A stretch of 64,000 nt of DNA, taken from positions 95,220-159,219 of the forward strand of contig CAWHXP010000009.1 in the NCBI GenBank assembly GCA_963833425.1. The letters are read 5' to 3'. Shown here piece by piece: positions 1-64,000 of this stretch; within the stretch, counting starts at the first letter, position 1; the number at the start of each line of letters is the position of its first letter. The notes below the pieces were generated by a model. That model had not been told where the DNA came from and made no database searches. It worked only from the letters and a program-made list of their open reading frames with translations. The stretch is from an uncultured Methanosarcinaceae archaeon (GTDB lineage Archaea; Halobacteriota; Methanosarcinia; Methanosarcinales; Methanosarcinaceae). The position numbers and the translations under genes are program-made.

Positions 1-1898
1 ATTAATGTGTGAACAACATCTGTAAATAATTGATGCTAGAACCTTGAAACATAGCGTAGATGTCACTTTATTGAATCAAAATTGAATTATTTTTGATAAT
101 AGCAGTAGCAAAAGGGTTTATACATTTAGCTCCACTAAAGGAAATTATGCCAAAATTTTGTGATTTGTGGTCAATTCCAGATATAAATGCCGAATAAAAT
201 TGTTCAGATATAGTGTATTAGTATGGTTACTGAAAAAAATACATCTATTTGTGAGAATCTCAAATTAGCTATTGAATTCTTGATCCAATTTAACTATTTT
301 TTTAAAGTATTCTCCAAATGAAATTTTGTTCTGAACCTTGATTTACAATTCCGTCAGAAGTACTATTCTATATGCGATCAAGTTCAGGAATGAGTGAACT
401 TTACTACTTTTTTACTATTCTGACTTAAAATTTTATTATAACCTTTATGAGACCCCGTATCTTATAGCATTTAGCTCTTTTTATATAATTATTTGAATGA
501 ATTGCCTTTAATATTTTGGTTTCTTCGATACATTCCAACCTGAACCATTCTTTCATTATAGCACGCGAGATTGATTTTTTTCTTCCATTTTTGCATTGAT
601 ACCTCTTCCTTTTTTTCATATTTTATTGGAAAGTGATTTATTATCTCATTACCACCGTCCTTATTGATTACGGCATTTGATGCAAAATGATGACCGATTT
701 TGCTTTAAGATGAAACCATATAATACATTTTGGAAACGAATCATAAACTAGTTGGAAGAGTTCGATTATATCTCAGTATTTTTTAAAACTTGTATATGTT
801 TAATAAGTTAAAGATAATCAGAAGCAAACCCATTAGTATAAATCTATGAAATCAGGATAAGTTCTAAACATTTGAATGCCTTATTCGTTTTACATTCATA
901 ATGTTGATTATAATCAGCATGCGTATAGTATCTTGAAGCTCTAAGGATAGTGGGATCTTTCTTAGCTTTTTTTCTTGTGAAATTTATAGGATTTTTTTCA
1001 TCAAAAAACATCATTTTTCATTGACTCCTCCATCTTCGAGCTTCTTATTCATAAAATGATGAAGGTTTCAACCTTAAGTAAGTTTTATCTAAATCTTTTC
1101 ATAACAAAGATTCCAGAAGAGCTTCTGATTTTGCTAGCGAAGAAAATCGTTTTATCAGACTAAGGTTTTCTGAAACATTTCACAACAATGAATTTTTATC
1201 ATAAAACAAGCACTTTAATTGAAAACTTTTGTTGCACATTGTAGTTTAATAAGGCTGACATAAGTATATCAACTCTTGAGATCATCGATTATAAATTAGC
1301 TAAGTGATGATTCATTACATTTTTTTACAAAACCAATTCCATAAATTATATGAACTTCGCTTTTATAAGCAGGACTTTATTTAAGCATTACTTTCTCACC
1401 TCAGCCTTCACTAATAATTTTCTTAACATAATATAAGTGATTCCTTCAGTTAACTAAAATGCCTGAAATTTGACTATCTAAAGACCGGGAAAGAAAATTT
1501 TTAAATGCCGCGAGTCTCACAATGATCATTAAGGAGATACAAAGATTTGCTTAGCGAAACCGAAAATATTTATTTAACCAAAAAACGTGTTAAAAATGAA
1601 TATAAATTTCGCAAATTTAGATCTAAAATTGTGTAAAATACATTTTCCAAGAGGATTTAAACCGAAGAATCTGATGGAATTTTCAATGGATCTAAAGGCT
1701 TAAAATGTATGAGTGCAGATTGAATTCAGTTTGTGGTAGAAACATCGTCGGAAATATAAAATCAAGATGTTAACAATCAAATAATTATATAATTAATATT
1801 ATTTTATAATATTTATTTTGACAAATATTTTCTCACGAATTTTAAAAAAGCTAAATGTTGCATTATTCAAATAATTATCATATTTTTATGGAGAATAG

Positions 1899-3809
<1,911 letters not shown>

Positions 3810-3810
3810 G

Positions 3811-6576
3811 GTGTCTAAAATGGCAAAATACGAAGACGGAGTTGGCCCAGAATCTGAAGTGAAAAAATCTTATCAGGCTGCCCTTATCCAGAATGAGCAG
3901 ATTGAAGAGTCAGAAAATGAGAAAATGATCTCAAGTCTCTCACAAAAAAATCCTGAAAAGAAATCAAAAGTATCCGTATCCGATACTGCTCCGGAAGACC
4001 CTGAAGAAGACGGTCCAGGAGCTGAAAAGACCGGGATTACTGCTATCCTTATCGACGATGAGATGAAACGCTCCTACATCAACTACGCAATGAGTGTGAT
4101 AGTTGGGAGGGCACTTCCAGATGCCCGTGATGGTTTAAAACCAGTTCATCGCAGAATCCTTTTTGCCATGAAAGAGGCAGGCATTACCCATGACAAGCCC
4201 TACAAGAAATCCGCCCGTGTGGTAGGCGACGTGCTAGGTAAATATCATCCCCATGGAGACACCGCAGTATATGATAGTATCGTGCGGATGGTTCAACCTT
4301 TCTCTCTTCGTTATCCCTTAATCGATGGGCAGGGGAACTTCGGATCTATTGATGGGGATGAGGCTGCAGCCATGCGTTATACCGAAGTTCGCATGGACAA
4401 AATTGCAGAGGAGATGCTGATAGATATTGAGAAAGAAACTGTGCCCTTCAGGCCTAATTATGACGGATCCATGGAAGAGCCAGAAGTGCTCCCTTCAAAA
4501 CTTCCGAACCTCCTAATAAATGGATCAACAGGTATTGCAGTGGGTATGGCAACAAACATGGCCCCTCATAATATAAGAGAGGTAATTGACGGCACTCTCA
4601 TGCTTATTGAAAACTCGGAAATAACAATTATGGAACTCATGACCACAATCAAGGGTCCTGACTTTCCTACTGGTGCCCATATCCTGGGAACAGCAGGCAT
4701 AAAGTCTGCGTACATGACTGGAAGGGGCTCAGTGAAGATTCGAGCAGTCGCTGAAATCCAGGAATTAAAGAAAGACAGAGAGCAGATCATTGTAACAGAG
4801 CTTCCATATCAGGTGAATAAAGCTCGGATGATTGAAAACATTGCTCAGCTCGTCAGGGAAAAGACAATAGTTGGAATTTCAGATCTACGAGACGAGTCAG
4901 ACAGGGATGGAATTAGGGTTGTTATCGAGATTTCCCGGGGCTCTAACTCAAAGGTTATCTTGAATCAGCTCTACAAGCATACTCAGATGGAGACTAGTTT
5001 CGGAATAATCAATCTTGCCCTTGTGGATGGAACTAAGACAAAGGAACTGAATCTGAAGGAACTCCTGAAAATCTATCTGGACTATAGGTTGGAAATCATC
5101 CAGAAGCGGACGCTATATGACCTCAAGAAAAGTGAAGAGAGGGCGCATATCCTGATAGGGCTGGAAATTGCCCTGGACAACATCGACGCAGTAGTTGCCA
5201 TGATCAAAGGTTCAGCAAACACAGATCTAGCAAAGCAGAGCCTAATGGATAACTTTACCCTTGACGAAATCCAGTCTAAAGCTATATTGGAAATGCGCCT
5301 ACAACGCCTTACTGGACTTGAGACACGTAAAATTATTGAAGAGTTGGAAAGTCTCAAGAAACTGGTCATTGAATTCATGAAGGTCCTTGAAAGCGACGAA
5401 ATCAAGTATGAAATAATTAAAAACGAGCTTATAGAACTTAAGGAGAAATACGGAGATGTACGCAGGACAAAAATTGTGCCTGCTGCTGCTGAGGTTACGG
5501 ATGAAGACATGATACATGAAGAAAATGTAGTAGTCACGATTACGAACGAGGGCTACATAAAACGTATTCCTCTTGATACCTACTCGATGCAAAGACGTGG
5601 AGGTAGGGGTATAATCGGCATGGAGATGAAGGAAGAAGACTTCGTGGAGAACCTCTTTATCTCCTCAACCCATAACTATATCCTTTTCTTCACTAATTTT
5701 GGCAAGCTCTATTGGCAGAAAGTATATGAAATCCCTGTAGGTTCTCGCCAGTCCAGAGGTAAAGCCATAGTGAACCTCCTGGAATTGCAGGAAGGAGAAA
5801 TGGTCAATGCCATGATCCCAGTAGAAGAGTTCGCTGAGGATAGATACCTTCTTATGGCGACAAGAGCGGGTACGATAAAGAAGACCCCTCTCTCTGAGTT
5901 CAGGAACCCAAGGAAAGCTGGTATAATTGCAGTTACTCTGGACGAGGGCGACGAGCTCGTAAAAGTTCTTCTGACTGACGGGAATAATGAAGTGGTAATA
6001 GTATCAAAGAAAGGTAAAGCCGTCCGCTTCTTCGAAGAACACGTCCGACCTATGGGCAGATCTGCGAGAGGTGTTCGTGGCATGACCCTTGATGGTCGGG
6101 ATGATGAAGTTGTCAGTATGGATCTTGTTGACGAAACGACAACTCTCCTGACGGTAACTGAAAATGGTTTTGGTAAACGTACAGAATACTCTCAATATCC
6201 AGCTTACCGTCGTGGTGGAAAAGGCGTGATTACAATAGTCACTAACAAAAGGAATGGCTCAGTCTCAAAAGTTAAATCTGTAGCTGAATACGACGAACTC
6301 ATTTTCACAAGCGCTGAAGGAATCATAATCCGAATCCCTGCTAAAGATATCTCAGTTCAGGGCAGAAACACCCAGGGAGTAAGAATTATGAATCTCAAAC
6401 CCGGTGATAAAGTCGTAGGCGTGGCTAGAATAAAAAATGGAGAAGCTGAAAAGCAGATGAAGCTAACTGAACTTAAAGCTAGCGAAGCAGAAAGGGAAAT
6501 AGAGGCATCAGAGGACGAAAGCGATACAGGAATACTTGGATACGTAGAAGAAATTGAAGATCTCGAAGAACCATAG
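3811..6576 (+). CDS. gyrA: DNA gyrase subunit A (start GTG 3811 or ATG 3820; amber stop)
   Basis: [22 protein letters not shown], active-site AAMRYTE, GyrA box QRRGGRG, C-terminal pinwheel repeats, acidic tail. Confidence 0.98.
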
Positions 6577-6674
6577 GAAGAGGAAAGAGAAGAAGGTGAT
6601 GTGGAAGAAAGGAGTGCAGAAAAAAATTAATAAGACTGAATACAGAATAGAGTAAATAAAATAATTGTTCGCTC

Positions 6675-6723
6675 AAAATGCTGCCGGAATAGATATTTTT
6701 TTGTATCAATTTCCGGCATTTTT
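6675..6723 (+). terminator. Hairpin downstream of gyrA
   Basis: Inverted repeat TGCCGGAA...TTCCGGCA followed by a T run. Confidence 0.45.
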
Positions 6724-7439
6724 CTACCTTTCCGGAAGGGAGGCGGAAGGTATACTCATTTATGGGTATATTTTTATAGTAGGAGTAAGCTATTGATCAA
6801 ATCTGGCAGTGCGCCGATTTTTCTGAAAAATCACAAAGTTCAAGAAATTGCGTTTAGGGAACCACGCCTATTAAAGACCGAATCACATACAGTTTCCAAA
6901 AATTTGACTTTCAATTTACAGCTAATCTGCGAAACTGTTTCAACATTTTGCCACCGTTCTTCCCGTTTGAGCAATTCCTCGGATTGTGATTTTCAGTAAC
7001 CTCCCCCACACTTATTTTTTTTTGCTCGAATATACTCATTTTTGTTCGAGATACATATGTTCAAATCTCAACGATCAATGAGTATAAAGATATATAGTCC
7101 TATTATATATAAAGCAAATAGAATATAGTGTACTTAATAGAAATCGCTTGACATAATTGTTAAAAGATATATATCAAACAGAATATATGTTTATAAGAAT
7201 GTTTTCAAAATTGTTAAGTGGCTAAAAATAATAAAATTTTAATTACATTGAAATAATTTTTTTGTTAATAGTGATGATCTTCCTCAGATTTCCGACAAAT
7301 TTGCTCATTTTTTGTTTATTGATATACATATATCAAAATATGAAATCTTGATTTCAATTTTTTTTGTGCTTGTTACAATATTCTCGTGATAATTAAGGAA
7401 ATTTTTCTGGTATTTATGATAAACTCTAAATTGGGAATT

Positions 7440-8216
7440 GATGAATTGCTGCTTGAACTTGGGCCACATAAGTTAGATAATTCTATTTTAGTAAAGAAAA
7501 TGCTTATCAATCAGTTTCCGTTTCATTGATATCCTACATTATGTTTATTCTGAGTACTTTGAATCCCTTTTAATTGAAAAATTACTTGGTACTGGAATCA
7601 ATGCTTCTGATCTTACGGATGATTTTTTAGAATGAAAGCTTGCTAGATTAATGAAGCAGACTTTACTCAACTTCCATGAAATTTGCCTTGAAAATGTGGT
7701 AATTGTCAACATCAAGGCTCGAAGATTTCAATATTACATTATAAATTCAAATATTTTTAGAGATTGTATTAAATATCTATGGCATTTTCTTCATTAAAAT
7801 CACCATTGTTCATGCAAAAAACAGTGGAAATTACTTTCGGTGTTTTAAACTTGGAACAATATAAATAAATATGTAATAACCTATTCTCAAAGATGTATTC
7901 CAATGAATATCATACCAAAAAAATAAAGATAAATACCCTGAAAAAACTTAAGGAAAATATAACATTCTCTGATATAATGTTTACTATATGACTGATAGTG
8001 CCAATGTCCTCAAAGAACATCTAATCAATGAGAAAGGCATGTAAAGTATCACTCGTGTTTCTTAAATATTCAATCCTTTAATGGATTTGCTGGCATCAGA
8101 TATTGAGTTCAAACAGGAAAAGGATAAAAGATGTTCTTTAGACATAACTATTGCTGAATATGGTTGTATCGAACAGAAATGGTAGTCGTTCACTCCACTT
8201 AGATGGAGAAAAAAAA
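7440..8216 (+). pseudogene. Decayed IS1634-like transposase remnant, boundaries approximate
   Basis: Fragment MDLLASDIEFKQEKDKRCSLDITIAEYGCIEQKW* (from 8081) resembles IS1634-family YGGIEQKW region; many stops. Confidence 0.5.
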
Positions 8217-9212
8217 TAGTCTATAGAAATCCTTAATTTGATGCAAATCATATCTATAACTTTTTTGTTTATGTTATATATTATTAATTTAATTTTAATC
8301 TCCTTTACTTGATAATTGAATTTCCTCGCCCTTAGTGTTTCTCCTAATTTTCTTTTAACTACAGAAAATATTGGCCCCACAATATTTCTTTGATTATATT
8401 CAATTCTGTCAAAGACCAGGGTCAATTGTTTACGATGTTTTCCTTTTATTTCCTTCCTTTTTCTCTCTTACAGGTATATTGAATCTGCTTTGATTTCTTC
8501 TCTAATTATAGAATGTATTTTTTGAATCGTATCCTTTATCAATTACATAACAATCAGACTTTCTCATCTTATTTGAGTGTCTTATCAGAGCATTTGAATG
8601 TTAAATTTCATGGTCTGTTTTTTGACTAATTTTCCATCCAATATTATCTTTTTACTTGTGTCTACTGATATTGAAGATCTCAGGAAGCTTCTTCGAAGCT
8701 TCCCTATTCTTCTGGAATAATAATAACTCACATACAAACTCGCAAATCCCGTTGCATCGGTCGCTGCGACAGAGAAATTTTTCCCATATGAGTAAAACAG
8801 CTTTAGAATCCTTGACAGAAAAAAGTTAAACAAAGAGGAGGAAAGCCTGTTTATAAACTTTTGAAGGGTGGTGAAATGTGGAATCTTATCAAAAGCAAAT
8901 TTTTCTTCTATATCGTTCATAAGGTCAATGAGTTCTACAAAATCTCGATAATCTGTACTAATATACTCTTTCAATAAAACCAATTCAAGAAGCTGATGCT
9001 GGGTATAAATGTGTTTTGAATACTTGCAGGAATAAAGCTTCAGTCTCAAAGACTGAACAGTTTCAAGGCTGGTATCAACAAATTTAATGTACTTATTAAA
9101 CTTCAATATTGAATGTTCCTTCGTTTTTAACAGAAAAATAAGAAGAGTATTCTAACGGAACAATTATAATAATGTAGTGTAAAAGTTCAATTTAGAGCAT
9201 TTCTACATAGCC
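8217..9212 (-). mobile_element. IS5/IS4-superfamily DDE element, transposase frameshifted
   Basis: ORF pieces 8585-9106 (KYSKHIYTQHQL, IPHFTTLQKF, TDATGF) and 8138-8425 (YNQRNIV..FSVVKRKLGE); degenerate TIRs around TAGAAAT(C/G)C at both ends. Confidence 0.8.
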
Positions 9213-9655
9213 ACAAAAAGCTAGAATATTTCTCTATTGAATTTCATTAAGTAATTCAAAAGTAATTAATGGGATATGGTATGATGTCTAATCAGTATGT
9301 TACTGTTTAATAATACCCTGACTGATTACTGATTTTATTTGATATGCTGCAATCTCAAAAATCTACTTTAACATATCAAAAATGTAATGCATTATAGATT
9401 GGTTTCGAAAAAATAGCTTCCTTGTAAAGGATAATTGGACCAGGTTTGTATCTCAAAATTATTTTTTATTTCAGATATTATTTCTATGTTTGAGCCTTAT
9501 ACGCCAATAAGTTGTTCAGAAAAAAAATCTTTTTGTCGATAAGATATTTTTCAGGCCATATTATAAGCATAAAATTTTTTGTGAATATGAATAATTTATG
9601 TGAGAACATACTCAACTCGTTTACATTAGTGATTAAGTTAACAAAACATATATAG

Positions 9656-9682
9656 TAATACTTACAATGGATTAAAGTATTA
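9656..9682. promoter_or_regulatory. Operator-like palindrome upstream of nikR
   Basis: Perfect 8-bp inverted repeat TAATACTT-N11-AAGTATTA ending 36 nt before the nikR ATG. Confidence 0.5.
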
Positions 9683-9718
9683 ATCCTATAGATAAATCTT
9701 AGATCTCTTGGTGGTACG

Positions 9719-10141
9719 ATGGAAACAGAACTTATGAGGATAGGGGTTTCCCTTCCTGATACTCTTCTAAGTAAATTTGATGAAATTATCGGAAAAAGAG
9801 GGTATTCTTCCCGCTCAGAAGGCATAAGAGACGCCATCAGGAGTTATATTTCCTATTATGAGTGGATGGGGGACATTAAAGGACATCGTATCGGAACCGT
9901 TGCGGTTATTTACGACCATACAAAAAGAGGCCTTTCAAATGCCCTTGCAGATATCCAACACCATTACTCTAACCTGATAAAGTCCTCAGTGCATATTCAT
10001 CTCGATCATGACAACTGTTTTGAAGTAATCGTTCTGGAGGGGGACGGCGAAGAAATCAAAGAGCTTTCAGAAGCTATAATGGCCCTCAAGGGAGTGAAAT
10101 TCTCAAAACTCACAACTGTACCATCAGATGAAAAAATTTAA
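9719..10141 (+). CDS. nikR: Nickel-responsive transcriptional regulator
   Basis: RHH N-terminus (RIGVSLP...[11 protein letters not shown]), Ni ligands QHH and HIHLDHDNC. Confidence 0.96.
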
Positions 10142-11096
10142 TATCCAATATAATTGGGCGAATAGACGATTCATATATGCTTGGATGCCTTGTGGGGGCG
10201 CTAAAATTAACATTAATTCTACGAACAATTAATTGTAATAGATAAATAAATCAAGAATGTAAAAAAAAGTTTCATAATTTAGAGTATTGAAAATTTAAGC
10301 ATATGATATAGGACAAAATTATTTCGTTTTCTCCGATTTAAGACCTAAAAGAATACTTTTTAACATATTAAAGGGGCAATCTTCAGAATTCAGTGAGATC
10401 GTAGCTCTGGGAGTTTGTCCGATTCCAAGTTCACAATATTTTTTGAAATTTAAGATAGTAGGGAGCACATATGCTTGATTCAAAACCTCCACAAGAAAGA
10501 TATATCTCGGCTCTGAATTTTATAATTTTGAGAATTGAGCGTATATCCAAATTATTGAACAAGGACCATGAACATTATTAATTTTTTTAAACTAAAGATA
10601 TAATAAGTCACTCTTTCCACCATCGTTGAGTTTTTTTGGATTTTTTGATTCCAAATTCGTTTTTTTAGCTTTAGAGAATCATGAGGTTTAAATGAAGTCA
10701 TATCGCGTATGGGATGAATCCCAATTTCAGTCGGTCACCCCATTGCAACCAAAAGGATACAATAGCTCCACAGCCTAGATGTAAAGGAGTTATTCAAAAT
10801 TAAATATTTTCATTTGCTTACACGCTTCTTTGTTCTGTTTTCCATGATTTTCGATATAGTTTTTAATGACTTGGAAGTTATACCATCAACAAGATTTCCA
10901 ATGAAATTAAAAATATGTTGAAAATCAGGAAGACAGAATGAAAAAGAAATATCCAACAGTTCGTAGATGTACACGCAAGTAGAAATTTTTTCCTTTTTGC
11001 CCATAATTATTCATTGAAAATCAGATTAATTTTCAATTTACCGTCATATTGAGAAAATGGATTGCATTCTTGTGTACATCTGCAGAAAGTGGGCTC

Positions 11097-11426
11097 TTAT
11101 TTGGGAGCTACCATTTTGATATGTTCTTTAGGGCCAGTTATTGCTCTTTCATTGGATATTACTATACATTCTTTTGGGCAACCGCTGACGCATTCAGTGC
11201 ACATAATACATCTGAACACATTAAGTTCCCACGTTTTTTCGTCTTTAGTAACTTTTATCGCATCAGGAGGACATTTTTTTTGACATATCCCACAATAAAT
11301 ACAGTTTTCAGGATTGAAAATAATTCTTCCCTTAAAACTTTCATAAGGCGCCCTTATATCGAAAGGGTAAAGCCTGGTAGGAGGTTTACGAGAAACATTT
11401 GACAGAATAAGGTTTAACATACCCAT
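11097..11426 (-). CDS. echF: Ech hydrogenase subunit F (2x[4Fe-4S])
   Basis: Two CxxCxxCxxxCP motifs; start MGMLNL after GGAAGGTG RBS; last gene of ech operon. Confidence 0.93.
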   Translation of the reverse strand: MGMLNLILSNVSRKPPTRLYPFDIRAPYESFKGRIIFNPENCIYCGICQKKCPPDAIKVTKDEKTWELNVFRCIMCTECVSGCPKECIVISNERAITGPKEHIKMVAPK

Positions 11427-11439
11427 TATATCACCTTCC

Positions 11440-12522
11440 TTATCTTTCAGTGCAACTAATACATGGGTCGACAGTAAGTACAACTACAGGAACATCAGCG
11501 AGTTTGATGCCTGGCAGCATCTGTAACAGTGCAGGTATATTTGCAAAGGTAGGTGTCCTTATTTTAAGTCTTTCCAAATTTTTAGTACCATTACCTTTGA
11601 GGTAATATACAACTTCACCTCTAGGCTGCTCTGATCTTGAAATAGCTTCAGCTCCTGCAGTAGGAGAACCCTTTACAGGTGTTGAAATTTCACCTTCAGG
11701 TAATTTGGAGATCGCATTCCTTATCAACTTAAAGCATTCGTATAACTCATAAATTCTTACTTTTGTTCTGGCATAGCAATCTCCATCATTTTCAACAACT
11801 GCTTTGAAATTGAGATCATTATAAATACTCCAGCTAGGTGATTCTCTTATGTCACTGTGAACCCCACTTCCTCTCAGTGTAGGACCAACAGCTCCAACAT
11901 CATATGCAAGTTGTTTTGATAATACACCTAATCCCATCAGCCTTTTCTTTACGGTGTAATTATCCACGAAAACTTTTTCTAAATTTTTGACTTGTGGTTC
12001 CAAGTCATCAATTGCTTTTAGAATTATATTAATATGTTCTTTAGACAAATCTTTGGTAGTTCCTCCGACTTTACACATTGAAGTTATCACCCTATTTCCA
12101 GTGGTCATCTCCATTATATCCATTACTGCTTCTCGATACTTCCAGCATTCCATGAAGAGACTTTCAAATCCGAAACCATCTGCGAATAGACCAAGCCAAA
12201 GGAGGTGACTCTGAACTCTTGCTAGTTCACTCCATATCACTCTTAAATATTCTGCTCTTTCAGGGATTTCGACATTCATTAGTTGTTCGACCCCCCGTGC
12301 ATAAGTTATAGAATGGATGGCGCTACAGATTCCACATATTCTTTCACAAATATAGAGCGTTTGATTATAGTCCTTTGTATCGACAAATTTCTCAAGCCCT
12401 CTGTGCACATAGCCTAGTGAGGGAAGTGCTCCAACAACAACATCATTGTCCAGTTCAAGTTTTAACTGTACTGGTTCGGGTAAAACTGGATGTTGAGGAC
12501 CAAAAGGTATTACAGTTGTCAT
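11440..12522 (-). CDS. echE: Ech hydrogenase large [NiFe] subunit
   Basis: GPQHP, ERICGIC and terminal DPCISCTER with no C-terminal extension. Confidence 0.96.
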   Translation of the reverse strand: MTTVIPFGPQHPVLPEPVQLKLELDNDVVVGALPSLGYVHRGLEKFVDTKDYNQTLYICERICGICSAIHSITYARGVEQLMNVEIPERAEYLRVIWSELARVQSHLLWLGLFADGFGFESLFMECWKYREAVMDIMEMTTGNRVITSMCKVGGTTKDLSKEHINIILKAIDDLEPQVKNLEKVFVDNYTVKKRLMGLGVLSKQLAYDVGAVGPTLRGSGVHSDIRESPSWSIYNDLNFKAVVENDGDCYARTKVRIYELYECFKLIRNAISKLPEGEISTPVKGSPTAGAEAISRSEQPRGEVVYYLKGNGTKNLERLKIRTPTFANIPALLQMLPGIKLADVPVVVLTVDPCISCTER

Positions 12523-12545
12523 AATGATTCTCCTCTAAAATTGCT

Positions 12546-12887
12546 TTAAGCTAATGGAGTTTTTGGACTGTTTGGTGTCAAATACAGGTGACCTTTAAAG
12601 TCTATTGCAAGGCCTTCAAAAGTTAATCCAAACAGATCCTGGTATTCATTCTCGATCAAAAGTGCGCATAAATAAATACCTGACATACTCTTTGGTTTCT
12701 CGGACGGCTTCACAAAATACCTTAGAGTTTTTAGATCATACCCTTTGTCAAAAACGTATATCAATTCGTGACCATCGTTAGCTTTCAAGCATATCATTGT
12801 CGCATATCGATAACCATCATTTTTTAATTCCTGAACAGTTTTTAGCAGTTCTGAGCTGCTTTTTATTTCTACGTTATTCTCAAGCAT
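12546..12887 (-). CDS. echD: Ech hydrogenase subunit D
   Basis: NuoC-like ENEYQDLFGLTFEG; operon position. Confidence 0.92.
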   Translation of the reverse strand: MLENNVEIKSSSELLKTVQELKNDGYRYATMICLKANDGHELIYVFDKGYDLKTLRYFVKPSEKPKSMSGIYLCALLIENEYQDLFGLTFEGLAIDFKGHLYLTPNSPKTPLA

Positions 12888-13350
12888 TTGATGGCACCTC
12901 GTTTCCTTTGAGTTTTACATCTTTTCCTTTGATTTTTCCTTGGCTCTTGCTTTCAAGTACTGAAAGTGCTGCAACTACTCCATCGAGTATAGCTTCAGGT
13001 CTTGGGCAACATCCTGGAACATATGCATCTACCGGTATTACCTGATCCACTCCACCTATTACATTATAGCAGTCATGGAAAATTCCGCCGGTAGATGCAC
13101 AAGCACCGACGGCCAAAACAACTTTGGGATCAGGAATTTGGTTATAGATGTTCTTAAGCACATTCACATTTTTGTAATTTATCGAACCCGTAACCACCAT
13201 TATATCAGCTTGCTTGGGAGTACCAATGTTTAAAACACCAAATCTTTCAGCATCATATAGAGGAGTAAGACAAGCCAATACTTCAATATCACAGCCATTA
13301 CAACTGTTGCAATTCACGTGTATGATCCATGGGGACTTTGCCAATGCCAT
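12880..13350 (-). CDS. echC: Ech hydrogenase small subunit C
   Basis: SCNGCDIE, GACASTGG, VPGCCPRPE. Confidence 0.95.
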   Translation of the reverse strand: MALAKSPWIIHVNCNSCNGCDIEVLACLTPLYDAERFGVLNIGTPKQADIMVVTGSINYKNVNVLKNIYNQIPDPKVVLAVGACASTGGIFHDCYNVIGGVDQVIPVDAYVPGCCPRPEAILDGVVAALSVLESKSQGKIKGKDVKLKGNEVPSNA

Positions 13351-13363
13351 AAATATCCCTCTT

Positions 13364-14233
13364 TCAAATTAACTTAATCTTAGCAACGTACAGGTATAGT
13401 ACATTTACTACTGAAATTATCAATAAAATTGTCCAACTTACTTTGAGCATCCATTGCCAGTATACTCTTGCAGTGATATTGTCCATTATAATTACAAACA
13501 AGAAAGCAATCAACGCTATAAGCAAACCAATTATTATGTTCACTTTCCAGAATAGGAACATAAGTCCCAATAAAAATACGTATTCATAGAAATGTCCGAT
13601 CTCAATTCCAGCTAATCCTGGTCCTGAATATTCTGTAAGCATACCTTTAACCAATTCCTGATGAGCATGGTGAGAGGTTGAATAATCAAAGGGTGATTTT
13701 TTAAATTTAATATTCATAACAAACATCATTGATATGAATATAAGCGGTATGTAAATCAGGAGAGGATTCGATGCATTGTTAAGCGCAGATAATTTAAAGG
13801 TACCAGTAAGCAAGTATATTGCAAGAGCATACAATATCAAAATTGGCTCATATGACAATATAGCCATAATTTCTCTTGAACTTCCGATCCTGGCATATGG
13901 AGAACCAGTACTCATTCCCCCTACTATGAGAGCTACCGAAGATACTGTATAAACAAATACTATCATCAAAATATCTGCATCAAAGACTAACATCAAAAGA
14001 CTCAAAATTACAAACACTACGTACATGACTACGTAGAGATTTTGAGATTCGTTCACAACCATATTATCTTTTTGGAAAAGTTTCATTACATCATAATAGG
14101 GTTGGAGAAGGGGTGGGCCAACTCTACCTTGCAATCTCGCTGTAAGCTTCCTGTCAATACCTGCAAGTAAACAGCCAAGGATTGGAGCACCAATCAAAAC
14201 AAGAACAATTTTTGCAATATCTAAACTGTTCAT
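13364..14233 (-). CDS. echB: Ech hydrogenase membrane subunit B (NuoH-like)
   Basis: RKLTARLQGRVGPP, PFD, EYSG; multi-TM. Confidence 0.94.
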   Translation of the reverse strand: MNSLDIAKIVLVLIGAPILGCLLAGIDRKLTARLQGRVGPPLLQPYYDVMKLFQKDNMVVNESQNLYVVMYVVFVILSLLMLVFDADILMIVFVYTVSSVALIVGGMSTGSPYARIGSSREIMAILSYEPILILYALAIYLLTGTFKLSALNNASNPLLIYIPLIFISMMFVMNIKFKKSPFDYSTSHHAHQELVKGMLTEYSGPGLAGIEIGHFYEYVFLLGLMFLFWKVNIIIGLLIALIAFLFVIIMDNITARVYWQWMLKVSWTILLIISVVNVLYLYVAKIKLI

Positions 14234-16134
14234 AATACCACCACTTCTACCAATGCAATTACAATAAGCAATATGGAGATTACATATCCAAGTGTTGTAA
14301 GTTTGTTTTCTCCAAAAATATTTTGAAGATAAATGTTAGACACACTGCTTTTATCGTAACTGCCAACTCCATTACGGAACATCAGTTTATCCTTTTCAAG
14401 ATTATTCTCCCCACACATATAATAACCAGCTAGACGGGGAGTGAACATATTTTTAACAGCGAAGTAGATCAAAATGGCCAAAACGAGCACTATGAATATT
14501 ACTGCGTAAGCAAATGCTCCTATCTCCGATGTAAATTGCCCACCTTGCCCTGAAACATTAGGGATAATATTGAACAAAGTCGCAACCTGAGGTTTAATGA
14601 AATAGTCATATATTGAAAATACAAGAATACTTGTAACTACAATGCATGACCCAAGTAAAGATAATGGGAAATAGGTTTCCGGTTTTAAATGATGAACCGC
14701 ATTTTTATCCATAGAGGATGATAATATTGTTCCAAGCCATTTTACATAATAAACTGTAGTAAGCGCGCTCCCAAGTATGAGAAATATTGATACAATAGGA
14801 TTGCTGGAAGCTACCTCCATTGATACCCATTTTGTGAGTAAAACCCCAAAAGGAGGTAATAGCATGGATATCATTCCTAGAGATGCAAGCATTGTAAGAA
14901 AAGGAGCCTTTTTTATCAATCCGGACATATCTTCAATATCTTTGCTTCCAATAGTGTGTTCAATTTCGCCTGCACAAAGGAACAACAGGGCTTTTGATAT
15001 TGCATGGAATAAAATAAGCATAATAGCAGCAGCTACAGCCAGAGGTGTACCTATTCCAGCACTCGCGATAATCAATCCTAAATTTGCAATCGTAGAATAC
15101 GCCAGCACTCTTTTAGCATTTCTTTGAGATAAGGCTAAAGCTGAACACATAACGAAAGAAAAACTTCCGTAAATAGCAATTGCTGTTCCTAGTGGAGTGT
15201 TCGCAAAAGCAGGTACAAGCTTGACAATTAAGAAAACACCTGCATTTACCATCGTGCTCGAATGGAGTAAGGCAGAAACCGGAGTAGGAGCTACCATGGC
15301 GCCTAGGAGCCAGCTCTGAAAAGGCATTTGAGCAGATTTTGCAAAACCTGCAATACATAATAAGACAACAGGAAGAGCTACAGCAGCTGCTGTTGAACTA
15401 TTTCCAACTGCAGAAAGATTGGAGATGTCAAATTTAGTACTGAGCATAATTATAGCTAAAGAAAAAGTAATTCCACCAATCAAGTTTAAGGCTAGGGCTC
15501 TGAAACCATTACTTATGGATTCTTCATCCTGGTTGTATGAGATCAAAACGAATGAACAAAGAGTTGTGATTTCCCAGAAAAGATACAGCCATCCTAAGGT
15601 GTCAACCATGACTAGGCCGTTCATAGCTGCTAAGAAAAAGCTCATCGTAAAGTAAAACGTTTTTTGTCTGTTTAGATGTCTATGTTTTTCATAGTGATCC
15701 ATATATCCTGTTGCAAATAATATAATCGCAGTACCGATTATATTCACGATTAGTATCATGACCTGAGAAAATTGATCAATATTAAAAGAAACACTTTCAA
15801 TTTTTGCAATAGTTATATAGGAATAAGCTGCTATAACTGTTTGAATTGCAATTAGTGCAAGTGTAGGCCAGTTTTTATGCTTTGCTGATACGTAAAATAC
15901 AAATAATATTATAAGTACTTCAAGTATAAGGACAATGTTTTCTAATAGCGCAAAACTTGATCCAGCAACTTCAACTTTCCCAGTTCCATCTAATACTAAC
16001 ATAATCGAAGAAACTGCCCCTACTATGAAAAAAGCCCAGGCTAGAAATTTGTATAACGATTTGCCAAGAGCTAAGAATAAAAAAGAAAAAAGTATAGGTG
16101 CTGTAATTAATAGCATAATGGTGGTCTTCAACAT
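14230..16134 (-). CDS. echA: Ech hydrogenase membrane subunit A (NuoL/MrpA-like)
   Basis: KSAQMPFQSWL, APTPVSALLHSSTMV, KRVLAYSTI, HAISKALLF. Confidence 0.95.
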   Translation of the reverse strand: MLKTTIMLLITAPILFSFLFLALGKSLYKFLAWAFFIVGAVSSIMLVLDGTGKVEVAGSSFALLENIVLILEVLIILFVFYVSAKHKNWPTLALIAIQTVIAAYSYITIAKIESVSFNIDQFSQVMILIVNIIGTAIILFATGYMDHYEKHRHLNRQKTFYFTMSFFLAAMNGLVMVDTLGWLYLFWEITTLCSFVLISYNQDEESISNGFRALALNLIGGITFSLAIIMLSTKFDISNLSAVGNSSTAAAVALPVVLLCIAGFAKSAQMPFQSWLLGAMVAPTPVSALLHSSTMVNAGVFLIVKLVPAFANTPLGTAIAIYGSFSFVMCSALALSQRNAKRVLAYSTIANLGLIIASAGIGTPLAVAAAIMLILFHAISKALLFLCAGEIEHTIGSKDIEDMSGLIKKAPFLTMLASLGMISMLLPPFGVLLTKWVSMEVASSNPIVSIFLILGSALTTVYYVKWLGTILSSSMDKNAVHHLKPETYFPLSLLGSCIVVTSILVFSIYDYFIKPQVATLFNIIPNVSGQGGQFTSEIGAFAYAVIFIVLVLAILIYFAVKNMFTPRLAGYYMCGENNLEKDKLMFRNGVGSYDKSSVSNIYLQNIFGENKLTTLGYVISILLIVIALVEVVVL

Positions 16135-16390
16135 ATGATATGTCCTCCAATCTACTGATTTCTATCTAGTCCATCGAGTTATCATTCAATTTATATATAT
16201 TCCGTCTAATTTATCCTCCGATTTATTACGAGGAGGACTTACGCAACTGAAGAAAAAATTACCTACATATAGCACTGTGAATAGTTTGACATTTTAGATG
16301 TTACAAGACTTTTGAGATCAATTTTTCATTCCAATTGCGTAATTCCTGAGCATATAAGAATATGGACTTAAATAGCCCACAAATACTAAA

Positions 16391-16481
16391 TAGAATTTCG
16401 ATGAGCGCAAATTTTTGGTTGGTTGTTCATAAAGTATAAATACAAGCAATTTGTTGACATCAAAGATCTATCGAAATTCTC
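16391..16481. repeat. ~90-bp MITE with IS5-type TIRs in the ech upstream region
   Basis: TAGAATTTCGATGAGC...GATCTATCGAAATTCTC; interior similar to the 37665 copy in reverse. Confidence 0.7.
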
Positions 16482-16818
16482 TATCAATTCTTAAATCAAA
16501 ATTACAAGAAATAATAATACGCAACTAGTATCTATATGATACCTACATGTTACAAATATAACAAAGGCATATTTAAAGATAGTGATTTTTTTTTTATTTT
16601 TATATGAGGCTCCCAAAATAGAGTTTTGATTTAAAAATCCATCCTTTTTTTATCATCACAATCGTCACTCGCTTTGTTTTATAAAGATAGATATAAATAA
16701 TATAAAAATTGCCGCTTTTGTGATGAAGATACGATAGTATAATAAGATAGCCCTTTACAAGAAAGAAATATTATTAAAAAATTGGTGATGTTTAAATACC
16801 CAATATACCATAATTATC

Positions 16819-17505
16819 GTCAACCAGCACTAGCTGAAGAGCAAGTGGCTTACGGATTCGCTTCTGTATCTTTGAGAACAAGTTTCCATACCTATCCCCA
16901 GCATTCCAAGAGTATCAGAGATTCCAATTGGATTTGGACCAATTAGAGCGAATTGTGATGTTACCTGCAGAATTAATGTCTCTACCTTGTCTTGCAATCA
17001 GGAAATTTCCATTCTATATCTTTCAGCGTTAGCTCAGAGTTATGATATTCACAAACATTACAGATCTTAGATGATAATCCAAAGTTACCAATCATAAAAA
17101 TGGTTTTTTGGACCATTCTTAGGAAACTTAATAGTATTGTTATTAAAATTCAAATTGGAGCATTGTGGAATCTGGAATGACTGAGTTGGATTCTTCTTTG
17201 ATTCGAAGTTAGGAAAACCATTCTTTTCTCTAATAAATATAGTGCATGCAGATTCGATCTGTTTAGTCGTACCTTGAAGTGATTGGGAATTGATTTATCC
17301 TAATCAAGAATTTTGCTTTTTTAGACTCGAAATTAGTTTGTTTAAGTCTAAATCTATAAATTGATTTCTCTGTTCACTCATATGCTTTTACTTCATGATC
17401 AAGCGCACTTAATTATAGACAAAACTGTCAACTATTAATATGTTGATTAAGTTGGTTATATTAGTCAAATGTAGGATACAGCCCAAAAAAGAATGTTTTT
17501 ATCAT
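16819..17505 (-). pseudogene. tnpB: tnpB remnant (internally deleted) with IS200/605 right end
   Basis: Fragments MIKTFFFGLYPT, INSQSLQGTTKQIESACTIFIREKNGFPNFESKKNP, SSKICNVCEYHNSELTLKDIEWKFPDCK, RDINSAGNI; end motif GCCACTTGCTCTTCAGCTAGTGCTGGTTGAC. Confidence 0.85.
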
Positions 17506-17528
17506 ACAACATTTGATCAATTTTAACA

Positions 17529-18649
17529 GAGCATTTCGATAAACTTCGGATTTTATTTCTTAGCAGGAATTTCTCAGATCTTCCCCTCAATTTCTCTATT
17601 TAATCCCTCTTTTTGGCTTTACTATTCTCAATTCTTTGATTTTAAGGATAGCTTCCGCTATCTTCAATATACTTTTTTTATTTCCAATGTCCTCAATTGA
17701 TGGAGATTATAACAAAAAGCCGTACACAACATTTTTAGATTTACTCTTTTAACAGTAGTAACAAAAACTCTTCCTGCCTTGAAAATTTCTTTCGTTACTG
17801 AATAAACTCCTTCTACTGGGACTCTTTTTGAGCTAATTTTCTTATTTCTGAATATATCCTTTATTCCCAGCGTATGTCCTTTTACTGCTCTTTTCATTAA
17901 CGTTGTGATTTTGCTCCAAAGTATCCTCTGTCCCTATAAACCACTTCATTTTCCTCTGTCACATCTACATACGAATCATGTACTGACTCAGTTGTTGTTT
18001 TGAATCTTCTGATCAGCTCATAATCTCTGTCTATTATATTATGACGCTTATATCCAAAGTGAGACTTATCTCCTTCTTTGTCCATGTTCAGTCTCTGCTT
18101 CTTCTCGTTTTTGTCTCATCTCTCTGCTTTTGCATGTCATGGATCTGAATGGATAAAAGTAGCATCCTGGAGCATTCTTTGCTTTATCTGTAAACCCAGA
18201 GCATCAAGTTGGCTTTGCAACTTTTCCCATATTTTCTTTGAAATTCTCGATAATTCTCTCCCCAAATAGCCAGACAATAGTACTGTAAGGTATGTATTCC
18301 GGAAATACAAGGAATTTCCTAAAAGAAATTCGATCTATACACTGTTTCTCAAGTTCAAAATCAGAGAGCATGTGCCATTGTTTTAAAAAAAGCATTTTGA
18401 ACATCACAATGACATCAGTTTCAGGTCTCCCTCCTGAAACAGTTTTGTTGATATACATAGACTCAAGAATAATACGAAACGTTTTCCAATCATTAAGGAA
18501 TCAATTTCAGCAAGCTTATATCCAACAGATTCAAGACGTTTATACTCTTCTTTAAGAGCAAAATCAGTAAGAGTTTTCATGAATATACATAAATATTGAC
18601 AAATTTAAAGCCAACCATGCTCAAGAGCATGGAGGTTATCGAAATTCTC
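17529..18649 (-). mobile_element. IS5-family element, transposase inactivated (copy 1)
   Basis: TIRs GAGAATTTCGATAACC / GAGCATTTCGATAAAC; fragments GGRPETD..MFKML, LSDFELEKQCIDRISFRKFL, SHFGYK, YRDRGYFG. Confidence 0.92.
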
Positions 18650-18689
18650 TACAATTAATATACTGTTTGGTAAATATAGAGTTTGGACA

Positions 18690-19140
18690 CATTATAGAGT
18701 GCGAACACAATAATCATACAAAATTTTTGTTAATTTATCACATTCTCTTTGCGTGCAAGTATCGAAAGAAGATACTAGAACTGCTTGATTAAGAAATCAA
18801 AAGATAATTCATAACATTGAAAAGTAGGCATATTTTGAAATATTGGAAATTGAGATTGTCAAAGACAAAATCCACCTATTTGTTAGAGCGAGCCAAAAAT
18901 CAGCACTCTTACAATCATTTGAAAACATAAGCAAGAGACTAGAATTAGACTATAGAAAAATCAAAAAGAGTGATTGAAAAATACTATTGTAAAGAATATA
19001 CGTTATTAGAAAGGTGGGTATTCCGCACCTTTTATTGGCAATGTTAGCACAGAAGCAGCCAAAAATTACATACGGAACTAGGGTTGAAGTTGACGCTTGC
19101 ATCTGCTGGCTGAAGACCCACTGAGTTTAAGAGTTGCGTA
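18690..19140 (+). pseudogene. tnpA: IS200-type tnpA (Y1 transposase) remnant plus element end
   Basis: NHTKFLLIYHILFACKYRKKILE ... KIHLFV ... GYSAPFIGNVSTEAAKNYIRN*G* (to 19087); hairpin-like end downstream. Confidence 0.85.
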
Positions 19141-19356
19141 ATAACATGAGTATCTACAAAAGCAATTAATTCAGCGTTAAAGTGATGGAGTTGTCTTCCT
19201 CAAGAACTCTCAAAATTTTCTTTTCAATGATTGCAATTATTCCACCAATCATCTTATAAATGCATTAACTGAAAAGTATTCGGTCTAAACAATTTTTCAA
19301 TTCTGGAGTTCCCCCATTTGAAATTCTGTTTTATTTTCGTACATCTATCATTTGCG

Positions 19357-19445
19357 GAGAATTTAGATAAACCCCTTACTTTCACGAGTAATTCAATTTA
19401 CGAGTTATAAGCATATGACAAATATTAGGATTTATCGAAAATCTC
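19357..19445. repeat. 89-bp MITE with IS5-type TIRs
   Basis: GAGAATTTAGATAAACC...GATTTATCGAAAATCTC. Confidence 0.75.
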
Positions 19446-19707
19446 AGCAATAAGTCATCATATAATTCTAGTAATTCCTTTGCTAGAATAAAAATAGAAT
19501 TTGAATAATTTCTTATGTCCAGAGTAGCAGTGTGAACATACTCAATTATTCGAACTTGGTGGCCCGTCACAAATTTAATCGACCATGCCATTTGAAGTTT
19601 TTATATTTTTTTATTTAGTGAAAATACAAAAATTCACTAAAAATTAGGATGATTTTTAGAAATACTAAGAAGAAATTTAAATATAAGGAACTAAAGACAA
19701 AAGAACG

Positions 19708-19904
19708 TGGGGCTGGTGAGATTCGAACTCACGATCGACGGGTCTCTCCGAACAACTAACTCTAACAGTCTTGGTTCTGGTTAGCAACTATCAGTGCTCC
19801 AACGGCTCCTCATTGCCCTGCTCCGTCGAGAAAAACTCAGTAGACCCGTTGTTCATCATTTATCCGCTGGAGCCCATCGCCATGCCGGACTAGGCCACAG
19901 CCCC
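19708..19904 (-). tRNA. tRNA-Trp(CCA) with 123-nt intron (19744-19866)
   Basis: GGGGCTG/CAGCCCC acceptor stem, TTCGAAT T loop, anticodon CCA at 19870-19868, bulge-helix-bulge (CTCC/GGAG) at 37/38. Confidence 0.95.
19744..19866 (-). ncRNA. Box C/D guide RNA encoded in the tRNA-Trp intron
   Basis: C ATGATGA (19859-53), D' CTGA (19840-37), C' ATGAGGA (19813-07), D CTGA (19794-91); guides complementary to the pre-tRNA itself. Confidence 0.9.
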
Positions 19905-20103
19905 TAGACAAGAATAATGAGATATTCGTTCTCTTTTAAATAGATGACGGCAATAAATAAATTTGTCGGAAAATTAATCTTATTGCATGACCGTTTTCTC
20001 CTTAAAAATATTTCAATAATAGAGCATTCCTTAAGATCGCCTAGCTTATCAATTACACTGCCTAATAATAGTTTTTATGCTAAAGCATTTTTTTAACACG
20101 ACA

Positions 20104-20191
20104 AACAATTTAGATAAATTTCTAAACTATGTCGTTACTTACGAATTTTATATAAGTGATTGAGAAAATCAGAGGTTTATCTATGATTCTC
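20104..20191. repeat. Degenerate ~88-bp MITE
   Basis: AATTTAGATAAATT...GGTTTATCTATGATTCTC; internal TTTTATATAA. Confidence 0.6.
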
Positions 20192-20293
20192 AATAATTTA
20201 GAGTTCTATGAATCCTATATATCATATCGTGATGTCAACCTGGAGTGAGTCGAACAATAGCTTTTAGTAGGTTTCTGCACTGATTACTTTGTT

Positions 20294-21430
20294 ATGAAAG
20301 CTGTATGCATCTGTATGGGGGTACATCTGCCTTACAGTCCGAAGTGGTACTGGCCTGTAGAGGGCTTTTATGGAGTGCCCGAAATGGACCGTTATTTTGA
20401 CAGAGAAAATATTTTCTCTAAATTTTTAAAAACAAGTAGACAACTTTTGCACCTTAATAAAGTAATCATGGAATCCGTTGAAAAAGGAGGGAGATATTCC
20501 TTTGATCTATCTGGTCCTTTCCTCGAACAATGCAGATGGGATCCCGAACTTCTAGAGTCCTTCCGCGAACTCGAAGGAAGCGGAAGTGTGGAATTTACAG
20601 GAAGCTGCAGTTACCATTCCTTGAGTGCCCTATACCCTCATCTGTCCTGGTTTAATGATGAAATTGGTATCTACAGGGAGATTATTAGAGAACTGTTAGG
20701 TGTTACACCCAAAACTTTCGTGAATACCGAACTTTTATACACTGAAAGGATAGAATGCATTCTTGCAGAGGCGGGGTTCGGATGCTTAATTGCAGAAGGG
20801 TCAAAAAACCTTATAAATGGATATGATCCTGTAAATGTCTTCCAAAATAATCTTCCAACTCTTCTAAGACATATAAACCTTAGCGAAGACATTGAACTAC
20901 GTTTTTTGGAAAAAGATTGTGAAGGATGCCATCTTATCCCTAAAAAGTTCGCAGATTGGATCGAAAGCATGGAAGGTGATGTCTTGACCCTTTATTTTAA
21001 CTATACAAATCTATGTGCTCATAAAAGTAATGAGGATAAGATAGCCGATTTTATCCGGACATTCCCCCAAGCTCTCGAAATCAGGGGCATTGAAATGCTC
21101 ACACCTTCTGAAGCTGTAAAGATATTCTCATATTCAAAGCTACAAACACTTGGAACGGAACAAACAATCCGTTATGGAATGCATAATGCAATCGGAAATA
21201 ATGCCCAGCAGCTTTACATGCATGAACTTGTAAGGATTGGAGAGGAGCTTTCAGAGCTTAAGGGGAGTAAAGCTTACTGTAATCTGAGACGGATATTTGG
21301 TTATCTTCAGCAGAGCGAAATATTTTTTTCCATGAACTCTGGAAGTACTAGGGAAGGTTATGAAAGGGCTGTGAATTATTTTTCCATCTTGTCTGATTTC
21401 AGGAGAGCTGTCCTGGAGGAACCAAAATGA
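20294..21430 (+). CDS. GH57-family protein, divergent and probably non-catalytic
   Basis: Colinear with the downstream GH57 (HLPY, SGPFLEQ, YHSL, FVNTELLY, LSEDIELRF) but acid/base region reads YFNYTN. Confidence 0.85.
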   Translation: MKAVCICMGVHLPYSPKWYWPVEGFYGVPEMDRYFDRENIFSKFLKTSRQLLHLNKVIMESVEKGGRYSFDLSGPFLEQCRWDPELLESFRELEGSGSVEFTGSCSYHSLSALYPHLSWFNDEIGIYREIIRELLGVTPKTFVNTELLYTERIECILAEAGFGCLIAEGSKNLINGYDPVNVFQNNLPTLLRHINLSEDIELRFLEKDCEGCHLIPKKFADWIESMEGDVLTLYFNYTNLCAHKSNEDKIADFIRTFPQALEIRGIEMLTPSEAVKIFSYSKLQTLGTEQTIRYGMHNAIGNNAQQLYMHELVRIGEELSELKGSKAYCNLRRIFGYLQQSEIFFSMNSGSTREGYERAVNYFSILSDFRRAVLEEPK

Positions 21431-22647
21431 CATCTGTTTGCATGTATTTTCAGGTTCATCAGCCATTTAGATTGCGTAATTTCTGGCCTGACGAAAGATC
21501 TGGCTTTTACCGCTATTTTGACGAGAGAAGCAACAGAGAAATCTTTGAAAGGGTAGCAAGAAAGTGCTATATCCCTGCAAACAAAGTCCTTCTGAATTCT
21601 ATCAATGAGCACGAAGGAAAGTTTAGATTTTCCCTTTCTGTTACTGGTACGCTGCTAAAACAATGCGAATTATGGGGAACAGAAGTTCTAGAGGGCTTCC
21701 GACAAATGGCAGAAACAAAAGCTGTGGAATTTCTGGATGAAACTTATTATCATTCCCTTTCAAGCCTTTTTGAAAAAAAAGCCGAATTCGTCGAAGAAAT
21801 AAAGGAACATAGAGAACTTATGTTTGACCTTCTGGGGGTTGAACCGAAGGTATTTCGAAACACTGAACTGCTCTACAATAACTCAATCGCAAAAATTATT
21901 TCTGATTTGGGTTACAAGGCGATACTTACTGAAGGTGCAGATCACCTACTTGAAGGTGGATCCCCAAATTTGCTTTACAGAGCAAAAAATATAGGTATCC
22001 CAATTATTCTCAGGAACTACAAGTTGAGTGACGATATAGGATACCGTTTTTCAGCAAGATGGTGGGAATGCTATCCTTTGACTGCGGAAAAATGGGCTTC
22101 TTGGGTTTCAGGAATCAAAGAGGACTGTGTTAACATCTTTATTGATTATGAAACCTTTGGAGAACACCAGTGGAAAGAAACCGGGATTTTTACCTTTCTA
22201 CGAGAACTGCCTGGAGAAATTCTCAAGAAGCACCTGAACTTTAGCACTCCTTTTGAGATTGTCGAGAAATACTCACCTGTAGCTGAGATAGATGTAGGGG
22301 ATTTTTCCACTATTTCCTGGGCTGATATAGAACGTGATACCAGTGCGTGGCTTGGAAACGATATGCAACGACGTTGTTTTGAGGAAATAAAGTTGCTCGA
22401 ACCTTTTGTAAGAAAAACAGGAGACTCTGAGATCCTACGTATATGGAAACATCTGCTAACTTCGGATCATTATTATTATATATGCACTAAATGGCTCGGA
22501 GATGGGGATGTACACTCTTATTTCAGTGTTTATTCAACACCCTTCGATGCAGCAGTCAATTTCATGGCAGTGCTCATGGATTTCAAAGCCCAGGTATTCA
22601 AGAAACTTAGAGATATAGCTCAATTGGATTTACACATCAAATCATAG
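21427..22647 (+). CDS. GH57 alpha-amylase-like enzyme
   Basis: VHQP, ETYYHS, FRNTEL (nucleophile), FIDYETFGEH (acid/base), TSDHYYY; ATGA overlap with upstream gene. Confidence 0.93.
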   Translation: MTSVCMYFQVHQPFRLRNFWPDERSGFYRYFDERSNREIFERVARKCYIPANKVLLNSINEHEGKFRFSLSVTGTLLKQCELWGTEVLEGFRQMAETKAVEFLDETYYHSLSSLFEKKAEFVEEIKEHRELMFDLLGVEPKVFRNTELLYNNSIAKIISDLGYKAILTEGADHLLEGGSPNLLYRAKNIGIPIILRNYKLSDDIGYRFSARWWECYPLTAEKWASWVSGIKEDCVNIFIDYETFGEHQWKETGIFTFLRELPGEILKKHLNFSTPFEIVEKYSPVAEIDVGDFSTISWADIERDTSAWLGNDMQRRCFEEIKLLEPFVRKTGDSEILRIWKHLLTSDHYYYICTKWLGDGDVHSYFSVYSTPFDAAVNFMAVLMDFKAQVFKKLRDIAQLDLHIKS

Positions 22648-22659
22648 GAGTTTGAACAA

Positions 22660-23478
22660 ATGGTCAAAGATTTATTCATGTTTGCAGGCTTCAATGAAAA
22701 TTCGCAGATTGTATGGTTTAAAATTATTTATTCGAAAAAGCCTGGATCCTTATCCTTAATAACCGATTTTCTTGAAAAAGAAAATGCATTCATTATGTTT
22801 GGTCATCTGGATAATATTACACAAAAAACTGGAGAATATTTGATATATACAGAAATTAGTGAAAATATTAACCCTGAAGATCTTGCTCAAAAAATAAAAA
22901 GTATTGAAGTTGTATGTGAAGTAGAGTACGGGATTTCAAAATATGGGATGATTTATTCCGTGGATTTTCCTCTTAATGTAATAGGAGTCAGGGGAGTCAT
23001 GGCAAGAGCACTCACAATTGTTGATATAATCAAAACGCTCAATCAAAGTGTACCGCATGCCGAGGGGCTTCTTACAGTTTCTGGTCTTAAAGGAGGGATT
23101 CACGCAGCAAAATACTTCAAGAGCATCATGCCTATTAATGACAGTAATTACGCAAGCGTTCTTGCGGAACTCTACAGAGCTGTAGGCTGGGGAATCTTGG
23201 AAATTGAATGTGATCCGAAAACTTACGAAGGAAAAATCATTGTGAAAGACTCGTTTATAGCCGACGTTTACGGATCAGCCGACCAGCCTGTTTGTGCCTT
23301 TATGAGCGGCTACTTTGCGGGTTACCTGACAGATTATTTCGGGAAAAATATCAGTGTAAGAGAGGTCAGCTGTAAAGTCACCGGAAAGAAGTTTTGTGAA
23401 CATGTAATTTCTTTGGCGCCATCCAGCGTAAGCCAGGAATACCAGCTAAGGGGGACACACAGTGATCAGACAACCTAA
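22660..23478 (+). CDS. ACT-like + V4R domain protein
   Basis: N-terminal KPGSLSLITDFL (ACT-like); C-terminal GWG..E, PVCAFMSGYFAGYL, EVSC...G...CEH (V4R). Confidence 0.85.
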   Translation: MVKDLFMFAGFNENSQIVWFKIIYSKKPGSLSLITDFLEKENAFIMFGHLDNITQKTGEYLIYTEISENINPEDLAQKIKSIEVVCEVEYGISKYGMIYSVDFPLNVIGVRGVMARALTIVDIIKTLNQSVPHAEGLLTVSGLKGGIHAAKYFKSIMPINDSNYASVLAELYRAVGWGILEIECDPKTYEGKIIVKDSFIADVYGSADQPVCAFMSGYFAGYLTDYFGKNISVREVSCKVTGKKFCEHVISLAPSSVSQEYQLRGTHSDQTT

Positions 23479-25483
23479 TGCCATTCTAGGAAATGATGGA
23501 CTGCTTGTGACGATGGGAAGGAAAGGAGATATTTTGGGCTTATTCTACCCCCGCCGAGATCATGCTCAGCATGTAGAAGAGTCCCTTGCCTGCGTCCACA
23601 CAGGGGAAAAACTTCTCTGGACAAATGATAACGAATGGCACAGCATTCAGAACTATATAGAAGACACAAACATCGTATCCACAAAACTTTACCACGACTC
23701 TGGAATTCGGATTTCGATTCTTGACCTTGTGCACTCAGAAGTACCTGTTCTCATCCGAAGGTTCAAGGTTCAGTCCCAGAAAAAAATTTCAGGAAAATTT
23801 TTTTACTACTCTAATTTCAACGTAGGGGAAACGTCTAAAAAAAATTCTGGTTTTTGTGATATAGATGCTCGCTTGCTCGTACAGTACTGGCAGAACTTTT
23901 ATATCGGGATCCATTCGTTGCCTGAATTTACTGAATGGCAGATCGGAAAGGCCATGGACACCGTATGGTGGACTAATTCCAAGTATGATATGGAAGACGG
24001 AAAACTCCAGCGAAATAAAGAAGATATCGGAAATATCAATAATGCTGCTGGCTGGAATCTTGAGCTGGAAGCTAACGGAACAAATGAATTTGTTATTTTG
24101 ATAGGGGCCGCATCTTCCCGGAGCCTCCTTTACAAGAGAATGCATGAACTTTCCAAAATGTCGCTGGAATATATTTTCGAAAAGACTCGTGAATACTGGG
24201 TTATGTGGCTTTCTAAAAAAAAGGTGCTAAAAATACCAGGGCTCGATGGACACGAGAACCTGCGCCAGGAAATCTTCAGCGCATACAACCGATCTCTTCT
24301 CATGCTTAACTTACTTCAAGACCATGAACATGGATCCTTTGTGGCTGCTCCTGAGTTTGATTCCAATTTTGAGAAATGTGGAGGATACGGCTTTTGTTGG
24401 AACAGAGATACTGCTGAGATTGTGCTTGCACTCAAACATTCAGGATATCCGGAATATTGTAACATGTTTTTTAAGTGGTCTATTCGGACTCAACTCCCGA
24501 ATGGTTCCTGGTTTCAACGTTATTGGCTTAATGGGGATACAGCTCCTTCCTGGGGCAATTTTGATTACTCGACTCAAATAGACGAAACAGGGTCTACGCT
24601 ATATGCCATGGATGTGTATTACAGAATTCTCGAAGGTCTTAAAAAAGTTGAATTTTTGGACGAAGTATGGGTTTCAGTACTCAGAGCTGCAGAATATCTA
24701 ATGAAGAAAACAAAATCTGGGATTCATGAGAGTTGCATGGATCTATGGGAAACTTATTACGGAATTTTCACATACACAAATGCTGCAATCTATGCTGGGC
24801 TTATTGGCGCTTCCAATATGGCCGAAGAAAACGAAGAATCTGGCATGGCAAAGCGCTGGAAGAAAAGAGCGGAATTCATAAAGAAGGCTACAATTGATCG
24901 TTTATGGCTTCAAGAAGGCTACTTTGCAAAAGGAATCATTAACGAAAAACTGGATAAAACCATTGATGCAAGCATCCTAAGCGCTTATATCCCCTTTGGG
25001 ATGCTATCTCCAAAAGACCCTATAGAAAGAGATATGATACTGTTTATGATAGAAAATATCAAGAAAAAACTTTCAGTGCCCATTAATAAGAGTTACGGGA
25101 TCAGAAGGTATGAAAACGACAGTTACATTGACGGAAACCCATGGATAGTAACTACTCTCTGGCTTTCGGAAGCGATGTTTGCCCTTGCCCTTGATACCCC
25201 TTCTGAAAAAGCCATTTTTTTCCCCATGCACGACATCCCCTATGAAAAGGAAAAGAGCAGTATAGAAAGCGTAGAAAATCTGACAAATGAAGGAATTAAA
25301 TGCCTTAAATGGGCCCTTGCTGGTGCAACCAGTACAGGACTTCTCCCGGAACAGGTTGATAAGTCGACAGGCAAACCTGCTTGGGCAATTCCTCTAGGAT
25401 GGAGTGGATCTCTAATGATTGACAATATCTTACTTCTAGACAAGATATGTGCGAGAAAAGCAGGAAATACAGAGAAAAGCTAA
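23462..25483 (+). CDS. GH15 glucoamylase-like glycoside hydrolase
   Basis: YGFCWNRD, QIDETG, DLWET, DASIL, RYENDSY.DGNPW, LLPEQVD, PLGWS. Confidence 0.93.
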   Translation: MIRQPNAILGNDGLLVTMGRKGDILGLFYPRRDHAQHVEESLACVHTGEKLLWTNDNEWHSIQNYIEDTNIVSTKLYHDSGIRISILDLVHSEVPVLIRRFKVQSQKKISGKFFYYSNFNVGETSKKNSGFCDIDARLLVQYWQNFYIGIHSLPEFTEWQIGKAMDTVWWTNSKYDMEDGKLQRNKEDIGNINNAAGWNLELEANGTNEFVILIGAASSRSLLYKRMHELSKMSLEYIFEKTREYWVMWLSKKKVLKIPGLDGHENLRQEIFSAYNRSLLMLNLLQDHEHGSFVAAPEFDSNFEKCGGYGFCWNRDTAEIVLALKHSGYPEYCNMFFKWSIRTQLPNGSWFQRYWLNGDTAPSWGNFDYSTQIDETGSTLYAMDVYYRILEGLKKVEFLDEVWVSVLRAAEYLMKKTKSGIHESCMDLWETYYGIFTYTNAAIYAGLIGASNMAEENEESGMAKRWKKRAEFIKKATIDRLWLQEGYFAKGIINEKLDKTIDASILSAYIPFGMLSPKDPIERDMILFMIENIKKKLSVPINKSYGIRRYENDSYIDGNPWIVTTLWLSEAMFALALDTPSEKAIFFPMHDIPYEKEKSSIESVENLTNEGIKCLKWALAGATSTGLLPEQVDKSTGKPAWAIPLGWSGSLMIDNILLLDKICARKAGNTEKS

Positions 25484-26082
25484 AGGAAAAACTAATTTGA
25501 TATCAAGATTTTGGTGGCACAACCTGCTGCAAACAACTGGGTACGTTAATGCCACTGCTATGGACACAAGAAATTATTCAAATTCAATTATTGTTCTAGC
25601 AAGGAAATTACTAGAATTATATGGCGTTTTATTTAAAATAAAGATATACACGAAGATTGAATCCGGTGTGGAAAAAGAAAAATTTAGAAAAGAAAGAAGG
25701 TTGAGACTGAAAAAATCTCTGCAGATATATTTATAAAAATACTTAATTTAATAAGTTCAATTGTGAAAAAAGGATGGGGAAAGTACTTGAGGAACCAGTT
25801 AAATAACGTAATGCATTTTAAATTAAAAAATTAAGACTTTTAAAAAGCAATAATTTCAAATAACGCCCCCAAAAATTAGTACCATCCAAATTCAATTTCC
25901 TTTTGCATGGCTCAATGACCATTTTTGTAAAGACCAGATGAGCAAATTTTGGTGGGCTAAAATTATTCAACTGCCGACTATAAACAATGTTTTTTAAATT
26001 TATATCCTTTAGTAATCATAAGTATATTTTGCATTAAAATAGATCTCTTCCTGGGATTGTCAGTAAACTGAATAGTTATCCT

Positions 26083-27261
26083 TCAAATTTTTTTTCCGAA
26101 AAATGCCTCCAACCTGTCCATTCCTTCCTTTATATTTTCAATGCTATTAGAATAGGAAAAACGAAGATATCCTTCTGCTCCATTTCCGAAGTCGATACCT
26201 GGAGTCACTGCAACGCCTACATCATTAAGAATACTACGGCTTAATTCCAGAGAGTCGTTACTATATTTACGAGCATCAGCAAGGACATAGAAAGCTCCAG
26301 TTGGCTCTTTGCGGACATCTAGTCCCATACCAAGGAGCCTCTTGAGCATATATTGACGACGTGTATTGTATACATGTATCATATCAGTAACATGTTCCTG
26401 GGAACCTTTCAAGGCTGAAATTCCTGCTTCCTGGACAAAGGCATTAGCGCAGATAAAAAAATTCTGATGAATTTTCTGAATCACACGAACACATTCAGAT
26501 GGGCAGATGATGTAACCTAGCCTCCAGCCAGTCATCGCATATAATTTAGAAAAGCCATTGACGACAAAAGTATTGTTAGTATATTCTAAGATCGTATGCT
26601 CTTCTCCATTATAGATCAAACCCTGGTAAATTTCGTCTGAAATAATAGGAATTCCTCTTTCGTCAGCTATCGCAGCAAGGCCTTTCAAATTTTCAGGAGA
26701 CATTACATATCCACCAGGATTTGAAGGACTGTTGATGAGAATAGCCTTTGTTTTTGGACTAAGGTACTGCTTTACTGTTTCCGGCTCGAGGGCAAAACCA
26801 TTAGTTTCATTCGTATAGACATAGACAGGAACTCCGCCTAGGTATTTAACAAAATTTGGATAGCAGGAGTAGTATGGGTTTGACATAATTACTTCGTCCC
26901 ACTTTTCGAGCAGAGCCATAAAAACCAACAGTAGACCAGGACTTGTCCCTGAAGTTATAATGACCTGATTTGGACTCAGGTCGATTCCAAATTTTTCGTA
27001 GTAAGAATTAACTATTGCCTCTCTGAGAGGAAGAAATCCCTGGCTGTGAGTATACTTCGTAGATCCTCGAACAATAGCATCATATGCAGCTTCACATATA
27101 TGAGGAGCAGTAGGAAAATCGGGCTCACCTACCTCTAGATGTATAATATGTCTTCCCTCAGCTTCCATAACCTGGGCACTTTCCAGCACTTCCATTACAT
27201 AGAAGGGGGAAATATCTTCAGATTTTTTAGATAGGAGGTATTCGGAGTTCATCGAGAGCAT
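26083..27261 (-). CDS. PLP-dependent class I/II aminotransferase (aspartate aminotransferase-like)
   Basis: GEPDF, NSPSNPGG, SDEIY, GFSKLYAMTGWRLG; start at ATG 27261 or 27252. Confidence 0.93.
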   Translation of the reverse strand: MLSMNSEYLLSKKSEDISPFYVMEVLESAQVMEAEGRHIIHLEVGEPDFPTAPHICEAAYDAIVRGSTKYTHSQGFLPLREAIVNSYYEKFGIDLSPNQVIITSGTSPGLLLVFMALLEKWDEVIMSNPYYSCYPNFVKYLGGVPVYVYTNETNGFALEPETVKQYLSPKTKAILINSPSNPGGYVMSPENLKGLAAIADERGIPIISDEIYQGLIYNGEEHTILEYTNNTFVVNGFSKLYAMTGWRLGYIICPSECVRVIQKIHQNFFICANAFVQEAGISALKGSQEHVTDMIHVYNTRRQYMLKRLLGMGLDVRKEPTGAFYVLADARKYSNDSLELSRSILNDVGVAVTPGIDFGNGAEGYLRFSYSNSIENIKEGMDRLEAFFGKKI

Positions 27262-27362
27262 AAAAGACCTTCTGAAAAGCAAACATTTTGAAAGGAGCTG
27301 AGGTAGAAGCAAGTAATTTTGCTGGAGCTATACCTGAAAATTTGTATGCTTTCAATATTTAA

Positions 27363-27450
27363 GAGGATTTCGATAAAGACTAAATTTCATCTTACGCATA
27401 TAAACCATATATAAAAGACTCACGAAAATCAGAAATGTATCGAAAGTCTC
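27363..27450. repeat. 88-bp MITE flanked by TTAA on both sides
   Basis: TTAA|GAGGATTTCGATAAAG...ATGTATCGAAAGTCTC|TTAA. Confidence 0.8.
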
Positions 27451-27484
27451 TTAATATTCGATGGGAAGGAAAGATTTAGAATTT

Positions 27485-28235
27485 GTCAAACAGCACGCCA
27501 AATTGTAGGTCTTAACGTCTACTCAAAGTTATGGTTTTAATGCGATAGACTAAAAGATTAATATTAGTTATTTGGTCTGTTGACAAGACCTTACAGATTA
27601 ATCAGTTCAAAAATCGAATCCAGACTACTTTTCGAAGTATATTAATTGCTCCACTAATATCAACATTAACTAACTACCTACATAACTTTTGTGCAACCCT
27701 CTTTTACTCTTCTTGATCTACCATATTCTTGTTTTTCAATAGGATCTAGTGCAAAGGACTTCACTTGACTTGTATATGCTACACCTACAAGTTGATATTT
27801 AATAACATGAAATACACCTTAGCTTCCCAATTTATCTTTGAATATACCAAATATAATCTGTACAAAGTCTTGATTATTACGTCTAATTTGATCGATTCCT
27901 TGTTTAATTTCAGTTAATTATCAAATTAGAACATTACCTATATTATTTTCGAGACTGTGTTTAGCCAGATAGTTGACTATACAGTAATGAATTTGGTAAT
28001 TCTACTAAACCGTCCAGTCAACATACTTATTTGTCGGTTAGTTGCTTCTTTAATTCTCTGTAAATCTTTGACTCAGTAACCTAGCATTTTCTCTATTTAT
28101 ACAATTGGTTGAGAGATTTATATACTTGCCAACAAGATTGAAGTAATCCATAGGTATAGACATTACATCCCATTTCATCGAATAGATTTCCGCAAATGTA
28201 AATTTTGTGAGTCAGCTTCCGGAGCAAAATAAAAA
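27485..28235 (-). pseudogene. tnpB: Second tnpB remnant (no zinc finger seen) with right end
   Basis: KQGIDQIRRNNQDFVQIIFGIFKDKL, AYTSQV, RRVKEG, LVNVDISGAINILRKVV; ends in TTTGAC at 27485. Confidence 0.8.
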
Positions 28236-29264
28236 AATTACATATAATGATGAAAAAAACAGCAAACTAAATCCTCTGGAAACGATTGATGTTTCAGAAA
28301 CAAGAGAATTGAATAAAAAAATAATTCATAAGAAACTAATTCATGCAGTTACTAAAAGATATTCACAGTAGGAAAAGTTCTTGCTTATACTTTCAACTCA
28401 AAATAGTACCCTTTACCAACAATATAACTATTCTGATAATATCCGAAACAAATTTTTCCATAAAACGTCTGATATCTCATTTTATAAGCATAAATATTCG
28501 CATCCATCGTCCAGTTTTAGAGTACAAAGGTAGATTAAAATATAGATTCAGTGGTTGAGATCATTTATCTGAGAAGTTTCCTTCCAGAAGCAAGCTATGA
28601 GGTATTCGACTGAAATAAATTGCAACATCTGCAAGAATGTAGTTAATTCAACAATTTTAAATTATGCGAATCTAGTATTCAACCATTTAGAGAGCACTAT
28701 AAAATCAAGTTAAAGGGCTATTGCTTGGCTAACTAAATTACCTCAATACGCGAACAGATCATTTGTGGATATTCAGCTCGATCTTTTTCATTCTAAGGTA
28801 AAGTAAAAAAACGTCATTTGCTCTTGATCCAATGAAAATTAGATAATTGCACTTTAGGAGCATGCTCGGTTTTGTCCTAATGATATCTCCTTGATGACTA
28901 ATGTTCGTAGAAGTTACCAAATTCAACCAGGAATTTTAAGAACTACTTCGTGTTCTGAAATAAACTCACAAACGCTTGAATAAGCTTCAGACACACTTTT
29001 TTCATCCAATTTAGTGTTTTTTAGAATAGAGTTCATATTAACTATTTGTAATAAGAAATCATCGAACTTCTACATAATCTTTTATGGAATTCAGGCGATA
29101 AATTTCTACTATAGTTAGTTTTGAGAGTATCATCTCATCCAGGTAGAGTCTTAAAACGAAATTAACATCGAAAAAAATAAAAAAAGAAATTAATTTATGG
29201 TGATGCATGAGCATCGATTCATTTATTCTGGTTTCACGATATTGTTTGTTAATGATTGCGAGGT

Positions 29265-29699
29265 TTAACGTCCACGTCCGCCACGTCCGCCACGTCCGCC
29301 ACGTCCGCCCCAGCCTCGACCGCCCCAGCCGCCGTAGCCGCCGTAGCCGCCCCAGCCGCCGTTGCCCCAGCCCCAGGAGGGCCAGCCACCGTAGACGCCA
29401 TAGCCAAGACCGGCATAGCCAAGACCGCATGTACCTAGTCCAAGACCGCAAGCGTCAACGCCAACAACTGGATATCCGACGCCCCAGCCGCCCCAGCCGC
29501 CGTAGCCGCCCCAGCCGCCGTAGCCGCCCCAGCCGCCGTAGCCGCCCCAGCCGCCCCAGCCGCCTCGGCCGCCAAAGTGACCGCCACGACCTCCGCCACG
29601 ACCGCCTCTACTTCCATCAACAGCCACAGCTGCCAACGTTCCTACTACAAGAACTATAAGCAAAATAGCTAGTGCCTTTTTCATACTAATTTTTAACAT
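29265..29699 (-). CDS. Exported Gly/Trp/Tyr/Arg-rich low-complexity protein
   Basis: GGAGG RBS; basic then hydrophobic N-terminus; GGW/GGY and RGG repeats; GC-rich island of 9/18-nt repeats. Confidence 0.85.
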   Translation of the reverse strand: MLKISMKKALAILLIVLVVGTLAAVAVDGSRGGRGGGRGGHFGGRGGWGGWGGYGGWGGYGGWGGYGGWGGWGVGYPVVGVDACGLGLGTCGLGYAGLGYGVYGGWPSWGWGNGGWGGYGGYGGWGGRGWGGRGGRGGRGGRGR

Positions 29700-29918
29700 A
29701 TTATTTTTCCTCCGTTATTTTTAATAATTTTTAATACGAATCAAATACATAAATTAATAATATATAAATCTTGTTATTAAATACCTCTTATAAGCCAATA
29801 ACAATGCTTTTTAAAGCATCTATGTGGATAGCATCGAAAACCCAGATAGCATCGAAAACCCAACTACTTTTGGTTGAATTAAGCAGTGTATCGGGATGCT
29901 AGCTTTATTGAGCTTTCA

Positions 29919-30185
29919 TTAATCCATGAATGCTTTTACAGCTTTCATTAATTTGTGGTGGTGATGCATTTTATGGTGGTGATGCATTTTGTGGTGGTGA
30001 TGCATCTTGTGGTGATGATGCCCGAATATTTTAATCTTCTCCTTTTGCAGGATTATAATAGCTGTTTTCTTTTCCTTAACCACAACGGGTCCACAACTGT
30101 GTGCGCTTGCGGCGGCAGCTGTCACAGAAATTAAAAAACAAACTGCTAGCAGAATTCCAAGTGTCTTTCTCAATTGTTTTAACAT
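29919..30185 (-). CDS. Small exported His-rich protein, (HHHHK[M/L])x4
   Basis: GAGGT RBS; Sec-type signal ending AAASA; 18-nt repeats with synonymous variation at 29952-30020. Confidence 0.85.
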   Translation of the reverse strand: MLKQLRKTLGILLAVCFLISVTAAAASAHSCGPVVVKEKKTAIIILQKEKIKIFGHHHHKMHHHHKMHHHHKMHHHHKLMKAVKAFMD

Positions 30186-30336
30186 CTTTTTACCTCATTT
30201 CATTAAAACTAAATGTTTTTACCCATATCTTATGTGAGATTAAATTCCGATTTTTTTAGCAATTGTTTAAGGGCCCTTTACAGGGTTCCATAGTACCTAA
30301 AAGTACATCTTCTTCTTCATAGTACCTAAAAGTACT

Positions 30337-30796
30337 TCTTACAATTACAAGTGATTCTATTAAATGATTTGAATAAATATTTACTTGTAACAATTAGGGC
30401 AAATTGAATAAACAATTACTTAAAAAAATAGATTTATTTGGGCTATTAATTTTATAATAAAGCTTTCATAGCCCAATTAAGACTTTTTTTGCACACTATA
30501 AAGCTTTTTATTAAACGAAGAAAAATTTGATAAACATCAATTTTCACAAGTTATATATAAACAGCTACAGAATTTACAGGATTTTCAAAATACCTACAGG
30601 TGCTTCTGACAATTGCAAGTGATGAAAATAATTATCTTAAATAAAATAGTTAATTCTAAAAGTAGAAAAATTTAAATAAATATCAATTTTAAAAAATAAA
30701 TTTATTTGAGCTTTTAATTTTATAATAAAGCTTTAATAACTGAATTAATACTTTTTTGAATATTATAGAGTACTTTTATTAAATTAAAGAGGATTT
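30337..30796. repeat. Diverged direct duplication of a ~190-bp non-coding segment (30337-30528 / 30606-30796)
   Basis: Shared ACAATT(A/G)CAAGTGAT start and ATTTATTTG(G/A)GCT(A/T)TTAATTTTATAATAAAGCTTT core. Confidence 0.7.
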
Positions 30797-30823
30797 AAGT
30801 TACTTTTAATTTTTTTCTTAGAT

Positions 30824-31921
30824 GGAATTCTGTCTAAATCTTTCTAGGAATATCTAAATTTGACTCTATTTTTCCTTTTAGGATTTATTATACCTTCATT
30901 TCAAAAAATAGCCCAAATTCTCCTTAATAAAGTTTCTTTTATTTTGAATGTAACCAAACGAAAAAGATCATGACAAAGATCATGACAAAAACCTGTACAC
31001 AACAACTTCAGATTCACTCTTTGAATAGTATGAACGATAATTTTTTCTGCTTTTAATATCCTTTTAATTACTGCATGAAATTATTTGCTCTGAAGAGTTG
31101 TTGAGCTATCTCCTTGTTTCTTAATGTGTCACTCTTTTCCAGAAAATACCCTTTTACTTCTTTTTTCATTGTCTTTTCATTAACGTTGTGATTTTGCTCC
31201 AAAGTACATTAACTCTCTGTAAACCACTTTATTTTTTCCAATAAATTTATCTGAAAATTATGAAGTGATGGAGTTGTTATTTTGAATCTTTTGATCAACT
31301 CGTAATCCTTGTCTGTTATGCTATGAAGTTCATATTCAAAGTGCGACTTGAATCCTTTTTTGTCAGGTTACAGCTATGCTTCTCCTTTTTTTGCTCCATT
31401 TTTTCGATCTCGATCCTTTTGCATTTCAAAGATTTGATTATTCTCCTTATTGCTTTCAAACCAAGGCAATAAAGTTGGCTTTGCAAATGTTCCCATATTT
31501 CTTCTTCTTTGTAGTTATCAATAACTTTTTTTCTAAATGATCAAACTATGGTGCTGCCTAGTATAACTCAAGAAAACCGATACATTTTTTGAAAGAAGTT
31601 AGATCGATACACTGTTCTTTAAGTTCAAAGAATGAAAGACCATGACATTGCCCTAAAACAAAAATTTTAAGCATAAAGACTACATTAACTTCAGATCTGC
31701 TTTGGGACATTGTTTTGTTATAAAATATATGGACTCAAAAATGATACGAAAAAATTTTAAATAAATAATGAATCAATTTCAGCAATTTCATCTCCAACTA
31801 ACTAAAGAAGTTTGTATTTTTCTTTAAGAATAAAGTCAGTAAGAGTCTTCATGAGTAAAAATTGATATTAAAAGATTGAAATTCTCCAATACTCAAATGC
31901 ATGGAGTTCATCGAAATTCTC
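30824..31921 (-). mobile_element. Older decayed IS5-family copy
   Basis: End GAGAATTTCGATGAACTCCATGC; start MKTLTDF; colinear with 17529-18649. Confidence 0.82.
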
Positions 31922-31955
31922 TTAAATCACCCTCTATAGCAAACCCATTCAGGGT

Positions 31956-32279
31956 TTAATCTAACCTTTTATAAGGATACCTCATTTCCCTCCCACAATG
32001 CTGGCAGAAAATCACGATATATCCTTCATTCAGTCTGTAGCGAGCATTGTTCCCAGGCACAAGGAAAGTATAGCAATGTTTGCATATTCTGCTTTTGATT
32101 TCCCTTGGGATACTCATCCTGTTCCTCATAGAAATATTCCTGATGAGCTGTACGTAGCGCTCACTACGATCAGGATGCTCTGCATACTCCATTTTCGCAA
32201 GCTCAAAAAGTCGCCACATGCGCTGAGCTGCTATATCTTGAATTAAATTTTTCTGTTGTTTTCTTGACACTCTAGACAT
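31956..32279 (-). CDS. rnp4: RNase P protein component 4 (Rpp21)
   Basis: IAAQRMWRLF, RYVQLIRNI, CKHC...LVPG...CQHCG zinc ribbon. Confidence 0.93.
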   Translation of the reverse strand: MSRVSRKQQKNLIQDIAAQRMWRLFELAKMEYAEHPDRSERYVQLIRNISMRNRMSIPREIKSRICKHCYTFLVPGNNARYRLNEGYIVIFCQHCGREMRYPYKRLD

Positions 32280-32347
32280 AAGTAGATTGATCCTGCATTT
32301 AGCTCAGTATCACAATTAAACCCCTCAATTTCCCCAAAAACTATAAC

Positions 32348-33019
32348 TCAGGAATCAAGAATAACCACATTAATACCAGAGTTCTTGCCTTGTACAAAAG
32401 TTTTAAACTTTTCAGGATTTCCATTTAGACCCTCTAATCTTCCATAATGCATCGGAATCGCAACCTTTGGAGATATTACTGCGACTGCACTGGCAGCCTC
32501 TCCCTCGTCCATGGTATAAGTTCCCCCTATAGGTAAAAGAGCCACATCTGCCTTGATGCTCTTCATCTCAGGAAAAAAATCGCAATCTCCTGCGTGGTAA
32601 ATTCGAGTTCTTCCAAGTTCCACTACATAACCTACTCCAAAACCTCGGGAATGGTAAGGTTTATTGAGATTATAGGCTGGAACTACCTCAATCCGGATCC
32701 CTTTAATTTCAAGCCCTTCAGCAACGATATCTCCCTCAGCAACTCGCCTTGCATCACCCCTGAATTCCAGAGAACAGCTTTCAGGGATTAGGGTAGTCGA
32801 GTCAGATCGTCGTACCTTTCGAATATCTTCAGGGCTACAGTGGTCAAAGTGCTCATGAGTTATAAGGAGGATGTCTGCCTTATCATCAAAAAAAGGTTCT
32901 TCATTGATCTGAAACGGATCAATATAAATTTTTAGATCTTGTCCTTCGAGAAGAAAACCAGAGTGCCCTAGCCATCGAATGCAAACGCTGTCAATTGTGA
33001 TCCTATTCATCTCATACAC
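32348..33019 (-). CDS. Metallo-beta-lactamase-fold hydrolase
   Basis: WLGHSGF, IDPF, THEHFDH, YHAGD, LPIGG, PMHY. Confidence 0.92.
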   Translation of the reverse strand: MYEMNRITIDSVCIRWLGHSGFLLEGQDLKIYIDPFQINEEPFFDDKADILLITHEHFDHCSPEDIRKVRRSDSTTLIPESCSLEFRGDARRVAEGDIVAEGLEIKGIRIEVVPAYNLNKPYHSRGFGVGYVVELGRTRIYHAGDCDFFPEMKSIKADVALLPIGGTYTMDEGEAASAVAVISPKVAIPMHYGRLEGLNGNPEKFKTFVQGKNSGINVVILDS

Positions 33020-33241
33020 CTGTTGATCTTCAAACTTATTTGTGGAAAAGCCATTTAACAGAATTGTTTAGGGATCGTATTAATAGTATCCTACACTTTG
33101 GTTCTTTTATTAAAAAAAAGAGGAGTTCTTAAAACCTCCAGTAACCCTGCAATTTTAAAATGCCGAAAATACATACCGGAAGTTTCAAATAAAGTGAAAA
33201 GCTCTGGCATACAAAAATGCGACGTCCCTTTTCAAACTAAT

Positions 33242-33330
33242 GAAGATTTAGACAAACCTTTGATTTTCAAAAGTCAAATAGATACCATTTATAAATAAAT
33301 GACAAAATATAAAGGTTCATCGAAATCTTC
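33242..33330. repeat. 89-bp MITE
   Basis: GAAGATTTAGACAAACC...GGTTCATCGAAATCTTC. Confidence 0.75.
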
Positions 33331-33839
33331 TAAAATTGGATAAAACACTTTGTTGTAGATCATTTTCAGAAGGAAACAGACTATAAGCAATTTTAGAATC
33401 ATTGCTTCTTTTTTTCTTCCCGTACATCAAGTGATTCCTTCCTCCAACAATCATGAATAAAGCTTAATTGTACTTAACTCCTTAAATATAAAATTATCCA
33501 CAAAATCTTCAAATTTCACTTGTAAACCATCTAAACTTAAAAAGCAGTGATAGAAATTTTTCGAGCTCATCAATGGTAAGAATTAATCTGTAATTTTTCT
33601 CAAATTTACCAGTTAAACCTCAAATTCCTTCAAGACATCAGAGCAGAATAGAAAATAATCGATCCTTCCTTTACTCATTTGAAGATTTCACATCCCTGTC
33701 TTTATACCCCACTAACTCTTGATGTACGAGACATGAGAGCTCATGGGAGATCTTAACTCATTTCATTTAGCTGGGCCAAAGCATCAATTACCTGTTCAGG
33801 TCCCAGACACAAAAATTGCTTTACATATTTAATCAAAGG

Positions 33840-34390
33840 AGACGAAGTGCTAGTTTACCAAATTAAATTAAAAAGCTCACAACTCTTATAAATAATAAAT
33901 CACAACAAAACTCTCTCCTTCCTTTAAATTTTGTACCTACAAAAGGAACTGATCCTGTGTAGTTCGAAAAACGATCAGGTACAAGGTTGTCCTAAAAGTA
34001 GATAACTCGAAGACAGAAGGCCTTAGAATACCTCTCCCAGATAATACCGTAAAGGTTTGCCAGCCCTATTCAGAATGGCAGCTTCAGTTCATAGGGAAAG
34101 ATCAAGTATATCACACTCCAGTAGGCAAGAAAATAAAAGTGGCTTAAGAAACGCATTTGACATCATAGGCAATGGACCCAAACAGATACAAATAGGTACT
34201 AATAATGTAAACAAGACCATTTATAAAATTTACATAATAAAAGCAAGTCCAAAGCTCAGAACGTTAAGGTCATTGAACACTTCGATAGAAATGGAATTCT
34301 TCAGCTAATTACCTAGTCTTTAAATCTTGTGATAGAGGAGAAGACCCTCCTCCAAGCTGGTGCACAAAGTTATGAACTTACCGTAATAGC
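33840..34390 (+). pseudogene. C-terminal remnant of a DUF4139-like protein gene
   Basis: NSKTEGLRIPLPDNTVKV...QLQFIGKDQVYHTP, then NAFDI in a shifted frame; stops and frameshifts. Confidence 0.55.
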
Positions 34391-35863
34391 TGCCTTTTTA
34401 ATCAAATCCACATAACAGTTTCCAAAGCCGTATGTAGTAACTTTTTCGTCATATGTTCCAGACGTTGTTATAATACACGGACATGTACATATCCTTTTTT
34501 TCGTGCATCCAAAACAGTAAGACTACAGAAACCAGCTACATTTTCAGTTTTGGATTTCGTCACATTGTACTGAACAAGTTTAACAGAACCTGTTATATAA
34601 CTCTTAAATCCGACTTTCTCTGGGCGATTTTGCTTTTAGTATTTAGTGTGAGCTTGGTGATTTTTGAAATTACTATGTGTACTTCTTTACCGGATACCTG
34701 TAAAGCGCTTCCCACTGACGTAACACGCATCAAAACCATTATAGCTAATACAAAAAGAATTGTTGTTCGTATTATATACTATATTATTACACAAACTTAA
34801 TAATACTCCGCCCCAAGTTAGCTGAAAAAATTTAACTGTTCATTTATTAAACAATATATCACGAATCTCTGTCTTAGTTGGCTGATAACGCCAAAAAGAA
34901 AGACCTTACCAGCAATGGGTATTGAGATGTTAATGGTAACGAGGATAAAAAAATATAAAAATTAAAAAATGTAATTAAAATATGATACTAGTCTTACTGT
35001 CTATGAAATCCTACTTTGAATTGTACAAAAAAATTTGACACATACATATTAAACTAAAAATAAGCCATTTAACTTCAGTGAATTTGTATTGGCAAATTAA
35101 CTCATTTTTGCAGTTTTTGCAATCCATTCCTATGCGAATTGATCCTATTTTAAAAATATGTACCTTATGATTTTTTTCCCCCCCCTCTACATTTATCTTA
35201 ATTAATATTTTTTATGATTTAACCGTCCAGAATTTTACCTGTTGAAATTGCACGCTTACCAATAACAGAGCATCAATCGATTTTTCCCAACATACAACTA
35301 TTATGGAGATCTCGATCTACTCACCCTTAATCCCATTCTTAGATTATTATTTTAATTTAAAACTCTCACAATTTCCATCATATCGAATATTTCGCTCTGG
35401 GTGTGGTCACTCTTCAATTAGATATTAATTTTCAACTCACAAAAAAACAATTTCGATACCTGTTTTTGCCTATATGATTGTAAGCTCGATTATTCAACAT
35501 AGTATAAGAATACAATTGTTATGCCCTGTTAGTAGAAAATAAATGTACGAAAACGTGGTTCGAAGAAAATAATTACTCAAATATTTCCCATAGTTTATAA
35601 ATTAATTACTAAGATCCTACTAAAATACGATTTTCGAAAAGTAATAATTTGATGATCCATCAACAATAGCTGACATTTCCTAAAACAATCACATATTCTA
35701 TTTCTGCTTTTGTTTTCGGCCTTAGCCTTATGTACTCTCAACTTCCTTGCAGTTAGACTTAGAAAGCAGGTGAAAATGGAGGAGAGTATTCAAGGATTAA
35801 ATATTGACAACTAATAAGCAATACCAAATTTTGCATAAACAAAACTGCATAAAAAAAGCTAAT

Positions 35864-35938
35864 TGCTCCGATGGGGATTTGAACCCCAGTCTCAGGAGTG
35901 AGAGTCCTGAATGATTGGCCGAGCTACACTATCGGAGC
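35864..35938 (-). tRNA. tRNA-Glu(CTC)
   Basis: GCTCCGA/TCGGAGC acceptor; anticodon arm CAGGA-CTCTCAC-TCCTG; TTCAAAT T loop; no intron. Confidence 0.95.
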
Positions 35939-36113
35939 ATATTATTAATACGCTTTACCTCTTAGGCAGCATATTCCAAGTAATTAAAAAAATATAAACT
36001 TTTCGTCTAAAGTCTAAAAAATGTATAAACTGCCGGCAAGGATTCTGTCCTCTTCCGGCTCTACGGAATAAATCTTCTCTTAAGCTTGAAGATCCTTCAG
36101 CTTCAAAAACCAG

Positions 36114-37355
36114 TTATACGAACATAGCGTGAGGAATTGAAGGTTCCTGAACGTTTACGACTTTTTCATAGGCTTTCATGAAATCTGCCATTGTGATCTG
36201 CTTACCGCGTCTGCGCAGCACAAAGATTCCAGCTTCTTTAGTAATGACACTAATCTCTGCCCCGCTCATTCCATTCATGACTTTTGCGAGTTTCTCAAAA
36301 TCCACATCATTGGCAAGGTTCATCTTGCGAGTATGGATCTTAAGGATCTCAACCCTGCCCTTTTCATCAGGAAGCGGAATTTCAATAGAACGATCAAATC
36401 TACCAGGTCTTAGGAGAGCAGGATCAAGGAGATCAACCCTGTTAGTCGCAGCAACCACCTTTACATTACCTTTGGGATCGAAGCCATCCATCTCCGCAAG
36501 GAGCTGAAGCATTGTCCTGTTCACTTCTGCAGAGCCGCTTGTCCCGTCATATGTCCTCATGCTGCCAACAGCATCGATTTCATCTATAAAAAGAATGCTT
36601 GGAGACTTATCCCTTGCAAGCTGGAAAATGTCCTTGACTAGCCTAGAACCTTCACCTACGAACTTCTGGACCAGATCAGAACCTGACATTCGGATGAAAG
36701 TTGCTTTTGCCTGAGAGGCTATGGCTTTTGCGATAAGGGTCTTTCCCGTACCTGGGGCACCGTGTAGCAGGACACCAGAAGGAGGTTCAATTCCCAGTTC
36801 TTCGAAAAGTTCGGGTTCTGTAAGAGGTAATTCAACGCTTTCACGGACTTCCTGAAGGACCTCATCGAGCCCGCCAATCATGCTATAATCCACACCTGGA
36901 GAGTTAATGAGTTCCATAACCTGAGCTCGGACGTCCGCAGCCCTGCTAACTATGGAGATAATTGAGTAAGCTCCATTTACTGCAACTCTCATTCCAGGTT
37001 CTATCTTTCCGAGGCACTCCTCTGGAATCTGGGTAAGTACCTCCTGGTTGTTCCCATGCTGCCTTATAAGGGAAATTTCACCATTTACTTCAAGAATGGT
37101 TGCAATAAAAAGAGGGGGCTCAGTAAGCTGCTCCAGATGAGCTTTTAACTTATTGATTTCTTGAAGGTGCCTGCCAGTCGCTACACTTGCTTCAAGGAGC
37201 CGAGCCTTCATATTTTCATTCTGGATTCTAATGATTTCTACTTCAGTTAAAAGAGATTTCACATCTTCAGCAATGATCTCCCCGCATTCAAGCTGGAATT
37301 CTACCCTGGTTTTAATATCTTCAATGGAAGACCCTATTGAACTATCTTCTGACAT
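36114..37355 (-). CDS. pan: Proteasome-activating nucleotidase
   Basis: Coiled coil + OB, GAPGTGKT, FIDEIDA, EVNRTMLQLL, ALLRPGRFDR. Confidence 0.95.
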   Translation of the reverse strand: MSEDSSIGSSIEDIKTRVEFQLECGEIIAEDVKSLLTEVEIIRIQNENMKARLLEASVATGRHLQEINKLKAHLEQLTEPPLFIATILEVNGEISLIRQHGNNQEVLTQIPEECLGKIEPGMRVAVNGAYSIISIVSRAADVRAQVMELINSPGVDYSMIGGLDEVLQEVRESVELPLTEPELFEELGIEPPSGVLLHGAPGTGKTLIAKAIASQAKATFIRMSGSDLVQKFVGEGSRLVKDIFQLARDKSPSILFIDEIDAVGSMRTYDGTSGSAEVNRTMLQLLAEMDGFDPKGNVKVVAATNRVDLLDPALLRPGRFDRSIEIPLPDEKGRVEILKIHTRKMNLANDVDFEKLAKVMNGMSGAEISVITKEAGIFVLRRRGKQITMADFMKAYEKVVNVQEPSIPHAMFV

Positions 37356-37664
37356 TTGAAAACACCTGTATAATTATATAATATTTGTTTAATACTAAGG
37401 TTTTAAGGTAAATTTACTTTGAAACTATTTATTTGCAGAGTAATTAATTTGAAGGTTGAAGGCCTGCAGTTTATTGATCTTCAATCCAATAATTAACGAA
37501 TTAATCGAATTTTAGGCAATTGTTTGGGTATCTGGTGGCCGATTCTTTAGCAAATCTCAGATATTAATTTTGTCCTTTAGGAGCTTTTACGAAAGAAGTA
37601 AAAGAATAAAGCAAAAAATCAAGAAAAGAACGATCGTTTCCATAAAATCTCCCTTCAGAACACT

Positions 37665-37753
37665 CATTATTTCGATAAACCTACGATTTCAACAAATTGC
37701 TTATATAGAGTGCATAAGCGATAAGCAATAAATTGAAGTTTATCAAAATCCTC
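37665..37753. repeat. 89-bp MITE
   Basis: ATTTCGATAAACC...AGTTTATCAAAATCCTC. Confidence 0.75.
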
Positions 37754-37936
37754 TTAATAATAGAGATTAAGATGCAAGAAAATACTACATATATATATAA
37801 AGTATATATATAAGTTCCTGCAAAACGTGCAATTCATTTCTGATATCTATCAAACTGCTTCTTGATATTCGCTTGGTATATATCCCTTTTGTTTATTCTT
37901 TTCAGACCTTAAATTTCATTTTTCCGGATCATCACA

Positions 37937-38025
37937 GATTATCATAGATAAACCTTTGATTTTTATGAGTCGTGCATATACCATTTATAAGCATAGAATG
38001 AAATTTAGAGTTTATCTAAATACTC
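37937..38025. repeat. 89-bp MITE
   Basis: TAGATAAACCTTTGATTTT...AGTTTATCTAAATACTC; interior resembles the 33242 copy. Confidence 0.72.
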
Positions 38026-38468
38026 CATAATTATCAAAATCTTCAGATCGCAATGGATCCATCTAGAAATCGGACAGTAAAAACAAGAAAACGAAAAAAT
38101 GCTGAATTTAACATGACTCAGATCTGGAATGAGGTAGAATATAAACCTTACCCAGATTAGAACGAGAGTAGAAAGTAAAGTTCGGTCTGATAGAGGCAAC
38201 CCAATGAAAGATTTAAAAAAATTATCATTCGACTATTTTATACAATCAATAACATACCCTTTGATATATAATAAAACGTAAACTCCTGAGGTGTTTAATG
38301 CGTAGATTGTTGAAAGCCTATAAATATTCAATGCTCTCGTTTTACAGGCTCTGATACTAACTGTAATTTTTTCAAAACCTGTTCTTCGAAATGCTATCTA
38401 TATACAATAAAAATACCAAACATTCGAAAGTTTTAAGATTATATTCTCCAATTTAGGAGCAATCATTA

Positions 38469-39473
38469 ATGGAGGACTATAAAATTAAGGAAGAGATCTG
38501 GATCGAAAAATACAGACCTTTTAGACTTGATCAAGTGACAGGACAGGAGGAAACCATAAAACGCCTGAAGTCCTATGTTGCAACGAAAATACTCCCTCAT
38601 CTACTCTTTTCCGGACCTCCGGGTGTCGGGAAAACTGCTTCTGCAGTTTCGATCGCCAGGGAAATTTACGGTGAAAATAGCTGGAGGGAAAATTTTAACG
38701 AACTAAATGCATCCGATGAGAGAGGTATCGATATTGTTCGAACAAAAATTAAAAACTTTGCAAAAACTGCTCCAATAGGAGGAGCTGAATTTAAGATTAT
38801 TTTCCTGGACGAAGCTGATGCACTGACCTCAGATGCCCAGTCTGCACTTAGGAGAACTATGGAACGTTTCAGTAGCAACTGTCGTTTTATTCTCTCCTGC
38901 AACTATTCTTCAAAGATTATTGAGCCTATTCAATCCCGTTGCGTAGTCTATAGGTTTAGGCGCCTTTCGGATGAGGCCATAAAAAAACGCCTAAAATATA
39001 TAGCGAAAGATCAACATTTAACCATCACTGAGGATGGATATGAAGCTCTTATTTATGTAGCCCAAGGAGATATGCGAAAAGGTGTAAATTCTCTTCAGGC
39101 ATCAGCTTGTTTAGATCCGGAAAAACCTATATCAAGTGGGACAATTTATAGGACCACTGCAAACGCAAACCCTGAGGAAATAAAATCCCTGATAGAAACC
39201 GCCCTAGGGGGAAATTTTAGGGCTGCCAGAAAAGAACTTAACAAATTACTCAATGAAGAAGGACTCTCTGGTGAAGATATAGTTGGACAGATTTATAGAG
39301 CTGTATCTGAAATGGACAACCGCATGGTTCTGGATCTCGGGCTTTCTGAAAGGCGCATTGTCGAACTCATAGATATTATCGGTGAGATCGACTTCAGGCT
39401 CACAGAGGGAGCGAGTGAAAAAATTCAACTCGAGGCTTTGCTCGCACATTTTGCACTTTCGAACGCAAATTGA
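38469..39473 (+). CDS. rfcS: Replication factor C small subunit
   Basis: WIEKYRP, GPPGVGKT, ELNASDERG, LDEADAL, QSRC; no intein. Confidence 0.96.
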   Translation: MEDYKIKEEIWIEKYRPFRLDQVTGQEETIKRLKSYVATKILPHLLFSGPPGVGKTASAVSIAREIYGENSWRENFNELNASDERGIDIVRTKIKNFAKTAPIGGAEFKIIFLDEADALTSDAQSALRRTMERFSSNCRFILSCNYSSKIIEPIQSRCVVYRFRRLSDEAIKKRLKYIAKDQHLTITEDGYEALIYVAQGDMRKGVNSLQASACLDPEKPISSGTIYRTTANANPEEIKSLIETALGGNFRAARKELNKLLNEEGLSGEDIVGQIYRAVSEMDNRMVLDLGLSERRIVELIDIIGEIDFRLTEGASEKIQLEALLAHFALSNAN

Positions 39474-39978
39474 GGTACTGTCGCAGTATAATGCTTAATT
39501 GATCTGATTTTCTGAAATCAATTTCTATTTAGGTCTGCGAAATCTCCATATATCTCAAAAATATCAAACTGTATCATTGATAGAACAAATATGAATATTT
39601 GTCATTATGATATCCAATTTCTACTTTCCAGCTTCTTGCATTTATTCCATTAATTCGGAAGTTCTCCGGAATTGGTATGAAAGGAAATAAGGGAAGCTAG
39701 GAAAAAGGAAACATATAAACAAATAAAAATATTTGATTTTGAACAATTCCTTTATATTCAAAGCAATGACAAGAGCATACACAGTTGATTGCAGCGAGGT
39801 AAGCACCAAATTTTGATTTAATTGAATAAGAATTACGCACTTGATGTACAAAAATGAAACACAATCAAAACTGTGGTTTAAATATGCATTTTTGACAGTT
39901 AAGATTTTTTTTGTCATCAATTTTTAGTTCAACTGCTTAAGTTTGATTTTGAAAAAGGAAAGTCCTCTTTTCTTTATG

Positions 39979-40143
39979 TTACTCTTTTGGACTTAGAGGA
40001 TCTATCCTGAAAAGCAAAATCATGAATAATGCAGTCACAGTCCCTGTACTCCATAGAAGCGGATCTTTTGTGATATTCAGAAGTTCACCAATTATTAGCA
40101 ATAAAGCTCCAACTAACAATAAAATATGAACTTTTTTTCTCAA
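39979..40143 (-). CDS. Putative 54-aa two-helix membrane protein (below ORF-track cutoff)
   Basis: GGGGGA RBS, TTG start, MRKKVHILLLVGALLLIIGELLNITKDPLLWSTGTVTALFMILLFRIDPLSPKE*. Confidence 0.55.
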   Translation of the reverse strand: MRKKVHILLLVGALLLIIGELLNITKDPLLWSTGTVTALFMILLFRIDPLSPKE

Positions 40144-40504
40144 TGTACTAATCCCCCATTAATTATTTTTTTGAATTTGTAAATTCCCAAATGCTATTTA
40201 AGGATTAAAATTCAATTCCCTATTCATAATTGTTTTTCTTCATTATCTATTTTTTCATGAAGCATTTATTCCTTCTCCAAACTTCAATAAAAATCAAACT
40301 TATGTTTTTAAACAAATAAGCTTCAGGATCTGAAAATATTTTAGGTTAAAGGACTGAATTTAAAAACGAAAATGGAATTCTTCGAATAGTAAGCACAAAT
40401 AAATAAAGTGCTAAAGATTAAGATGATTTGTTCCAAATTTCAGGTAAAAGCTTTCGAATAAATCCTTAGATTTTCATGTAATATTTTTTTAAATCAGAAA
40501 TTTA

Positions 40505-41357
40505 GGTTCCGTTGCAAAAAATTCAAAAAATATGTAAATTTATAAGTAATGAATAAAAATCAAAATATTCAAAGAAAATGTACTAACATTATAAAATTAA
40601 ACAAACAATTGATTAATGTATTTAACTTCATTAAAAACAGAGTAATTTAGATCATTTACTTGTCCTTTTTTGATCATATTCATAGCTTCAATTCCTTTTA
40701 AAGTCTTATTAGCAGATTGAAAAGACTGAAATCCTAACATTGGATTAACAATTCTCTTTATAGATCTGTGATCTTGTTCTATAATGTTATTTAAATACTT
40801 GATTTGTAGAATGCCTAAGTTTTTAGGTAGTATTTTATCGTTTTTCAGTTCATCTATAGCAGGTGGATAAACTGGATTCTTATCGGCGGTTATTACTCTT
40901 GGAATTTGATTATGATTAGAACTCAAAGCTTTATTAAAGAATCTCTTAGCTGCTTTTAGATCTCGTTTTGTACTTAACATGAAATCAATTGTATCTCCAT
41001 TTGAGTCAACTGCTCGGTAAAAATATTTTCATTTACCTCGTACTTTGATATAGGTTTCATCAACTTTCCACGACTCGTTTGTTGGTCTTAAATGCCTTCT
41101 GATATTCTTTTCTATTTCAGGAGAATATTGATGCACCCATCTCATTATAGTACTGTGATCAACTTGAATTCCTCGTTCTATCATCATTTCCTTTAAATTT
41201 CTATAGCTCAATGGGTATTTTAAGTACCATCTGATATTCAATAGAATAATTTCTCCTTCATAATGTTTCCATTTAAAGGAGTTAGATAGCATATTACTAT
41301 CTTTGGTTTTCTTTTTATTCTATTACATTATTAGAAAAAATTTTTTGCAACGGAACC
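40505..41357 (-). mobile_element. IS6-family element; transposase broken by one in-frame TGA (41029-41031)
   Basis: TIRs GGTTCCGTTGCAAAAAA at both ends; FKWKHY, WKVDETYIKVRGK*KYFYRAVDS, YLNNIIEQDHR. Confidence 0.95.
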
Positions 41358-41852
41358 GGATTTATGCACTTAAGAACTAAAATCAAACACAAGAAAGGTT
41401 ATGAGGATCAGTATATTTATGACAGTTGATCTTTGACACCGCTAATTTAGAATTCAATTGATCAAATATTTATATCAAAAATAAGGGTCAATTCTGAAGT
41501 TTAGGATCCAATTTTGCAAAATTTTATACTACTTAAATCCAATATTTTTGAAGCTGTCCACAACTTATATTTGATAATTTTCATCATTCAAGGACTGCTA
41601 GTTATAAATACTATTTTTCCTATGTATGATATAAATATCAAAGAAGATTGAAAATAACTTTTTTAAACCATGAATTAATATAAAACATTTAAAAAATATC
41701 CGTGCATTAAGCACTTAAATAACTATATCAAAAAATTTCCTAGTAATCGTCTTTTCTTATGCAGAATCATATTGCAAGTTAAGAAAAATAAGTTGCATAA
41801 TTGCTTTGACTGAAAGCCTGATTTACTGGAAGAAATAGAGGTAGTTTGGGGA

Positions 41853-43304
41853 ATGAAAAAATACGATGCAATTGTTGTCGGGGCGGGTGTAAGCGGGCTT
41901 CTAGCAGCGCTAACGCTTTCAAAACATGGAAAAAAAGTCCTTGTTCTTGAAAAAAAAAGACATCTTGGTGGAAACTGCAACAGCTACATGGTAGAAGGCT
42001 ACCAGGTGGACACAGGAGTGCATGCGATAACTCACCTAAATGAAGGACCCCTGAAAAGACTAATGGATAATTATTTTGATTATTTGCCTGTATTTGAAGA
42101 CTATGGGCATTATTACGTCAGGACTGAAAATGCTCTAGTTAAGGTTCCTTCCAATTTAAAAGATTTCGTGACTTTCGATGTGCTTCCAAGAAAAGACAGG
42201 GTTCTACTTTTTCAAATCCTCACGAAGGCCTTCACACTTTCCTCATTCGGAATAGATCTCTCTAATCAGTCTGTGTATGATTTCCTGCCAAAAAATCTTT
42301 CAAAAGATACTTATGACTTTGTGGATACAATATCCACTTTCCTTTCAGGCAGGTCCATGAAAGAAACTTCAGCCCAACGTGTATTGTGGGGAAGTAGTCT
42401 TCTCAGGGACAGTATTACTCAGGAACAGTTTGATGCAATGATAGGAAGACCTGATACGAAAAAGCTCCAGTCTGCAGAGTTCGTCCCTGTCTCATTCCTC
42501 CAATCTCATCTTCATGCTTCCCTTCAGGCCAGGATGACAAAGGTAGCCCAACCTTTTACATCCTTCGAAAGACTGGCAACAAACGATGTAAACAGCTCTC
42601 AGGGATATCCAAGAAAAGGACTGAAAGCCCTGCTAAGTTCCATCATTTATTCCCTCCCGACAACTGTCGAAATTAAAAAAGAGTGTGAGGTAATCTCTAT
42701 TTTGGTGCAGGATGAAAAGGTTTCAGGTGTAGAAGCCGACAAAATTTATACCTCTGACATCGTTATCTATACAGGCTTTGCAACTGAGCTTCCAAGACTT
42801 GTAAAATGTCTTCCCACCGGTTATGCAGAAGATCTCAAAGGTATTGTGACCAGTAAAAGCCTGACTATATGGCTTGGCCTGGAAAAGGAACTTCCTGAGT
42901 TCAATTATATAGGTTCTGAAATATGGTTTAAGGATTTCGCTTACTGGGCAATGCCTATAAGTAATTATGATCCTTCCCTTGCTCCCAGTAATAAACAGCT
43001 TATAGGTTTTTCCTTTGTGATCGACAATAAAAGTGATGACCAGGAAATCAAAAAGGCGTATGATACGATTTTCCGCGCCCATCCTAACATCGAAAAGCAT
43101 ATCGAGATGCGCCATGAACAGGTTACAATTCCCGAAAAAGCTGCAGTCACCATTGACGGAAAGTTCGCAGATATCCGGACTCCTATCCGGAATCTCTATG
43201 TAGTAGGCACAGATACTGACAAGCGTAGTATGGGAATAACTCGAGCCTCGTATTCAATTATAGAGCTTTTGAAAATACTTACTGAAGATGGGAATCTAAA
43301 TTAA
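41853..43304 (+). CDS. FAD-dependent oxidoreductase, phytoene-desaturase superfamily
   Basis: VVGAGVSGL Rossmann motif, LEK...GG, YQVDTG, DPSLAP, TPIRNLYVVG. Confidence 0.88.
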   Translation: MKKYDAIVVGAGVSGLLAALTLSKHGKKVLVLEKKRHLGGNCNSYMVEGYQVDTGVHAITHLNEGPLKRLMDNYFDYLPVFEDYGHYYVRTENALVKVPSNLKDFVTFDVLPRKDRVLLFQILTKAFTLSSFGIDLSNQSVYDFLPKNLSKDTYDFVDTISTFLSGRSMKETSAQRVLWGSSLLRDSITQEQFDAMIGRPDTKKLQSAEFVPVSFLQSHLHASLQARMTKVAQPFTSFERLATNDVNSSQGYPRKGLKALLSSIIYSLPTTVEIKKECEVISILVQDEKVSGVEADKIYTSDIVIYTGFATELPRLVKCLPTGYAEDLKGIVTSKSLTIWLGLEKELPEFNYIGSEIWFKDFAYWAMPISNYDPSLAPSNKQLIGFSFVIDNKSDDQEIKKAYDTIFRAHPNIEKHIEMRHEQVTIPEKAAVTIDGKFADIRTPIRNLYVVGTDTDKRSMGITRASYSIIELLKILTEDGNLN

Positions 43305-43549
43305 AAAAAAATATTTTTAGCTATTGAATCAAAATAGTTATTATCAACTAGGTTTTTTGTAGGCTGAGTAATTACTTTGTTTTTAATACCGTTAATTTCT
43401 GGTGTATAAAATTTATTAAAAAATGATAGGACATAAATTTTCAAAAATAAATTTTAGTCGATGAAAAAATTTTACTGAACAATTATTAAATCAAATCCGA
43501 GAGGCAAAATTAAAGATTAAGTGTTGCATCTCACTGAAAACGATGAGAT

Positions 43550-44148
43550 ATTTTCATGCTCCAGCTATAGTTATAAATAAATTATTCAGAAAGGAATTAT
43601 TCAGAATCAAATATTTTCACTAGCATATATATGCACTCTTCCATCTGATTTCTTTTATTTCCACAATAGTTTTTAAATTATATCGAAGTTTCACCACACA
43701 AACAATTCCGATATAACCTCCATAACTTCACAATTCACAACTTAATAGATTTTTTACCAATATCAGAGTGTTCTTTAAATATTTTTCATGTTGTGATACT
43801 TTTTCTAATGTACATACTTTGAAGGAGAATATTTAGGTTCAAAATCAGCGAAAAGATGTACTCGTTCAATATTAACACCTATTGTATCAAACTCCAAACA
43901 GTATACTTTATCAAATTCAAAGTACAGATATTTCAAATATTTGGTAATGTCGCTGGCAAGAAAATTTTTTTACAATATTCCATGCAAAAAAATCACTGGA
44001 GATCTTATTTTGCCAGCATAATGAATTACACGACGTAGTTCCATTTTTATAGTTCAAAAATAGTTTAAAATTGAATAAGTTAGTTAAAACTGTTCGCAGA
44101 AAAGTTTTAATTCCCAGAGCAAGCTGTAGGGTATTCAGCTAAGACAAA
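43550..44148 (-). mobile_element. IS200 remnant (tnpA pseudogene ~43640-44045)
   Basis: MELRRVIH...YCLEFDTIG...VHLFADFEPKYSPSK; end motif CAGAGCAAGCTGTAGGGTATTC. Confidence 0.75.
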
Positions 44149-44157
44149 GTAATTACG

Positions 44158-44252
44158 CGGGCTCGCCGTGATTCGAACACGAGTTAATGGGTACCTTCGT
44201 AAAGGATCATACTTCGAAGCCCATTAGGATATCCTGGCTACCCCACGAGCCC
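44158..44252 (-). tRNA. tRNA-Arg(TCG) with 21-nt intron (44193-44213)
   Basis: GGGCTCG/CGAGCCC acceptor; canonical BHB CTTC-GAA-GTA...TAC-GAAG-GTA at 37/38. Confidence 0.93.
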
Positions 44253-44324
44253 GCTGTGCATCAATAGTGATAGGAACAATCCATATTAAAGGTTTCTATT
44301 AAAACTAAGGCAAAATAAGGAGAG

Positions 44325-44862
44325 TATGAAAATCAAAAATATTTATCTGTTTATTTATACTTATTTTTTATATGGTTTCTTGATTTCAGCATACTTTTTA
44401 AATTACATCGGAAGTTGTGCCATTACACACAGTTCCAATGTAACCTTCATAACTCTACCGTTTAATATCAAATAACTTTTTTCTAATTTCAGATCATTCC
44501 ATAAAGATCTTTTTTGCTGTGATATTTTTTTCTAATCTGATAAATCTTGGAGGAAATATTTTATTTCAGCACAATTAAAAGATATACCTGACCGTCATTA
44601 CAGATTGTATGAAACTCAAAACAGTACCTTTACTAATTTTAAAGTATAGAAATCTAAAATAATTGATTATTTAATTGTCTTAAAAAATTAAAATATTTCA
44701 TATAATAACTATTTGATATCTAATATTATATACACACTTGTATTCATGATGTTTCCCCACTTTATACTGCAAAGATAGCTTAGAATATAAATCACTTAGT
44801 TTAATAGTTAATTGAGAAGTTACAATAATCAAAGCAAGCTATGGGATATTCAGCCAAAATGA
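44325..44862 (-). mobile_element. Second IS200 remnant of the same subfamily
   Basis: KCVYNIRYQIV, RYCFEFHTI, EGYIGTVCNGTTSDVI, KQINIFDF; end motif AAAGCAAGCTATGGGATATTC. Confidence 0.7.
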
Positions 44863-45060
44863 AATGAAAGTATGCTACGATGTACTTTTTTTGAACATTA
44901 ACTTCATCGTTATTCTGGCTAGAAGTATGTTGTAATTTTGGCTTTTAAACAGCATACAAATAATCCGTGAATTACCATCTAAAGATCAAATGTGATTTTG
45001 ATCACGAATGTTAAATCGGCTTTTTAGGCAATTACACTGCTGATTAAATAGCAATTTAAA

Positions 45061-46410
45061 TTGGCAGAGATAATATACAAATCATATGGTTTCAATATCA
45101 ATAAACGTTTTTTCAATGTCATTTTTCAAAGCATATCCGGTGAAAAATAACAATTTTTCTAGAGAGAGGATAATGAAATTTTAACTTTCAAAAGTTGATT
45201 TATATCAGAAAAAAATGATATTGCTTCATGTTAATCAACAAGTGATTTTTGAGCTCCCATTTATGCTTCATTAATAATATCTACCTGTTGTAGTTGAAAA
45301 TACTTGAGATATGAAAACTTTTAAGCATAAAAAAAATGACTTAGATCCAGAATTCATTTCAAAATTTGGACTTATAATATTATTCATCCATCAAGAGTTT
45401 CCCTTAAAAATCAAGTTTATATCTTATGTTTGTTTCACCATAAATTTGTGCAAAAAAGAACAGATTCAGAAAAAACAGCTCAGTCTATTTTTACACTTTA
45501 AATGTTCAATCTAAATAATGTTGTTGGCAGATATTTTGGCAAAAATGGCAGAAAAATTAATTTGGAGCCTCTTTAAGTAGCTAGTAGAGCAGATAATAGA
45601 AAACCTGTCACCAAATATTTTTGAAAAAAAATGTTCAGATACAAAAAATTTTGTACAAGAAATATATCATAGCGCCATATTTAGGCTTCAAACATGTCTT
45701 AATCTTATAAAACAGCGTGAAGACGAAATCGAAACTTTAAATGGACAAATTTTCAATTACGCTTCTGAAAAATATGAAAGTGAAATGGAAATTTTAAGCA
45801 TGTTATGGTTATTAAGAAAAATGGCGCGACAACTATTATTGCTGGAATAGCAACTAGAAGAGTTTCCTTCAGGATATAAGCTTTCTTTATGACTTTAGTA
45901 ACTCAGAATGTATATCGATCTGCAGATAAATTATGCACCTGGAGAATCACAAAGAGATCACAAAAATGGCAGTGTTGATTCTAAAGCGATTACTCAAGCA
46001 GCAACAAGAAAGAAAAATAGCACGTTAAAAAATTTTTTAACTAAAGGGACTAATTGGGCATGCTAAAGTAATTCTTATTCCAACCAAAAAAATTCCACAA
46101 TAACATGGCATCTAATTACAAATACAAGATGTGCGAAGATGAAACAGGATATCAAAAGTGAAAAATTCAAAAGAGGAAGATGATGAAACTGAGATATTCA
46201 CCGTTGACACAATTATTACTAGAAAAAATGAAATTATAGAAAAAAACGATATAGTGTCTGACCAAACAATTTATAAAGTTATATTACTTGCGTTCTCATC
46301 CAAAAAAAATCTGGAAGCTCCTAACGGCACTTAAGAGACCTTGTTTGGAAGAGATTAGGTGATGGACTCACGGGTTGCAAGTTTTTATTTTATCCCTTCA
46401 CTTATAAAGT
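45061..46410 (+). mobile_element. IS110-family remnant (transposase pseudogene ~45061-46260 plus 3' non-coding end)
   Basis: DMKTFKHKKND, AIFRLQTCLNLIKQREDEIETLNGQI, NVYRSADKLCTWRITKR (QSG..GRITKRG-like). Confidence 0.72.
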
Positions 46411-47273
46411 AGATTTTTCGGAGTAGGCGCTGGAGTATTTCTTGTGGAATAGGTCTTTGATATTTACTTAACAGATGAGAACGCGATTCATACTAGGCTT
46501 TCAACCTATATAATATTTTTAACATATAATATTATTTTATTCTTTTGTTTATACGATATGTCTTTAATCTTATTTTGTTAGTTTAACTTTATAGTATTAC
46601 AATAAGTTTTAGGGCATATAATCAGTGGGTAAAGCTTCCAGTAAGATATAATTAACATATGCAGTTTTCCGAGAATAACTGAAAATCAGAATAAGAACAA
46701 CAAATATGATGGGAAAAACTAACAAGGACTTAAAAAGGAAGCGAAATAATATAATTAGCCCTTAACAAAAATGAGTATTTGAACTGCTAACTCCAATACT
46801 AATCGACATTAATGAATACTGGATAACGGTGAACAGTAATAAAAAAGTAATCACAAAAAAGAATGAGGTATACAGAGCGGTTCTGAAACATATAAGCAAA
46901 TAAGAATATTTGACTTTGAACAATTCCTTTAGATCCAAAACAATGGCAAGAACATACACAGTTAATTATTATTACTAACAGTAAATAAAAAATATTCTCA
47001 ATAACTGACAGTTAAATCAAAATTTCGGCTACTTACCCAATTGTAAAGATCTATTGCATCAAAATAGAAATCTGTAAATCGATTTTTAGTGAATTTAATA
47101 GGTTACAGAAACAAGTTAAAATAAGAATGGGGATTTATTTACCTAATATCTATGAACAATCATTAGAATTTCCCCAAATATTTTTGAAAATAACTGTAAA
47201 CTCCTCGATTGATACTACCAAAAACATATATATAACAAATAAAAGCAAAAATTCTCGCTTCCAGAAAAAGACC

Positions 47274-48284
47274 ATGAACGGAAGAAAAGTATTTTCTATC
47301 GGAGAGCGCGCTTTAATATATCGCCTATCTGAAATTTTCAAAGTCCCAGAAGGCAAAGAGAGAAAACAGAAAGGCATACTCATAGATGTAGGTTCAGATG
47401 ACTGTGCAGTCCTTGATCTGGAGGGAGAAGACTGTCTTGTTTTTACTATAGACATGTTGCACAGAACCACAGATTTCCCTGAGGAAATGACGCCCTGGCA
47501 GATGGGATGGATGTCTGCAGCCGTAAACCTGAGTGATATTGCAGCCATGGGTGCAGAGCCCACTGGGTTACTTATGGCAATCGGCATGCCTGAAGATACT
47601 GAAATTGCTTTCGTAGAAGAACTTGCAAAAGGCATGCAAGCATGTGCCAAATTTTGTGGAACTGCAATCATCGGAGGCGACCTTGATACCCACACCGAAT
47701 TGACAATTACAGGAACAGCCCTTGGCAGGGTGAAAAAAAGCCAGCTTCTTCTCCGTCGTGGAGCAAAACCAGGGAATCTTGTATGTATTACAGGGCATAC
47801 AGGTTCCGCAGGAGCCGCTCTTATGGCCATTAAATCTAAAAAAACCATAAATGAAACTGTCCTCAAGACTCTTTTTGAACCCCTACCCCGCACTTCAGAA
47901 GCTAGAATATTGGCTCAGTCCGGAGCAGTTACTTCTATGATAGATACGAGTGACGGCCTTGCCATGTCTCTTTACGACCTTGCCAGGGAAAGTCATGTTG
48001 GCTTTAGAATTTTGGAAAATGCCCTTCCCATCCTCAGGGAGGTAAGAGGATTTGTCTCAAGTTTCGAAGAATTGATGGAACTTTGTCTTTACACAGGTGG
48101 AGATTTCGAGCTTCTTATCACAATTGACCAACAGCAGATCAAAAAAGTACAAAACATATGTAACTTAGCTGTTATAGGCGAATGCACAGAATATAAAAAG
48201 GGAATTGTACTAGAATCTCCTGGGTGCAAGTTGACAAAAATAGAACAAAGGGGATATCAGCAACTAAGAGCTGAGCACCGTTAA
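47274..48284 (+). CDS. thiL: Thiamine-monophosphate kinase
   Basis: GERALI, DDCAV, AVNLSDIAAMGA, IIGGD, IDTSDGL, GGDFELL; start at MNGRK. Confidence 0.94.
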   Translation: MNGRKVFSIGERALIYRLSEIFKVPEGKERKQKGILIDVGSDDCAVLDLEGEDCLVFTIDMLHRTTDFPEEMTPWQMGWMSAAVNLSDIAAMGAEPTGLLMAIGMPEDTEIAFVEELAKGMQACAKFCGTAIIGGDLDTHTELTITGTALGRVKKSQLLLRRGAKPGNLVCITGHTGSAGAALMAIKSKKTINETVLKTLFEPLPRTSEARILAQSGAVTSMIDTSDGLAMSLYDLARESHVGFRILENALPILREVRGFVSSFEELMELCLYTGGDFELLITIDQQQIKKVQNICNLAVIGECTEYKKGIVLESPGCKLTKIEQRGYQQLRAEHR

Positions 48285-48748
48285 TAAATTTTCCTGTTAT
48301 TATAGTAACTTATCTTCCAAAAAAATTATGGATAAGAGATAGAGTAAGAATCATTGGTTGGGAAAATCCTTATAGAGCACAAAAATTGTATAAACTGAGG
48401 ATTTCTAACATAAAATCGAAGATTTATCGAAATTCTACTTTGTCATAAACAATAACTCAATTACCAGAAATAATTTTTTGATATTGTTCCGATTTGTAGT
48501 AATCGTCTTGGAGTTAACGAAATTCGAAACTATAGAATTAGAAAAATGGATTTATGGTCAAGAACATATATCTATCTGCTAAATTTAAATGCAAAGTTAA
48601 ACCACGGAAAAAAAGGAAAAGCATAGAAGAAAAGAAATAATGAAAACGTTTTTCAGCTTATTTCCTTCAGCAAACCATCTATTTTGCAGTTACATAGTTT
48701 TTAAAAATGTATAATGTAGAATATATATATTCTTTCGGCTTTAATTCT

Positions 48749-49878
48749 AGGAATTTCGATAACCTCCATGCTCTTGAGCATGGTTGGCTTTAAATTTGTC
48801 AATATTTATGTATATTCATGAAAACTCTTACTGATTTTGCTCTTAAAGAAGAGTATAAACGTCTTGAATCTGTTGGATATAAGCTTGCTGAAATTGATTC
48901 CTTAATGATTGGAAAACGTTTCGTATTATTCTTGAGTCTATGTATATCAACAAAACTGTTTCAGGAGGGAGACCTGAAACTGATGTCATTGTGATGTTCA
49001 AAATGCTTTTTTTAAAACAATGGCACATGCTCTCTGATTTTGAACTTGAGAAACAGTGTATAGATCGAATTTCTTTTAGGAAATTCCTTGTATTTCCGGA
49101 ATACATACCTTACAGTACTATTGTCTGGCTATTTGGGGAGAGAATTATCGAGAATTTCAAAGAAAATATGGGAAAAGTTGCAAAGCCAACTTGATACTCT
49201 GGGTTTCCAGATAAAGCAGGGACTGATTCAGTATGTTACTTTTATCCATTCAGATCCATGACATGCAAAAGCAGAGAGATGAGGCAAAAACGAGAAGAAG
49301 CAGAGACGGGACATGGACAAAGAAGGAGGTAAGTCTCACTTTGGATATAAGCATCATAATATAATAGACAGAGATTATGAGCTGATCAGAAGATTCAAAA
49401 CAACAACTGAGTCAGTACATATTCGTATGTAGATGTGACAGAGGAAAATGAAGTGGTTTATAGGGACAGAGGATACTTTGGAGCAAAAACGAAAGGGTAT
49501 AATGTAACAATGAAAAGAGCAGTAAAAGGACATACGCTGGGAATAAAGGATATATTAAGAAATAAGAGAATTAGCTCAAAAAGAGGCCAAGGGGAAAGAG
49601 TTTATTCAGTAACGAAAGAAATTTCCAAAGCAGGAAGAGTTTTTGTTACTACTGTTAAAAGAGTAAATCTAAAAATGTTGTGTACGGCTTTTTTTATAGT
49701 CTCCATCAATTGAGGACATTGAAAATAAAAAAAGTATATTGAAGATAGCGGAAGCTATCTTTAAAAACAAAGAATTGAGAATAAGTAAAGCCAAAAAGAG
49801 GAATTAAATAGAAAAATTGAGGGGAAGATATGAGAAATTACTGCTAAGAAATAAAATCCGAAGTTTATCGAAATCCTC
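48749..49878 (+). mobile_element. IS5-family element, inactivated (copy 2, inverted relative to copy 1)
   Basis: TIRs GAATTTCGATAACC / GTTTATCGAAATCCTC; 84-aa and 87-aa ORFs identical to those in copy 1. Confidence 0.92.
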
Positions 49879-50085
49879 TCTATTTTAGAACTATATTTAG
49901 GCTTAAATGATATAAAAAAAATATAAGCGTTTTCGCCGAATATTAAGGTATATGAAGGCATATCCTAGGGAAAAGTGAAAATTAGTGAAATACTTAAATT
50001 TATATCAGGACTTTAAAAAACTAACATAAGGATCTCTATTTCGTTATTTAGATTATCCGTAATCTTCACTAACTTTCCCCTCTTA

Positions 50086-50172
50086 AAAAATTTCTATAAA
50101 CACCTAAATGTTTTTTATGCGCATAAATAATATATAAATAACTCGTGAAAATCGAGGTTAATCAAAATCCTT
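50086..50172. repeat. Degenerate ~88-bp MITE
   Basis: ATTTCTATAAAC...TATATAAATAACTCGTGAAAATC...GGTTAATCAAAATCCT. Confidence 0.65.
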
Positions 50173-50384
50173 TTTAATACATATGTTTTAGCTTCATCAA
50201 GATTTTGCCATCCGCATTATTTGTATCCTTTATGCAAATTCTTTATTTAGAATATATGTTTTTCTCAAAAATATATTTTAATGGCAAAATAGATATATAA
50301 CATACCATTATTTCTTGAATTATACGCAAATTTCCATTTATTACATTCACATCCTAGATCTTACCAAATTGGTCGTGCTTATTT

Positions 50385-51383
50385 ATGCCATTAAAACTTG
50401 GAAATAGTACTAAAATAACGATATACTCTGAAATTGCAGAAACTCTGCTTCAGGAGGGATGGAAAAAGATGGATATGCACGTACATTCTTCCTGCTCTTA
50501 TGATGTGCCTCCCGCGAAAGCAATGCATCCAGAGGTTCTTTTTAGAAAAGCAAAGGCTCAGAAGCTTGATTTTGTGACTTTTACAGACCATGACACAGTC
50601 AAAGCTTACGACCTCCTTGGCTGGGATAGAGAAGGACTGATTCCAGGAGTCGAAATTGCGATCAAAGATTCTGAGAAAATAGGACATACTCTACATGTTA
50701 ACGTTTTTGAACTTGATTCAGAAGAATTCGAAGAACTTGAGGCGATTGCAAACCAGGAATATAACTTCAAAAGCTTTATCCGTTACCTCAGAACTCACGA
50801 TCTCCCGCATATATATAATCACCCCTACTGGTTTGCTACGGGAGACCACCCTAATTTGTGGGCTGTGCCAGAACTTATAAAACAGTTTCCTGTCATCGAA
50901 TATAATATGCAAGACCTAACTGAAAAAAATCTCATCGTTATGACACTTGCGAGGAAATATGGGAAAAGGGTTGTTGCGACCACAGATAGCCATACAGGAG
51001 GCATGGGGACTGTATATACAATTGCTAAAGGAGACACATTCAAAGAATTTTTTGAAAATGTCAAGAAAGGGAAATCGTATATTGTAGTTGAAGGAGGAAC
51101 CAGAAGACACCTCACAAAAGAACTAAATTCATGGGTTGAGCTTGTTTTTTCGATGGACAGAAATGCAGGGAATGAAATTAATTTTACCACGAATGTATGT
51201 AGCTTTGACAGAATAATAAGTATCATTGCAAACGAAAAAATGAGAGATTTTCCTAGAATTAACAGTTTAGCAATGAAATTTTTCCAGAATTTTTCCAGAT
51301 CAGGACTCCCAGCCTACGTATATGTGAAGACTGAGAAACCTATGGTCTCCAAGATAGAAAAAGTGGTCAATATGATAGCATGA
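50385..51383 (+). CDS. PHP-domain metal-dependent phosphoesterase-like protein
   Basis: DMHVHS, FTDHDT, PGVEI, HVN, NHPY, TDSH. Confidence 0.88.
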   Translation: MPLKLGNSTKITIYSEIAETLLQEGWKKMDMHVHSSCSYDVPPAKAMHPEVLFRKAKAQKLDFVTFTDHDTVKAYDLLGWDREGLIPGVEIAIKDSEKIGHTLHVNVFELDSEEFEELEAIANQEYNFKSFIRYLRTHDLPHIYNHPYWFATGDHPNLWAVPELIKQFPVIEYNMQDLTEKNLIVMTLARKYGKRVVATTDSHTGGMGTVYTIAKGDTFKEFFENVKKGKSYIVVEGGTRRHLTKELNSWVELVFSMDRNAGNEINFTTNVCSFDRIISIIANEKMRDFPRINSLAMKFFQNFSRSGLPAYVYVKTEKPMVSKIEKVVNMIA

Positions 51384-51406
51384 ACCTTTTAATCGCTTAA
51401 ACTATT

Positions 51407-51494
51407 TAGGATTTTGGTAAACCTTAAATTTTGTCACATGTTTTTAAATGGTATATAAATAACTCGTAAAAATTAGAAGTTTATCAAAATCCTT
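51407..51494. repeat. 88-bp MITE
   Basis: AGGATTTTGGTAAACC...TATATAAATAACTCGTAAAAATT...AGTTTATCAAAATCCT. Confidence 0.75.
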
Positions 51495-51721
51495 AATTAT
51501 ATAACCCTAATTTAATAGTCTGATCTTTATGCTTAAAGGAAATTTCATATTTTAGAGGAATGAAGAAGCAATATTGGAGTCAACTAATTTTTAGATGATT
51601 GTTTATGAAGCACAGCTAGGCGTTCGTTGAAACACATGTTTAATAGAAATATTCAATAAAAAAAATAAAAAATAAAATTGAAAAAAAACTGAGAGGAGCT
51701 TGAAATTTTAGTTTCAGCACC

Positions 51722-52129
51722 TCAGGCAATAACATCCTTTCTCAGGATGTAAGCAACCATCTCAGGATTAAGTTTACTATCCCTTGAGACTTTTTCCTCA
51801 ATAGCTTCAGTGGATTTACCTTCAATTTTCAATTCTTTTATTTCTTCAATTATTGAGGAAGGAATGCGATAGTACTCGTTTATATCCTTCCTGTGCCCCC
51901 ATACATCTCCTTCAATAAGCTGAATACGCTGCATTTCAAGGAACATTTCAATTGATTTTGAGACCGTTCGTCTGTAAGATTTTGGGAGCTGTATGACCTC
52001 AACCTTTGGACAGTTCTCGACCAATGAAAAAATATCCTTGTTTGAAGGCCTGAAAGCCAGATGCACTATTCTTTCATTCGGATTCAATGTAAAAATTTCT
52101 TCTCGCGAACTCACAACCCTTATTTTCAA
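51722..52129 (-). CDS. DUF1699-family protein
   Basis: GGAGG RBS + TTG start; KIRVVSSREEI, VHLAFRPSNKD, GDVWGHRKDINEYY. Confidence 0.85.
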   Translation of the reverse strand: MKIRVVSSREEIFTLNPNERIVHLAFRPSNKDIFSLVENCPKVEVIQLPKSYRRTVSKSIEMFLEMQRIQLIEGDVWGHRKDINEYYRIPSSIIEEIKELKIEGKSTEAIEEKVSRDSKLNPEMVAYILRKDVIA

Positions 52130-53459
52130 AGTTAATCCTCCAGATCTACTTATTTTTTTCATGTGATAGAAAAATATCCTCATTTAAATATTTTTCTACA
52201 ACAACACTAATTATTTAGACAGAACTGATATTTAATTCTTTCTTTTCTTTTAGGAGAATTTCATCGCAAATAATAAAAATAATATTTATAGCATCATTTC
52301 AAATAAAATTTGGGGATAAATTTAAATAATTTCCTGTTACTAATGATTAATTAAAGGATAAAAAACCAAAATTTGATCGCAATTACTCTTTTTTGAAGTT
52401 AGAGAATCAAGATCTTCTGATATCTTAAAAATTAATAATTAGCTCAACATCTTGCAACTGCAACGAATCAAAAAGTCAGCAAATAACAAGAAATCTCATC
52501 TTTTATAAACTAGCATCTTAATAAACTTCATCTTTTATTACCTAAATAGAGAAAAAAATATTGTTAAGATCATTGGATTTTAAGTCGCGTACTTAAATTA
52601 TTAATCAATCATAAAAAAATTAACATTTTAAAAACTTAGAAAAATGGAATTATCGTCAAGTGAATATATACATCTCTACCAGCCATATATACAAAATTGA
52701 AGAAGAGCACTGAAAAATAAAAAAAGAAAAGCCTTCCATTTATATCCCTTCTTCTGTATCTTTCTTGGTTACGCAAAGCCAGATAACTTAAATATGAATA
52801 ATTAATCCAAAAATAACATAAAATTCTTCGAATAACAGGCACAACCAAATAAAATACTTCTCAACTTACCTTTTTGACTATCAATTTCATCATTTCTTGG
52901 CCATTAATGTTGTCCTATATTTGATTTCAAAAATAGTTCGAAAAATAATCAGTTGATTGCCATCGAAAACTCAAGCTTGACTTTGATCAGGGATACAAAA
53001 TTTTCCTTTAAGCAATTCAACTACCAAAATAAATATTATAGCATAAATTATTATAAATAGTAGTACTTTTTGTGCTTTAGACATTCATAAAAGCTTTTTC
53101 ATTGCCATTATCCTCAATATATTAAGAGAAAAACAGCCACAAAGCGACGATAAAAAGCATTGTTTTCATAACGAAACCGACCTATTACTTCGATATGAGT
53201 ACCAACTATAAGCAAGCAAAAAATGTCTCTTTTTATTTAGTTTGGAGAATTTATATCTTACTAACTAAGGTTATCAAGAGGCCCGTGTGGGGATATCTTA
53301 CAAGCATAAATAAAGCAATAATTAATCAAATTGTATGCCAGCGCCACAGACTAGAGAATTGGGGGCGCCTCAAGTCATTAGATATGTTTGTCGAACTCAA
53401 ATAGAATTAATTATTTGTTTAAGATATTTCATTAATCTGAAACAGTTAAGCCCTATTTT

Positions 53460-53640
53460 AGGCTTTCTTTAAGATTCCTGAATATAGTTTTTTTATTGTG
53501 CCGGCTACACCATTTCCTACGGATTGATAAAACTTGACACTGACCATCAACTCACTTCATAACATCGTTTTCCAGTTAGATTGAAACCTAAAAAGCCTGT
53601 AAGAATAACATCCTTTCAAGTACCTAACTACTTCTAATAT
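53460..53640 (-). pseudogene. IS200 tnpA C-terminal fragment
   Basis: EVVRYLKGCYSYRLFR...KFYQSVGNGVAGTIK. Confidence 0.65.
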
Positions 53641-53959
53641 AAAGTTGTTTGAATTGAATTTTAAAAATAATTAACTTTTGATTCCATCACTTCCACTGCA
53701 TGAATTAAGTACTTGCTCAGTGAAAATAGTTATAAATAATAGACACAAAATTCATCTTAATTTGCTTATAGTAGAATAATATCGCATCGATACATAGCAC
53801 CAAGCTATGTGGAGAGTAACCTGACTATGGTCATAACTAAAACTGTTTAATTTCACTATGAGTATTACAATTCAATAAGGCGGGAGAAGCAAATGAAGAA
53901 CAGAAAGTTTCAAAATCAGTGAGAACGCTGATAATTAGAAGCAGGCGAATGCATCCTAT

Positions 53960-54415
53960 TTAAGCATTATTTATTCGTAGCCTCTCTGGACTTGTAGTAA
54001 GAAATGAGCTATGAAGCAGATGAAGAATCATATCAGGGCTGATTTTCCTTAAACTTGTAATCTCATCGATTATTTCTTCATCGGTTCTCCCCTGAACTTC
54101 AAATTCTTTTATCTTTTCAAGCACATATGCTGGTATTACAAAATAATTGTTGAGGTCATGCCAGTGTCCGCTGACGTCTCCTTTTACCAGCTTAATTCCT
54201 GAAGAAGCAATGTACATTTTAATAAATTTAGATAGTGCATCATAGGAAGATGCAGGAAGCTGAAGCAATTCTATCCCAGGGCAAGTCTTGACTAAATTAA
54301 ATAGATCCCTATCCGAAGGTCTAAAAGCGAGATGTACTGCCTTCTCCTCAGTTTCCAAGCCGAGAATTTCATCTCTACTTGTTACAACTCTAATGCGTAT
54401 ACTACTTGGCCCCAT
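53960..54415 (-). CDS. DUF1699-family protein (paralogue)
   Basis: RIRVVTSRDEI, VHLAFRPSDRD, GDVSGHWHDLNNYF; aligns by eye with 51722-52129. Confidence 0.85.
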   Translation of the reverse strand: MGPSSIRIRVVTSRDEILGLETEEKAVHLAFRPSDRDLFNLVKTCPGIELLQLPASSYDALSKFIKMYIASSGIKLVKGDVSGHWHDLNNYFVIPAYVLEKIKEFEVQGRTDEEIIDEITSLRKISPDMILHLLHSSFLTTSPERLRINNA

Positions 54416-54559
54416 TTTATGCTCCCACTCTTATCTAAGCACGGATCATTTATTTAATTTTTGTATTTAATCTTCCTTATCAAATTTCAGTACGATGACG
54501 ATATTGTTACTCAAAAAAAGGATGAAAAAAATAAAATTGAGTGCGATCACCAACCCAAA

Positions 54560-54984
54560 AGATTGGTACATTTCAGACCATCACTCTGCTTGTCAGACCT
54601 CATAAATCGTCGATTCTTGGTTGACAATATTTATTTAATCCTGATGATTCAATCCTGGTTTCCGCTTTTCCTACGATTCATAGATATAGTACATTATTGT
54701 GTCAGCTACAACATTTCAACAAATTAGACATTTTGACACTTGAACATATGCTCCCATCAAATTATCGTTTTATCCGTTAACGATTAAACTTGAAAAATCT
54801 ATAACAATTAACTTCTTTCAACCATTTAACTACCTCTGATAAGTGGTGCCTGATGAAATTCCAGAAATAAATGAATGTGATATTTCATCACTTTCAGAGT
54901 TTATGAACTTCGTATCCTTGTTCAATGAAAATAGCGATAAAGATGGCCACACATTTTTTTAAATTGCTTTTTATAGAATACATA
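54560..54984 (-). pseudogene. IS200 tnpA remnant truncated by an IS5 copy
   Basis: HUH motif YHIHLFLEFH, LSEVVKWLK, NVVADTIMYYIYES. Confidence 0.7.
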
Positions 54985-55945
54985 GAGAATTCCTATTTAC
55001 CTTTGATTTTGTTCTTATCTGGAATTTTGTACAAATATCCATCCTGATTTATGTATTTAACCAAATTTTTTCTCTTTTGCTAATTATTCTTTGATTTTAG
55101 ATATAGCTTCCACTATCTAAGAATAGTCCTTCTATTTTCAATGCTAAAATGATAATAATTCTAACAAAAAGCTACATAACATCTTCAAATTTACTCTTTG
55201 GACAGTAGCGACAAGAATTTATCCTACTTTGAATATCTTTTTAGTTACTGCATAAACCTATTACTTTGTATTTTTTTAGCTAATCTCTTGTTTCTTAATG
55301 TATCACTCTTTTCCAGAAAATATCCTTTTACTTCTTTTTTCATTGTCTTTTCATTAACGTTGTGATTTTGCTCCAAAGTACACCCTGTCTTTGTAAAACC
55401 ACTTCATTTTTTAAATTAAATCTGCTGGAAAATCATGAAGTTATGCAATTGTTGTTTTGAATCTTCTGATCAGCCCACAATATTTGTATATTACGCAATG
55501 AACTTTATATCCAATGTGCGAATTACTAACTTTTTTATCCAGTTTATATCTATGCTTCTCCATGTTTTTGCTTCATTATCTAAAGGTCTATATTCCTTCT
55601 CATGTCCTGTGTCTGGATGAATGAAATTAGCGTTTTGAATCAATACTTATTTATTTTCAAACAAATGCAATCAATTTGTATTCACACCTGTCCAAATATT
55701 TCCCTTCCTTTGAGTTATCAATAATTATTTTTTTATGGATTATCAGACTGTGATACTGTCTGGGATGTGATCAGAAAAACCCAGAAATTTCTTGAAAGAG
55801 ATTATATCAATAGATTGTTTCTTAAGCTCAAAGTCTGAAAGATCTGCCATTGTTGTAAAAAAGCATTTTAAACATAATAATGACATCAGCTATAGGTCTG
55901 CCTATTAAAGCTGCTTGGTCAATAAATATGGAATCAAAAATGGTA
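54985..55945 (-). mobile_element. Decayed, 5'-truncated IS5-family copy
   Basis: Colinear with other IS5 copies (ADVIIMFKML, ISFKKFLGFSDHIPDS); degenerate TIR GAGAATTCCTATTTACC. Confidence 0.78.
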
Positions 55946-56020
55946 CATATGAATTAAAAATTTGAAATCTGCCCAGAATAAGCTAACACTTACTTTTTTC
56001 TCAGAAAGAATATTAATGAA

Positions 56021-58324
56021 TCAAGACATTATTTCAGGCTTTGTGTTCAGACATGCTGCAATGGCCTGTCCGAAAGAAATACACCCATCTCCACAAGGAA
56101 CTTGGCAGTGAGTTAAAAATTCAAAACCTGCTTCTTTAACATTTCTTGCAATACACGAAGTAATATGATCGTTGTAGGCAACCCCACCACTCAAACCTAT
56201 CTTTTCAAGGCCCCTTTTTGAGGCAAGAGAAACAGCAAGTTCCGAAATTCCCTTTGCAAGATTTTCCTCAACTCCAAAAGCCAGGTCAGCATAAGAATAA
56301 TTTCCGAAAAGTTCATAAACTCCCAATAGAAGTTCGGTCGTATCAAGCACGTGAAGTCCTGATTTATCGTCTTTCAGAAAAACAATAGGAAGATCCACCA
56401 TGTGAGTACTTTTCTTTGCAGCAGATTCTAATTTCATTGCAGGTTCTCCTTCATAAGTTCTTATTCCGCAAATTCCAAGCATCGCGGCTGCTGCATCAAG
56501 TACCCTTCCGGTACTGCTGCTTTGGAAAACATTTACTTCCTTTTCAAGCTGTTTCATAACCGTTGAGAATTCTTGAGTTCCCTGTGGAAAACTCAGAGGA
56601 AGCTTTTCCAGTTCTGCTCTTTCAAGTCTTTTGAATAGAATACCCAAGGCCATCCTTGAAGGTACCTTCGATGCAAAATCTCCACCAGGCATTGGCTGAG
56701 AGAGTAGATGTCCAAGGCGCTCATACCCAAAGTAAGAAGATTCAAAGAACTCACCACCCCAAACTGTGCCGTCAGTGCCATATCCAACCCCATCAAGAGC
56801 GATTCCCAGCATTCTGGAATCCTGCGGCAGGGAATTATCAGCCATCAGTGCCAACATGTGAGCATGATGATGTTGGACCTGAAGTGTATTTTCCCTGCCC
56901 ATATTCATTGCAAAACGTGTCGTATTAAAAGCCGGATGCAGATCGCAACCCCAGTGAAGAATATTTGCTCCAGTAAGCTGGATTAGATGATGAAAAACTT
57001 CTGAATGATATCTAAAGGTTTCTAAATTATTGGTATCCCCTATGTACTGAGATATGTAGGCCAGTTTCCCTTTCACCACAGCTATTGTGGAGTTCATTTC
57101 AGCTCCTACCCCAATAGAAGCTTCTACTTCAAAAGGTAGCTCAATAGGCTCTGGCACAAAACCCCGGGAACGCCGGATAAAGGCTGCCTTTTTATTGACA
57201 CTCCGGATAACTGTATCATCATTCCTGTTTGCAATAATCCTATCATGAAGCAGATGAAAATCTACAATTCCACTAAATGCATTAAGTGATTCATTGTTTT
57301 CGATAACCATGGGCATTCCTGGAAGGTTTGCCGAAGTCATAACATATACAGAATTAGGCTCAAGTTCAAAAAGAAGATTTTGTGTGCCTGTATAAGGAAG
57401 CATAACCCCTATATTATGCAGACCAGGGGAAGTAGATTCAGCCAGGTTAAATTTTTTTGACTTCAGGAGCACTGCTATAGGGCGACGACGGGATGTGAGA
57501 TATTCCATGCTTGTACCCCCAAAATCTGCAAATGATTCCACAACATCAGTATTTTTTGCCATAACTGCAAAAGGCTGCTCTGGACGCTTCAAACGCCTTC
57601 GAAGCTCCCTCACAGACTCCTCCTTTCGGGCATTACAGGCAATATGGAACCCTCCGAATCCTTTGATGGAAAGAATTGCACCCCGTTGGATAAAGTCCGA
57701 AGCATCTACAATCGCTTCATAACCCTTGGAGAGTACAGTTCCTTCAGGATCTGAAAGCCAGATCTTTGGTCCACAATTTTGGCAACAAACAGGTTGAGCG
57801 TGATATCTTCGATTGAGAGGATCATTATACTCTGATTTGCATTTCGCACAGAGAGGAAAAGCTGCCATTGTTGTATTTTCCCGGTCGTAAGGAAGGGTTC
57901 TAACTGTTGTATATCTAGGACCGCAGTTAGTGCAAACAGTAAAAGGATAATGATAGTACCTAGATGAAGGGACAAAGATCTCAGACTTGCAATCCTCACA
58001 AATAGCAGTATCAGGAGGGATTATAGAATTTTCAAAAACTCCAGATTCACTCGGTACAATAAGAAATTTAGAGTAAGCTGAGAAAGGCACATTTTTTGAT
58101 TTGATTTCGGTAATTTTTGCAAGAGGAGGCTTTTTTTCAGACAGATCTTGAATAAAATTTTCAAGATTTTTCCAATTCCCCTCTATATGAATCTCCACGT
58201 AGTTTCCTTGATTTTTCACGAATCCGAAAAGCCCATGGACTTTTGCGAGCTGATAGACAAAAGGACGAAAACCAACACCTTGCACAGTACCGGTTACATG
58301 GATAAGTCTGGCTTCATTTTGCAT
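56021..58324 (-). CDS. hypF: [NiFe]-hydrogenase maturation carbamoyltransferase
   Basis: VQGVGFRPF acylphosphatase domain, two Zn fingers, KGFGGFH, DLHP, QHHHAH, LSGGV, GDGCISFGQ. Confidence 0.97.
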   Translation of the reverse strand: MQNEARLIHVTGTVQGVGFRPFVYQLAKVHGLFGFVKNQGNYVEIHIEGNWKNLENFIQDLSEKKPPLAKITEIKSKNVPFSAYSKFLIVPSESGVFENSIIPPDTAICEDCKSEIFVPSSRYYHYPFTVCTNCGPRYTTVRTLPYDRENTTMAAFPLCAKCKSEYNDPLNRRYHAQPVCCQNCGPKIWLSDPEGTVLSKGYEAIVDASDFIQRGAILSIKGFGGFHIACNARKEESVRELRRRLKRPEQPFAVMAKNTDVVESFADFGGTSMEYLTSRRRPIAVLLKSKKFNLAESTSPGLHNIGVMLPYTGTQNLLFELEPNSVYVMTSANLPGMPMVIENNESLNAFSGIVDFHLLHDRIIANRNDDTVIRSVNKKAAFIRRSRGFVPEPIELPFEVEASIGVGAEMNSTIAVVKGKLAYISQYIGDTNNLETFRYHSEVFHHLIQLTGANILHWGCDLHPAFNTTRFAMNMGRENTLQVQHHHAHMLALMADNSLPQDSRMLGIALDGVGYGTDGTVWGGEFFESSYFGYERLGHLLSQPMPGGDFASKVPSRMALGILFKRLERAELEKLPLSFPQGTQEFSTVMKQLEKEVNVFQSSSTGRVLDAAAAMLGICGIRTYEGEPAMKLESAAKKSTHMVDLPIVFLKDDKSGLHVLDTTELLLGVYELFGNYSYADLAFGVEENLAKGISELAVSLASKRGLEKIGLSGGVAYNDHITSCIARNVKEAGFEFLTHCQVPCGDGCISFGQAIAACLNTKPEIMS

Positions 58325-58678
58325 ATGAGACGAGAATTGATGTTTGTCGTTAAAATAGCTTTCTGATTTAAAGGCGAAAATAGGGGAAAAATATAAATTA
58401 AGAACTAAAATGATATCAATAAAAGATAGGTTAAATTGAAAAAAGTAAAAACCTGTGATCGGACTTATTAGGAATAATTACTCTGAAGTCCATCTCACAT
58501 AAAATTTGGTGAAACTGTTTTTATGATGACTAAAATTCCCAAAATCATCATTAAAAGGGAGATTTTCCAGGCTACCTGAATCAAGCGAGCCTGATTTTCG
58601 GGTTTGCCAAGTTTAAGTATTAATCTTTCAATTAGGTTCGGTCGATCCTCACACGTTGCCATATGATACTCATCTTGA

Positions 58679-59302
58679 TTATTTCATTCTTGCCTTGATT
58701 CTCTTCAGCCGGAACGTATTCTCCCTTTCCATCTCTTCAAGGACAAAACGAATGTACTTCATGGTTGCAATTTGCTCTGGAATAACTTTGAATTCGAGAG
58801 CGTTCACACGCCTCTTTGTCTTCTCGATTTCATTCAGAAGCCTTTTCATTGTAGTTTCCAGCTCTGCAGCCTTGATAATCTTTTCTACCAAATCCTCATA
58901 CGCGTCTGCAGTTTCATCGATGTACGAGTTTGTTCCGATGATACCGTAACCCCTCTCAGTGAGGGATTTACGGACCGCCGTAGAGCTGATCTTTGGCACC
59001 TTAACGCCCATTATATTTTGCCCAGAAAGCTGTATTTCAGGAGATTCCTTCGCTGTGAAGGCTGTTGATCTGACAGTAACCATCCCATCCACTGCAGAGG
59101 CGAGATTGAGTTTTCCCACAGCTTTTGAGAAAGCAACGTCCAGCTCGGTTCTTACATTCCTTGCCTCTTTAAGGATCTTAAAGAACTCAAGAATAAGACC
59201 GTCTCTTTTCATTTTGAGAAGCTTGTGCCCACTTTGAGAGAGTTTTATTTTCTTCTTGAGCTGAATTAACTCCGAACGAGTTGGTTTTATGTCTTGAGCC
59301 AT
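58679..59302 (-). CDS. atpD: A1AO ATP synthase subunit D
   Basis: KPTRSEL, GHKLLKMKRDGL, TKRRVNALEF. Confidence 0.96.
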   Translation of the reverse strand: MAQDIKPTRSELIQLKKKIKLSQSGHKLLKMKRDGLILEFFKILKEARNVRTELDVAFSKAVGKLNLASAVDGMVTVRSTAFTAKESPEIQLSGQNIMGVKVPKISSTAVRKSLTERGYGIIGTNSYIDETADAYEDLVEKIIKAAELETTMKRLLNEIEKTKRRVNALEFKVIPEQIATMKYIRFVLEEMERENTFRLKRIKARMK

Positions 59303-59307
59303 GGTAA

Positions 59308-60690
59308 TCACTGAGCCTTTCTGTGTGCAGGATGGTATTTCTGGATATATTTGTTGTCAATCCTACCCAACTGGTTGATCGGCAAATGTGCGAGAATTTT
59401 CCAACCAATGTCCAGTGTATCGGCAATGGTTCTGTTTTCGTTTCTGCCCTGGCGGACGAAATTTTGTTCGAAAAGATCAGCAAACTCGAGCAACTTCGTA
59501 TCTCTTTCTGACAGAGCTTCTTTACCTACAATAGCTACTAGACCTCTCAGATCACGTCCTTCTGCATAACCAGCAAACATTTGGTCAGAAACTGCCTTGT
59601 GATCTTCCCTTGTCTTGTCTGCTCCTATACCTGAATTCATCAACCTTGATAGAGAAGGCAGCACATTGATTGGCGGATAGATACCTTTCGTGTGCAGTTC
59701 CCTGGCAACCAATATCTGGCCTTCAGTAATATACCCAGAAAGGTCAGGAATCGGATGTGTAACGTCGTCACCCGGCATTGAAAGAATCGGAATCTGAGTA
59801 ACTGATCCCTTGGCACCTTTAACAATACCAGCACGCTCGTAGAGAGTTGCAAGATCGGTATACATGTAACCAGGATATCCACGACGACCAGGTACTTCAT
59901 TGCGGGCAGCACCCATTTGACGGAGAGCTTCTGCATAGTTAGTGATGTCAGTCAGAATGACGAGGACGTGCATTCCATGCTCGTATGCCAGGTACTCAGC
60001 TGCCGTCAAAGCCATACGCGGGGTAATAAGACGCTCGACAGCTGGGTCATCTGCAAGGTTGAGGAACACAACTGCCCTTTCAAGAGCACCCGTCTTTTCG
60101 AAGTCGCTCATGAAATACTGAGCTTCTTCGTTGGTGATACCCATTGCAGCGAAAACCACTGCGAACGCCCCTTCAGACCCTGGCACAGAAGCCTGTCTCG
60201 CTATTTGCAGTGCAATTTCATTGTGTGGAAGACCTGATCCTGAAAAAAGAGGCAGTTTTTGCCCACGAACCAGGGTATTAGTCCCGTCGATTGTGGATAT
60301 ACCTGTCTGAATGAAATCCTTCGGAGGCAACCTAGCGTACGGATTCATTGCAGCCCCGCTGATATCCAGAAGCTGATCTGGCACTATTCTGGGCCCCCCA
60401 TCTAGAGGGTCACCGGCACCTGATAGAATCCTGCCGAGTAGGTCAATGGATACGGGAAGCTTTAGGGTTTCACCTGTGAAAACTACCCCACAGTCTTTGT
60501 TCAGACCACCAGTACCTTCAAAAATCTGGACAACCACGATGTCTGCGGAAGAGTCCAGAACCTGGCCTCTCCGAGTGGTTCCATCAGGTAGATTGACACT
60601 AACTATTTCGTTGTAACCTACCGGCTCTGTTTTTTCGACAAAGACAAGAGGTCCTGCAATCTGTGTGATTGTTTTATATTCTTTTACCAT
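59308..60690 (-). CDS. atpB: A1AO ATP synthase subunit B
   Basis: [41 protein letters not shown]. Confidence 0.97.
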
Positions 60691-60696
60691 GCTTAC

Positions 60697-62447
60697 CTAC
60701 CTCTGGGATGCAAATTCCCCTCTCAGGGACGCAAACTCTTTATCCATCTTTGTCAGAACAGCATTCATAGAAGCATCGAAGTTCTCCTCGAACTTAACTT
60801 TGGGAAGCTCATCCTTAGATTGAATCTTGACAATTTCCGAGACCGGAACACCCAATTTTAAAGATTCCTGTGCAGCATCTGCAAACTTCATGATTGCCTG
60901 CATGATCCTATACTGCTCAGAAAACGGACTATAAGTATCTATTGGATGGAACGCATTCTGCTGCAGGAAGATTTCCCTTATCATACGGGTAATTTCAAGA
61001 AGGAGCTGCTGCTCTTCCGGTAGAGCATCGGAACCTACCAGCTGCACGATTTCCTGAAGTTCGGATTCTACCTGGAGCATTTCCATTGCCCTTTCTCTAA
61101 GGGGAACATAATCAGCAGCCACGTTAGCAGTAAACCATTCGTTGAGAGTTTCCTTGTACAGACTGTAACTTGTCAACCAATTGATGGCCGGGAAGTGCCG
61201 TCTTTGGGATAGTTTGGCGTCCAGAGCCCAGAAAACCTTCACAATTCTCAGGGTATTCTGAGTAACAGGCTCTGAGAAATCACCGCCAGGAGGAGATACT
61301 GCTCCAATAACAGTAATCGAACCTGTTTCGCCACAAAGAGATTCTGCAACACCGGCACGCTCATAGAATTCTGCAAGTCTTGCGGACAGATAAGCCGGAT
61401 AACCCTCTTCACCAGGCATTTCTTCCAGACGAGAGGAGATTTCTCTCATTGCTTCTGCCCACCTGGAGGTGGAATCTGCCATAAGGGACACATCTAATCC
61501 CATGTCACGGAAATATTCTGCAATTGTGATACCTGTGTAAACAGATGCTTCCCTCGCAGCTACAGGCATGTTTGAAGTGTTGGCTATAAGAACAGTACGC
61601 TCCATGAGTGGCCTGCCAGTCTGTGGATCTTCGAGTTCTGGGAAATCATGCAGAACGTCTGCCATTTCGTTTCCGCGTTCACCACAACCGACGTAGACCA
61701 CAATTTCGGTATCACTCCACTTTGAAAGCTGCTGCTGTGTAACGGTCTTACCAGATCCGAAAGGTCCTGGAATTGCCGCAGTACCTCCCTTTGCTAGAGG
61801 GAAGAGTGCGTCAAGAATTCTCTGTCCTGTGACCAACGGCTTTGTGGGTAATAGTTTCTTCGCCACAGGTCTGGGTCTACGCACAGGCCATTTCTGCATC
61901 ATTTGCAGCTCTGTCCCATCAGTCAAAGTGCAGATAGTATCTATAACAGTGAAGTTTCCACTCTTAATTTCGGAGATTCTACCCGAGATATCCGGGTGTA
62001 TCATTGATTTTGTGTTCAATGTTTACAGTTTCCTGAACGACTCCAATCACGTCTCCACCTTTGACAACCGCTCCCTTTTTGACAACAGGTTTGAATTCCC
62101 AGAGTCTTTTGTGGTAAGTCCATCTGCGCTGACACCTCTCTGAATGAAGCTGCCATCTTCTCAAGCAGAACGTGCAGAGGCCTTTGAACCCCATCATAAA
62201 TACTTGAAAGAAGACCGGGACCAAGTTCCACGGACAGAGGCATCCCTGTGGATACACAATGCTCCCCTGGCTTGACGCCTCCAGTCTCTTCGTATACCTG
62301 GATAATGGTTTTGGGCCCCACTATCTGGATGACTTCACCCATTAAGCCTTCATTACCGACTTTGACCAGGTCATACATTTTTGCCTGTAAGCCGATAGCG
62401 GTGACAACAGGCCCAGCCACACGATAAATTTCACCTTTTACTTCCAC
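60697..62447 (-). pseudogene. atpA: A1AO ATP synthase subunit A, interrupted by three single-base indels as sequenced
   Basis: [10 protein letters not shown] start; frame changes at ~62153, ~62115, ~62005; GPFGSGKT and GERGNE intact. May be sequencing error. Confidence 0.9.
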
Positions 62448-62743
62448 AGATCAACACCTACCGCTTGTTTTATTTTGTCTCGTAAACTCATTACGCCTGC
62501 TCCGCTGCCTCCCATGGTTACTATTGTGGGCTGGACAGACTCATTTAAGTTTTTCCTTAAAATTTCCGGCAGATTACCAATATCATCATTATGCATTACA
62601 ATAATCCCTACACTCTTATCTTGAAAAACAGATCTTACCGCAGACTCGATGGCACTTTTATCAGCAGTTTCGTATACTTTTCGGATACCAGCTAGCCTGA
62701 ATCCCGTAACAAAATCGCTTTTTCCGATCACTGCTAATTCCAT
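62438..62743 (-). CDS. atpF: A1AO ATP synthase subunit F
   Basis: [29 protein letters not shown]. Confidence 0.95.
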
Positions 62744-63815
62744 TAAATAACCACCAACTGATCTTTTATTAAATTCTCGTCGAGGCCAGCTTCCTTACCC
62801 CTATAGATGATCCGGAGATTGGTGACCTCATTATTTTTATGGATGATGTAGTCCATAACAGGCATAATTGATATCGGAGAAGCATGCGAAAAAATGTTTG
62901 TATATTCAAGATACTTTCTTGTGAGTCTTCTTTCAAGATTAATCAGAGAATCCATATCCTGATCAGCAATGCCTGAAATTGAATTCCAATAATGCGTTTT
63001 TTGGAGCTCATTGACAAATTCTCCATATGGAAGAGGCGCCAGTTTCTCGGTTTTCAACTCGAGCCCTCCCTCAATCATGAGAGGCATGATTTCATCAGAC
63101 TGCTCAACTCCTGATTTCTTCAGCCTGAAGAGGTTACTCAAGTTCTTAACATCGACTTCCAGCTTGATGAACCTGGTAAAAAGCTTACGATCCTTAGATT
63201 TTGGTTTTCCGATTGCTTCAAACAGGCTTGTGTAATACATCTTGTCGAGTTCATTTTCTATGTCTGCCAGGTTAGTTCCGTCAAATCCCTGCAACAAGGG
63301 ATAATACTCAGTCTTTTTCAGGGCCTCAACGATTTCCTGATACGTGGCCTTGGCCGCAAGTTCTGACAAGAAGCTGTAAGTAAACTGCCCGGTAGCAATC
63401 AAAAACTCCAAGATTTCTTCTACAGATGCGTTGTAGAGTTTACCACGGAGAAGAGTTTTGACGTTCCAGATTTCATACCTTTTCAGATATGCTGTAATCA
63501 GGTAATTTAGCTCTCCTGATGAAATTCTTCCCAACTTATCAAAGGTAAGCGCAAGATTCCTGTTTAATGCGTGTTCTGCCAAATCGCCACCGCTGTATTT
63601 CATTGCCAGTTCGTCAACATCGTTTTTGTATTCAGACTCTTGGATGAAACGGGTAATTTCATCAATCCCCATATTTAGCAGCCGGGGATATGATTCTTCA
63701 GGAAGCATTTACTCTTCATCACGCGAACACGAGTTACAGCATAAGCATAGTTAGAATTGCCTTTATTCTTCCTTTGTGAGGGGTTTTTCCCCCGAAATAT
63801 ATCCAAAAGCCGCAT
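62743..63815 (-). pseudogene. atpC: A1AO ATP synthase subunit C, one-base deletion near 63708 as sequenced
   Basis: ATG 63815 MRLLDIF...NYAYAVTRVRVMKSK, then shifts into LPEESYPRLLNM. Confidence 0.88.
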
Positions 63816-63821
63816 CGAACA

Positions 63822-64000
63822 TCACCCGTGTAAAATATCAGAGATCTGCTTTTAATGAACGCTCATACACGTTTTTTAGGATTGAATCATATGTGAAATC
63901 TAACCTGACTGTTCCATCCTCGTTTTCCTGAACAACGCCGCCGATACAATTTATATTACCAGCGTAAGATAAAGAAGATAATTTCTTGACAATAGTTTCT
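63822..64000 (-). CDS. atpE: A1AO ATP synthase subunit E, 3' end only; extra A near the end
   Basis: GNINCIGGVVQENEDGTVRLDFTYDSIL; removing one A at ~63851 gives SLKQISDILHG*. Confidence 0.85.

Follow-up and report, generated by a model that had tools for sequence, protein, structure and literature searches.

The gene analyzed in this study lies in a 64,000-nt stretch of the genome of an uncultured Methanosarcinaceae archaeon (G000), which as a whole is called the window below. The features of the locus, with the evidence for each, are as follows.

29265..29699, minus strand: open reading frame of 144 amino acids, rich in Gly, Trp, Tyr, and Arg, with a mirror layout (composition, symmetry test)
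29613..29699, minus strand: family leader, residues 1-29, with a KK n-region and hydrophobic residues 9-27 (alignment, hydropathy, and the leader family profile, which matches residues 1-31 with E 3e-11)
29565..29612, minus strand: N-terminal RGG block, residues 30-45 (sequence)
29484..29564, minus strand: first aromatic arm, nine GGW/GGY triplets, residues 46-72 (sequence)
29391..29483, minus strand: aliphatic core, residues 73-103, with Cys84 and Cys91 and GLG(Y) motifs (sequence, symmetry test)
29319..29390, minus strand: second aromatic arm, residues 104-127, less regular than the first (sequence)
29268..29318, minus strand: C-terminal RGG block, residues 128-144 (sequence)
29709..29713, minus strand: ribosome-binding site GGAGG, 9 nt before the ATG (sequence)
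29171..29189, minus strand: T-rich tract past the stop codon, candidate archaeal terminator (sequence)
29919..30185, minus strand: upstream neighbour of 88 amino acids from the same leader family, with (HHHHK)n cargo, 219 nt away (leader profile)
28396..29741, no strand assigned: 1.35-kb segment duplicated at G000:C7:266284-267565, 89% identical, carrying a twin of the gene (genome comparison)

The order of elements in the protein, that is, leader, RGG block, GGW/GGY arm, two-cysteine core, second arm, and second RGG block, is as given in a preliminary description of this DNA, and the mirror-like architecture, the glycine content of about one half, and the GC-rich patch noted there are borne out as well. 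The whole reading frame contains 64 Gly (44%), 12 Trp, 10 Arg, 9 Tyr, 2 Cys, and 1 His, and no tryptic sites fall within its aromatic arms; in residues 30-144 glycine rises to 62 of 115 (54%), with 10 Arg and a single Asp, and the protein has a net charge of about +9. The symmetry, measured on composition by residue classes and not as a palindrome residue by residue, reaches r = 0.84, a value attained in none of 3000 shuffles of 9-residue blocks. The GC content peaks at 0.70 over the gene versus ~0.3 around it, because 45 of the 64 Gly codons are GGC (17% of Gly codons genome-wide) and these are amplified in 9- and 18-nt tandem units. The codon bias (9/14 C-ending codons; family 0.41, genome 0.35, 95th percentile 0.51) is uninformative and gives no clear sign of high expression.

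No family match to the protein was found in Pfam and NCBIfam at E up to 1, and the PDB sequence search, the phage search, and the Rfam search likewise gave no match; a scan for promoters and terminators remained at chance level. Seven homologs were retrieved with the protein as query, three of them matching by the family leader and four by composition. AlphaFold2 produced no fold (pLDDT 42.6 for the single sequence and 42.0 with seven sequences), and the mature 115-residue chain is predicted to be unfolded. In the ESM Atlas, the homolog P0002 gave a best feature score of 0.86 to unnamed clusters, which we take as a lead only.

Hydropathy identifies one hydrophobic segment, residues 9-27 (mean 2.99), the next best segment scoring 1.3, and in the leader alignment a small-x-small C-region follows the hydrophobic stretch. 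Family leaders end in ...ASA, as does the leader of the major S-layer protein of the same genome, and the AVDG of the leader studied here aligns with AVEA and ASA in close members. These features point to an ordinary leader of the Sec/signal-peptidase-I type and to export by that route, with a predicted cut after ...AVDG (versus ...ASA in the family) or after AVA. The mature M. barkeri S-layer protein has been mapped to start at residue 25 (PMC3361143), and signal peptidase I cuts just past the H domain, prepilin peptidases before it (PMC6098224). The preliminary description had noted that KKA/LA loosely fits class III (pilin-type) cleavage; a pilin-like protein cut there would keep its hydrophobic N-terminus and enter a filament. 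The motif is present, but when the family was scanned with a FlaFind-like pattern, it occurred in just 8 of the 69 members of at least 60 amino acids and was absent from the mirror proteins of the related genomes G019, G064, and G067. With no pilin family match and no pilus genes nearby in the window, a pilin-like protein has hardly any chance of being the right reading.

The leader belongs to a large family. A profile built from 29 leaders and run as a six-frame search of G000 found 98 matches, and none on reversed frames; 69 of these copies have at least 60 amino acids and the other 29 are shorter stubs. Of the 59 genus genomes, 58 match this profile. A draw across the order, at E 1e-5, detected the leader in 42/45 genus genomes versus 2/205 others; by this sampling of sequences, the family is Methanosarcina-specific. 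Against 1.84 billion representatives, the profile matched 1033 clusters, and of ten that were looked up, two are named, all names being "hypothetical protein". One member is an unannotated protein of M. acetivorans, AAM05387. Pfam and NCBIfam contain no model for the leader family. Among 46 proteins scanned, the Pfam models over the cut-off were Pentapeptide_2 (one member), Yae1_N (one), globular passengers, and a neighbouring radical SAM enzyme, which was also the sole NCBIfam match over the cut-off among 43 proteins scanned. Nor was a description of the family found in the open-access papers searched.

As a control against bias, a second profile was built from five genomes that do not belong to the clade of G000 (24 leaders). 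It gave at least 85 matches in G000, at least 84 in G019, at least 97 in G064, at least 91 in G065, and at least 123 in G067, with 38 in the fragmented genome G055; in the other 53 genomes the median is 13 (range 0-34). The family is multiplied about sixfold in the lineage of G000. In a tree of rpoA1 from 51 genomes, in which G000 is a partial row and from which G065 is missing for want of the marker, G000, G019, G055, G064, and G067 form one clade (100/100) with low GC3, and the expansion is one evolutionary event. In the branch that includes the M. acetivorans-like genome the median is 4.5 (n = 16), and in the other branch, without the clade, it is 16 (n = 30), which is again a single contrast.

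Within G000, 40 of the 98 copies lie no more than 3 kb from another one, compared with 12.8 expected by chance. Ribosome-binding sites of the GGAGTG type precede 14/43 members versus 12/504 background regions, and the word GTATCAAA is found in the 5' leader of 10/43 members versus 12/504 background regions. A shared upstream regulator motif was considered and rejected, as just the ribosome-binding words and GTATCAAA stood out. A 200-nt AT-rich direct repeat (76%) lies upstream of two family genes in the window (30316-30515 and 30584-30783), and its third copy is found beside another member at C15:22291, possibly reflecting duplication of promoter regions. Family evolution appears to proceed through duplication, slippage of repeats, and the swapping of cargos from one leader to another.

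The host is a Methanosarcina; its assembly comprises 4.07 Mb in 21 contigs (80% complete) and is gene-poor, with 46% in ATG-started reading frames of at least 100 amino acids. A decayed transposase element (DUF772), to which well over a hundred fragments of the genome are related, occupies 30970-31930 in the window; a further element of 85-100 nt, seen at 27352-27457 and 33234-33345, has many copies genome-wide. Some GC-rich, bacterial-looking genes with high C-ending codons, including a sigma-54 activator, were observed at L173:13634-15900 (G000:C15), C12:5437-11547, and C3:619330-623781, and are probably due to contamination or chimeric contig ends. The major S-layer gene (G000:C14:101617-103608, L251) encodes 663 amino acids with PGF-CTERM; it was not found in G064 and is partial in G055. 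PF07752 matches number 1-3 in the genomes of the clade versus 4-21 elsewhere, and the accessory DUF1608 paralogs (~870 and ~1160 amino acids), which G050 and G056 have, were not found in the clade. They were likewise not found in G005, which has 32 leader matches. The idea that the leader family replaces the S-layer was rejected, the major S-layer gene being intact in G000, G019, G065, and G067 and the leader and PF07752 counts being uncorrelated outside the clade (rho -0.03, n = 53).

The history of the gene can be followed through its twin at C7:266316-266699. All five indels between the twins inside the reading frame are multiples of 3, and one 2-nt indel lies downstream. The twin cargos differ by dN 0.046 versus dS 0.06, so that dN/dS is near 1 and the pair near neutral, on few sites. 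The C7 site has its flanking genes and downstream DNA in common with a G065 locus holding a related protein, and the slot in the window varies among relatives, being empty in G019 and G064 and occupied by a non-mirror Gly/Trp member in G067; the copy in the window is therefore likely recent. In 11 of 11 cross-genome pairs, dN/dS is below 1 in both leader and cargo; pooled over these pairs, it is 0.28 for the leader and 0.31 for the cargo, the latter a rough value from alignments of repeats, with RNase P at 0.07 as a control. For the gene and the G064 mirror protein, the dN/dS comparison gave 0.24/1.23 and 0.34/0.62. Members of the family are under purifying selection.

These observations bear on a serious rival explanation, namely that the expansion is mostly drift: a cassette of strong ribosome-binding site and leader would have been copied in a decaying, transposon-rich genome, a few members would work, and the copy in the window would be a dispensable recent duplicate. 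The decay of the genome and the proportion of stubs are what make it serious, and the clustering of copies, the low coding density, the loss of accessory S-layer genes, the near-neutral twins, and the unstable slot all agree with it. Nonetheless, the pooled dN/dS of ~0.3, the retention of cargo subfamilies in several clade genomes, the recurrence of the mirror design on different leaders (see below), and the growth of the family while other genes were lost argue against it, and we consider drift as the main explanation unlikely. Part of the expansion may be drift, because so many of the copies are shorter than 60 amino acids in a gene-poor genome with many transposase remnants.

The mirror design was followed in nine hand-picked proteins, six of which are significantly symmetric: both copies in G000, one each in G019 and G064, and two in G067. 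Symmetry is not significant in the other three (L188 of G065, L201 of G064, and the gene in the G067 slot). In G000, 5 of 54 members are mirror-like. In the recurring plan, the ends are basic or rich in His, the arms are Gly-aromatic, and the core is aliphatic and contains a pair of Cys; the sequence of the core changes, and the mirror relatives have His in place of Arg at their ends. When the 59 genomes were searched with a profile of the mature chains, four matched, and all four belong to the clade. In a tree of 58 leader regions, of low resolution, the leader of the G064 mirror protein groups with non-mirror cargos (100/98), which suggests either cargo exchange or repeated origin. As mirror cargos sit on different leaders in three relatives, the mirror layout is not a conserved domain but a design that recurs.

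The cargos of the family are small and mostly repetitive, with Gly-aromatic, Gly-Cys, Gly-His, Gly-Asn, Tyr-Pro-Asn, and Pro-Val/Ser repeats. A silk-like rule, at least 25% Gly per 80 residues, is satisfied by 15/69 members versus 2/1288 other reading frames of at least 200 amino acids. Even numbers of cysteines were found in 20/23 cases versus 268/466 (p = 0.004), the members counted being related paralogs, and the tendency is weaker in outside representatives (38/55). Several further cargos were observed. The same leader is found on alpha/beta hydrolases and a thioredoxin, identified by Pfam, and on a cupredoxin and a YbhB-like protein, recognized by eye (loci of globular passengers: G000:C8:439511, C7:344655, C8:143896, and C9:15055). 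Member L170 (G000:C7:231874-232479) has (PATAAT)n repeats, and its relatives L189-L192 keep the N-terminus and the period of 6 but read (PAVGAV)n; the idea of an antifreeze glycoprotein was rejected on account of the latter repeats. L205 (G067:C14) and the member at G000:C8:237354 have PVTT/VEVPV repeat cores, weakly similar to alveolin (IMCp 19.3 bits, cut-off 21.1) and to lamprin arms. Outside the clade (L115-L142; G041, G044, G047, G048, and G073), the cargos are mostly Lys/Trp/Asp/Asn, GYxxGY, and KDKCDW repeats, not Gly/Trp.

Peptide arsenals typically combine a conserved leader with variable cargo, and some antimicrobials are rich in Gly. The preliminary description had named an antimicrobial precursor as an alternative, and a secreted competition peptide, that is, a cationic Gly/Trp chain binding the membranes or nucleic acids of neighbours, would fit both the hypervariable cargos and the charge of the protein together with its 12 Trp. 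But among 52 low-complexity cargos, just 11 are clearly cationic (32 are near neutral and 9 anionic), the mirror relatives have His ends and not Arg ends, and no repeated immunity, protease, or transporter neighbour was seen in the family regions read by eye. The alternative is thus weaker than before, and we regard it as improbable.

Similarly, the many His- and Cys-rich cargos, the neighbour with HHHHK repeats, and the location of some members near NikR and CbiM genes could indicate extracellular scavenging or buffering of metals or oxidants through His and Cys, in which the member studied here would take part by its Cys pair and aromatic residues. This appears quite improbable, as the protein has one His and two Cys, many cargos have neither residue, and no consistent gene linkage was seen in the 20 family regions read by eye, where neither an anchor nor a common neighbouring enzyme was seen.

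A precursor of an enzyme-modified peptide was also considered, with either a WGN cyclophane, as in the GrrA/OscA precursors of the GrrM/OscB maturase (TIGR04261), or YcaO heterocycles. Like those precursors, the protein is a Gly-rich chain with a WGN word, once here and twice in the twin, and a TIGR04083 radical SAM gene adjoins one member in G000. Unlike them, it has no maturase over the cut-off and its WGN is not conserved: GrrM is over the cut-off in 0/5 clade genomes and is not found near the gene in the window, and WGN occurs in 1/126 outside representatives. The TIGR04083 gene is a single copy in 57/59 genomes with a member nearby at 0/30 non-clade loci, and the one YcaO lies beside TfuA. 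Modification of this kind is very improbable.

The mixed charge of the cargos, the even cysteine numbers, the clustering, the lack of a common enzyme, and the anionic capsule of the host together lead us to infer an extracellular structural role. For the protein itself, we give about an even chance to the reading that it is a structural protein, exported and unfolded, with aromatic arms that self-associate and arginine ends that bind an anionic capsule polymer. The exported structural or matrix protein of the preliminary description thus remains the best reading, now with evidence from the family, its selection, and its distribution, whereas the pilin-type route proposed with it is unsupported. 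After predicted Sec export and loss of the leader, a 115-residue Gly-rich chain would remain outside the cell, likely as part of a mesh that it forms with dozens of sister proteins outside the S-layer. The two GGW/GGY arms would stick together via their aromatic residues, a disulfide may form in the central core, and the two arginine-rich ends could grip an anionic polymer, for instance methanochondroitin or extracellular DNA. Being sticky at either end, the chain would serve as a two-ended cross-linker. Cells of Methanosarcina form aggregates within an anionic capsule, which has been linked to survival of oxygen and drying (PMC12369344), and by analogy, most exported proteins of animals in which Gly makes up at least 25% of 80 residues are material-forming (PMC4944945). 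Cross-linking by a laccase was rejected: PF07731 is found in 1/59 genomes, and there is no clade-wide copper oxidase. A bolder extension, which we consider improbable, is that ~70 intact exported low-complexity proteins build a multi-protein outer coat for surviving drying and oxygen, with the mirror protein as its two-ended amyloid or coacervate cross-linker. If true, the coat would resemble the egg coat of an insect or the coat of a spore and would form a resting-cell wall in a group said to form no spores.

According to PMC12904285, methanogens form no spores, and their means of surviving oxygen and drying are largely unknown; the Methanosarcina capsule is described in PMC12369344 as a polysaccharide whose genes are unidentified. 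Exported repetitive proteins specific to the genus are candidates for a protein component of the capsule or of stress survival that can be tested now: complete genomes have just 4-18 leader matches each, and one member is the M. acetivorans protein mentioned above, which would make deletion of the entire set feasible in a model species. As a compact natural two-ended sticker-spacer design, the mirror protein would also be of interest for biomaterials.

Several known systems resemble the protein and its family. The chorion proteins of Lepidoptera have Gly/Tyr arms with GYGGL-like repeats, and GYGGL-like words are found in the relatives L188 and L199. Chorion is likewise built from a large lineage-expanded family of paralogs, with a central segment and variable flanks as here, and forms a protective coat (PMC13252134); in contrast, its proteins have a conserved 51-residue central amyloid domain, whereas here the cores differ and the leader alone is common. 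No chorion Pfam match was found for the protein (E up to 1) or for the relatives scanned. Sulfur globule proteins are rich in Gly, Tyr, and Trp. SgpA, SgpB, and SgpC of Allochromatium vinosum are small Sec-exported prokaryotic structural proteins that form an envelope and are likened to keratins and plant wall proteins (PMC10386293); they differ in having a few genes per genome and in serving sulfur oxidation in Proteobacteria, compared with ~100 copies in a methanogen. The protein has no Pfam or NCBIfam match to Sgp, and none is named among its seven homologs. The silk-like class of SilkSlider (PMC4944945) resembles the protein in its signal peptide, absence of a further membrane segment, Gly content of at least 25% in 80 residues, and GGX repeats; it is a class defined by composition, in animals, and immunity genes are among its known false positives. 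The glycine content here is the 62 in 115 mature residues given above, and the signal peptide and lack of other membrane segments are judged by hydropathy and alignment only. For the plant glycine-rich family PF07172, there is no match for the protein, and relatives score 17.9-19.9 versus a cut-off of 30 bits. By analogy, the protein would work like the chorion, sulfur globule, silk-like, and plant glycine-rich proteins, without being a member of these groups by sequence match.
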